In this document: positions 1 through 64,000 of the stretch, one piece after another | Layout: every line of letters begins with the position of its first letter | Position numbering within the stretch: the first letter of the stretch is position 1 | Origin: Anthoceros angustus | Lineage: Eukaryota; Plantae; Anthocerotophyta | NCBI GenBank assembly: GCA_010909165.1 | Contig: VJWM01000117.1 | Coordinates: 884,866 to 948,865, forward strand | DNA length: 64,000 nucleotides | Reading direction: 5' to 3' | Position numbers and translations under genes: made by a program | The notes under the pieces: model-generated | The model's database searches: none | What the model was told of the DNA's origin: nothing | What the model saw: the letters and a program-made list of their open reading frames with translations, nothing else

Positions 1-1089
1 GTAGTAACTTTGCTGGGTGACACCTTTTTTTTCGGAGATGTTTTTCGCAATGCCTTCAAAACGCTTTTTTGGGGCCCATCAAAAACCCCCTTCAGAGATT
101 ATTTGCGGAAAACCCCCTTCACGATTATTCACCCCCTTCAAAAATTATCATGTTGAGAGTTTCTTGTCCCGATAGCATTTGGGCCTGTAAGAAGTATGCA
201 TCTATCTGGTGTTTTGCCTATATGTAAAACAAGAAAAGTTTTCTTTTGCTTTTGCACTTTTCGTAGAAAGAAAACAAATTATGCCCACCTTCCTCCCATG
301 TCCATCTCACATTTTTTTTCTTTTCGATCTTCTTTTTTCGGCTACTAGGGTTTAGGAAGCTTGAGCTTTTATTGAAAAGCAGCCTCCGTGTCTTACGAGA
401 ATGTTCGCATTTCTAGGGCTAGAGTTTGGAAGAACTAATCTTGATGATCTACTTTGTGTTGTTAGGTGAGCGGAGTTCAGCATCTTCTAGGAGCTTCAAG
501 TGTCTTCGTAGAGAGGATGCTCAATGCCATGCATTAATTTGTCCCGGTCCTAAGTTTGAAGTGAAGAGTAGACGTTATTAATAGGCGAGATGGGGAATTC
601 CATCTACCCCTGAAGACCGAGGAGGAACAAACCAAAAAGGGCTAATAGTAAAAGGGGAAGTCCTAGTCCCCTCGAGTGCCTTTGTCATAACTAAAGGGTA
701 GGGGCCGCGAGAACGCGAGCCCCCGCTGTCACAAATTATGACGTCTATTCTACCCATAGGTAGATAGTGAGGCCACCCCGGTCGGAGTGCAATGACGAGG
801 GTGACTTCAGGTCATCGGCCTTCTTGATCACCAATAGGCCTCGCCACTGGATCAAGAAGTGAAATCCTAAACCTAAGTTTAGAGTGAAATCCTAAACCTA
901 AGTTTGAAGAGAATAATTCAAAAACTGTTTCATACGAGAATCTGAGCCCAAGAGACGGAAGCGCATTGAGTTGTCATGCTACTAGGATGCACACATAAAA
1001 AAACTCAAAAATGTTATGTTCGTTGCAAAAAATGAACGAGTTATAAAAAAAATAACAAAATTTTGTAACCATGGATCCACTCCATCTCT

Positions 1090-1575
1090 TCTGTTGCACG
1101 AGGTAAGCACTTGCATTCATATAAAATACTTCCTCAACAAGCAACCAAGCAAAACAAATCTAATATACAAATATAGGTGCAAACCAATAACAATAGGGGA
1201 GAGTAGCTTGCATGTCGTGACACAAACACACTCTCCCCACAAGAACAATATGCAAATTGCTCATACTCGCTCTCAGAGTCATAGCTTTGGCCTCCTCACA
1301 ACACTCTTGTATTGCATATCTAGATATGCTACGATCAAAGCTCTTGTGCATTTTTGTGTTTTCGATACATGTCAGTTGGGAGCAACAAGTTTTATATGAA
1401 GCCCGAAAATGGTCACTGGGATCAAGGTTTATATGAAGCCCGAAAAAAGTCACTAGCATCCTCTGTTAAAGGATCTATAGATATATTTACCCTTGGCATC
1501 GACATATATTCCTAAGATATCTTATTCGCATCAGCATATACCAAAAATATCCTAAAAATATACTATAATATGCAC
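1090..1575. repeat. Dispersed repeat segment homologous to 45670-46040 (5' leader of the copia element)
   Basis: Same-strand near-identity, e.g. gaggtaagcacttgcattcatat / gaggtaagtacttgcattcatat, and cctaagatatc...aatatactataatatgca in both places. Confidence 0.85.
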
Positions 1576-1844
1576 TTCAATTACAGTCCAATAAGTAGCA
1601 TGATTGGAGTCCAATAAGTAGCATGATTGTACTGTCACTCCAAGTGCTAAGTGTTTGTCATTTAGTTTCTCACTCTTGTACCAGGGCATAGTCCGTGAAA
1701 GGACTGACCAGTGCCCCGTCTTATCTCTTTCTGGATAAATATTTAAGAGTACACTACTCAATGTGATCACATGCATAGTAGGGTTGCTGAAGCAAACTTG
1801 TCCTCCATCCCAGTTCGACCGCGTCGTCCTGTGAGTCTTGGACC

Positions 1845-4167
<2,323 letters not shown>

Positions 4168-5399
4168 TCCTCAGCAACATCAGGCGATGTATTAGGGGCT
4201 CCACGTATGTGAGCACCAGAGGTCACGAGGTAAAGCGTGTTTTCTCACAATCCGCTGTCTATGCGCAATAGCACTAACAGCCTGTGTCACCTAAGCGCCT
4301 TTCCCCCCCCTCCCCACGAGGGCGCATTTTTTTAAGCTGTTTTGAAGCCGGATCATCAGCTGCGGCTGTCTCTGGTTGTACACAAGTTTGGTAATGGTAA
4401 CTGGCCAGTTTATGGAATTCTCCAAGAGGTGTAGCCTTGGCCGTGTTTTTTTCCTGGTTTGTTTTCTAAGATAGTGGTAAGCTGTGCCTTCAAACATAGA
4501 TGATGCCCGAATCGAGGGCAGTATCACAATCCTGGCAAGGCACTGGGCGCAGTCCCTTACAAGCTTTGCAAATCAAGAGGTCGTCGGCAGGACTGGGATG
4601 CATCATCTCGCTCTCCTGCAACCATCCCTTGCTCCATCTCTCCCGGTCCTGTCGGGGGCAACAGAGCAAAAGCAGGTTGGGGTACCAGAGCAAAGCAGGG
4701 CGGGTGATCAGAGCAAAGCAGGGTGGGTGACCATGACGGATGTTACAGCAAGTTGCACTCAATGGCGATCCATCCACACACCTTCGAGTTCCTAGAATTT
4801 CACCCAGAATTTCTGATGGCCCTCGAGGGAACTCGAATTTGACCCAGAATTTCTGATGGCCTCGAGGCACAGAATCGAGGGACAGAGCTGGTTCCTGGAC
4901 CTGTCCCTCTACTCGCAGGTTGCAACCATCATGAGGAACTAGCCCTGTCCCTCTGTTCTGCCCCTGCCTGGAGGGCATGTGAATCAGCCCTGTTTCTCGG
5001 TGCTACGCCTCGAGGCCATCAGAAAGTGGCGTCACCCGAAGGTGGGGGCTCAAGAGGTTCATGTTTTTTGCACCTGCCTATGTCTATGCGGGAGGAGGAT
5101 GTGGGAGGAGGATGGCATTAAGGATGGGATTCAATATGTGATTGACGATACGGGAGGGCGCTATTGAGGATGCGGAATTGGTCAAATTGATAGCCAAAAT
5201 TTACGTCTTCTGGTTTCCTACCCAAAATATGAGGATCATCATCGGATATGGTTTCATGCGGATGAAAACTTGAAGTGGAGCTTTGAGGTGTTTTAAGAGT
5301 GGTTGCGGCCAAGCCCTTTGCACCTTTTTACTCGTCTTTCTGCCCTCACGTTTGTATGCATCTTTCTCTCTTTTCTCCTTTCCTTTATGGGAGCTCTCA

Positions 5400-5912
5400 C
5401 ATCAGTTTGTAGAGATATTCAGGGTTGTGGTGGGCGTGGGTTCGGCATCCTCTGGATGCGGCGGTGTTGGGATCCGTCCGCGCAGGCCAAGGGCATCAGG
5501 TTACGGGCTTGACTTGACACCATCCATGAACAACCCCATAAGCCCTATCATCTGTCCGGAAGTTCCGCCACCAGCCTCCAGTCTCCACCATGATTATCCG
5601 TAGCCACACCTGTGGGCCTTGCGGTGCTGCAAAGCGGTTTTGGAAGGCAGGCGGCTTGCGAGGGTCTGAGCCAGCTTGTTGCATCCAGTGGCAGCCTAGA
5701 AGTGCTTTGAATAATGAACATTTTTCATCCACCTCTGGACATTCATCTTTTTAGTTGTTCAAGGTTCTGACTCTTGAACATGTTCCAGAATTCATGAACA
5801 ACAGCAGGCCCCTGGTTGGTAAAGGGAGGGATGCTCCGGTCTGAGCATGCATGAATGGCCAGGAATGACGAATGACATCCTGCCCTGCTCCATGAGTAAT
5901 GGCTAATCCAGG
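5400..5912 (+). pseudogene. Collapsed ROCO relic: LRR fragment fused to a copy of the ROCO 3' flank
   Basis: 5632-5690 matches 9207-9262 (ggttttggaaggcaggcggcttgcgag...gccagcttgttgcatccagt). About 5700-5912 matches about 13220-13420 (gactcttgaacatgttccagaattcatgaacaacagcaggcccctggttggtaaaggg...ccatgagtaatggcta). Confidence 0.8.
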
Positions 5913-5954
5913 GCTTCGCAGGTTGCTGCTTTCAGCAGCAGCGGGGGGGGCTGA

Positions 5955-7272
5955 ATGGAAAGCCTGATTGGCCTCATGTGCCCTCTGTTGTGGTGGTGGG
6001 AGGCCAGGTCAATGGACTGACTCCCTTATTGGGGCAGCTTGACCTCACGTGATGCCTCTTTGTTTGCTGGTTTCCAGCTTGGTGCGCGTCTGGAAATCTG
6101 GTTCCTCTGACTGTTTAACCTCGCAACAGAGTTCTGGAAAGTCGTCTGTGCTGGAGAGCATCGTGGGAAGGGATTTCTTGCCTCGGATCAGATTAGATGC
6201 AGATTGGATCTAAAATGCATCTTTTCATGCTGTCGTTTTTCTTGAAGCCCCAGCTGGATTCAGCATTAGGATGGTGATAGATGTTCAATTCACCTCGGTT
6301 TAGGATCGCGGCAAGAAGTGGGCCGGGTAAAGCAGATGTATTGCAAATGGCTTCCAACATGATCAGTGCGACGATGATTTGTAGGGATTGTAGGGATTTG
6401 TAGGGATTTGTAGGGATTTGTAGGGATTTGTACAGCTGCACAAGACGGACGATGGTTCCGAATTATATGGCGAATCTGTCCATGGCGCCGAAGAGAAGGT
6501 TTACGGATTATGGTCATGTTGTGTACTTGCTTTTGATGTGGAGGTCCTCGGGATCTTGCTTGTTGTGCTTTGTGAGGGGACCCATGTTTCACTCTTTCTT
6601 CTTAGGTTTAGGGTTCTTTCACTCCTTTTTGCAAGTGTGGACGGTGAATGTCGAGAAACTTACATATTCTGCTTAGGTCTTTCCATGATTATAGTCGACT
6701 TTTGCAAGTTTCGACCTGACGAGTATGTGGTTGCAGCTGCTATTAGGAAAGAGATATTTGATGAGACCGACAGAGTCACTGGGCGCAGCAAGCAGATCCC
6801 TCCCGTTCCGATTCAACTGAGCATATATTCTCCTCATGGTATGTCTACCCAGAAGATTTACATCTCAAATTTGAGGGATTTACTTGTGGCCCTACGGTCA
6901 AATGAACGATGAAATCAGATTGTGAAACAAGTCGACAGTATCTTTCACCCTCATGATCATATGCACGTGCTAGTAGTCAAGACGATCTGTATGCAAGGTT
7001 TGAAGTTTGTCAGGATGAGGCATAACAGGTTGCCACTCTATGATGTGATGCAGTGGTAAACTTGACTCTCATTGATCTTCAAAAGTTGGTGTTGGTAAGT
7101 GCTCCTTATGCCTATGACCATGCCTGTAGAGGATGAGCCAGGGGAAAGTGGTAAATTAGAGCTAATTTCGGATGAGCCAGGGGAAAGTGGTAAATTAGAG
7201 CTAATTAATTTTTCTGTGTCACCTGCAGAGGGACAGCCCGACAGCAATATGGTTCGGTCATACGTCGAGAAG
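5955..7272 (+). pseudogene. DRP1: Dynamin-related protein 1 (phragmoplastin type) N-terminal GTPase relic, introns retained
   Basis: ATG 5955 MESLIGL, then PSVVVVGGQ|gt, SSGKSSVLESIVGRDFLPR (P-loop), QLHKTDDGS..APKRRFTDY, AAIRKEIFDETDRVTGRSKQIPPVPIQLSIYSPH, VNLTLIDL, EGQPDS-NMVRSYVEK|gt. Several short deletions and frameshifts; no middle or GED domain follows. Confidence 0.88.
6378..6432. repeat. (GTAGGGATTT)n minisatellite, about 5 copies, inside the DRP1 relic
   Basis: Visible directly in the sequence. Confidence 0.9.
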
Positions 7273-7560
7273 GTACTTTCCCGATCCTTGATGCCTTAAT
7301 GCGATCATGCGCTCGTCTGGACTCCACAGGCTCCGCAGCGCTGCTCCAGCTGCTTGCAGGCAGTCTGTTAAGTACCCTGGTGAGCATCGTCCAGATTGTC
7401 ACACTTCCGACGCATGGCCACCAGACAGGAGCCGATAAAACTAATCATCATTCTCGGATATAGTTAGGAACCATTGATGTCAAGGACGTCCAGATTGTCA
7501 CACTTCCGACGCATGGCCACCAGACAGGAGCCGATAAACTAATCGTCCTTCTCGGATATA

Positions 7561-8278
7561 CAGTCAGACCCCTCTAATTGGGAACAATTGGGAGTAGCAA
7601 AAATCGTCCCATTTAGAGGGGTTCCCATTTAGGCATTTTCATCTTTTTTTGAAAATAAAAATATTTAAAAAATCAAAAATCCTTTAAATCAAAAATTCGA
7701 AAGAGCTTAAAAGCTTCCAAAAATCAAAAATCCAAAAATCCAAAAATCCAAAAATCCAAAAATCCAAAATGCTCCTCATACTACATAGCTGCCAACCTAA
7801 TTCTAGTTTGCTAGGTTAAAATAATCATCAATTCTGATTGATGCTGAGTTGCTTTCATCCAATGACTAGCAATATGTTTTCCAACTGAGAATGCAACTTC
7901 AAAGCATCAAGAGTGTTATGTGGCATCTCTTCCAAAACATCTTCGCTATCCTCATAGCATATCTACAGATCCTTTGTCGACGCGGTCTTGGCGCTATGGT
8001 CTCCAGCGTTGTATCATTCTCTCACCCTCCTCATTGTGCGGAGGAATTAATGCTTGCCATATTTCATCCTCAGACGAATATACGTAATCTCGATAAGACG
8101 ATTTCCTCAATTTTTCTATTTTTTTTTAAAAAAATTCTTTTACAGAGATGTACTTGCATTGAATGTTTGGAAGACATGTTCCCATTTACAAATTAGAGGG
8201 TTCCCATTTAGCATAGCACATTCAAGGAGTAAGCTCCGTTTAAAGGGGTTCCTTTTAGGGGTCCCAATTAGATTTGTT
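7561..8278. mobile_element. Tc1/mariner-type MITE remnant with TA target duplication
   Basis: Begins TA|CAGTCAGACCCCTCTAATTGGGA. The right end carries the inverted TCCCAATTAGA and ends before TA|GTTAGGAACC. The empty site ctcggataTAgttaggaacc is present in the upstream duplicate at about 7452-7471. Internal CAAAAATC tandem at 7720-7770. Confidence 0.65.
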
Positions 8279-8329
8279 TAGTTAGGAACCATTGATGTCA
8301 AGGACGTCCATATTCAGCAACAACAACAG

Positions 8330-8600
8330 CACCAGCTTTGTGCATGTCCACTGGAAACCTACTGCGAAGGGTCCATCCGAACTGAGTTTGGGAGAAAACA
8401 GTAGTCATACCCTGCCATTCACTTGTGGAGAAACAGCATGGGTTATATTCGCAATATCATTGCACTTCCCTTCCCCATACGCCGACTTTGGAGAGCGTGT
8501 GATTGGTTTTCTTTCACAGGCTGCCAGACCCTGATGAGCTTAGATTCATGAAAGATCATGTTATCGAAAATTGCAAGTAAAGGGTTTCTAGGCTGGATCC
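8330..8600 (+). pseudogene. Probable second ROCO (COR-region) fragment
   Basis: ELRFMKDHVIENCK (about 8537-8577) resembles TIEFLKEHVIAKLK of the main ROCO copy at about 11812-11853. Confidence 0.4.
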
Positions 8601-8883
8601 AGTTTCCATGGACACCCAACCCAACCAGCCCATCATTCATCACAGGACCGTGCACGGAGCCGTTCCGTTCCGTTCCGGTGTCCTGACCCGGACAAATTAC
8701 CATAAATGCTTCATTTACTTATTTTAGCATGTTTAAGTTTGGGCTGTTTCGCCGTTCATGTGGGAAGTTTCGCTGCGTGGGGCCTGCCTGCCAGGGCTGA
8801 AGGCCGCGGGATGTGGTGTGGCCTGGAGGAGCACCTGGCTGGCCCTCATTCCATTCTAGCACTTCCATAGCACAGAGCAGAGC

Positions 8884-11800
8884 ATGGCGGAAGAGCATGA
8901 GGCGGAGGATTGGCGCGCGCTGCCGGTTCAGCTGCAGCAGCTGCTAGATCTGGGCCGGAATGCCGTGTCCCATACCCGATGTGCATAATGATGAAGAGTA
9001 TGGCGGCTACTTCACTGATCGAATCCGTGGTGATGAGGGAAGGCACTGGCGAGTGCGCAAGCGGTGTTGACAGCCATTGCCAACTGCCGCAGTCTCGAGA
9101 AAATATTCATTGGTGGGCCATCGGCTTGGATCGGGAGGATGAAGTGTCGGTTCTGTTGGGGGCCTGGCGTCCAACCTTCCTAAACTTCTGGATCTGGGCT
9201 GTGAAGGTTTTGGAAGGCAGGCGGCTTGCGAGGCTCTGGGCCAGCTTGTTGCATCCAGTCACAGCTTACGAGGACTTTCAGTATCCAGAGTTGGGCTTGA
9301 TGCCGCGGGACTGGGTGCCCTGGCCAAAGGCTTCAACAAGGATTCTGTCCTGGAGAAATTGTACTTAAGAGGGAACGAGGTGGGAGGTGCTGAAGGGGCA
9401 CAGCTCCTGGCCCGCATTCTGGCCACGGCTCCCCATCTCAAGGATCTGGCACTGGAAGGCATCGGCATGGATGTGGCGGGAGCCCAGTGTATTGGAAATG
9501 CTCTTCCGCTCTGTGCCACGCTCCGGTATCTGGAGTTGGATGATGGCGTTGCATTGCGGGTCCCATTCCGGCGGCCTCGGGCCCATGGGCACTGTGCTCA
9601 AACTTGCTTTCACCCGCGCGGATGAGGATGAGAATGCCTCCATCTCTGGCGTCACAGCTTTATTTGGATATCTCGAAGGATGGGGAGGCAGGCCTGGCAG
9701 ACGCCCTGGCCGGAATGCTGCGCACCAACGATCGTATCGAGAGCTTGACACCACTCCATATGCTCTCATCCACGGCCTGGACGGGTTACGCCACAACTCC
9801 ACCATATCTGAACTTCGTCTCCGGGACTCAGTACGCCATCAGCTGCGACGGATGTGTGGATGCGCCTTGTCCAGTTGCTCCCGGAATGCAAAGCACTGCG
9901 TGTCCTGGACTTGGGTCTCAAGGGCCACGCCTCGTTCAAGAAAGAGTTGCTGAGATCCTTGGAGGGCAACGCATCTCTGAAAAGCTCGACATTTCTGGGA
10001 CGCCCTGGATCATGACATGTTTAGAGACTTGATGAACTGTATTCAAGTCAACAAGACGTTACGGAGATCAACATCCAGGGGACAACATGGGAAGCGGAAG
10101 GAAAGGACGCAATCATCAATGCAGCCTTGGCAGGCAATGCCACTCAAGAGGCTTACTGGCCTTTGCTCGTGGGCAAGGGCCTGTGATGCCCAAGGCTGGG
10201 CGCCTCTTCCTGTGCGGTGCCCCTTTGGCAGGAAGACCACTCTCCGCACCACCATGATTCGCGCATGGAGACGACACACAGCCGCATCACCCGAGTTCCA
10301 GCTCAGCCAAGTTCTAGCTCGACTGAAGGGAAAAATATTTCGTGCTTGGCGACGGATGGCTTCCGTCACCGGTACCAGAACGGAAGGCATAGAAATCGAG
10401 GTGTTGCGCAACGACCATGATATGCAAGTTACCATGTGGGATCTGGCTGGACAAGCTCACTACCGAGCTCTGCAAGACTACCTTTTCCGACCTTCAACCA
10501 AGCATGTATCTTCCTGTTTGCGTTCAGCCCATTTGATGATCGGAAACCTCCCCAACTGCATCCGTCTAATGTCCTGCAGGACAGGTTCAGAAGGAGCTTG
10601 GCGTACTGGCTTAGGTTCATCAACTCCAATTGTCGCAACGTGGGCTCTACTTTGCCTCAAATATTTGTGGTGGCAACTCATGTGGATAAGATGAAGCGTT
10701 CTGATGCTGAAGCATTACCAATCTCCTTCAACCCGTTCTGACAGAGTTGGCCACCGAGTTTGAACAGGTTGTTCACGTGGAAACAAAACACTCTTCTCCA
10801 TGGACGCTCGATCTGCCAAGAGTGTGAAGCCCTTGCTGGACGCACTCATGGAATCGTTTCGAGCTCTATTTGCAACAAACTGTTTTGGGTACCTGAGGTA
10901 TGCAACCGATTGAGTGCTGATTTGACTGCCTGGGTATCCCAACATCCAGCTCAACCGATGGTGAGGAAACAGCAACTTCAAACTTTGTTCCAAAACGAGC
11001 TGAAGAGTCTCACGAAGGTGGGGTTCAAGATGAGGGGAACGATTGGGAGCCATTCTTGCCTATTTGCATGATGTGGGTAGTATCATCTGTTTTCAAGATA
11101 CAGATGTTGTGGTGATAAATCCACACTGGATGAGTCACAATTTTTAGGGCGACTCATTCACCTTCTAACCAGCATGTCTCCGTCTACTAGTAGGTTTGTC
11201 GTATTCCTCAGATGGATTTGTTGCTCAAAGTCTGCTTCATTCCACCTTGGATGAGATTCTCAGAGGCACACAAGCGGAGGGATTGAAAGGCAACATCTGG
11301 TATCATTGATGACCACTCTCAACTTATGCTATGAAGAGGATGGGACTCGACGTGTCGGATTCTTTGTTCCCTTCACCATGGCCGCCGGTAATGGTGACGC
11401 TGATTCCTGGGAGACGACAGTTGAACTGGGAAACTGCTGATACAGCAAGCAATTACATCTACCTCGGAAGGAGGTTACAGTGCCTTGACAAGACGAAGAC
11501 GTTTCTTGGTCCAGGCTTTTTCCTAGATTCCAAGTACGATAACTACCAACATGTCTTTGTGTCGATGGTGTGTGTCTTCAACCTGTTTACTGACATTGTG
11601 GAGGTTTGCGTATTGCAGGTCTGCCTTCGAAAGGATTTGTTCGGATTCCATGGCATGCAACCTCATCAATATCGTATTGAACGCAACCTCATCAAGTTTT
11701 GGTGTGATGGTATGGATGTGTTTTGGAAAGCAGTGGGGATATCGGAGAGGACACCGGAGACATCGGTGACCATATCGATATTCTGGTGAGGTCATCCAAG

Positions 11801-13107
11801 AGCAAAGATGAAACTATCGAGTTTCTCAAGGAACATGTGATTGCAAAGTTGAAATCTTTTGTGCTTCCCTGAAGGCAGTCCGGGAGTCGAGCTTGTGGAA
11901 GGAATTATCAGGACCGAGTGTGTCGAAAACCTCACACTCTGTATCTACCGGCATAATCAGTCAGTGCTAACGCAGGATTTGCTCAAGCGTGTTTTCAGAC
12001 CAACAAGTGTACAGGGAGATTTTCTCCTCAATGGATCTGGCCGACTTCAAATGGTGGTGGCCAGAATGTCCTGAAGCCTTTTGAGGAATGCCTTTGAGCG
12101 AGCTAAAGAGCTCTTAAGTGCTGGTGAACTCTTGGATGTCTTGCAAAGGCGACGAACAGGTCTCCTTCAAACCATATCCAACATAGATGCAGCTGTAGAG
12201 GAAGTCCTGCCTACAGAGAAAGGGGTGCTCGCACAACAAGACGCACCAGTTCAAACGTCTCGGTCTGCCAGCGTCCGACGTACTATATCCCTCCCTGGAA
12301 CAACTCACTCGGAGATGGGGAGCAACTGCAAACCATCATTCAAGGGATAAGAGATTTGAAGCACCGTGGAGACAGAGGTGAAAGCAGTGTCAAAGTGGAT
12401 AGAATTGGCGAGACTTTGCAACTTATCCAACATGAGATGAGCGCTATCAAGACTGGGCAGGAAGCTACTCAACAATTTTGCTTTCTAAGATGGATGAGAT
12501 TATGAATTTCTCTGCAAAATTAGAAAGCAGTCAGATACCCAGACGTCCCTACATCACCACTGCAGACGTGGGTGTAGTACAGAGATTGATTGCAGGGGTG
12601 CGTGTGGGCAAAGCGGCTAAGCTGCACTTCATGTGCGAAAATATCTTTGGGAATCACATCGTGGAGGGCCAAACTGGATTCGACTTGACATTGGAGGATG
12701 CGAAGTGGAAGTGGATCAGGCCCCTAGCAATCAGAGGTATCAAGGTTTTGGTTTTCCTAGTGAAAGCTGGCCTACATGTGGCTGCCGGCATTGGGAATGC
12801 GGTTCCCGACCCCTTCACCAGCTTGGATGGAGCGGTGTATCTCACTGCGGCCTCTCTGGACGCAGACCTGTCCAGGGTAGATCTCAACCTGACAGGTCCA
12901 TCGGCGGACCAGGACATTCCCGTGGAGGAGGCATGGATTACCCTGAGGGATCTGGTCAAGCCGTTGGTAAAGGATCACATCGGCGAAATATTCCAACTGC
13001 ATAAGGTGCAATTTCGGAAAAGGCCTGAGGGAGGAGAAGGAGTGGCATGGGTTTGCCCAACGTGTATGCAGAGGGGAATTGGCAGACGTGTTTATCGGAA
13101 ACTCTGA
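8884..13107 (+). pseudogene. Intronless TORNADO1-like LRR-Roc-COR (ROCO) gene with many frameshifts
   Basis: RNI-like LRRs (LEKLYLRGNEVGGAEGAQLLARIL, LKDLALEG). Roc GTPase motifs: G1 LCGAPLAG(K)TTL at about 10210-10247, G2 RTEGI, G3 WDLAGQ at about 10437, G4 VATHVD at about 10672. COR-like middle region; C-terminus QIPRRPYIT..LHFMCE..WVCPTC, stop at 13107. Confidence 0.85.
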
Positions 13108-13559
13108 TGGGAGCTACTCAAACGACGTGTGTTGCAGCATCACCAAGGGATTCGGTACTGACTGGAGGAGCGATCTGCACCACGTGATTGGGTAGTGGTA
13201 TAAGGATGTGTAGCCAATGGTGCTTTGTTTCACATCAGTCTTTGCTGAAGGCCACCTCTGAATTCATCTTTTGAGTTGTTCAATATTGTGACTCTTGAAC
13301 ATGTTCCAGAATTCATGAACAACAGCAGGCCCCTGGTTGGTAAAGGGAGCGATGCTCCGGTCTGAGCATGCATGAATGGCCAGGAATGACACCTGCCCTG
13401 CTCCATGAGTAATGGCTATTTCAAACTTCCATCTGTGCATCAGTATCTTGTAACAACGGCCAAGCCGGGGACAAGCAAGAGGCCTGCAGCTGGCTGCAAG
13501 AGCTTGCTTAACTGATCACAGCAGTTCCATTCAGCTCCCCATGAAATGGAGGCTGGCAT

Positions 13560-14045
13560 ATTTGGGTCCCCAGGTCCCCAGCGGGGTCCCCGGCAGACCA
13601 CCGGGCGGACCAGCGGGGTCCGGCGGGTACCCGGTGGTCCGCCGGGGACCCTGGTCCGCCCGGTGGTCCGCCGGGGACCCGGACCCCGGGTCCCCGGTGG
13701 TCCGGCGGACCGTGGCCGCCGATGGTCGACCACCTTTCTCCTTCCGCCGGGCGGACCACGGTGGGCCCCACCTTCTTCCGCCGGGTGGCCACGGTGGGCC
13801 CCACCTCCTTCCGCCGGCGGCTACGGTGGGCCCCTTCATCTTCCGCCCGCCGGCCACGGTGGTCCTTTCTTCCTCCGCCTGGCGGTCCGTCCGCTGTCCG
13901 ATGGTCCGGCCGAGCTCCATCCACTTGTCCGACGGTCCGACGGAGCTCCGTCCAGTTGTCCGACGGCCCGGCGGGGCTCCGTCCAGTTGTCCGACGATCC
14001 GGCGGAGCTCCGTCCGACTATCCGACGGAGGGCCGTCTGCTGTGT
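13560..14045. repeat. GC-rich island with a 30-bp inverted repeat and ~31-bp GTCCGACGG tandem units
   Basis: 13584-13613 gggtccccggcagaccaccgggcggaccag is the reverse complement (1 mismatch) of 13651-13680. The repeated unit gagctccgtccagttgtccgacgg lies at about 13910-14030. Confidence 0.85.
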
Positions 14046-15059
14046 CCGCGGTGGGGTAGCTTCTTTGTTTTCACGCTTGGGAGAGGGCCTGTTTGTTGTT
14101 GTGCTGCTAGACAGATTCATTGCAGCCCGCAGTAGAAGAACCATCTGCTGTCGTCACTGCTTCTCCGATTGACTTGCCTTTTTTTGCATGTCCTCTTCAT
14201 GGTTGTGGTGGAGTGAAGCTAGATGTGGCAGGTTCCATGTAGTAGCAACGGCTTCACGGCAGTATCTGCCTCGTCCTGACAACATGCCGGTAGGTCAAGC
14301 ACAAGGTGTCAATGCTAACTGCCCTGGCCATTCCAAGTTATTTCTGCTTTGACCTGTGAAACGCTTGACAAGCAACCTCACTTCAGGTGTGTGAAGATGA
14401 TTAGCACACCCCCTCCCGGTGCACCGGTCTTGAACCAGATTGTGTGCATTCGATGGGAGTGGATGACTTATTTTTTGTCACCAGAGCGGGAGGCTCTGAT
14501 AAGTGTGCGAGAGTGAGTGAGTACATCACAGCTTCGCCTTTCCACTCTTCTGGTTTGGGTGGTGTTTCTAGTGCTGTGGCGTATTAGGCTTGGGTGGAGA
14601 CTGATATCCTGGCCCAGAAGGGACTCTGCAGGTATGGAAGGCATCCACAGACGGCAACTCATTCCATGAGCTGGGCAGGCTTGACGGTCAACTCAGCAGA
14701 GTCAATTCCAAGCTCAGAAAACATTGCAAATGAGTCACGTAGTTATAGTGCATCAATAATGCAAGGTTTTCTGAGCTTTGATTGACTCTGCTTAGTTGTT
14801 GCAATCATGGAGTACTACTGGGTTTGCTGTGTGTTGTTGGACAGAATACTCCACGATGCTTCATTTTTGGCTGCAGTTCTGAGGATGATTTTGTCCTGGG
14901 ATGTCAGGATTCTGAAAGGTGGCCCACTTTCCCATCCGCTTTCTGCATGTGGTGCTGATGATGAAGGTGTCTGGCAGCATGGCGTATGAGGTTTCCTTTC
15001 TTTGCTTTTGATGACCATGGCCTCAAATCTTGCAGGGTGGCTTGTTGTGAGGCTCCTCT

Positions 15060-15968
15060 AGAGCTCGGAAGCTGGACCAAGGTCTGTGAGCAGGGGGCAT
15101 CTGAGGGAGGCAGTTGATGCATTGGACCTGCTGGTGCAACGGGTTTTGTTTGTTCCACCATGTCTCTTCTACAATGTGCTTAACAGGTGCACCGCAAGGA
15201 AGGATTTGGTGCTCGGCAGGCACGTCCATGCACTGTTTCCTAAATGTGGACATGAGTCCAACACATTTCTGGCCAACCACTTCATTCCTCTCATGGGAGG
15301 TTGCAGGAGGCGATGCAGGTGTTTCACAAGCTGGCATGTGGAAGCCGAATGTGTTGGTCTCCAACTGTCTGGTAGGTGTGTATTCAAAATGTGGAAGCCT
15401 ATTTGATGCTCGCCGCGAGTTTGAAAGCTTGCCCACGAGAGATGTGGTGATATGGAATGCAATGATCTCTGGGTACACCCAACATCGGCTTGGTTAGGAA
15501 GCTCTTGTTCTTTATGCCAGCATGCAAGACGCCACTGCCGCCACAAATTTCACTTACTCGTGCCTCCTGAAAGCGTGTGCGAGCGTTGGTGAATTGCAGC
15601 AGGGAAAGCAACTTCACTTCCGAATCCAGGGAAGCAGCCTGAAAGGTGATTTGGTCTCCGGGACTGAAGAGTGCAAATTTGCAGTTCCAAAAGGACGGAG
15701 GCCATGGTCCCACATACAGACCTTGAAAACTTGCTTTGCCATTTGGGCCACCAGACACTGCAGATAGCACACCTTGGCTCGTCACTGAACGAATCTTCGA
15801 ATGTGTGATGGAACCACGATGTCTCGGGTTGAGAAACGTGAGATGATAGTGCGAGATGCACACCATGCTTATGAGCATGTTTATCGCTTTGTCGTGAATT
15901 CACGACCTGGGACCACCACCCTCAATCGGACAATCGTGGAAGGATGCTGCTCTTGTGGCGATGGCCAC
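15060..15968 (+). pseudogene. PLS-class PPR RNA-editing factor relic with a degenerate DYW (KP/DRH-like) tail
   Basis: GHLREAVDALDLL; VSNCLVGVYSKCGSLFDARREFESLPTRDVVIWNAMISGYTQHRLG* (in-frame stop); FTYSCLLKACASVGELQQGKQLH; LVT..NLRMCD..MSRVEKREMIVRDAH..VYRFV..VEGCCSCGDGH. Confidence 0.82.
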
Positions 15969-17615
15969 GAGGCTTGTCTTGCTCCGTTGAACGAGCTGAA
16001 GTGTCTTCTTGTCTTTTCGGGCCCTCCCCTCAAATCTATGCTTCGCGCTTCCGGGGGCTGAATTCAAAGAAAGGAAGAAAAACGGAATTATGCTAATTGG
16101 AACTATTCGACGAGTCGTGTGTCAGCTGGACACGAGACCGTCGCGTCGGTTGTCTCCTTCCCTTTGTGGCAGACAGCGCCACAATGGCCGCAGGAACAAT
16201 GTGAGCACGGAAGCCCGCGGCTCGGTGTGACGAGCGCTGGCCACTCTTCACCTACGCGGCTCTGGCCTGCCACTGCTGGAACGCGCAAGCAGCTCTATCG
16301 TGTTATGTGATTGTTCCTTGCTTTTCCGACAGAGGAGGGAGCGTGTAGCTCACGATTCTCAGCTGTTGCTGCTGCAAGCATCTTGGACAAGCTCAGGAGT
16401 TGTCGGAAGCGCAGGAAATTGGATGTGGCCTGCTCTGCCGGCCTGCTTTGCCAAGAACTTGGTTACGGACAGTTACGGCTGCAGGAGCGGTGTGGTGGAA
16501 TGCTCGGATAGACATTACGCTTCCGGGCTAGGTTTTTGGTTTCCATGTGTTCTCAGTCTTTGAATGTCTGTGCTCCACCCTGTGGCTTCCGCTCTGATGC
16601 CGCATCCGCACCTCACAAGTCATTCAGGAGTTAAACGAGTGCAGTTCTGATTGTCTTTGTGGCCTGTCTGTTCCAAGTGATTCCTCAGGATCTTTGTGGT
16701 GAGAGTTGCGGGGTGTAGCTCAGGGACTGTGGTGTACTGATGGTCAGTGGTCGCGAGCGATTCCAGTGTAGACACTGGTTCTTGTTCTGATTCGGTCAGA
16801 GAGGATTTGTCGTGCGTGCATGTCTAAAATTATGTTTCCTTCGCACCTGGTGAGGTAGGTAGGCCTTGGCTTGGCATTTGAATCGGTTTTTGGTGGCTGG
16901 CTCTTTCGTCCCTAGCAATGGAGCTGAGCGGAATTTCTCGGGCTCAGCTCCCTCGGTGCAGGACTTATGTTATTCCAGCTGGCACTGAAGTAGGGGTACC
17001 TTTTGTCACAAAGCATACAGGAAACATATGCAAAGTCGGCCCTCATAGAAACTCATTTGAAAAACATATATGGGGACCACCAGCACGCGCGAGACGACAA
17101 GGCTCCTCCCGCTTTGTACGTATTCTTCTGCCTTCAAACGTTCAAGGATTCAGAGTTACGCTTCTATAATGTCCGAGTCCTTGTCACTTATTTGTGGTCA
17201 CAACGATAGTATTTGGGTTATAGATCCATCGTCGAGCTGATTATGAAGTTCTGGGAGCATATTGAAGTTGTTTGCTCACGCTGACTCCATCTTTATTCAG
17301 AAAACTTACAACAGAACCGGGTTCAGACCCATGAGCCTTGATCAAGAATGACAGATGGGACAGAAGGAGCTCTCGAGCACTCTGAGGTGGTTCTGCAAAA
17401 GCACAGGGGCTTAGCCGCTGACTGATGTCCGTTGCACACATTACTTCATGCTAGGAATCTGAATCACTTGTCGACTCACTGGTCCATCTAACCTAAGCAT
17501 GTTAATTTTACCCATTTGCTCTTCACATCTGTCTACTGAATTTGAAGAGTCATGTTCACCATGGAGTAGTAGGAGGTGAGTCGTTTCGATACTTGATCCC
17601 ATCTTCTAACACAGT

Positions 17616-19563
17616 GTGTTGATAATACAGGTCTGTGAAGCCATTCCAGTGCAAAAAGCGCCCAAGGCAGTAACGGTAACTTTTCCTTTGGAGGCTGTGC
17701 CAACAATTTCAGGTTACCTTCCTGTTAGCGACTCCAGCAGGTCCCAACTTTTCTACGTTTTCTATGAAGCAACAGATCCTCGGACCTCTCTTGTGGATGC
17801 CCCTCTCCTGCTCTGGCTTAATGGAGGCCCTGGGTGTTCAAGCCTTATTGGTTGCTTCTATGAACTTGGGCCATGGCGGTTTAGTAGAACCGGAAGTTTG
17901 CACCACAATGAATGGGCCTGGAATAACAGGTGTGTCTGGCTGTCAGACCGTTTTTTCGTTGTCGCCTGCTCGTTCTTCTACAACTTCATGGCTGATATGC
18001 TGGTCAAGTGGTTGCTTACTGACTGCTCCATCACATTTGCAAGCGTTGCAGGTATGGAGTGCTATTTGTCGACAGTCCTGTTGGGACAGGTTTCAGCATT
18101 GCATCTTCTGATGATGATGTCCCAAAGGATCAGCATACTGTAGCAGCCCATCTCCACCATGCGCTGTCTTCCTTTATCGCTGAAAATCCTTCATTTGAGC
18201 TGAGACCCCTTTTTTGGCCGGAGAAAGCTATGCCGGGAAGTATGTCCCGTCTCTTGCTCATTATCTGATAAACCATCCACAGCCTAAGAATCGGCACAAT
18301 GTTGGCGCCCAACTTATGGGAATAGTTGTTGGAAATGGGTTGACGCATCCACGGAGTCAGGTGATTTTGATGTCCTCTCTCCTTCTATTAAGTAGCCCTC
18401 TGAATGGCCGTCTTCACTTCTCTGTCACCCTAGTGGCAGTGTTCACGTCTATGATTCGGATTGCAGGTACAATCCCATTCAGATGTTGCTTACTGTTTCG
18501 GTCTACTTGATCAGCCACAAAAAGCACAATGCCAAAGTATGGCTGAAGAGGTTGTAGCCCTAATTGACAGGTAGATAAATCTTTCCATGGCTCTTCACGT
18601 CAAGCTCTGCGTGAATGTTGGGAACCCGCACATAAACTCCTGTTGAGCACGTGCCTGTTTCACCTTTTCCAGGGAGAGTGGCTGAAAGCCCATGAAGCCC
18701 GAACTGCACTCGTTCAGTGGATAGAGGAAACAAGTGGGATAGCAACACTACTGGATGTCCGTCGGCTAACAAAATACCATCATTTGGAGGTAAGTTTGAT
18801 ATCCAGCAATATGCTGTTCTACCCAGTTGTCAAGGCAGGTGAAGTTTTGTTGAATATTGTTTACTGTTTTGGCCCTTATCACAGGATGGCAGCGAGTACT
18901 TGGCGAAATTTCTTAATGAAGCCAACGTGAAGACCCTTTTGAAAGCTGATCCTGCAGTAACGTGGGTCAGCTGTAAACAATCCATTCGTAGCTTGATGGC
19001 TGAGGTTAGTCTTCCTGTCATGCGATCTGTCTGGGCGGTGCATTTTTGATGGGTGTGTACTCACATCAGACACCTACCTTTGCAGGATACCATGAAATCT
19101 ACCAAACAGCTAGTGGAAGACATTTTGGAAGCAGGGTATCCTGTTTTGTTATTTCAGGGACAGTATGATGCCAAAGATGGTCCATGTGGGTCCGAAGCAT
19201 GGATGAGGATGCTTAATTGGCAGCATGGTGAACGGTTTTGGGCACAAACAAGAGAAATCTGGAGGGTGAATGGGGCACATGCCGGTTACTGGAGGCAGAA
19301 CCAGAACCTCACACATGTTGTCTTTAGAGGGGCCGGACATCAGGTATAAAGGCGCTCCACTCATCGTACGCATTGCAGACTTTTGTGACTCTATGCCAGA
19401 TGTTTAGGATACTCAGCATGGAAATGTCCCTAGTGTCACAGTCGGCTTGCCTCGTTCTTCGTGACCGCAGGTTCCACACGACCAGCCGCAGTCATCCCTG
19501 GTTATGATTGAGACGTGGGTTGATCAGCAACTAAAAGCCAAACAGAGGCGTGCTTTACTGTGA
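17616..19563 (+). CDS. Serine carboxypeptidase-like protein (S10, SCPL50-like); true start uncertain
   Basis: SGYLPV, LFYVFYEA, PLLLWLNGGPGCSS, LFVDSPVGTGFS, catalytic AGESYAGKYVP, GNGLTHP, LLFQGQYDAKDG, HVVFRGAGHQ|VPHDQP, stop 19561-19563. One-base shift in a T homopolymer at about 18210. Confidence 0.9.
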
Positions 19564-19910
19564 AAGAGGGTCTTGCTCGATGGACCCAATTTGGTGAGAC
19601 ACAACTCCAGTTTGTCCCCAAGTAGTCTGGAGCAGAAGTTGTGCATCTATTCTTGGGGTTAGAGATGGCGTTTGAGTTCATCTCAATTTCGAACTCTGCC
19701 ATCATAATTAAAGACAAACCCAAACTAAGTAAAGTCATCAGCTTAAACTACAGCAAAGCTTTCATTTCAGCCCGCAACAAAGCTTGCCCCCAAAAGACTG
19801 TCCAATTGCTCGGCAAAAAGAAAAACTATCAATGGCACAGGCGACCAGGTCCATCAAGAAGTTCAGTCACGAACCAGGACACGGGTGAAACAGCTGTCGT
19901 TACTCCAGGG

Positions 19911-21853
19911 TTAGTGCTTAAACGACTGCTGCGAAGAATGCTTCACAAACCACTCTCCAAAAGGTGACGGTCTGCGGAGAAGAGCTCGTCGGCAAGACGC
20001 GTAGAGTTGAGCGGAATCCTGTCATGACAATCACGTTCACTGAGTGAGGGAGCTGGAGAGAAGCACAATGTGAAGTGCGGGTGAACCTAGTTGTGTATTC
20101 AAATGCAACCTTCATCTCCTGGTAGGCAGAATCACAGAAGTCTGTACGAGACAAGAAGTGCGGCATGAGCGAAAGGAAACAGGAAAGAAGCTGTCTCCTG
20201 CACAGTAAGCAGCGTGTGAGTTCAGTGTTCATAACAACTCCAGCAGCCCTTGTGACAAAAGTTGCATCCACTTCACCGGCATTCCATGAGCCACAGTGAG
20301 GAGAGTTTACTTGCAAATCTTCGATTGAGTAGCAGGAGAAAGTGCACCCTTGGACGATGTTCCTTGCTTCCGCCCGGTAGTTCCCAGGATCACATCATGC
20401 AAACCTGCCTTGTTCCAACTTATGGAGTACCTGAACCAAGCAACCCAGCCAGCAAGCAAGCGATATGACATGAATAAAACATCGCCCGTCAAGAAGTACA
20501 GGTACAACAGCACAATCCAAGGTTGTGTGCGACTAGACCCGACCCGCAGGTTGGAACCAAGCAGTTACCGACAGGCTGCCGGAACTCGCTGGGAGCCAGG
20601 GGGGCCTTGAAGGTAGCCGGCTGAATCAGCTTGAAAGGAGCAAGAAAGGTGTCGGCAAAAGGAACAAGACGGCCATGAACAGCTCGCTTCAATGCTTCCA
20701 ACGCAAGCCGGCTACACTCGGAGTCCGGACCGTGCAGACCATTGCCAGAGCACCCATCCACAGCCACTGATATGGACGAAAGATATATAGGCTCCGCGAC
20801 GAAGTGCATGAGAAGAGCTCCTGTCCACACCAATTCCAAGCTCTTTGCTTCACAGAGCATTTCAAACACCAGACGAACCACCACAGCACACAGAACAGCA
20901 CCAAACCCCGACGCAAACGGATCGCAAAATCAAAGCTCCAACCTTGCAGGCCAAGCACATTCCAGCGCGCAATCTTATCACTGCAGCTCATGCACAGAGT
21001 GGTCTCTCCACGCCCCGGCTTCCTGCGCACCACTCCCGTCTCCTGACACGCAGATGTCGACGCTGCACCATAGCCGAGGCATCCACAGCAGGGAAATATG
21101 CAAGCATCCCCGCACGGCAACTGGCTGATGTAGAGATGGAACCGCAGTCCTCGCCGCAGCCTACACCCGCTCCTCTGCCCTTGCTCCGCAGTCTCCACAA
21201 GCTCGAAAATGGATCCGCCATCGCCGTCACACAAGCGCTCGATCTCCGAATAGAAATACCTGCCGCCGCACCAGCAACGAATTTAGACTCCCGCCTCCTG
21301 TCCCTCCTCCTCCTCCAGCTTCCTGCTTCACGACCCGACCGCAGCATCAGCGAAGATCAAGAGAAGAAAATTCCCACCGGAGCAGAGCCCGGCGGGCTAT
21401 CACTTCCGCGTGCGAGTCGTGAACCACGTCTCCAAGCTCGCTCAGACGCGACCACCCGAGGCACTTGGTTCCGGTTCCCAGAGTCACCACCTCCACCGAG
21501 CCTGAGTCGTGCGGGTCGCGGTTTGAGACGTGGTTGGAGACGCTGTTGGAGTCCAGGTTGGAGACGCTTGATGAGTCGTGGGAGTCGCGGTTGGAGACGT
21601 GGTTGGAGACGTCGTTGCCCTCTCTAGACCTCTGCTCAGTCGTTGGCTTGGCGGAGACGCTGTTGGCGACGCTGGTGGAGACGCTGCGGGGGGACCCGGG
21701 GTTGGAGACGCTCGAGTCGTGGGAGTCGCGGGACAGAAGGAAGGCGGCCAGGACGGTGATCTCCTTGCCCTGCGGTTTGCCCTTGTTCGGCAGGGATCGG
21801 TATCGCTCGAGCGCGAGGCGAGCCACAGTGGTGCCCCAGAGCTCTGCGGCCAT
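19911..21853 (-). CDS. TAD1: tRNA-specific adenosine deaminase 1 (A37 of tRNA-Ala; ADAT1/TAD1)
   Basis: [53 protein letters not shown]|[43 protein letters not shown]|[17 protein letters not shown]; last exon ..[16 protein letters not shown]. Confidence 0.95.
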
Positions 21854-22561
21854 GGCGGCTGCCTCGGCGGCTGCTGTCGCGTTTATTCTCCTGCTCCTGC
21901 TGGCTTCCGGTGCGGATTGCGCGGCATCCAGGCAGCAGCAGCAGCAGCAAGACGGGGCGGCTACCTGGTTGAGGGCCGGGTGCGGGTGGAGGCCTTAGCC
22001 GACAAGGTAGCGGCTTCCGTCAAGCTTCTGCTGAACGGGGGCCAACGGGTGACATTTCTGCAGCCAGACGGCTACTTCGCCTTCCATGGCGTGCCTCCGG
22101 GAACCCATCTCCTGGAGGTTGCGGCGCCGGGATACTCCTTTGCCCCGGTGCGGCTGGATGTGAGCGAGAGGCTTCGGGGAGATGTGCATGCCATCTACAC
22201 CGAGACTCGGCGGATCCTGCCGGACCCTCTGCTGCTGGATCCGGCTCAGGTGGAGCAGTACTACGAGAAGCGGGAGCCGTTTTCTGTGCTGGGTCTGCTC
22301 AAGAGCCCCATGGGGCTCATGGTTGGCTTCATGGGTTTGGCAGTGTTCGTTTTGCCTAAGCTTATGGACAGCGTGGGTGGGTATTGCTTAGCTTTCGATG
22401 GTGTCTGGATCGGGTGCATGCCACAAACCCTAGTCACGGATCTCACTCTCGCTTGTTTCGTTGTGTGATCAGATCCAGAGGAGATGAAGAGAGTACAGGA
22501 GGAGTTGCGGAACAGGCCGGCCCCATCCTTTAGCAACCTTCTACAAGGACGAAGCTCTTGA
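21852..22561 (+). CDS. EMC7: ER membrane protein complex subunit 7 (DUF2012), 2 exons
   Basis: Signal peptide [24 protein letters not shown] and a Q6 tract; after a 1-nt shift in a G run (about 21955) it continues GYLVEGRV..LLLNGG..TFLQPDGYFAFHGVPPGTHLLEV..YYEKREPFSVLGLLKSPMGLMVGF..PKLMDSV|DPEEMKRVQEE..*. Confidence 0.92.
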
Positions 22562-23390
22562 CACATGACAAGACCCACCTGTGTTGCTCACCCCTGTGTT
22601 TGTGCAAGGGAAGGGATGGTTTGAGGCATCCAGTACTTTGTATGAATTGTGGGATTGGATCCCCCACATCCACATCGGGTTTCGACGAATTCTTTTCCTG
22701 GAATTTCTCGTCTCCAGGATACTGTGGTATGTTTGATACAGGCTTTGTTCGTGACGACGTGCCAACCCTGGGGACATCGTGGCATCACAGGCCAGAGTAT
22801 GTAGGCTCGACGGGCTGCAGTGCTTACATTCGTAAATTGTTATCTGTATCAGCATTGCAGCTACAGTACAAACGATGTTGGACTGGACATGATAATATGT
22901 ACTGTTCACTACATGGAATGAACCTGTCCACACAGAAGTGTTTACAAAAGTTGTTCATCCTTGAATGAGGCGCATCCCTCCGAAAAAGAAGTTTTGGAGG
23001 CTTTCCTTGTCTACTCCCAGAGATACCCTTCAGCCAGTTATTACCCGGTCAGACTCTGCTGGCAGCGATTCCTTCCCAATGAGGGGCGGAACTCAAGCCA
23101 CGAGGCCTTTTTCGACTGCCTGGGACAGGTTCATATGAAACCAGTACATATTTAATGAGTGGACTGTTTGCGTACGCCACCACCAGCTGGTCATGGGCTG
23201 CCAGGATTCCTTTCCTTAATCACAGTGATTATGGGTCTGTAATTGGGATGCACACAACGTGCGAGTCTTCACGCAATTATTGGTAGAGTCAAGTGGGCTC
23301 GTCTTGTGGGGAAGATGTGATACATATTCCAGCATTCCAAATCGTTTTGTTCCTTTCTCTCAGTTCTCCAGCGGAGTGGAGATTCTGGCG

Positions 23391-26300
23391 ATGGCGGATT
23401 TGGAGCAGCCCCTGCTGCGTACCAAAAAGGTGTTCCCCGACTGCCCTGGATGCAAAGTTGCCCAGCGAGTAGCCGCCAGTAAATCTCCTCCGTATTCGCA
23501 GCTGCTCTTTGTGGCCCTCATCATCTTCTGCAATGGTGAGCACCTCTGTCCGCAGAATGTGTGGGATCTGGCAATCGATGCCAGCAGCTGTGAAGCTCAT
23601 GCTGATCCGTGCCGATATCGTGCTTTACTGCAGCAATGCCCACTACCTCCCTGTTCCCTTATGTCTACTTCATGGTACAGTTTCCTACCGCCCACTTGGA
23701 GCAAGTCTTGCACATTGCTGTCAGTGTTTCATGATTGAGTTGATGCAGGTCAAGGATTTCAACGTCGCTGGAAGAGACGAAGATATTGGTATCTACGCTG
23801 GATTGTTAGGTATGCCGTCCCAGTCCATTGGCTCCGAGCTGCTGCCAGCCCTTTCCTGTTCTGTGCTGTGCTGCGCTTTGCTGAGAATGCAATGCTGGGT
23901 GGCCTCCAGGCTCGTCATTCATGTTCGGGAGGTTCTTGAGCTCCTGGCAGTGGGGCATTTGGTCTGACAAATATGGCAGGAGGCCCATCATCCTCATAGG
24001 TCTCGCTTCCATGTGAGTGCAGCAGTCCAGCTGTATTCCTTAATGCCTTGCGGATTTCCACCAGGAAGGAATATAACCGACGGCAAATGCTGGTGCAGAG
24101 CTATTTTTAACTTGCTGTTTGGAGCAAGCTCCAATTACTGGATGGCCCTCACCTGCCGCCTGCTACTCGGTCTCCTCAATGGCTCGTTTGGGCCCGCGAA
24201 GGTGGGAGAATCTGATGAACCGGTTGCTTCGACTTTTGCACATTGACTTATATCAGAAGGCATTTCAACGGAAGGTGCTTATTGCGCAGGTCTTCGCATC
24301 GGAGGTTTGCAATGATCAGCAGCAAGCCCTCAGTGTGTCAGTTGTGAGTAATCCAACCCAGTTCTTCGTCTGCTGGTTTTGCGTGTTTCCGTCCAGAAGT
24401 TATAGTGTTCATGGCTGCCGAGCTGATCCCGTCAGATAAGAGACCGTCCGTCCTTACTTGCGTGACTGTGCAGGTAGGTACGTCATGGGGCCTAGGCTTA
24501 ATCGTTGGCCCTGCGATTGGGGGATATCTCGCACGGGTGAGCTAGGCTGCTGGGTTGTCGAAGGTTGCTGCACACTCCCGTCTCTGGTCGTCATTCCGCC
24601 CATTTGTTTGTAAGACATCTCGTATGGGACGCTTGTGCAGCCATCTTTGAGCTATCCTGACCTGTTCCCTCCCGGCTCCTTCTTCGATCGGTAAGTCACA
24701 CTGATCCAAGACCTGCCAGCGAGCTTTGCCAGGGAATGGAGCTCACCACGGTCTGTTGTGCAGTGCAGCTACCCATATCTGCTGCCCTCTATTGTCGCCG
24801 CTGTTACTGCTACCGTGGGAGCCATCATAACAACTCAGCTTCCAGTTACGTTGTCCTCCAGACTCAGTACCGTCTTCCAGACTAGAATGCAGATTGATGC
24901 TAGTTGTTTCTGAAGTGATTAAACTGTGCAGGAGACCCTCCATTTCCATGAAGATGCACCCAAGCTTGCCGTTACCTACGATGATGTAGGAAAGACGGAA
25001 GCCGCAGGGTTCAATGACGAGGACATTGTCCCGGTTTCAGACGCCCAAATCGTGGAACATTCACCACCTAAGGTGAAGAAATCGGCATGGGCTTTGTTCA
25101 AGAACTACCCATTGCTGGCTTCGATTTATGTCTTCTCCATATGGGCGCTGTTCGAGGTTTCCTTCACAGAAGTAGGTCAATTCCACTCCCGCCTTGCCAC
25201 ATTGTCTGCCTGCTGTGGACTTGGCAAGCTTGGCATTAAAGTACCTTGCTCTTCAGTGTTTTTCTTTCTGGGCACTGAGTCCAAAAAATATTGGAGGGCT
25301 GGGTTTTACATCCGTTCAAGTTGGAAACATTTTAACCGTCTCAGGTACAGCCACCTACCTGCTGCTGTTTCTGTTTTTCAACTATGCTTGGTCTATATCT
25401 GAAGCCACTGTTCGATCCGCGTGTGCTAGGTTTTGGGTTGCTGTTTTGGCAGCTTTTTGTCTTCCCTCCTGTAACCAATTACCTTGGACCCAGTAAAGTC
25501 ATTCGATTATCTGCTGTAAGACTCCTTGTTGTCAGGTTGCTGTTCTTCTGCTGTAAACTGTGGCATGTTAGTTTCTGGCTTGTTTGTGGCATCTCATCTA
25601 ACATTGCCACGGTCTACATTTGTTTTCTGCTGTTGAAATCCGCTGCTTGTAACATTGCTCAATGGATGCAGCTTCTAGCATTGCCCACGATGGTTTTATT
25701 TCCGCTGGCAGGCCAACTGGTGGGCGTCCCTACGTTCCTACTCATTCTTTTGATATCACTGTACAAGAATATCGCATCGGTGAGGACCCTCATTTACAGC
25801 AGAGTGTCCATTCCTAGCAGCAAAGTTGTCATTTGGAACCGAGCATCTGAGGCTGTGTCATCGCTTTCCTCGCTTCTGTGATAGACTTCAACCATGGACG
25901 GAGCATTTCTACTCGTCAACAATGCTGTGGTAACTGATCTCGATCTGACCAATCTGGTGCATGCCGTGCAGCTTCTCTAGCGCTTGCATCCTGAACCCAT
26001 GCCATGTGGCTTTTCCTATGATCAGAAACCGAGTGAAAGAGGTGCAGCAAACGGTCTAGCAGTCAGTACGATGGCTTTGACGACTACCATCGCTCCAGAG
26101 ACTGGAGGGCTACTGTACGTGGTTCTTGATCACAGGCTTGTGACAGAATTTTATGGAAGCATGTACTTGGGTCGTAATTTAGTGATCTCGTGTCGTCTTG
26201 GCGCAGGTTCTCTTGGGCTCTGAGTCGAAATTCTGATTTCCTCCCTGGTACAGTGAAGACTTCATTACCCTTAAGCTTCCCAGTCTATCATGAATTTGTT

Positions 26301-26494
26301 TTCGGGGCCAGCATGATATCATTTTTACAGTGATGATCATCTGTCATGGCTGTGCAGGACCTTCTCTCGTCTTTTTTGTCTTGGGACTCGTGATCTTCAC
26401 CGTTGTCCTCTGGACATGGTCTCCCTTCTGGCCTCTTAGTTTGGACAAAGGGAAGCACGAGGATGACGATGAAAATGAAGGTCCACTTTCTTAG
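23391..26494 (+). CDS. ZIFL: Zinc-induced facilitator-like MFS transporter, many short exons
   Basis: MADLEQPLL..DCPGCKV, SLFPYVYFM|VKDFNVAGRDEDIGIYAGLL, DKYGRRPII, LLFGASSNYWMALTCRLLLGLLNG, GLIVGPAIGGYLAR, YPDLFPPGSFFDR, KPSERGAANGLAVSTM; ends ..WSPFWPLSLDKGKHEDDDENEGPLS*. Confidence 0.93.
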
Positions 26495-27622
26495 AATCGA
26501 ATACTGTTGTTTTTTGTTGAAGTTGCCCCTAGAAGGTGAAGCAGCCAGGATATGAGCGAAAGGTACAGCAAACCTGTAAAACGGGCTAACAGGGGACCAT
26601 GGCGCACCAAAGGGAACGGCACCCGCTGTGCGGCTTGGGTGAGTGTATGAGGTCTCCACTGTTGGAGTCTCACCCTTTTGAGTTCGGTAACTATCTATGA
26701 GGACTAAGGATGTAGGCCTGATTCTCAAGTGAAGGTAGAGCTGATCATAATTTTCTTTCCCGCTTTCTAAACTGAAAATATCGTTAGGTGATCTATTGAC
26801 AGCTAACAGGCAACTCCTAACATGTCAATTAGATTGGAAAATCTTTGAGGAGCATTCTTAGAATGAGGGAAAGTGCTAATCGAAAAATGGCTTCCCCAAG
26901 GTCTTCTTCCTCACCCAATCCCTTCTTCATGTTGCATGTTTGGAAGACTGTAGGTAAATAATCTTACTGCGCATATTTACTCGGAAGTCTTAGTTCTCAT
27001 GCATGATCGATCTCACTTGTGATGAAAACCGCAACTTTCAAGATGGAATTAGTAGTGGAAGGGGTGGATGAAGGAACGTACCCATAGCGCATGGGTCGGT
27101 CCAAAGCCAGTAGGTGGAGGAATAGATGTATGAATGCATGGCATATAGATAGATGCATCCGGAAAGTTGAATATGGAAGTGAACCTGAACATGGATAGAG
27201 AGATATATTCTTGCAGCATATGCATAGAGATGTATTCATGTGCATGAATGAAAGTGCGACAAATGTATAGATGTTTGTAAGAACATGCCTATCCTCTTCA
27301 AGAAGAGAAGAGATTGTGTCTTGGCATTCTCAGCATACACCCTTCAGCCTTACCTTTTTTTCCCAACATGTAGGAGCAAAGATTTTTAACAATAATAAAC
27401 TCAAATTTCAACTCTTAAAACAGCTTATATCAGCATCACCTCAATGAGGAAGCGACCTAGAAAATAAGAACTACCAAGGGTCACCACATGCCGAGCTCTT
27501 TTTTAGGATTTTCTATGTTTTATCCCCTGCTCAATAGCTGTGCTTGCTCCCTCACTTGAATTGCTTGGAGCATGATCCTTCTCAACTTCATGTTTCCGTA
27601 AGTTCTCATCACATAATCATGA

Positions 27623-28408
27623 TTAAAGACCACACACTATATCATTGAGAAGCTCCATGAGAAGGTCCATTGCATCACCTAAAGAAAGTAATTCAGGCAA
27701 AAATTTCATATATAAATCATTAACTTTTTTAGCATCATTGGGAGTTGCCATCATCAACATATTTAATATTTCATTGTTCATAGAATCCAAACTAGTGTGC
27801 TGCTCATGTTCCGATCTAGCTTGCAATATGTGAGTTTTTATTTTAGCAAGCAAATCGGCTCTTTTAGATACCAAATCGATTACTATCTCTTCAAATTCCT
27901 CAAATTCATCAAATTCCTCAAACTCCTCAAATTCATCAAATTCATCAAATTCCTCAAGTTCCTCAAGTTCCTCAAGTTCCTCAAATTCTTCAAAGTCATC
28001 GTCGAAGTCAAATATTACAGCTCTACAATTGGGGCACGTTGCATTATTATTATTCAACCATTGCATGAGACATTCCTGATGAAAAATGTGATCACATTCA
28101 AACATTTCCATAATCTCTTCGTCTCTATTGATGTTTTCTATGCAAATGGTACAGTACTTAGGCTCATCACTATCATGTTGGGTTGCTGCCGTATTTGCTT
28201 CTTGAGTTGGACCATTAATATCCACCTCATCTGCTCCTTGAGTTGGACAATTAACATCCACCTCATTTGCTTCTTGAGTTGGACCATTAACATTCACCTC
28301 ATTTGTTTCTTGAGTTGGACCATTAACATTCACCTCATTTGCTTCTTGAGTTGGACCACCAGCATTCACCATATCTGCTTCTTCACTTGAACCATTAAAA
28401 TCCACCAT
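27623..28408 (-). CDS. Intronless acidic RING-H2 (C3H2C3) finger protein, 261 aa, lineage-specific
   Basis: Uninterrupted ORF containing CTIC-x15-CDH-IF-H-QE-C-x11-CPNC, N-terminal 13-aa repeats (NGPTQEANEVNVN) and a (F/L)EE/FDE acidic run. Confidence 0.75.
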   Translation of the reverse strand: MVDFNGSSEEADMVNAGGPTQEANEVNVNGPTQETNEVNVNGPTQEANEVDVNCPTQGADEVDINGPTQEANTAATQHDSDEPKYCTICIENINRDEEIMEMFECDHIFHQECLMQWLNNNNATCPNCRAVIFDFDDDFEEFEELEELEELEEFDEFDEFEEFEEFDEFEEFEEIVIDLVSKRADLLAKIKTHILQARSEHEQHTSLDSMNNEILNMLMMATPNDAKKVNDLYMKFLPELLSLGDAMDLLMELLNDIVCGL

Positions 28409-29149
28409 ATTTGCTTCTTCACTTGAACCGGTTAAACACTGCCGCTCAAATTCTATCGCGATATCACACGTTTAACACCTATATGTAGAGCAAAGCCAAG
28501 CTATACGAGAACATCTTCATATATTGTAGTTCAAACTACATCATGTTATAACACACGTACAGCCCTCATATAGCGGCAAAGCTAAGCTATAGTGAGAACA
28601 TCGTGTAATACCGAAGATTTATTTTGTTTCGTTCAAAGCAAAAAAGTTATATGGAATAATTTAGGGTTTGCGCCTCATAAGAATTCTATTGTACCCTAAA
28701 CCCCACGGCAGCCCATTAGCATCTTATTGAAGGTATTTTCTGGCAGCCCCATGGCTAGAAGGTAATGTGTTGCTAGACTTGCAAGAGGGGGACGGCGATA
28801 ACGCTGGTCTGAGCCATATAAACATGCAACCCTTGCAGACTTTGGATCACTACCAGACCATGTCTTGTAAATTAAATTAGTATTCTATAAGTCCCCAAGT
28901 ATGAGGCAAGCTTGACTGGTGGGCTTCTTATGCCAAGAAATAGCAAGAGATCACTACCGGACCATGTCTTGTAAACTAATATGCTGTAAGAGATTAGTAT
29001 TATGTAAGTCCCTAAGTACGAGGCAAGCTTGAACGATGGGTTCCTTTTGCCCACGAGATAGCAAGAAAGAGTTTGTATTCTTTTTCATCGTATGTCTGGC
29101 ATGCTAGCATGGGATGTGAAATGTTATCTGAACCAGAATCTAACCGGAC

Positions 29150-29412
29150 CTCCTTTGGGATTTCCTTGACTAGTATCTTGAAGGAGGCTTTGTATTTGAA
29201 CTGCTTTGGGCTTTCTATGTGTGTATCTAACCGGACCTGCTTTGGGATTTCCTTCACTAGTCTCTTGAAGGAGGCTTTGTATTTGGGATTTCCTTCACTA
29301 GTCTCTTGAAGGAGGCTTTGTATTTGGGATTCCTTCACTAATCTCTTGAAGGAGACTTTGTATTTGGGATTTCATTCACTGGGCTCTTGAAGGAGACTTT
29401 GTATTTGGGATT
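29150..29412. repeat. ~39-bp tandem repeat (GGGATTCCTTCACTAGTCTCTTGAAGGAGGCTTTGTATTT), about 6 copies
   Basis: Visible directly in the sequence. Confidence 0.88.
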
Positions 29413-29851
29413 TCAGGCTTCATCATCTCATCGGAGGCTTCATGCCTAGGTCTTGTCCACAAAGTTATCTGAAATATGAGTGGACCTTGTTTGCTAGGTT
29501 TCGACCCTCAGGCTCACAAAGCATGCCATAAAAAGAGCTCAAGTAGGACCCGTCCTAGCTGGGTTCATCTCAGTTGCTGACACCCTAACCCACAAAACCG
29601 CATGTGTCCGGGGCATAACATCCATCAGCAACAAAACATTGAACTTTCGTCAAAACCGAATACGTGTCATATGGACCCACTCTACAATGTCATACTACCT
29701 GCAACTCGAAGCATCACGTGCTAAGATTCAGAGAAAACTAGAGGTCAGAGGTTTGACCAAATACAAAATTGTTTGGGTTCCACCATCCGCGCTTCACCAT
29801 CCAGTTCGACTTCGCTCTAAACAGTATCTCGCATCGCCCACCTGTAGGACT

Positions 29852-32800
29852 CTACTCCGGAATGATGTGCTCTCCGTCCGCATCCTTCTCGTCCTCAACC
29901 TTCGTAGTTGGCCCCGAAGGTGCATTCTTTTCCTTTTTCTTGATGCCACTTACGATGTTGTCGATTCTCAGAAGAAGACATGCCGCTTCAATTGCCGTCT
30001 TGAAGGTTTGCACTTTCACCCCAAATGAATCCCAGACCTGTCAAGAGGAATATATGGTTCAAGTCACAAACCCATTTCCTACACAACATGGCACACAAGC
30101 CACCAGCGGAATCAGCTTACCCCAAGCTCTTTCATGTCACGGATTTCACCAGTGTTTCCATCAACCCCGAAGAGAGCATTCTTACTATTAGCATGCTGTG
30201 CAGAGCAGAAGAAAACCGACTTGAGTTAATTGGAACAGAAAGGCATAGAGACAGTAACGTTAAGAAGAACAAAGATGCTGATCAGGCCCATCAGGCTGAC
30301 CTTTGCTTGCAAAGCAGTCATGGTCCGGATCACATTAACACCACAGTTTTGGGCTATTGTTCGAGGAATAACCTCAAGAGCTTGAGCCACGGCTCTGTAG
30401 GGCAGCTGCAAAGGAGACCAGGTGTCAGTGCCATCTGAATACGAAGAGACCATAAAATTAGACCCTTGCCTTCCAAATGCAGTACCTGCTCAACGCCTTC
30501 CACAGATGCACTTTTCTTCTTAAGAGCAACGGAAACTGCCATCTCTGCAGCACCTCCACCTGGAACAAGCCTTGCATCCTTGATGATGTTCCGTGCAACT
30601 CCCATGGCATCCTTGGAAAGTAGCGGGGGTCAAAAAAATAAGGCCCATCAGATACTGTAGGCTCAAAAGGTTCAAAGTACAAATCCAGCTAATGCCAACA
30701 CGACCGACAGCTACCTGTAAGTTCCTCTCCATTTCGTTCAGCACATCTTTACTACCACCTCTCAACAGAATGGTACAGGCTTTTGGATCCTTGCAATCAA
30801 CAATGAACGTGAAAAACTCATCTCCCAGCTTTTTAACTTCAAATAACCCTGCAGATGTTCCAACATCGCTCTCAACCAGCTCATCTGGTCTGTTTACGAT
30901 AGTAGCACCACAAGCACGAGCTATTCTGTTGTTGTCGGTTTTGCGGACTCTCCTAATGGCACTCACTCCAGCCCTGCTCAGATAATGGCTGGCAAGGTCA
31001 CTTAAGCCCTTCTCTGTGATCACAACATCAGGCTTGAAGTTGATAATTTGATTGCACATATTTTCGATGTACTCTTCTTCCATCTCCAACAGGGCAGCCC
31101 TGCAGCCACAGAAACCACGCACTGCATTAGGCAGCAGCATCGTTAGTTTTCACAATCGAATAGGCTGCTCGCTGTTGTGCATTCTCACCAGTCTTCTTCA
31201 TTCACTAATTCAGCATTCGTCATGTTCTCCCCTTTCTTATACTCCAGCGGGCAGTCAAGCAAAATGATCCGAGGATTCGAAATACGACGTCTCATCTTCC
31301 CTGGTAACACCACATCCTTGTTGAACATTACCCCAGAGAGAACCCTAGAATCCTCAAATTGGCCTCCCGCAATCTTCTCAACCTTGACATATTTCTTGAT
31401 GTCCGCTTCTCGTAATCCAGTCCCTACGTCATCGGCGACTAGTGAAACTGAGGTAACTGCAAGCTCCTGGAAGAAAAACAATCCAACATGGGAAAACCAT
31501 ACAGTTACGCCCTAATTATCAAATAACTGAACCCTGTGACAATTCAGGAACAATGCCACAACATGCACCCTGCCTGCAAAAGACAAGCCACTCACTGCAA
31601 TCAGTGTGCCAAACCGGCTCGTGAACTTTGTCTCCACACAGCTCTGCACAATTTGAAGCATCTTTTCACCTGTAGAGGGTACAATAGTCTCCATATGAAG
31701 TTCTACCAAACGCACTGGATGGCCTGACGCTTACACAGTAGCATGCACTAATATAAACCATTTCTTTTTTTTTAAATATACTTACGGTCATTGACATCAA
31801 CTTCAAAGCTCACATCCTTCAGTGCTGCAATTGCGTCTTCAAGAGCTTTTGTGTATGCTGATTCACGTACAGCAAACAGGGTCACAGACCCAGAGCCTGA
31901 TAAAAGGCATCAACATCAAGATGCAGACAGCTTGTGCTTCAAAACGTCCAAATACCTTGGCAAACTACTGTCGGATGGACAGCCCTCTCCAAGAACGGCC
32001 CTGCAACATGCAGCATCTCTCCAGCTGGAGACCAGACCACACATTTCAAAGTATTCAGCAACAGAGCAACTCCTCAACTTTGCCTTGAAAAAAAGCACAG
32101 AACAATGCCAATATCAAGGGAGAGGCATCTGATTAGAACCTAAAATGATCACAGAGGTCGTTCCATCTCCAACCTCTTCATCCTGAGTGCGACTGAGCTC
32201 AATCATGATCTGCGAGTGACACGGAAAGGAAAGGGATTCCAATGTCAAACACCGTCCTTCGCATTATCAAGCCACAGTCCACCCCAGAAACAGCCGTCAG
32301 AAAGGGAAACATGAGGCTGCAACAATACCTTCGCTGCAGGATGTGACACATCTAACTCCCGAAGAATAGCATGCCCATCGTTTGATAACACTATGCCTGT
32401 CCACCAACCCACCAGCACAACGAGCTCAAGCCCTCAGAAACGGAGGCTACCAATACCAATCCAACAGTGCTTCTTTGCACCTACCTCCCCCAGCGTCCAG
32501 CAGCATCTTGAGCATGGACCTCGGGCCAAGAGTGGTGCGGATAATGTCCGCCACCGCCTGCAATTTCCATTCATTCAGCCACATTGCCACAGAGCAGTCC
32601 TCCTCAGCTCCAACCTCCAACCCCTGCCAAATAATCGACAACGATCTCACCTTGGCAGCACTGATATTCGCATGGAAGACCCGATTTCCAGTCTCCCGCT
32701 TCGTCGACTCATCTGACACCACCCAAAAAAGAAGAACATTAGGTCAGTCCACAGAACCAGCTCCACCCAACCTAACGCCCAGTTCAAAGAAGAAGGAGAA

Positions 32801-32917
32801 AGCGGGGAAGGGAGGTGAGCAAGATGGAAATGAAGCAGACGAGGGCAAACAGAACCAGCAGGTCTCCACGAGCCTGCGGAGCACACACGTACTGAGAACA
32901 ACCATCGGCGAATTCAT
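29852..32917 (-). CDS. CCT3: T-complex protein 1 subunit gamma (CCT3), multi-exon
   Basis: MNSPMVVL|NESTKRETG, AVADIIRTTLGPRSMLKMLLDAGG, ELSRTQDEEVGDGTTSV, ETKFTSRFG, VEKIAGG, PRIILLDCPLEYKKGE, VITEKGLSDLASHYL, CTILLRGGSKDVLNEMERNL, PGGGAAEM, TFKTAIEAACLLLRID..IIPE*. Confidence 0.97.
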
Positions 32918-33440
32918 CTTGCCGTGGCGAAGCTTCCGATCCAGGCGCGTCGCTTTGCTGCTGCGCGGGAACAGGGCGTTCAGGCGAAGTACAAGCCAGC
33001 CGAAATTCGGCTACATAAAACAGCCGAGTTTACAAGCTCACAGGCAGGACACAGCCAATGTCGTAATGCCGGGCCGGGCCGGGCCGGGCCGGGCTGGGTC
33101 GAAATGGAATCGGACGGCCGACCCCGGCCCGAGGCCCGTCCAGTTTCTGTATGTAAGTATGTAGTGTGTCCTCGCCGACTTCAAATTCGTTGGGCCCGTG
33201 GTTATCTCTTTTTCCTCGGCGCATGACTGGAGGGATTTCCGGCGTGCCGACGATTAAGCTTTCTTCTTCTCCGCTTGCTGCTGCCGCGCGGTGGAGCACA
33301 TCCCCATGCATCGACGGCAGGCAGGCCGTGCCGTGCTGCCTCGGCGGCAGCAACCGCATTCTTGCCTGCAGCAGCTGTGAATCGGGGAGCGGCGGGAGCG
33401 CGGGGGGAGGAGCGACGCAGAGGCTCATTCTGCTGGCCAG
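32918..33440. promoter_or_regulatory. Divergent (bidirectional) promoter region of CCT3 and WAPL with a (GGGCC)n tract
   Basis: About 520 bp between the two divergent ATGs; GGGCC x4 plus GGGCTGGG at 33071-33098; TGGGCC site-II-like motif at about 33191. Confidence 0.6.
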
Positions 33441-36400
33441 ATGATTGTCCGCACGTACCAGCGGCGGCAGGCGCGGCGCGCGCAGCAGCGTGTCAGATCC
33501 AGGGATCGGTGCCAACTCCGTGTGGAGCAGCTCGCAGGAGTCCTTCACGTCCTCCTTGTCGGCTCTGGACGAGCTCCGGAACAGCGGCGATGATGTGGTG
33601 AAGGCCTTGGAGATTCCGGAATTGTCGCATTCCAGTGGCAGGCTCAAGAAGCCCGGGTTCCGGAAAGATCGCAGGCTGCCGGACCGTCATCCGAATGCGA
33701 AGCGGTCTAAAGTGGAGGATGGGAGCAAGCAGCGCACCAGCTTAGGCATCCAAGCTCGGGTTCTGCTGCAGAGCTCGCAGGTGGAGTCGCAGAAGGCGGC
33801 TCCCGTGGCGGAGCCGGCCAGGAGTAGTCCGGCGTGGGGAGCCTGTTCTGCTGCTAGCTTGATGGAGACGAAGGAGTCCGGGGAGCTGCTGGAGCATGTG
33901 GATGAAGCTAATTTTGCGATGGACGGACTCAGGCATGACCAGCCGGTGTTCGTGCAGCGGGCCAGCCTCGCTTCCATTTTGTCCCTCTGCGGATCGCTGC
34001 AGAAGCGGAGGATTCTGAGAATTCAAGGGTAAATGTCTGATTTACGGCTTGGAAGCGTGGTGATGGCCATTTTTTGAAGGATGGGATTTTGGAAGATGTG
34101 TGCTGTTGCGGTTTGCAGTTGGATCTTGCTGGCGCGTCGCATTAATGCAGCTTTGTGGTGTTTGTTGCAGAATGTGTAAGCCTTTGCTTGATGCCGTTGT
34201 CGCCTTACCGGCAGATGACCCTCCAATCGCGCTGGGTGCAGCTGCGGTTCTCTATTTGTTGGCTATTGATGTAAGCTGTAGCTCTGGAGGAGTGCCGTGC
34301 TGTTCGTGCCGTGGCATGCTGGCTGAATGAATTGTGCTGGCGCAGACTCACGATGAGGACTTGCTCGATTCGGCTGCGTGCATCCAGTTCTTGATGAGAC
34401 TACTTGGTGCGGGCGTTTCTCAACGGGCTGAGAGAAGCAGGGGGCTGTCTTCCGTTGGCGCAAAGCTGTTGAAGCTGAGCTCGAGTTCATCCCTGAAGAA
34501 AGCTGGCAGTTCTGGATCTCAGGCACCTGATGCTGGGGCAGCGTCAGTTTTGGCAAAAGTTCGGGAGCTTTTTGGAAGCAACAACCATGGGAAAGTTGGA
34601 GGAAGCAAACAAGGGGATGACAGGGGATGGTTGCACGGGGAGGAGGTCAGCTCCAAATGGCTTGCCTTGCTGACTCTCGAGAAGGCCTGCATCTCGACTG
34701 TTGTTCTGGAGGGTAAAGGCTCACTAAATTAGGGTTTCTTTGGCTACTTGCGTTGCAACGTGATCTGGCAGTGCTTGGCTGCATTTCTATTTAGCCGCAT
34801 TCTGATACGGCACTACCCCGGGGTTGTTCATCAGCATCTGAGTATGATCCCCTTCTTTGTCTTCTTACGTGCAGTAAGCTGCCGTGTGGAAGTTCTCAAA
34901 TCTGGGCAGGCTCTGAGTTTCCCAGGGAAATTATGCATGATTCTTTGGAATCTTCCTCAACGAAGCATGTGTGATGTGTCCTCTCATTTCTACATGGCCT
35001 ACTTCTGTAGGCGTTCCCATAGACTAACAAGCCTTGTGCTGTTTGGTTGCGGTCGTAGTAGGGATCTGCGCTGTCTCGCTGTGGTTTTGTTTGTATGCAC
35101 AGACGTGCTGATGTAGAGAGTGACCTACTGCTGGTAGGTGCTGAGTTGGCGATGAGCTTAGATTTGACAGGAGCTTTGCTGCATGCAGATGTCTCTGGCA
35201 GTGTGAAAAAAGTTGGTGGGAGCTTCAAGGAAAGGCTGCGTGAGCTTGGTGGCCTGGACACAGTCTCGTGTATTGCTGCAAGTTGTGTATCCAACCTTAG
35301 GGTAGGCTATCTGACCAGAAGCTGGAATTTCTTATGTAGTGAATCTTTGGACTTCATGTGAGAATGGCGTGACAGTGTACTGATACGCATGAGCGCTCGC
35401 AGGCTTCATTGAAATCTGTTGATCGTAAAGAGGGAGACGTTGGGTTCGACCGTCCAGAGGCATGTGGGGGAGCTGGTATGCTCCTGAGATGCTTTCGGGT
35501 GATGGAGAATGTTACATTCCTTAGCGAGCCGAACCGGGTACGTCATCTTGGCAGTCGAATGCTCACAGATGATGTGCATAGTAAAATCAATCTATTTCAG
35601 CTCCGTTTGATTTCATCAAAAAGTTGTCATCATCATTGTGATGTCATCAAGAACCTCTCATCATCTTAATGTTATCAAGAGCATACCATCATCCTGATGT
35701 CATCAAGAGTTTGAAAACATTTGACCTCAATTGAGTTCGTGTTAGTTTGCTCTCAGAAGCACCTGTTGGAATTGAGGCTGCGGAAGGAGGACAACAGAGC
35801 GCCTAGCTCATTTGTTGAGCTTTTACTGGATGCCAGCAAGGTTCTGTCAGGTTAGTAAAGTTCTTCTAAAGAGTAGGTGGAGTTCGAGTAAACTCCTGTG
35901 ATAATACTAGCTAGTTTGCACATTGTTTGCAACTTCACATTTGTTCTCATGGGAAGATCATTGTTGGCTGCCTTTTTCTGCTTTTGCCTGCTGTTATGGC
36001 CTTGCACATGGTTCATTTGACTGGGTTTCGTTGTGTGCCTTTGTGGACAGAACTAGTAAGTAGACGGAAAAGCCCACACAGGACATCCAGTGATGCAGAG
36101 AATGCTGCGAGTCTGGACTCCTTCCTGAAACCTGTAGAAGAGGCAGTGACCATGGCAGTTCATGCAGCTGCTAAGGAAGGAGGTATTTCTGTACATGCAA
36201 TTTCTTCTTTTCAGCTTTGCAGTTGTAATTTAGAGAATCAGTGCACTCTTTGGGAGATTGATGACCTAGCTGTACTTGTAGGCGCCAAGTCGTTTGACTT
36301 CCAACTTTCTCAAGAATCTCAGGTCTCTTCTAGTTCCAGAGGGTTGTCTTACAAACGGCGGGCAGCTGTCAAAGCTGCGATGTCTGAGGTTGGAGATCAT

Positions 36401-38095
36401 CAAAGGGGACAGAGCAACAAGGACTTGTGTGGTCCAGAACTTCCCGCATCAGATTCTCAAGAGGTGGACCAGGAATGTTTAGAACTAGTGAGCATGGAAG
36501 CTGTTAGGAAATTTAGTGCCAAGGAAACATTAGCTGCTGGGTCTTGCAATGAACTTGCCATTGCACAGCAGAAGGAAGGACGTAGGCTATGGAGAATAGA
36601 TGGGAAATCAAAGATACGGGAGCCTGTATATGCTCGTGACACTGTTGAGGACCAGACAGAGTCCTCCAGTGTGTCTCTCGATCGATTTAGTTTGTGCTCT
36701 ATGGATGAAATAGCAAGAAGTTCTGAGATGAACCTTGCTGGTGACTCAAGCTCCTGGCAACCCATAGCAGTGGATGCTGGCGGAGATCCTGGTCAAGTGG
36801 ACTCTGCTTTGTTTGATGAGTGCCTGTTGTCAGCTGTGAAGGTTATTTTAGTGCCTTACCACCTTTGTTGCAGAGTGGCTGATGAAAGACTTGTGCTATT
36901 CCTCATCACGTGCTCACTCTTCTTCCCAAATATATGCCAACTGATCTTTCTCTTTCTGTCTGCAGGTTCTAATGAATCTGACCAATGATAACCCTGTTGG
37001 GTGTCGGCAGGTCGCTTCATTTAATGGCCTTGACACCATGGCATCACTTATAGTTCAACATTATGCTGTTCCATATTCACTTCCTCAATGTGAAGGGCTG
37101 GTGAGGGCACAGGTTGGCATTGAGGCAGCGGATTTGGCATCAAGACCAAAGCTTGCTGAGGAGGACTTAGACTTGTTAGTTACAGTATTGGGGGTGCTTG
37201 TCAACCTTGTGGAGAAAGATGATGGAAACAGGTACAGTTCTCTCTTGTGCCTGGGCATGCTGCTTTGAAGTGATATGATGCAACACAGGGTTGTGACAGC
37301 ATTGTTTATGCAGGGCGCGACTTGCAAAGATGGATATTGTGCCACCTGCGGTTGCAAATGATTCATCTTGGGAGAACATGGATATGATATCCTTATTATG
37401 TCTCGTGTTCCTAAGCAAATACGGGGCTGGCGAAGTGAGAGAAGATAACGTTCCTTCTGAGGTAACCATCTGGTTGTTGTCCAGCTGCGGTAGATGGTAG
37501 TTTTGATGGTTGCACAATACGTGTCACTTGGATGGGCCTGTTCATGCTCAGTGATGATCACCACTTTGTAAAACTCGAGAAAACCTTGGCTGCAGGTACA
37601 TGACGAGGCAAAGTTGAAGCGGGAAGCTGAGGACATGATCGTTGAGGCATATGCTGCACTACTGCTCGCATTCTTGTCTACTGGCAGGTTAGTCCAGGCT
37701 GCTAGTCCCCACTGAACCACACCTTCACAACTTGCCGCTGTGAACAAAACCCAGCAACCTGGACGTCCTTAGTTCTTAATTTTTCTGGCTGTTCTAATAC
37801 TTGTATGTTTGCGACATTGCAGTGAATACACACGTTCAGCAATTGCCGAACGCCTCCCCAAAGAAGGGTTGAAAGTGTTAGTGCCAGTGCTGGAAAGGTT
37901 CCTGGTGAGTGTGCGCTGTTTAACCTCGTATGTATCTGTCGCTGCGCACGGTGTGTGGACCATTTCAGTGGAGCTCATTCATTCTCCTCCCGTGTATCAT
38001 GGCAGGCCTTCCATCTCTCATTAAACATGATATCTCCCGAGACACAAGCGTCTGTGGAGAATGTCATCAACTCGTGTAAGCAGCCATTGAGATAA
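33441..38095 (+). CDS. WAPL: Wings apart-like cohesin release factor
   Basis: MIVRTYQRR start; SLMETKESGELLEHVDEANFAMDGL; RASLASILSLCGS; SSKWLALLTLEKAC; GSFKERLRELGGLD; LLLRCFRVMENVTFLS; CLLSAVKVLMNLTNDNPVGC; DLLVTVLGVLVNLVEKD; MIVEAYAALLLAFLST; VPVLERF|AFHLSLNMIS..*. Confidence 0.96.
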
Positions 38096-38596
38096 ATATT
38101 CTTATGTCATCTTAAATACTTATTCTCCATTTGTTGCAACGTCGATGCACCTTGCCGCCTCCAATTCAAGCCTGAACTGAGGACGTATCGCTCCTTTGCA
38201 AAGTTCGGTAACGGGTACCGAAATCAGTCAACCAACATCACTGATTCGGACTACCTACATGCTTCTGTATTGGTCTTTTGCGTAGCAAGTCAACTACACG
38301 TAACGTTCGAGGTACATACATACATACATATTCTCTTGTGGACAAAATTCTGTCTATTATTATTTACATTTCCAGATTTTCTAAAGCACATTTAACACAG
38401 TCCTGTATGTATGTACCACCTAAATGGTGTTGTGGTAACATGCTACACGTGAAGACCAACTTTGGTTGCAGGACCACGTGGGGCCGTGGCGACCATCACA
38501 AGAAGCGGCCCGGCCCAGGTTTGGCGCTTCCGACCAATGCGACGTATAAGAAACGGCTGGTGGCGACCACCCGGTGCCCCGTCGCCTTGCTCGCAA

Positions 38597-40637
38597 ATGT
38601 CGGCTGCAATGCGCCTGGCCGCCTTGACGCACCGCGTCGATGCATCGCAGGCGCAATTGCGGTTTTTCACGTCGGCAGGTCTGTCCCTGCTTCCTGAATG
38701 GCATTGTTTCCTTCCCATTGCATCTTCTGAATGGCATTCCTGGTGCTGATTCCCGAATTTGGAGTTGGAATCAGAGCTACAACGAAGTCGAAATGCAATT
38801 TATTAACATTTTGAGGGCCTGCTGCAGGCCTGGGAGCTTCTTGCGTCGTCTGTCAGCACTGCTGGCAGTGCTCCCAGCAGCGGAGCACGCAGACTCAGGT
38901 GCGCAGCTGCTGGGAAGGCCGCAGCATGCCGCTCCCGCAGCAGCCGACACTGGGGGTAGCCCCGCTGCCGCCGGATTCCGACGTGGATGTGCAGCCGTTT
39001 GAGAACATGGAGTGGGCCACAGGGCAGCTCAACGATGTGGGTGAAACGGAAATCTTCCGAGCGGAGCAAGACCACTACGACGGTGTTATTGTGGATCCCG
39101 CATGCTTGCCCGCCGACGCCTCCACTTTCCAACGAATGTTGCAAGCGTCCCTGACTGTCTGGCGGGTTCAGGTAGGAATATGCAGCTAGCGAGCCAGGCA
39201 GGATTGTTTATGCACTTTGGATCATGCGGTTTTTGAGACATTTTTCGTTTGTTTCAGCGGAGAAAGGGAGTTTGGCTGAAATTGCCCACAGAGAATGCTA
39301 ACCTGGTCGCCCCTGCTATCGAGGTTTTGCTGTTACCAAAGTCGTTATGTTGTAGGTCTGAGAGTAGTTGATTCGTTCGTCACTGTAGTTGTGTTTGTGG
39401 GTGTAGGCAGGGTTCGGCTATCACCATGCAGAACCTGCCTATGTGATGTTGACTTACTGGCTCCCGGACAGCCCTTCCACACTTCCTGCGAATGCCTCAC
39501 ACCAAGTTGGTATCGGGGCGTTTGTGATGAATGACAAAGGGGAGGTACGTGGGCATCAGCTTCTGGAATGCAATTTCGTCCTTGCATGCCCTTTGTAACT
39601 AGGAACTGTCGACTTGACAGGTTTTAGCGGTCCAAGAGAAGAATGGGATACTCAAGAACAGTGGATTCTGGAAGATGCCAACCGGCTTGATTAACCAGGT
39701 ACTGTCCCTTTCCCGAGCAGTGCACTGCACTGTTCAGCTCGCTGTGCTTGGAGCTTCTGTTGTAAGGTTGTTTCCTGATGTCTCCCTTCTGATTGCTGCT
39801 GCGAGCTCGTGTTTGCCTTTTAGCCTAGTCCAGGGACGAGTTTGATGTGAATTAGGATCTCTAACTAGAGCGATGATGATGAGTGATGTGAAAGGTTGTT
39901 TGCATGAGGCCGTTGCTCCAAGCCAGCGAGCTGCAGGACGAGTGGGAGCAGCCTTAATGACGGTTCTGCTGTTTGTGCTGTAGGGTGAGGACATTTGGTC
40001 GGGTGCAGTGAGGGAAGTGAAGGAAGAGACTGGGGTAGTGTTCCCTATCCTGGTGTCCTGGTTGCAGCGAGAACGTGATTGAAATCAATCAGAAGATGCT
40101 AATGCTGTGCTGGTCCAAATGCGTGCAGATTGATACTGAATTTGTAGAGGTGGTGGGATTTAGGTGAGAGGATAAACCTCAGAAATACTTGTGCACTATG
40201 GGCCAAGCATTGGCATACACATGCTGGTAGGTCTGATTCAAATACGTTGTTGGTGAAACAGGCAGGGACACCAAGTTGCGTTTGACAAGTCAGACTTGTT
40301 CTTCTTGTGCGTCCTCCGGCCCCTCTCATCGAAGATTGTGAAGCAAGAGTCTGAAATTGCCGCAGCCCAGGTACAAGGCACTAGGTCCATGTGAGTTCCG
40401 ACTTTCCCCACCCTGCCTCATCTAAACCAATGAAGGTCATTTGTGGTGCAGTGGATGCCTATGGAAGAGATCTATGCACAACCTTTAGTTGGCAAAGGAA
40501 AATTCAAGAAAATGCTGGACTTGTGTGTTGCCAGCTGCCAGGGCCGTTACAAGGGGCTGTCTGTCGATAGGTCATCCGCATTCCAGGGCATCTCATTTGA
40601 TTTCTATGCCAGTAGCAGTAGCTTCGACTTGCAGTGA
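38597..40637 (+). CDS. Nudix hydrolase (plant ADP-ribose/NADH pyrophosphatase, NUDT2/8-like) with an N-terminal extension
   Basis: DHYDGVIVD..LQASLTVWR; KGVWLKLP; TLPANASHQVGIGAFVMN; VLAVQEK; WKMPTG; Nudix box GEDIWSGAVREVKEETG; KSDLFFLCVLRPLS; EIAAAQWMP. Confidence 0.93.
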
Positions 40638-41139
40638 ACATCTCCCCTTCCGTGTACCATATTGTATCAGTACCATTAGTCCTGTTGTTAGTGACTGCTG
40701 TAACTACGCTGGAGAACAAGCGTTCCCAACGCTACGTTAATATTGGAACGCTTGTGAATATGTTGGGTCTACCTTTCTTATCGTCCATAAAAGCTCTACA
40801 CCTGGGATTGCAATGTCACATCATGGCCTCCTTTAACCTCGATGGACGAAGCTATGTGCTATGTACTCTTTTTGAGTCTTTGGATGTATATAGTTATTCT
40901 TATTATCTTGTATTCATTTTTTGGTACTTTTTAGCGTGAAATATTATTTTATATATTAATAACTATATAATTATCTAAAGGTTTGATGCCTTGTATGATC
41001 TTCCAATTGGCTTAGAAGGCAAAGAAGATGCCAAAGAATCTTTAAACGGTTAGACTTGATTATGGTTACGACCATAGAATCTTTAGATGGTTAGACTTGA
41101 TTATGGTCTGATCACCACCTGTCCTTACACGTTAAGCGA

Positions 41140-44050
41140 GTTGAAGTCTTGTAAGAAACCAGCGCGAGTTGAAGTCTTGTGCTGATGACCACCTTTCCTT
41201 GCATGTTAAGCGAGTTGAAGTCTTGTAAGAAACCAGTGCGAGTTGTAGTCCTGTATTGATGACCACCTTTCCTTGCATGTTAAGCGAGTTGAAGTCTTGT
41301 AAGAAACAAGTGCGAGTTGAAGTCTAAGTCTTTGTACTAATCACCACCTTCCCTTGAAGTCTTGTACTTTGTACTGATCACCACCTTTCCTTGAATTCTT
41401 GTACTGATCACCACTTTACCTTGAGGTCTTATATTGATCACTACCTTTCCTTGAAGTCTTGAATTGATTACCACCTTTTTTTGAAGTCTTATATTGATCA
41501 CCACCTAGCAAGTTGAAGTCTTGAAACAAGTGCGAGTTGAAGTCGAAGTCTTGTGTTGATCCCCACCTTTCCTTGCACGTTAAGCGAGTTGAAGTCTTGT
41601 AAGAAACTTGAAGCCTTGTAAGAAACTTGAAGCCTTGTAAGAAACTTGAAGTCTTGTAAGAAACAAGTATGAATTGAAGTCTTGTAAGAAACAAGTGCAT
41701 TGCTCATACGACACCTCGCAATAGTGAGAAGAAACTGCGAGGGTTGAAGTCTTCTAAGAAACAAGTGCATTGCTCATACGACATCTCGCGATAGTGAGAA
41801 GAAACTGCGGGGGTTGAAGTCTTGTAAGAAACAAGTGCATTTCTCATACGACACCTCGCAATAGTAAGAAGAAACTGCGGGGGTTGAAGTCTTGTAAGAA
41901 ACAAGTGCATTTCTCATACGATACCTCGCAATAGTGAGAAGAAATTGCGGGGGTTGAAGACTTATAAGAAACAAGTGCATTGTTCATACGACACCTCGCA
42001 ATAGTGAGAAAAAATTGTGGGGATTGCAGTCTTGTAAGAAACAAGTGCATTGCTCATTCGACACCTCGCAATAGTGAGAAGAAACTATACCCTCGCTCAT
42101 ACGACACCTCGGAATAGTGAGAAGAAACTATACCCCCGCTCATACAACACCTCGCAATAGTGAGAAGAAATTACACCCCCGCTCATAACACTTCGCAATA
42201 GTGAGAAGAAATTACACCCCTGCTCATACAACACCTCGCAATAGTGAGAAGAAATTACACCCCCGCTTATATTACGATACCTCGCGCTAGTGAGAAGAAA
42301 CTACACCCCTGCTCATACTACGACAGCTCGCAATAGTGAGAAGAAACTACATCCCCGCTCATAACTACATCCCCGCTCATACGACACCTGGCAATAGTGA
42401 GAAGAAACTACACCCCCACTCATACTACGATACCTCGCAATAGTGAGAAGAAACTACACCCCCATTCACATGAAGACTAAGATTCGAAAGAAACTACACC
42501 CACGCTCGAAGAAACTAGATCAATAGTGAGAAGAAACTACACCCCCACTCCCCGCTCGAAGAAACTAGATCAATAGTGAGAAGAAACTACACCCCCACTC
42601 CCCGCTCGAAGAAACTATACCCCCGCTCATACGACACCTCGCAATGGTGAGAAGAAACTAAACCCCCACTCACCTGAAGATCAAGATTCAGAAGAAACTA
42701 CCCCCCACTTGAAGAAACTACACCAATAGTGAGAAGAAACTACACCAATAGTGAGAAGAAACTACACCAATAGTGAGAAGAAACTACACCAATAGTGAGA
42801 AGAAACTACACCAATAGTGAGAAGAAACTACACCAATAGTGAGAAGAAACTACACCAATAGTGAGAAGAAACTACACCCCACTCCTCGCTCAAAGAAACT
42901 ACACCTGCTCATACAACACAATAGTGAGAAGAAATTACACCCCGCTTATATTACGATACCTCGCTAGTGAGAAGAAACTACACCCGCTCATACTACTGAC
43001 ATTTCGCAATAGTGAGAAGAAACTACATCCCGCTCATAACTACATCCCGCTCATACGACACCGCAATAGTGAGAAGAAACTACACCCCACTCCTACGATA
43101 CCTGCAATAGTGAGAAGAAACTACACCCCATTCACATGAAGACTAAGATTCAAAGAAACTACACCCCACTCAAGAAACTAGATCAATAGTGAGAAGAAAC
43201 TACACCCCACTCCCTCAAGAAACTAGATCAATAGTGAGAAGAAACTACACCCCACTCCTCAAGAAACTATACCCCGCTCATACGACACCTCGCAATGGTG
43301 AGAAGAAACTAAACCCCCACTCACAAGATCAAGATTCGGAAGAAACTACCCCCACTTGAAGAAACTACACCAATAGTGAGAAGAAACTACACCAATAGTG
43401 AGAAGAAACTACACCAATAGTGAGAAGAAACTACACCAATAGTGAGAAGAAACTACACCAATAGTGAGAAGAAACTACACCAATAGTGAGAAGAAACTAC
43501 ACCAATAGTGAGAAGAAACTACACCCCACTCCTCGCTCAAAGAAACTACACCGCTCATACAACACCTCGCAATAGTGAGAAGAGACTACACCCCACTCCC
43601 GCTCAAGAAACTAGATCAATAGTGAGAAGAAACTACACCCCACTCCTCGAAGAAACTATACCCCGCTCATACGACACCTCGCAATGGTGAGAAGAAACTA
43701 AACCCCCACTCACCTGAAGATCAAGATTCAGAAGAAACTACCCCCCACTTGAAGAAACTACACCAATAGTGAGAAGAAACTACACCAATAGTGAGAAGAA
43801 ACTACACCAATAGTGAGAAGAAACTACACCAATAGTGAGAAGAAACTACACCAATAGTGAGAAGAAACTACACCAATAGTGAGAAGAAACTACACCAATA
43901 GTGAGAAGAAACTACACCCCCACTCCTCGCTCAAAGAAACTACACCCCTGCTCATACAACACCTCGCAATAGTGAGAAGAGACTACACCCCCACTCCCCG
44001 CTCGAAGACACTACACCCCCACTCCCCACTCAAAGAAATTACACCCTCAC
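41140..44050. repeat. Compound tandem array: GTTGAAGTCTTGTAAGAAAC units grading into ATAGTGAGAAGAAACTACACC units
   Basis: Three runs of perfect 22-bp CAATAGTGAGAAGAAACTACAC units (about 42724-42880, 43370-43520, 43763-43920) embedded in longer repeated blocks. Confidence 0.92.
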
Positions 44051-44302
44051 TGGCATGTATGCAGAATGTGCTAGTGTAAAGGATTCTTGCAGCGTGTTGG
44101 ACAAACTACCTGCGAGAGGCTAGTTTGGTGATGCTACAAATGTGTGAACGCTGCCTCGTAATATATGGAACCAGACGCTAGCGAGCGCTGTACCATTAGA
44201 TTAAACCTCGGTCGAAGGTTGCCTAAATGCCAGAACCTCAAAAGCTTCCATTCCATCATGACATTCTTTTCCTCCATTTCTTTTTTCTCCATCCCTGAAT
44301 TC

Positions 44303-46725
44303 TGAAAATGTCAGGATTGATTTTCATTCATCATTCAAGCATTATGCACAAATTACTGGTGAAGCGTCAAAGTGTAACCGTCCATTAAGTGACTTTTCGT
44401 ACCTAACCTAGTAAGGGCGAACTGTGCCTACCTTAGGTGCTATGTTATTAATAACACTTCCACTTAGTGCCTAGTATTAGGTCTAAGCTTCTACTTATGT
44501 TAATGTTATTGCTAACTTTTGATAATCTTTTTCGTCCCATATTCATTATATGTTCTTAATGCTTGATGGAGCTGAGTGCCTTCATAAGCACGTCCGCCGT
44601 CATCTATTCTGTTGGGCCGTATAAAATGATAAACTTGCCTTCATCGACTACTTGTCGTCTAATGTGGAATTGTACTTCCAGATGCTTTGTCCGAGCGTGG
44701 AACTTCGGATTATATGTAAGCGTGATAGCACTTTAATTGTCGCAATAAAGTGGCCTAGGAATCCTCTGGGTCTCTCTCATAACTCTGAAAGTTGAAGGAG
44801 TTGCCAGAGTCCTTCCTTGCATGCATGAGTGAGTGAGCAATACTCAGCCTCGGTTGAGTTGAGCACCACTACCTGCTGCCGCTTGCTATTCCAGCTTGTT
44901 CTTGTGCCTCCAAGTAGGTATATGTAGTTGCTTGTACTCTTTCTGTCGTCGATGTTATCGGCCTAGTCGATGTCACTAAAACCTTCAAGTTGTAGAGGCT
45001 CTCCTTGATTAATATGTGATTGGTAAAGCAACCCTAGGTCCAGAGTTGTTCTGAGGTATCAAAATATCCTCTTAATTTCCTTCCAACGAGCTTGGGTAGG
45101 AGATGACAGGAACTGTGATAGAGCTCGCACTGAAAAGGATAAGTCTCGTCTAGTGCAAACCATAAGGTACATAAGACTACCTATGGCTGAAGAGTAAGGA
45201 AGAGTATGTGCTGTTCCACCAGTGGGTCTGGCTATTGGGACTAGGGGGTTGCCTAGGCGCCCCACATAGCCCCAAAATTTGCATTCTTTGAGGATGTTTG
45301 TAATTATGAATTTCCATACATAAAAGTTTTGCTGCTAACCGTCGAATTTGTCCTCTTTGGATAGGCTTTAAACGCTGGAAAAGATGGTGGATTTGGTGCT
45401 CAAGAGGCTAAATGCCATATTTCTGAGGGTACAGGAGATGTCCAGTTGCATGGTAAGGAGAACTCTGCAAGTTCTTTATAGAAATTTTATGTGGGCAGAA
45501 GGCCGATCTAGGTTAGTGAGTTTTCCTATGACTGAATTCTGTACTTCTTCTATTTCGTGTGTAGATGGCAGCCTGAAAAGGTTATGTTGTCGGCATAAGG
45601 AGTTAAAGCAAGAGAGGATTTGCTCTTTGACATCGTTTAGGGAAATAGGGGCAATTATGTCTAGGCAGGTGGTGTTGCATGAGGTAAGTACTTGCATTCA
45701 TATGAGCAGTTCCTCAACAGACAACCAAGAAAACAAATCAAATATGCAAATATAGGTGCAAATCAATAACAATAGGTGAGAGTAGCTCACACGTCGTGAC
45801 ACACACACACTCTCCCCACGAGAACAACATGCAAATTCCTCACACATCGCTCTCAGAGTCATAGCCTTGGCCTCCTCACAACACTCTTGTATTGCATACT
45901 TAGAGAACAAGCTATGATCTAAGCTTGTCCTCTGTGAAAGGGTCTATATATACTAGCCTTTAGCATCGGCATATTCCTAAGATATCCTATTGGCATAAGC
46001 ATATGCCAGAAATATCCTAAGAATATACTATAATATGCAAGGAATATGCTAAAGCATATTACTTGCGCTTATCCACTTAGCTATTGCTAACCATGTTTAA
46101 TCAACGCTTAATTGACATAAGCACTTTAGATTAATTAATACTAATTACTTACTTAAAATAAGTAATTAGATTAATCAATACAAATCAAACACTAAACCCA
46201 AGTGTAGAGATTAATGTTACACGCATGACAATGGTGAACTCTTTCTTCATTGTTGATAGACTAGGTATTCAACCTGAATGTATGATTAATCATACTCGTT
46301 GGGGTCTACATGCCCACTTTGGGTGATCTCTTTTGCTATTAGTAGTAATACGCTACAGGTTGTGATCCAGCCGTAATGCCAAAGGTTCTCTATTGCTTCC
46401 TTAAGGAATTGTTGTTCTCTGTGGAATTTGCGCCATTCAAGGTACTCAGCTACTTGCATGCCTTTCTTTCAAGGCGCCAGCGCCTCTTGTCACTTGGCAT
46501 TGGAATGCCGTGGGCAGGGCATGGTGGTTTGACTGGATTGGTGCTCAGGGAGGCGAAGCTCCTGCTCTGATACGATGAAAATGTCAGGATTGATTTTCAT
46601 TCAGCGTTCAAGCGTTATGTACAATGGTGAAGTGTCAAAGTGTAACCGTCATTAACGTGACTTTTCGTATCTAACCTAGTAAGGGCGAACCGTGCCCTAA
46701 CTTAGGCGCTATGTTATTAATAACA
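44303..46725 (-). mobile_element. Non-autonomous Ty1/copia LTR retrotransposon (2.4 kb, internally deleted)
   Basis: LTRs at 44303-44456 and 46576-46725 (TG...CA ends). TSD AATTC at 44298-44302 and 46726-46730. PBS tcgtatcagagca (tRNA-iMet type) at about 46563-46575. gag KFDG..NFYVWKF..L..FWGYV; RT PYSSAIGSLMYLMVCTRRDLSF; RNaseH LEGFSD..DDRKSTS..NSTEAEY. Confidence 0.95.
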
Positions 46726-48249
46726 AATTCTTTTGCTTCAGCACTGACTTCTTTTCCTCGATCCTTGTGTGGCCTCGGTGGTAGGATCAATACTATGATC
46801 TATCCGATAGCTTACAAGAGTGTAAGAGTGTGGCCCCAATGATAGGATCAATACTAGAATCTCTCGTCTAGAGCTCGGCTCACCCCTACTCATAGGGACA
46901 CTTACTTCATTCCTAAGGTAGTCTGCTTGCTCATAGAGACTAGGGGGAAAAAGGAATGAGCAAGCCGTGGGTATAGCTCATGGAGACCAGGGGAGGAAAG
47001 AATGAGCAAGCCGTGAGTCTGTAGTTGTAGTTTTGAACATTTTGGGTTTGAAGAAGAAACTAGTTTTGAATATTTTGGGTTCCGAAAAGTAGATTGGAAT
47101 ATTTTGGGTTCCAAGAAGAAAGTCTTTCAGGGCTATGGGTTTGTAGCTGTACTTTTAAACATTTGGGTTCCAAGACGAAGGGGATGTGGGTTTGTAGCTG
47201 TAGTTTTGAACATTTTGGGTTCCAAGAAGAAAGTTCTTCAGACATCATTTCCTTCAGGCATTACTGAGAGCAAAAACGTGTAGCCAGTCCTTAAGGCATC
47301 GTTTCTTACAGGTAGCATCTATCGTCACCTTTCCTCTCTTACATCCTCCTTCCAGAAACGTTCATTTTGACACCATTACACTTCAACACTTTAGGTTCCA
47401 AAACCAACCAGTAGCCTGGAGCAAAAGAATCGAAGCGGGAAGTGTGTTGGACACATACGTGAAACTCCTTTCCTGTCAAGGCCTCAGCATCCGGAGAAGT
47501 AGCCTGGATTCCTGCAAATCGGTCCAACATCCAGAATTCCATGACCGACTGGCTGCAGGGGAGGTGGGTAACTAACCTGCAGCATCGCGGAAACTGGCAC
47601 CCTCATTAGCTTCTCCGGTGGCACAGGCTGGGCTCCGTCTTCCTGCGCACCGTGGCGCGAAAGGAGAGCGCCGTTTCTCCATGCTTTCTTGGCAGTTGCC
47701 AGGAACACAATGCTCAGCTCAGCCTGTTGCCACTGTTGCTGCTTCTGCCGCGTTTTGGCAGATGAGCATTGCGGGCATGCCTGCCGCCATCGCCATTTTC
47801 GCCGCCGCTGTTCCTCGCTTGCGTGCCTGCTTCTAGAGCAATCAGGCTTCCACAGCAAGCCAAGTGGCTTGCACACATCAAGCTTCCACAGCACGCCAAG
47901 TGGCTTGCAGACAATGAGCCAAGCAGACTTCCAACTTGTCCTGGCCTGTCCACTGTTCGGATTCATATGAGGGTGCCTGTAGAGGACCCAAGCTGCTTGC
48001 GTGGTGAGGACACTCTTCTTTCCTTGGAAAATGCTTCAACAGGTGGAAAGCTCCTTCTTCCGAACCCTTGGAGTGTGAAGAGGGTTTCAACCTCTCGGGG
48101 TGTGAAATGGGCACCTCTCGGTTTTGAGGAGAGGTTGGAACTTCATGGGAGAAAGTCGTAGTAGCTATGGCGGACATGAGCATTACCGTGGCTAGAATGG
48201 CGACAGCATCAGTTTCAACTCGCAAGCGACGAGGGCCAAGTCCCACAGG

Positions 48250-48960
48250 CTTTGCATATGCCGCTACATCGGGCAGAAAGGGATGAAGCTCGATAGGATC
48301 CCTCAGATCCAGCGAATGCAGTCTCTGGCCTGGAGCAAAAGGTCTTTTTGCATGTAACTTAAGCAGCAGCACAAACTCGACAAGGATCGTGGTTGTGACA
48401 GCATTCATGAACGGGACAATCCCTGACATTCCGTACAAGCAGCCTGAAAAAGCCGCACCCAACGGTCCTTCTGTCCCGTAAAAGTGGATCTAAGTAATAA
48501 AGGGTGTAACAGACCTTGCTCCAAGCTCCTAGCCTATTCCACAACAACAGAACTAGTCATGACACTGCATCCTGAATCCCAAAAAGCTTCCTGCCACAGG
48601 CCCTCTGGATCGAATATCCCGCTATCATGGCATTCATGTCACCACATCCTCTAAATTCACCAAGTGTGTCGAACAGAATCTGGGCATCGTGGAGGCGGCC
48701 ACATTTTGCATACATGTTAACCAAGCTATTGCCAAACCCACATCAATCTGAATTTCGGGTAATCCCATATGTTCATGAAGGCTGCTGCTTCCCATTCTCC
48801 AAAGATGCGAGAGTCACACTTCAACATGCCTGTATGAGGCACACAAATGTTACAGGATTGGGTGCCACCATTCCTCCTTCCATGGCACTAGTTTGTAGAG
48901 ATGAAGCGCTTACTTGCCCATTGTGTCAGAACCGCGGTATAAACTTGGAGGAGTTTCTTT
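48250..48960 (-). pseudogene. PLS-class PPR gene relic
   Basis: PVTFVCLIQAC..SLASLENGKQ; GNSLVNMYAKCGRLHDAQILFDTL; VT-NAMIAGYS; frameshifted. Confidence 0.75.
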
Positions 48961-49739
48961 TTCATCTACCCCTCTACTTCAACCTATATGGAAGAGCGTA
49001 GCTAAAGAAAGACATTATAAATACATTATTCAGAGAAAATAGTGGATATTAGTTTTAATATATAAAGGATTATATTATATAGATTATTTTATTTTATTTA
49101 GTATTTCAATATATATTCAATAAATTGGTATAGAGCAAAGCACTATGTAAATCATATGGGAATAGGGTCAAGAAGGAAGTATAAACGTGCTTAACAATAC
49201 ATATTTTTGGTGAATGATGATTGCATACTATTAAATAAGAAGAAATCTAGCGCAAAGTTGTGTAAAGCAAAATAGTAAGGCCTCAAATCATCCAAGGGAG
49301 CATAACATCATTTGCTCATTTGCATAGATCAATTTTTAGAGGTATTCACATTGCCCACCTTGAAAATATGAATGTAGACAGATCATGAATTTGTCACATT
49401 CTCACCTTCTGATTCTTCAAGAAGAGCAAGCCTAAGATGAATTTGGATATTCTTATTCTTTGAGAAGAGCAAGCCTAAGATGAATTTGGATATTCTGATT
49501 CTCTGAGAAGAGCAATCCTAAGATGAATTCGGATAGTTTAGGCATAATTGGTACAAATTGATATAAGGAATAGCTCGTGGTTGAGATGAATAGTCCAAAT
49601 TTGAGAGTCCAGAGATATTCTCACACAAATGAATAGTCCAGAGATGTTCGCACACAGTCGGATCTAGAAAGGGTTTCTATGTGCTTTTTCCTTTTAGAAT
49701 AGAGAGTTCAAGTCAAGATGTAATGGCGTGGTCATTGTA

Positions 49740-50175
49740 TCATTCCACAATTAAGTGTCCTTTAGACGGTTTAGTACTTGCATGGGGTTAGCTTGATGGG
49801 TAGTTCATTGGAACTCCACAATTAAGTGTCAACTTTAGACGGTTCGTACTTGCATGAGGCCAGCTTGATGAGTAGTTCATTGGAACTCCACTATTAAGCG
49901 TCCTTTGGACGGTTGGGTACTTGCATGGGGCTAGCTTGATGAGTAGTTCATTGGAACTCCACAATTAAGTATCATTTGGACGGTTTGGTACTTGCATGGG
50001 GCCAACTTGATGAGTAGTTCATTGGAACTCCACAATTAAGCATCCTTTGGACGGTTCATTACTTGGATGGGGCTAGTTTGATGGGTAGTTCATTGGAACT
50101 CCACATGGGGTCAGCTTGATGGGTAGTTCATTGGAACTCCACAATTAAGCGTCTCTTGGACGATTCGGTACTTGG
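49740..50175. repeat. ~62-bp tandem repeat (..GTAGTTCATTGGAACTCCACAATTAAG..GACGGTT..TACTTGCATGGGG..), about 7 copies
   Basis: Visible directly in the sequence. Confidence 0.9.
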
Positions 50176-50319
50176 ATGGGGTGCCATCCATCCCAAGCTT
50201 GATAGCTCTGCCTGTTACAAGCATCATGCCCTCATCTCCACAATGTATGAAGTCACCAATTGTGAGTGCCCTACAGAATTATTATTCCAGATCAAATCCC
50301 AGTGCTTTATATTCCAGGA

Positions 50320-51075
50320 TATATACTTTGAAATATCTATAAAGAATGCGAGTGCGGCACTCTGAATGTATACTTTCAAATATCTATACAATCTCAGAAT
50401 GCACTAAAAAAAGGTGACATGACAAGTAAACAAGGTGACATGACATGAGGGATGTATACTTTCAAATATTTGTAAAGAATCTGAGTGCGGGACTTGGATG
50501 TATACTTGGCACTCTTGATGTATATTTTCAAATATTTGTAAAACATCTGAGTGTGTGTGGGACTTGGATGTATACTTGGCACTTTGGATGTATACTTTTG
50601 AATATCTATAAAGTCTCAGAATTCACTAAAAAAAGGTGACATGACAAGTACAAAAAAGGTGACATATGACATGAGCGATGTATAATTTGAAATATCTGTA
50701 AAGAGTCTGAGAGAGGGACTTGGATGTATACTTTCAAATATCTTTAAAGTCTCAGCATTCACTAAAAAAAAAGGTGACATGACATGAGGGTCCACCTTGC
50801 ACTTCAACACTCCCAGCGAACACGATATTTGCCTTGAAATATGGAAAGGATAAAGTCAAGTGTGCTCGTACCATGTTTGCCTTGCGGGACTTGGATGTAT
50901 ACTTTCAAATACAATCTATAAAGTCTCGCATTCACTAAAATAAAGGTGACATGACATGAGGGTCCATCTTACACGTGAACACTCCTAGGGAACACGATAT
51001 TTGCCTTGAGAGACTGAAAGGATGAAGTCAAGTATGCTCGTACGATATTTACCTTGAAAGACTGGGAAGGATGAA
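50320..51075. repeat. Degenerate tandem repeats (GGATGTATACTTTCAAATAT / AAAGGTGACATGACATGAGGG)
   Basis: Both motifs recur 4-8 times. Confidence 0.8.
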
Positions 51076-51404
51076 ATCAAGTGTACTTGTCCTCCCTTTG
51101 AAGCTGAAGCTGACATCCAAATATGCATTAAAAATCCTTGAGACGATAATCCTTAGGGCGGGTTTACACTATGACCGGGGTTTCAGTGCCACGAAGCACT
51201 GACCACCGGCCGGTTGTGCATCATTCTGACACATGGTGACAAGGATGTGAATGTCATTTACTTGTACACTTGACCAGTTAACTTGATTTTTTGACATCCC
51301 GTTCCGCTCTTCATGGTACAAGATAAATTATTTACATCATGAGGTTACGTGATTCACGAAGGTAAACTCTTCATAATCCCCGCATTTAGAGGGGCATTGC
51401 CGCA

Positions 51405-51590
51405 AGCTTGTCACTCCACGCCTGCTCGGTCCTCTCAGAACCTTGTCACCCACGCCTGCTGTCCTCTCAGAACCTCACCCACGCCTGCTCAGTTGTCCTC
51501 TGTAACCTTGTCACTCCACGCCTGCTCGGTCCTCTCAGAACCTTGTCACTCCACGCCTGCTGTCCTCTGTAACCTTGTCACTCCACGCCT
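51405..51590. repeat. ~33-bp tandem repeat (ACCTTGTCACTCCACGCCTGCT..TCCTCT)
   Basis: Visible directly; about 5-6 copies. Confidence 0.88.
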
Positions 51591-53379
51591 GCTCATCGCT
51601 CACACGTTGTCTTTGCACAAGGTCTTCACAAGGCAATTGACCCTACTAGAAAAGGGCACTTATAAAAGGATGTGCAATTTTTGTTACACTTCCACATTGC
51701 AACATGTTTTGGAGGGTTGGTATTAAGTTTGTTAGTTCGTCTCTGCTGTATCCATCTTAACACGACACTATCTCTTCCCTCCCTTCCGGTACACCCCTCT
51801 CTCACAAGCATTGTTAATAATTTCCACTTCCAACTTCCAAAGATGGTTTGATGGCTTGGTGTTAAGTTGGTCCATTCTTTCTCTTCCTTCTCCCACCATC
51901 CTAACACAATGCTTGGTCTCTCACTTCATGTACCACTTCAATATTGCAACACTTTATGGTGGCTTGGTGTTCAAGGTGTCCTTTTCTTATCCACTTCTCA
52001 CCCCATCTTAACACAATACTTGGTCTCTCTCCTCTCACCTCACCCTCCTATTTATTGCCCCCTTATCACACCCTTTTATACTCTTTCACTTCTCCTCCTC
52101 CTTCATGACCGTGAGAAGGACCTCCCCTATCACGCCATTTTATACTCTTCCACTATTCCTCTTTCAACTTGCTTGTTACAATGACCTCTCTCTCGTGTCC
52201 TTCCTTCCTTTTACCTCCTTTGCATATACTCAATATACATATATATGTTTGTAGGCTTCAAGACATAAGTATGTGTACGCTTTATATGTACACATCCATC
52301 CGTTATACTTCTATTATATTAGTGTATTTACATGCCTCTTTGTATACGTATACGTATATAGGCATCAAGACTTGTTTATATAATAATATATATGTGCTAA
52401 CCCTTACGTCACTCTCATACCTTACATATCTAAGTGTTTGATTTTATTGACAATTTAAATCAAATTTTTGGACACTTCAATCGTCCTCTATCCCTTGCAC
52501 CTTTGTTTCCACCGATGCAATACGAACTCCACGTGATATGGGCATATGCGTGCACCACCAACATGTGCCTCGAATCGGGCGCGACGCCACTTGGTGACCA
52601 ACACCAATGGTTTCGTGGTTCCTCCACATCTTCCTACACCTATCCACCTCTATAACCACTTTCACAATTCTGACCATGTCAATGCCAGGCTACAAAGGTG
52701 GGCGACCAATTCCCTCTTGTTTGTTGCTAATTGACCATCACCGGTCCACCATGCTCGACTCCATCGTCCGCAGGAAAACATCTCGACCATTTACATTCCC
52801 CTCCACAAACGGCCCCCTACCCATAGGTACCAACCATTCCTATGTCACTTGCGCCTACACCCTTCGCCACCGTCCGACTCGGACTCCTCTTGCAGCTTCA
52901 ACACCGTTGTCTTTGCTTGACCCTCTTCGCCAAGACCTCCTCGTTTCCCCCGGTGGTCCACCTTACGTGGCATTCGACCCACTAGCCTCAATGGCTAGCC
53001 CTTCACTCGGCCCCATAGGCTGCCAAATCACCACTTCCACAATTACCAGAAACGAATAGCATTCAATCTCTCGATCCGGGTTGCCACCCTACTCACGCTT
53101 TTGACACGGATCGTGATACGCCTTGTCGGAATCGCCATCACACCTCCAGGATCCCCACCATCCACGTTGCCTCCGGCATCACTTGACGGTGACGCTCCCT
53201 GCTTGGCACCTTCCTCCATCTTCCTTCTCTCCACCGGGTTCCGTTCCTTCACGACCGGCCTTCACCTTCCACCGTTTTCCTTCCCTTCTTCCCTGCATCA
53301 TGCACACGCATCACTTACCACGCCCCTACATAGCGAAACCTACATATCACAACCAAGCATTCCATTAATCACAACGACT

Positions 53380-55870
53380 ATTTTACCACTCCAAGATTCG
53401 CATGTCCAATCCATGCCTTGCTGCCCACTTCAACTCATCCAGGTTGCGCTCCCTCCCGTTGGACATACCGTTTCGAACTCCTTTGCTCCCTCTTGGACCA
53501 AAGGGATTCGTCCCATGCTCGTGCTTGCAATTCTTGCCGACGCGGCGCTGCGGTGTTGGCCACACACCCATGCTTGCGTCACCACGGCTTGCGGCCTTTC
53601 TCCATGCCTTCGTGCTCACATTAGGCGGATGCAACCATTTTGCATCCTTCCCTTCTCCCTCCATGCACTGCGCTTGCCGCACCTTCTTGCCCACATTGTG
53701 GTTCCTTGTCCGCGATGCACCGCAAACCCGGCCACAATATCCTCGCGCTCTATACTTGCAAACTCATACTCTACCTTCCTCACCGCCTTTCGCAAACTTT
53801 CGTGGCTCGACCATGGCACCATCACTCCATTTTGCACACACTAGCTCCAACACACGGTGGAAGGCCTTCCTCACTCGTCCTTCCTCATCGGACGACTCTT
53901 CATCCTCCTCCTCATTCTCTATCCACCCTCCATCGCATAACCGGCTCATGCCATGTACACGCCACCACGCCCATGTAGCCCGCACAACACGGCTATGACA
54001 TCGTCTAATGGCTTACCGGCCGTGTGCCCAATTCTCCAATTTCATGTCTTGGCAATGTAGTCGGCATGTCTTCCTCGACCTCGATCCGCCATCTCCACAT
54101 CTTCCTCCTCGCCTCCGCCTCCCCATCCTCGCTACTGGTGTCCTCCTCCTCACCGCCTCCTCACCATCATAGGCATGCGCTCCTTGGCCCTCCTCCGCAA
54201 CCGCCCACCAGCAGACCGCCCACTCCCACCGCAGGAGTCTCCTCCCTCCAAAGGCTCCCTCCCGCGTTGGACATACTGTTTCGAACTCCTTTGCTCCCTC
54301 TTGGACCAAAGGGATTCGTCCCATGCTCGTGCTTGCAATTCTTGCCGACGTTGCGGCGGCATGGTGTTGGCCACACACACCCATGCTTGCACGTCACCAC
54401 GGCTTGCGCACCTTTCTCCATGCCTTCGTGCTCACATTAGGCGGATGCAACCATTTTGCATCCTTCCCTTCTCCCTCCACTGCGGCTTGCGCACCTTCTT
54501 GCCCACATTGTGGTTCCTTGTCCGCGATGCACCGCAAACTGGCCACAATATCCTCGCGCTCTATACTTGCAAACTCATACTCTACCTTCCTCACCGCCTT
54601 TCTCGCAAACTTTCGTGGCTCGACCATGGCACCATCACTCCATTTTGCACACACTAGCTCCAACACACGGTGGAAGGCCTTCCTCACTCGTCCTTCCTCA
54701 TCGGACGACTCTTCATCCTCCTCCTCATTCTCTATCCACCCTCCATCGCATAACCGGCTCATGCCATGTACACGCCACCACGCCCATGTAGCCCGCACAA
54801 CACGGCTATGACATCGCCTAATGGCTTACCGGCCGTGTGCCCAATTCTCCAATTTCATGTGGCAATGTAGTCGGCATGTCTTCCTCGACCTGATCCGCCA
54901 TCTCCACATCTTCCTCGCCTCCGCCTCCCCATCCTCGCTACTGGTGTCCTCCTCCTCACCGCCTCCTCACCATCATAGGCATGCGCTCCTTGGCCCTCCT
55001 CCGCAACCGCCCACCAGACAGCCCACTCCCACTGCAGGAGTCTCCTCCCCTCCAAAGGCTCCCTCCCGCGTTGGACATACTGTTTCGAACTCCTTTGCTC
55101 CCTCGGACCAAAGGGATTCGTCCCATGCTCGTGCTTGCAATTCTTGCCGGCGTTGCGGCGGCATGGTGTTGGCCACACACACCCCATGCTTGCACGTCAC
55201 CACGGCTTGCGCACCTTTCTCCATGCCTTCGTGCTCACATTAGGCGGATGCAACCATTTTGCATCCTTCCCTTCTCCCTCCACTGCGGCTTGCGCACCTT
55301 CTTGCCCACATTGTGGTTCCTTGTCCGCGATGCACCGCAAACTGGCCACAATATCCTCGCGCTCTATACTTGCAAACTCATACTCTACCTTCCTCACCGC
55401 CTTTCTCGCAAACTTTCGTGGCTCGCACCATGGCACATCACTCCATTTTGCACACACTAGCTCCAACACCGGTGGAAGGCCTTCCTCACTGTCCTTCCTC
55501 ATCGGACGACTCTTCATCCTCCTCCTCATTCTCTATCCACCCTCCATCGCATACGCTCACATGTACACGCCCACGCCCATGTAGCACACAACACGGCTAT
55601 GACATCGCTCTAATGGCTTACCGGCCAGTGCTCTCAATTCTCCAATTTCATGTCTGGCAATGTAGTCGGCATGTCTTCCTCGACCTCGCATCCGCCATCT
55701 CCACATCTTCCTCCTCGCTCCTCTCCCCATCCTCGCCCCGGTGTCCTCCTCACCGCCTCCTCACCATCATAGGCATGCTCCTTGGCCCTCCTCCGCGCGT
55801 CCACCAGCAGACCAGTCTCCACTCCCACTGCAGAGTCTCCTCCCCTCAAAGGCTCCCTCACGCGTTGTTG
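53380..55870. repeat. ~800-bp unit repeated about 3.2 times in tandem, inside the CACTA complex
   Basis: gttggacatac(c/t)gtttcgaactcctttgctccc recurs at about 53458, 54266 and 55069. Minus-strand translations repeat KAFHRVLELVCAKWSDGAMVEPRKF..KAVRKVEYEFASIEREDIV. Confidence 0.88.
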
Positions 55871-58800
55871 GGGTTGTCCGCCACCGAGCGAAGGTCCACA
55901 AAACGTATGCCATCTCTCACAGCCCTGTGGTCACCCTCTTGTGCACCACCACCATGCTCCTCAAGTTGGACATGCCCTCAAGCTCCGGACTAAGGCCAAT
56001 GTCCTCGTTCCTCCGGACGCTGCCCGGCGATCCCTCCTCAGGCTTTGGAATCTCTCAGAAGCATGAGCTCACACCGTTGGAGACACCCACTCCACTTCCG
56101 GCACCGAGCATCGCCGCCTCTTGGCAGCAGACTCCACTCTGTATGAAGGTTCTCCTCCGCACCTCCACCTCTCTCGCCGCTCCCACGCCATGGGCATCCA
56201 CCCTCCACTTGGAATCGGCTTTCCACGACGCCCACCTCACTTGCCGCTTCCACCATCCGGGTGCTTCCATCCAGTTGGGCCGCTCCTCGCGCCAAGTCCC
56301 CTTGCGTGGACCATTTTCCGGCTCGATCTCCTCTCGGCTGGCGCAACGCTGTCGATGGGCCCCAATCCCTCCTTCGGCGACGTTATGGGCACCGACATCC
56401 GCGCCGGATTGGCGGCGTTGTTCGTGCTTAAGCCTTCACCAAATCCTCAAAGTCAACGTCCCAAACCATGGTCGAGGAAGGCCAACCGAGTCACCCGCAT
56501 GCACAACCGATAACCGCGACAAAGTGAACAGGGAACTCCGGCGACGATGGCCGACAAGGCGGTGAGGTAACCTGGGTGATGGGGAAGAGGGGCAAGAGGA
56601 GAGAGGGGAGGCGAGGCGAAGTCCTAGGGCATGCCACCGGCTCATGTGCCATGCATGCCGATTTCCGGGCACAAACTCGAGTTTGCCCACCACCTATATG
56701 TGTACATGTGGCATTCACATGCCTAAAACACCAGCAACTTCGGCGATTGTCCACCACACCATTCTGGCACATATGGCATCCATGCATGTTTGGCATATAT
56801 AGGCATCCCGTGTTTATACGATAATCCAAGGACAAATTTAGCCCATTATGGATTACCATATCCGCATCGAAGGAAAATAATTTCCCTTTGCTCATGCGCA
56901 TTTCGTGGTCCAAGGACAAAACATTCCTTATGTATGGTCATTTCGTGACCCAAGGACAAATGTTCCTCATTTGTCATGACCATGCCTTGGCCTCGGTCAA
57001 TTTTTGGCCATTCCGGATGACCATTTCGAAAGCCAAGGACAAATGTTTCCATTATGGAAGATCATTTTCGATCGACAATAATTTGCCATTGTTCATTACG
57101 TCGTGGTCCAAGGACAATACATTATCATGCATGATCATTTCGTGACCCAAGGACAAATGTTCCTCATTCGTCATGACCATGTCTTTGCCTCATGTCAATT
57201 TTTGGCCATTACGGATGACCATTTGGAGAGCCAAGGATGAATTTGCCCTTTGTGGATTACCGTGACACAATGATTGTGACGATTCCTCCAATAAGACAAT
57301 TTTGCATTTAATCATTTGACCCAAGGACAAGTGTTCGTAATGCCATTTCAAATGCCCCATGCATGCCATTTCAAGGGCAAGACCAGCTTAGAACGCCATG
57401 CTCCACGGACCATGCATGTGTTAATTTGCTATTTTTATGCTTTGCCCTGCTTCGCATACCACATTGCCTACCGATCCACCCGCGATGCGATGTCCGCGAC
57501 ATTCCGTGGAGCCGTGACGGGGTATGGCGGTGGCCATGGTGTGTGGGAGTGGTGGGCGTGGGGCGGTGTGGGGAGGAGGAAAGAGGAGAGAGGAGACTTC
57601 GTGCATGCCAGCAACCTTGCATGCTTTGCATACTTGTTGTACAGAAACCTTCCGTCAACGTATGCCATTCCTCCATGCATGCCATGTATGGTCCCCTATG
57701 TATGACAATGTCATGGCGACAACCCGCCATGAACCAAAGACAATGGCTCCCTATCTCGCATAAACTTGTCTTCCACCGTTGTCCAAGAAAGGTGTGGTGA
57801 AGCCATTTTAATATTTGAAAAGCCGGGGCATGGTAGAAAACATGCCATGTCCGGTCGTGCATTGACGCGCCTGCTCTCTGTTTGTATCTCTTCTTCTACA
57901 CCATTGTGCAAGGTGTACGTGAGAGCCATTCAAGCAAACTAAATGCCCCATTCATTATGCCATGAATGAAGGATATGTGAATTTGCCATATATGCCATGC
58001 TCTCCCATATAATGATGTGCATCGTTCGAGACTCCAGTACCCACCAATCAAACGTCACATGGCGTAACGTGTCATGTATTCACACCTTGGCAGACGCCAA
58101 GTGACGGCCCGACGCCACTCTGGCCGCACCGCAGTAAAGGATATCCGGACCTTGGGAGACATGACATCTACCTTCGTGTTCGGCTCGCTTTGCCCCCGCG
58201 CCACCGCCCTCCATGAATTTACCGCCAACCGCCATCGCTCGATGACTACCGCCATGCCACCGCCATGTCTCCTTTCTCACATGTAAGGAACGGAAATTCA
58301 AGATCCTCTCATCCGCAACCCGATGTGGCACGGAGGACAAGAGGCTGCCTAAGGTCGTGTGTTCCGCTTTAAATGTCACCACCTTGCCCTCGCTTCACGC
58401 TACTACCTTTGTTTTGGTCATCTTCGCATCCGAGGGCGAGCTTGTCTTCCAGGAACACGCCTCGCCGTCGCTCTACCTTGCCGCCTATGACGGACATGTG
58501 CATGCCGCAACGAGCTCCGAAACCACCGTGGGTATCCATCGGTAGCTCGCAGACGAGGCGTGTGTGCATGTCTCCATCTTCACCGCCTAACCGGAAATAC
58601 CGCCGATGGCCATCAAGGATCATATGGGAATGTTGGGCGCGGTGTCCCCGCCTTCACGGGGTAGCTCCTCTTGCTATCCTCACGCCTTGCTTGCCGGGTG
58701 GCGAGTGGTTCCTTCTCTAGCGAGGTGGTCCCTTCTACCGTGCATGGTGTGTGACCGCAGGTATGGATTGCTGGGAGGCGCATGAACACTTTTGTTTGGC

Positions 58801-59949
58801 CCTTTTCTCCAACGCAAGTTCATGCTGCGTGTGAAGGTGTTGTGGAATCCGCATTTGAGAACCCGCAACATTCCGCCTCACCTCACCGCTTTGTGGATCA
58901 TTGCGTGTTTGCACATCGTTGTTGCTGTGCCGGAAACCGACGATGCCCATCAAGGACGAGGGCTGCAGCCTCATCGATGGCCATCAAGGATGATGGAGGA
59001 GGTTGCTCTTGTCGGCCATCAAGGACCTGGTATGGAGTGCCCGCCTTGGCTCTGCCGCCTCGGATCACAGCCGTCGTGTGACTAGGGACGGTTTATACCT
59101 CACAATGGGGTATATGATTACCGTAATTAAACCGGGATGGGAAAGTCCTTCTTCTTTGATCACTACGTGTACTTCTCATGTCACACCCAATAAAACTCGA
59201 TGACCGTCTGCCCGCTGGCGGAATGGATGGGTATGGTTTGGTGCTCACCGCTGACCGCATGACAAGTCACCGCTGCACGCCCTTCCGAGTCACGCGTAAT
59301 AAACAAAGTATGGTGATTGGTGCTATAGCTCTTTGCCTTCTCCTCCTGCACACAAGGCATTCTCTAGATTCCGGTCCATTGCATACCTCGATGGAGAGAA
59401 TTGGCAAGGATTGCGCTCAAGCCTCGGAAGTTGAAGGCGAGGGAGATTGAGAGAGAAGGTAAGGCGATGTACACGCCACCCTCCCGTGAGGGACCGATCC
59501 GCCCCGGGTGATGCGAAGGCAAGAGGAAAGTGGAGGAGCAATCGCGGCGACGGCATCCGGGCGCTGACGGAGTGCCGCCCAAGCCACATTTCCTCCATGG
59601 GAAGAAGAGGCGAACCGCATTCGAGCTACAATTTCTGCAGAGGCCACGATCCAAGGAGGAGGTTCTAAATTGAGTCGCTTTGGATAGAACAAACCGATGT
59701 GGGGCTTCACGTCAAGCGCGCCAGTGGCTCAAGCTACACACTTCACGGAATGGAATTGGGATGCGTTGGACGAAAGATGGAACGCTGGCACCGGGGGGTT
59801 CTTTCACAGAATGGCGACGCAACATGGGAGCTGACAGAGACTTTGAGACAATGAGCTCAACACTATTCCTTGCCAGACGAAGTGGACATGAAGGAGGTTG
59901 TTTACACCAAGGGGAAGGCGCCTCCGAACGCTTTTTTCGCATATGCTTG

Positions 59950-61593
59950 CAAGCTTAGGACGATCAAGGCCGTTGTCGAACTTTATGGATTGTGTGTAAT
60001 CAACTTTAAATCAAAACACGCATCCCCAAATGCAATGACCGACACGCTGTCAACCATCCCGACCGCTGGTGCCGACCACTGCTAGCCAGCGCACATCCTC
60101 TTTCCATTGCGTGTCACCCTACACTACGCCCAATCCGCCCCGTCGGAAGAGTCGGCTACCACGCTGACATAACGCCCGGCAGTTTCCACGCCGCTAGCGC
60201 ACGCACTGCCGCGAACATTGCGCATCCGGGCGTTTCGCCAACCGTTTCCTCGCCCCGAGTTGGGATTGGAAGACGGTGGCTCCTGCGCAAATTCGTTGCT
60301 CATGTCCGAGGCGCGAGGTTCTCGCCCGTGATGCCGCCGTCGATGCGGCATCGCTCGGCGAGCTGCCCTCGATCGTCGGCCGACTTACCGCCGGGTCATC
60401 ACGGACGGCGGATCTCCATAAGCGTGACGCGTTTGTGCTTCCGTCCATGGTTTCGCAAGCACGTTCCAGTCCTACGTGTCGTGTTTATGGGTCATGAAGT
60501 CATGATTGCACACGTGGGACGGGCGTTCGGATGTACCACCTTTGTCTGTGGTTGCGCCTACCGGATCACGACCGGGAGGATGCCACGAAATGCGGTGTAC
60601 ATGTATTGTCCCCGCCATGTGGTCGCGAGCTGCTCGTATTCAAGACACATTTCAAGAATTCACGTCTGCCTGTGCACCAGGTGGCCGTGAGTTCTCTCGC
60701 ATCAATGGCCAGCAAATGCACTCCAATTCTAGCTTTAAGGTGGCTTTTTGCGGTCGGCGAGACACGAGCGGCATAGAAGAGCGGCCGTCTTGACGGCGCC
60801 TCCGCACCCACGGATTCGGATACGGCTCGATGGGTCCGACAGGAACGAGGCCATCCTACCGACCACACTAGTAGTTCCGACGACGAAAGTATGGATGAGG
60901 GTTCGGAGGTGATGATATGCCCGGCACATGGGACGAGTTCCGGAAGCCACGGATGTTGCAAAGGCGCGTGGATGGAGTCCAGTACCGCTGTCGAGCACGG
61001 CGAAACGCTTATACCACATTGAAGAGGAAGTCCAATCGAAAGAAAGCGTGCGCAACATCGTTGTTGCCGCAAACGATGTATGACATCGTTGACGCCGCCG
61101 TGACGCACTTTTAAAGCTCTTAAGTGTGGATATTTTGGCCCAACAAGTCAAAGGACATGTACGAGGCAAAGTCGATGTTGCACATGTTTTGGGCCAAGAT
61201 ACGTGAAAATCCATGCTTGTGAAAAGATTGTATTCTATTCGGTGAGTACGGGCAGCGCCATTGCCCTCGCAGGCACGCCGCGTACAAGGAAGGGTTTGAT
61301 GAGCGAGATGTCGTTTCTCGAAGGTCCTCCGCATTTCCTCAAGACGCGATTGAAACGCATGTTGAAAGCCGGAAATAGCATGATGATGACTTGGTACCGG
61401 GAGGCAAAGCGAGAATGGGGACATGTCCATGATGGCGCATACACCCCAACATGGAGAGTATTTGATGCGCTTGAAGGGTTCGGGATGAACCTCGCAACTT
61501 GAGGTTGGCATTATGCATGACGGCTTCAACCCTTTGGTCACAGTCATCAACACGTCCATATGGCCAGTTATGCTATTCGCTCACAACATGCCT
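59950..61593 (+). pseudogene. CACTA transposase (Transposase_21/tnp2 family) fragment, frameshifted and truncated
   Basis: KSKDMYEAKSML..KIHACEKDCILF..CP..TPRY; TWRVFDA..EPRNLRLALC.DGFNPF..SIWPVMLFAHNMP; cut at 61594 by the repeated terminus. Confidence 0.85.
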
Positions 61594-64000
61594 CCCTACT
61601 AGAAAAGGGCACCCTATATATGGGATGTTGCAATTTTTGTTACACTTCCACATTGCAACATGTTTTGGAGGGTTGGTATTAAGTTTGTTAGTTCTGTCCC
61701 GCTTGTGCCATCTTAACCTAACACGACACTATCTCTCCCCTCCCTTCCGTACACCCTCTCACAAGCATTGTTAATAATTTCCCACTTCCAACTTCCAAGA
61801 TGGTTTGATGGCTTTGTGTTAAGTTGGTCCATTCTTTCTTCCTTCTCCCACCATCCTAACACAATGCTTGGTCTCTCACTTCATGTACCACTTCAATATT
61901 GCAACACTTTATGGTGGCTTGGTGTTCAAGGTGTCCTTTTCTTATCCGACTTCTCACCCCATCTTAACACAATACTTGGTCTCTCTCCTCTCCCCTCACC
62001 CTCCTATTTATTGCCCCTTATCACACCCTTTTATACTCTTTCACTTCTCCTCCTCCTTCATGACCGTGAGAAGGACCTCCCCTATCATGCCCATTTTATA
62101 CTCTTCCACTATTCCTCTTTCAACTTGCTTGTTACAATGACCTCTCTCTCGCCTGTCTTCCTTCCTTTTACCTCCTTTGCATATACTCAATATACATATA
62201 TATGTTTGTAGGCTTCAAGACATAAGTATGTGTACGTTTATATGTACACATCCATCCGTTATACTCTATTATATTAGTGTACGCCTCTTTGTATTGTATA
62301 CACGTACATATATAGGCATCAAGACTTGTTTATATAATAATATATATGCTAACCCTCATACCTTACATATCTAAGTGTTTGATTTTATTGACAATTTAAA
62401 TCAAATTTTTGGACACTTCAATCGTCCTCTATCCCTTGCACTTTGTTTCCACCGATGCAATGAACTCCACGTGATATGGGCATACGTCATGGCACCAACA
62501 TGTGCCTCAAGCGACGCGACGGCGTCACTTGGTGACTCTTGACCAACACCAATGGTTTGGTTCCTCCACATCTTCCTACACCTATCCAAATGACCTCTAT
62601 AACCACTTTCACAATTGTGACCCATGTCAATGCCACAAAGGTGCGAGACCAATTCCTCTTGTTTGTTGCTAATTGACCATCACGGTCCACCCATGCCTGG
62701 CGACTCCATCGTCCAGGAAAACATCTCGACCATTTACATTCCCTCCACAACGGCCCCTACCCATAGATCGGTACCAACCATTCCTATGTCACTTGCGCCT
62801 ACACCCTTCGCCACCGTCCGACCTCGAGACTCCTCTTGCAGCTTCAACACCGTTGTCTTTGCTTGACCCTCTCTCGACCTCCTCGCTCGTCCGTGTGGTC
62901 CACCTTCCGTCGGCATTCGACCCACTAGCCTCAATGGCTAGCCCTTCCTCCGGCCCCATAGGCTGCCAAATCACCACTTCCACAATTAGAGCAAACCGAA
63001 TAGCATTCAATCTCTCGATGCGGGTTGCCACCCTACTCACGCTTTTGACACGGATCGTGTGATCGCCTTGTCGGTGCCATCACACCTGGATCCCCACCAT
63101 CCACGTTGCCTCCGGCATCACTTGTGACGCCCCTTGGCACCTTCCCTCCATCTTCCTTCTCTCCACCGGGTTCCATGCCTTCACGACCTGGCCTTCACCT
63201 TCCACCGTTTTCCCTTCCCCCCGCGGTGTGGCTGGCCCGCCCGCCCGCCCGCCGCGCGCCGCGCCCGACACAATGAGGGCGCCGGGCCGCCGCCTGAGGC
63301 GCTGCTCGCCGCCGCCTCGACACGCCCGCCGCCTGCACTGCCGCCGCCCCGCCCGACTCGCCTCGCCCCCGCCCGCCGCCCGCCGCCCCGATCGCCTAAC
63401 CACCGCCTCAGGCGCAGCAGCCCCGCCAAATCGGCCTCGCCGCCCTAAACCATCCCCGCCTCAATCTTAGGACATGAACCCTAAAACGGGCATGTGGCTT
63501 GCCTACCCTACCCTAAATAACATCAACAAAAAATTTTTGTGCGCGAAAAACACAGAGTGCGAAAAAGAAAGTTCCCTTTCTATCTTCCGTGACCAAGTGG
63601 CTTTGGTGAGTCCCCTTTGGCTACCCCATTTTGGCCGTTACCAAACCGGACACCAAAAGTTTTATGGAAGAAAAAATGTCCGTCCCTCTCGGCCCCTCTT
63701 TGGTATGCTAATCGCTCTCAAATTAGAGCCTTCCAAAAGAAATCAAAATCTTCTAATTTCTATTTTAGAAATAGGTATGAGATTCTTTTGAATAAAAGTA
63801 AGAAAAAGAAACAGATTTAATTTAAATTATATTCAAGAATTAGATAATGAATATCATCTTGACTCTAGAAAGAACGATAGATTCTATCCAATCTAGAATA
63901 AATGTTTTACATTGAAGTGAAAAATGATGGAAAGCCCATCTAGGAGGGACAACCAATGGGGACCCGGGGATCAAGGTGGAGAGGAGCAACCGAGCTCCCC

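Follow-up and report, generated by a model that had tools for sequence, protein, structure and literature searches.

Overlapping start codons of TAD1/ADAT1 and EMC7 in Anthoceros angustus: a head-to-head gene pair without a spacer and with putative promoters in coding exons

Introduction

Divergent natural antisense transcripts in cis (cis-NATs) have been defined as a class in Arabidopsis (PMC4463847), and the human head-to-head overlapping pair INO80E/HIRIP3 has been studied as well (PMC11890862). The members of a divergent cis-NAT pair lie on opposite strands with facing 5′ ends, are expressed together and produce mRNAs that are complementary at those ends. Bidirectional promoters, described in Arabidopsis (PMC2772851, PMC3834115), likewise serve divergent genes of the housekeeping type, and in their classical form they occupy an intergenic spacer from which non-overlapping transcripts run outward. 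At the level of translation, the TISU element (translation initiator of short 5′ UTRs; PMC2518114, PMC3177215) is one conceivable means of starting at an ATG very close to the cap: it is known from mammals only, places the ATG ~5–30 nt from the cap and needs AAGAUGG followed by CGGC. In mammals, the genes that carry TISU have housekeeping functions, and the median length of their leaders is 12 nt (PMC2518114).

Here we analyse a 64-kb window, the whole stretch of Anthoceros angustus DNA under study, in which the minus-strand gene TAD1/ADAT1 and the plus-strand gene EMC7 (ER membrane protein complex subunit 7) begin at one shared site. The pair is a probable member of the known class of head-to-head overlapping gene pairs. 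Like divergent cis-NAT pairs, the two genes lie on opposite strands with facing 5′ ends and are expressed together, and their mRNAs would be complementary at those ends; what differs is that the overlap reaches the start codons, and every base of each leader would be coding sequence of the partner. The pair also resembles the genes served by bidirectional promoters in being divergent, of the housekeeping type and probably under one shared regulatory region, but it has no spacer and its transcription start sites would have to cross. As in TISU genes, the ATG of EMC7 is that of a housekeeping gene and is followed by GCGGC; the plus-strand site GCGGCCATGGCGGC matches the 3′ half of the element, whereas GCC replaces the upstream AAG. 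A search of the literature for head-to-head genes in Anthoceros found nothing relevant.

The Shared Start Site

The first-pass annotation of this DNA had placed both start codons in a perfect 8-bp palindrome, GCCATGGC, and direct reading of the window sequence confirms the palindrome and the positions of the CAT and the ATG within it (Table 1). The two ATGs overlap by 2 bases inside CCATGG, which gives the coding sequences a spacing of −2 nt; as had been claimed, there is no intergenic DNA, the start codons themselves being shared in part, and both reading frames open with M-A-A. Each ATG has, on its own strand, a G at −3 and at +4. In each start context the G at −3 and the C at −2 come from the Ala-2 codon of the partner, and this makes the site palindromic. 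The window contains two copies of the octamer where 1.5 are expected, and 45 of 100 shuffles have two or more; its frequency is thus at chance level and it is notable only for its place at two gene starts.

Table 1. Coordinates of features at the TAD1/ADAT1–EMC7 locus, numbered from the first base of the window.
Feature	Position	Strand	Basis or remark
Palindrome GCCATGGC	21849-21856	.	two superimposed Kozak-type contexts
TAD1/ADAT1 start codon (CAT)	21851-21853	-	first in-frame ATG after stop; N-terminus alignment to homologues
TAD1/ADAT1 coding region, 461 aa, 6 coding exons	19911-21853	-	RNA-contig splice joints with CT..AC ends; joined exons aligned to full-length homologues; colinear Pfam
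TAD1 coding exons	21853-21378, 21259-20943, 20820-20544, 20430-20311, 20197-20110, 20018-19911	-	
TAD1 low-complexity insert, 76 residues (43-118), lineage-specific	21500-21727	-	missing from aligned homologues
TAD1 3′ UTR intron	19696-19874	-	
EMC7 start codon	21852-21854	+	first ATG of its own frame; RNA-corrected frame colinear with plant EMC7
EMC7 exon 1: signal peptide, beta-sandwich domain, transmembrane segment	21852-22376	+	PF09430 8.9e-23; alignment; RNA contigs
G run	21954-21957	+	G4 in window and DNA contig X24; G5 in RNA contigs of three species
EMC7 intron, GT..AG, 96 nt	22377-22472	+	pieces 21376-22375 and 22472-22955 of RNA contig X1
EMC7 exon 2, coding part	22473-22561	+	stop TGA 22559-22561

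By homology, the minus-strand gene is TAD1/ADAT1, a tRNA adenosine deaminase with predicted A37 activity. Its 461-residue product is colinear with plant homologues of 418–439 residues, Pfam A_deamin (PF02137) matches colinearly over exons 1–3 (1.4e-13, 4e-23 and 3.3e-07), and the HAEV, PCGD and SCSDK motifs (the zinc/catalytic H-A-E and Cys motifs) align with those of the homologues. The homologues place their initiator methionine 2–3 residues ahead of the block WG...LPKKGKPQG, and the protein of the window starts at the same place; together with its being the first ATG to follow a stop in that frame, this alignment bears out the proposed start at 21853. In ADAT1/TAD1 proteins the LPKKGKPQG block stands immediately ahead of the deaminase core. 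Exon 1 holds no second methionine. The protein collections yielded no hornwort relatives for either gene: the best TAD1 matches are 60–70% identical over the matched stretches, and the best EMC7 match is a lycophyte protein, 69% identical.

The established target of TAD1/ADAT1 is A37 in tRNA-Ala rather than double-stranded RNA, and a Pfam scan of exons 1–3 (down to 20544) returned A_deamin alone and no dsRNA-binding domain. The significance that the first-pass annotation had seen in a possible RNA duplex at a gene encoding an adenosine deaminase accordingly has no basis.

Exon 1 of TAD1 also carries the low-complexity insert, to which none of the aligned homologues has an equivalent and much of which consists of 12-nt tandem repeats (GGTTGGAGACGT on the plus strand). 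It sits upstream of the EMC7 ATG, at a distance of 125–350 nt. Within it, those indels that were listed for the relatives leave the frame intact (+6, +6 and, inside 12 nt, three single deletions). At its position, open reading frames that read through on genomic contigs from other plants point to an intron.

The plus-strand gene encodes EMC7, provided that one G present in the RNA is added to the genomic sequence. With this base, the ATG at 21852 opens a protein of 204 residues that aligns end to end with 12 EMC7 proteins of land plants (198–219 residues), including ...SPMGLMVGFM... and the C-terminal tail DPEEMKRVQEE, and whose signal peptide has the same length as those of its relatives. The intron boundary was set by moving the cut in the RNA contig X1 by one base to give GT..AG, the sole cut that yields ...KLMDSVDPEEMKR, and the RNA contig ends near 22955, beyond the stop codon. 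An upstream coding exon for EMC7 was considered and rejected: the frame of the domain has no ATG, no splice joint was seen among those listed, and the ATG at 21852 already gives a signal peptide of normal length. On the evidence of these alignments, we regard both ATGs as the natural starts of TAD1 and EMC7.

A Missing Base in the EMC7 Reading Frame

In the window DNA, the reading frame from the ATG at 21852 stops at 21998 after 48 codons, and the EMC7 domain (PF09430) lies in a different frame without an ATG of its own; the gene as given in the genome is interrupted, which the earlier reading of the sequence missed. The EMC7 start and signal peptide that it proposed are supported by the RNA, with its run of five Gs (G5), its 204-residue frame and its alignment to homologues, but the frame is broken in the DNA, where the run has four (G4). 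The additional G is inserted behind 21953 in the RNA contigs of the A. angustus sample and of two relatives. With G5, which the RNA of each of the three species has, the frame is whole again. G4 most likely represents a single-base deletion that persisted in a long-read assembly and not a biological feature. The A. angustus genome is a Nanopore assembly with Pilon polishing, obtained from one haploid gametophyte, and a small-RNA library of the species exists as well (PMC7027989).

The DNA contig X24, which shares its sample with the RNA, has G4 like the window, and the frameshift may thus be real in that DNA. The deletion would then be a frameshift allele of the sequenced individual or lie in one of two near-identical copies, and the G5 RNA would come from another allele, copy or individual. 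The presence of G4 in both the window and X24, next to G5 in X1, an RNA contig filed under that sample label, speaks for such a difference, as does the one base difference of X24, at 21168, where it departs from the RNA and the window alike, so that the data for the organism are not fully homogeneous. Against it, X1 is otherwise identical to the window over 2941 nt; a search of the 64-kb window found no second copy of EMC7; the source plant was a single haploid gametophyte (PMC7027989); and the remaining departures of X24 from the window are all deletions, 22 net letters over 5.7 kb, as expected of error-prone long reads that may be the assembly’s own input. The base of X24 at 21168, contradicted by both the RNA and the window, also speaks for G4 as an assembly error. 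On balance we consider a real deletion unlikely. Were it real, the G4 transcript would be lost to nonsense-mediated decay, since the exon junction at 22376 follows its stop at 21998 at a distance of over 350 nt, and the head-to-head layout would be unaffected.

A short intron that repairs the frame was rejected: between 21911 and 21950, introns bounded by GT..AG could be only 20–35 nt long, too short for a plant spliceosomal intron, and the RNA contigs carry an inserted G rather than a skip. Polymerase slippage or insertional editing, adding the G to transcripts from a frameshifted gene so that an intact EMC7 mRNA results, would account for G5 in RNA against G4 in DNA among runs filed under one sample, but four Gs in a row hardly favour slippage, G5 is likewise present in the relatives (seen in RNA alone), we know of no such addition in plant nuclear mRNAs, and an assembly or base-calling deletion is the simpler account, all of which makes this reading very improbable.

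Transcription Across the Shared Start

The RNA evidence consists of unstranded Logan contigs (k = 31 as stated). X1, an RNA contig of 2941 nt from the A. angustus sample with no mismatches to the window, runs unbroken over 21376–22375, with minus-strand TAD1 introns spliced out on its left and the plus-strand EMC7 intron spliced out on its right. Organism C (contig X4, record 6) and organism B (contig X9, record 10) show the same layout at ~5–6% divergence, and the contigs of all three species cross 21376–22372 without a branch point. Both genes are expressed and spliced, and their arrangement is conserved in three related species. Since RNA coverage is unbroken over the shared start and there is no intergenic DNA, any 5′ leader would have to lie within the first coding exon of the partner; the earlier claim to this effect thus gains support from the unstranded contigs of three species. 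The two mRNAs, judged from these unstranded contigs, would then be complementary at their 5′ ends. One contig that spans two genes is not proof of two overlapping transcripts, and in a de Bruijn graph the junction could also be spanned by small amounts of genomic DNA or pre-mRNA. For the contig to be continuous at k = 31, the combined length of both leaders must be no less than ~28 nt.

Outside the lineage, EMC7 does not adjoin TAD1 in Marchantia, where its upstream neighbour is a purple acid phosphatase, or in Nymphaea, where it is a ubiquitin hydrolase. In Ceratopteris there is no gene within 10 kb.

The upstream ATGs on the two strands bear on the length of the leaders. On the plus strand there is none in the 280 nt upstream of 21852, compared with ~3.1 expected from composition, a weakly unusual stretch (~0.05 by composition) that is partly due to the preference for CAC as the His codon in TAD1. 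On the minus strand the nearest upstream ATG is 74 nt before the TAD1 start, and several more follow beyond it. As a signature of leaders, depletion of upstream ATGs is weak for EMC7 and absent for TAD1 beyond 74 nt. The TAD1 leader is probably short (< ~75 nt), and that of EMC7 may extend up to ~280 nt.

In the reading that we favour, TAD1 and EMC7 form a divergent (head-to-head), cis-antisense pair in which both core promoters would lie inside coding exons, the start sites would cross each other and the leader of each mRNA would be transcribed from within the first coding exon of the other gene. We put the probability of this explanation as a whole (zero spacer, mutually antisense leaders and G4 as an assembly deletion) at about 70%.

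The leaders could instead both be very short, from a few to ~30 nt, with the ATGs read near the cap as with the animal TISU, the start sites tens of bases from the palindrome and the antisense overlap minimal. The plus-strand sequence ATGGCGGC equals what we take to be the 3′ half of the TISU consensus, and on the TAD1 side upstream ATGs occur from 74 nt outward without depletion beyond. The upstream half of the element is unmatched, with GGCC here against AAG in AAGAUGG (PMC2518114), TISU has been described for mammals and a literature search for it in plants found nothing, and the lower bound that contig continuity sets on the summed leaders also counts against such an arrangement, which we hold to be improbable.

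Within the favoured arrangement, the overlap may be a selected region of dual use rather than an accident of genome compaction. The core promoter and the upstream elements of EMC7 would then lie in TAD1 exon 1, concentrated in the insert (−125 to −350 from the EMC7 ATG), which would be former regulatory or intronic DNA now translated into protein; the promoter of TAD1 would lie in the signal-peptide and domain sequence of EMC7, and the crossing start sites would couple the expression of the two genes. This extension is speculative, and we give it a low probability.

Less likely still is a distant promoter for one or both genes, acting through a non-coding first exon and a 5′-UTR intron, which would require no promoter within coding sequence. 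5′-UTR introns are common in plants, and one contig of organism C enters the region from within TAD1 intron 1, with a loose end at 21294; this end is not a splice site, bases 21292–21293 being CG and not AG or AC. Among the joints listed, none ends near either ATG, and the absence of branch points across the junction in three species further argues against a remote promoter.

Implications

For annotation, the missing G means that gene callers run on this assembly will break EMC7 or give it a wrong start. For the biology of gene pairs, if the start sites map as inferred, the locus would offer a clear natural example of core promoters for Pol II that work inside conserved coding sequence, and of two co-expressed mRNAs antisense to each other over both start codons, in a layout that is conserved in three species and small enough for dissection with reporters.

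Shared Start Site of TAD1 and EMC7

The sequence around the shared start reads gagctctgcGGCCATGGCggctgcc, and direct reading of the window bears out the first-pass annotation, which had proposed that TAD1 (ADAT1, a tRNA adenosine deaminase) on the minus strand and EMC7 (ER membrane protein complex subunit 7) on the plus strand begin from overlapping ATGs within one palindrome. The two start codons have two bases in common, the spacing between the coding sequences is −2 nt, and each ATG has G at −3, G at +4 and an Ala codon next. The site is palindromic because each gene's Ala-2 codon supplies positions −3 and −2 of its partner's ATG: the TAD1 codon GCC lies at 21850-21848, with bases 21849-21850 at positions −3 and −2 of the EMC7 ATG, and, the palindrome being symmetric, the EMC7 codon likewise places two bases in the TAD1 start context. 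With two copies in the window where 1.5 are expected, the octamer GCCATGGC is by itself unremarkable; what counts is its position at two gene starts.

Features of the TAD1/EMC7 locus (window coordinates)
Feature	Position	Strand	Basis or remark
Perfect palindrome GCCATGGC	21849-21856	both	direct reading
TAD1 start (CAT on plus strand)	21851-21853	−	direct reading
EMC7 start ATG	21852-21854	+	direct reading
TAD1 low-complexity insert, residues 43-118 (76 residues)	21500-21727	−	between two conserved blocks
TAD1 stop codon	19913-19911	−	joined exons
EMC7 intron used in organism A (A. angustus)	22377-22472	+	RNA contig
Serine carboxypeptidase-like gene, Peptidase_S10	exons from ~17616	+	Pfam family

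The TAD1 Start and Its Low-Complexity Insert

The TAD1 open reading frame (21853-21347, minus strand) opens at the first in-frame ATG following a stop. Exon 1 holds the start of the adenosine-deaminase (editase) domain (Pfam PF02137, 1.4e-13), which exons 2 and 3 carry on in order. When joined at the RNA-contig splice joints, after adjustment of these to minus-strand GT..AG, the exons encode 461 residues that are colinear with plant homologues of 418-439 residues and contain the HAEV, PCGD and SCSDK motifs. Exhaustive HMMER searching with exon 1 as query returned 1043 relatives, nearly all matching in two blocks (query residues ~1-45 and ~117-159). In the alignment, the full-length relatives have a Met 2-3 residues ahead of the W-G...Y.SLPKKGKPQG.E.TVLAAFL block and some carry up to 20 additional N-terminal residues, so that the N-terminal length of TAD1 is nothing unusual. 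Exon 1 has no second Met, which leaves the ATG at 21853 as the sole workable start, barring an upstream coding exon, of whose splicing to TAD1 there is no sign. The substrate of ADAT1/TAD1 is tRNA, and the three TAD1 exons scanned contain no dsRNA-binding domain; the earlier suggestion that double-stranded RNA at this locus might be linked to the deaminase it encodes is thus without basis.

The insert between the conserved blocks is rich in Ser, Asn, Asp and His, consists in good part of 12-nt tandem repeats (GGTTGGAGACGT) and is found in none of the aligned relatives. The indels listed for organisms B and C, both relatives of A. angustus, comprise a pair of 6-nt insertions plus three deletions of one base each inside 12 nt; these preserve the frame, and the insert therefore behaves as coding sequence. 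Some read-through open reading frames on other plants' genomic contigs suggest an intron at this position. A speculative, and improbable, idea is that the insert began as non-coding or regulatory DNA and today acts as the EMC7 promoter.

The EMC7 Start and a One-Base Frame Break

The plus-strand ATG at 21852 opens a good predicted signal peptide. In the window DNA, however, its frame runs for only 48 codons, to a stop at 21998, a fault that the first-pass annotation missed, and the EMC7 beta-sandwich domain (PF09430, 8.9e-23) lies in another frame, open from 21578, with no ATG ahead of the domain. RNA contigs from all three organisms carry one additional G behind 21953, making the run at 21954-21957 five long (G5) rather than four (G4). 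With G5 and removal of the intron, the ATG encodes a 204-residue EMC7 (...RQQQQQQDGGGYLVEGRV...KLMDSVDPEEMKRVQEELRNRPAPSFSNLLQGRSS) that aligns end to end with 12 land-plant EMC7 proteins of 198-219 residues, with an equal distance from Met to the GY.VEGRV motif and an N-terminal length that is nothing unusual. The plus-strand start is therefore right, on the RNA sequence only, and the two starts proposed earlier are both sound. As the N-terminal lengths of both proteins are ordinary, the overlap is an exact alignment of two otherwise normal starts.

In the donor region of EMC7 exon 1 (22373-22380, GTGGGTGG), a pair of GT donors lies 4 nt apart, and splicing preserves the frame only at the second, the donor used in organism A; the last codon there is AT(A) in the relatives versus GTG in the window (Val to Ile).

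G4 is most likely a long-read deletion left in the assembly. The A. angustus genome is a wtdbg assembly of Nanopore reads with Pilon polishing (PMC7027989), and the G run directly follows a (CAG)6 run. A frameshift allele or copy, with G4 real in the DNA and its transcript going to nonsense-mediated decay, is unlikely: a DNA contig with the same sample label as the A. angustus RNA contig does read G4, but it also lacks 22 net letters relative to the window over 5.7 kb (19200-24900), with one base difference, a T at 21168 where window and RNA read C. Such a bias towards deletions suggests error-prone data, which may be what the assembly was itself built from; the contig is thus neither an exact copy of the assembly nor an independent test of it. 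Insertion of the additional G at the RNA level, to reconcile G4 in DNA with G5 in RNA, is very improbable. Annotation of the locus should correct the G4 fault.

Transcription Over the Shared Start

TAD1 and EMC7 are both expressed and spliced, and every position over the shared start is covered by RNA 31-mers. The A. angustus RNA contig (2941 nt, no mismatch to the window) extends from the adjacent serine carboxypeptidase gene across the TAD1 exons and both ATGs and, past the EMC7 intron, reaches 22955; the minus-strand introns of TAD1 are removed and 21376-22375 is unbroken over both ATGs. Contigs from organisms B and C (~5.3% and ~6.3% divergent from the window) are likewise unbroken over 21376-22372, with the EMC7 intron spliced and, in organism C, TAD1 intron 1 spliced too. 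The head-to-head, zero-spacer layout is thus present in three species. Contig depths suggest that expression of the two genes differs by a few-fold at most. These contigs are directionless, and one that spans two genes is not one transcript; stray DNA or pre-mRNA could also bridge the junction.

At a zero-spacer pair, any mRNA that is not leaderless must have its leader inside the partner's coding exon, and by this logic the TAD1 and EMC7 leaders very likely overlap inside one another's coding exons. The mRNA overlap equals both leaders plus 2 bases, and contiguity at k = 31 requires the leaders to sum to at least ~28 nt. Such an overlap, deduced here, could have consequences for promoter placement and regulation, as the first-pass annotation proposed. 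A remote leader exon may be spliced to either gene, but among the joints listed no splice end falls near either ATG. In organism C, one contig has a loose end at 21294; its flanking bases are not those of a splice site, and it is probably intron divergence or unspliced RNA.

On the plus strand, no ATG occurs over the 280 nt upstream of 21852, versus ~3.1 expected by base composition (P(0) ~0.05), in part because TAD1 uses CAC for every His; farther upstream, an 18-codon uORF would begin with the ATG at 21571. The closest minus-strand ATG is 74 nt ahead of the TAD1 start, with a potential uORF of 14 codons, and EMC7 exon 1 has nine CAT triplets versus ~4.7 expected, with no depletion past that ATG. 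This pattern of upstream ATGs is mild evidence that the TAD1 leader is short, and it leaves room for a longer EMC7 leader.

Neighbouring Genes

The 3′ end of TAD1 overlaps the 3′ end of the carboxypeptidase-like gene (19200-20018), and one RNA contig joins these two genes and EMC7. A TAD1 3′-UTR intron (19696-19874) is spliced out in A. angustus, but organism B and organism C contigs contain this stretch. Within 19200-24900, only a ~370-nt gap at 23020-23330 lacks RNA coverage; EMC7 finishes ahead of it (3′ end at ~22955), and the next gene on the plus strand begins after it (contigs start at 23328-23351, open reading frame from ~23381). This gap shows the compactness of the region.

Origin and Relation to Known Gene Pairs

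The layout is shared by the three related species, and EMC7 has no A_deamin gene beside it in Marchantia polymorpha or Nymphaea colorata; in Ceratopteris no called gene lies within 10 kb of EMC7. On these genomes, the pairing is therefore confined to one lineage and was not inherited from the land-plant ancestor.

Plus-strand ATGGCGGC is reminiscent of TISU, a mammalian element that permits translation to begin 12 nt from the cap (PMC2518114), but in its 3′ half only; the upstream half shows no match, and we found no TISU in plants in the literature. TAD1/EMC7 belongs with head-to-head (divergent) overlapping pairs, or cis-natural antisense transcripts, a known class (PMC4463847) of which human INO80E/HIRIP3 has been studied experimentally (PMC11890862). 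Its difference from these pairs is one of degree: the two coding sequences run into each other, and at −2 nt a conventional bidirectional promoter has no room. TAD1/EMC7 is an extreme, conserved case of this head-to-head overlapping class.
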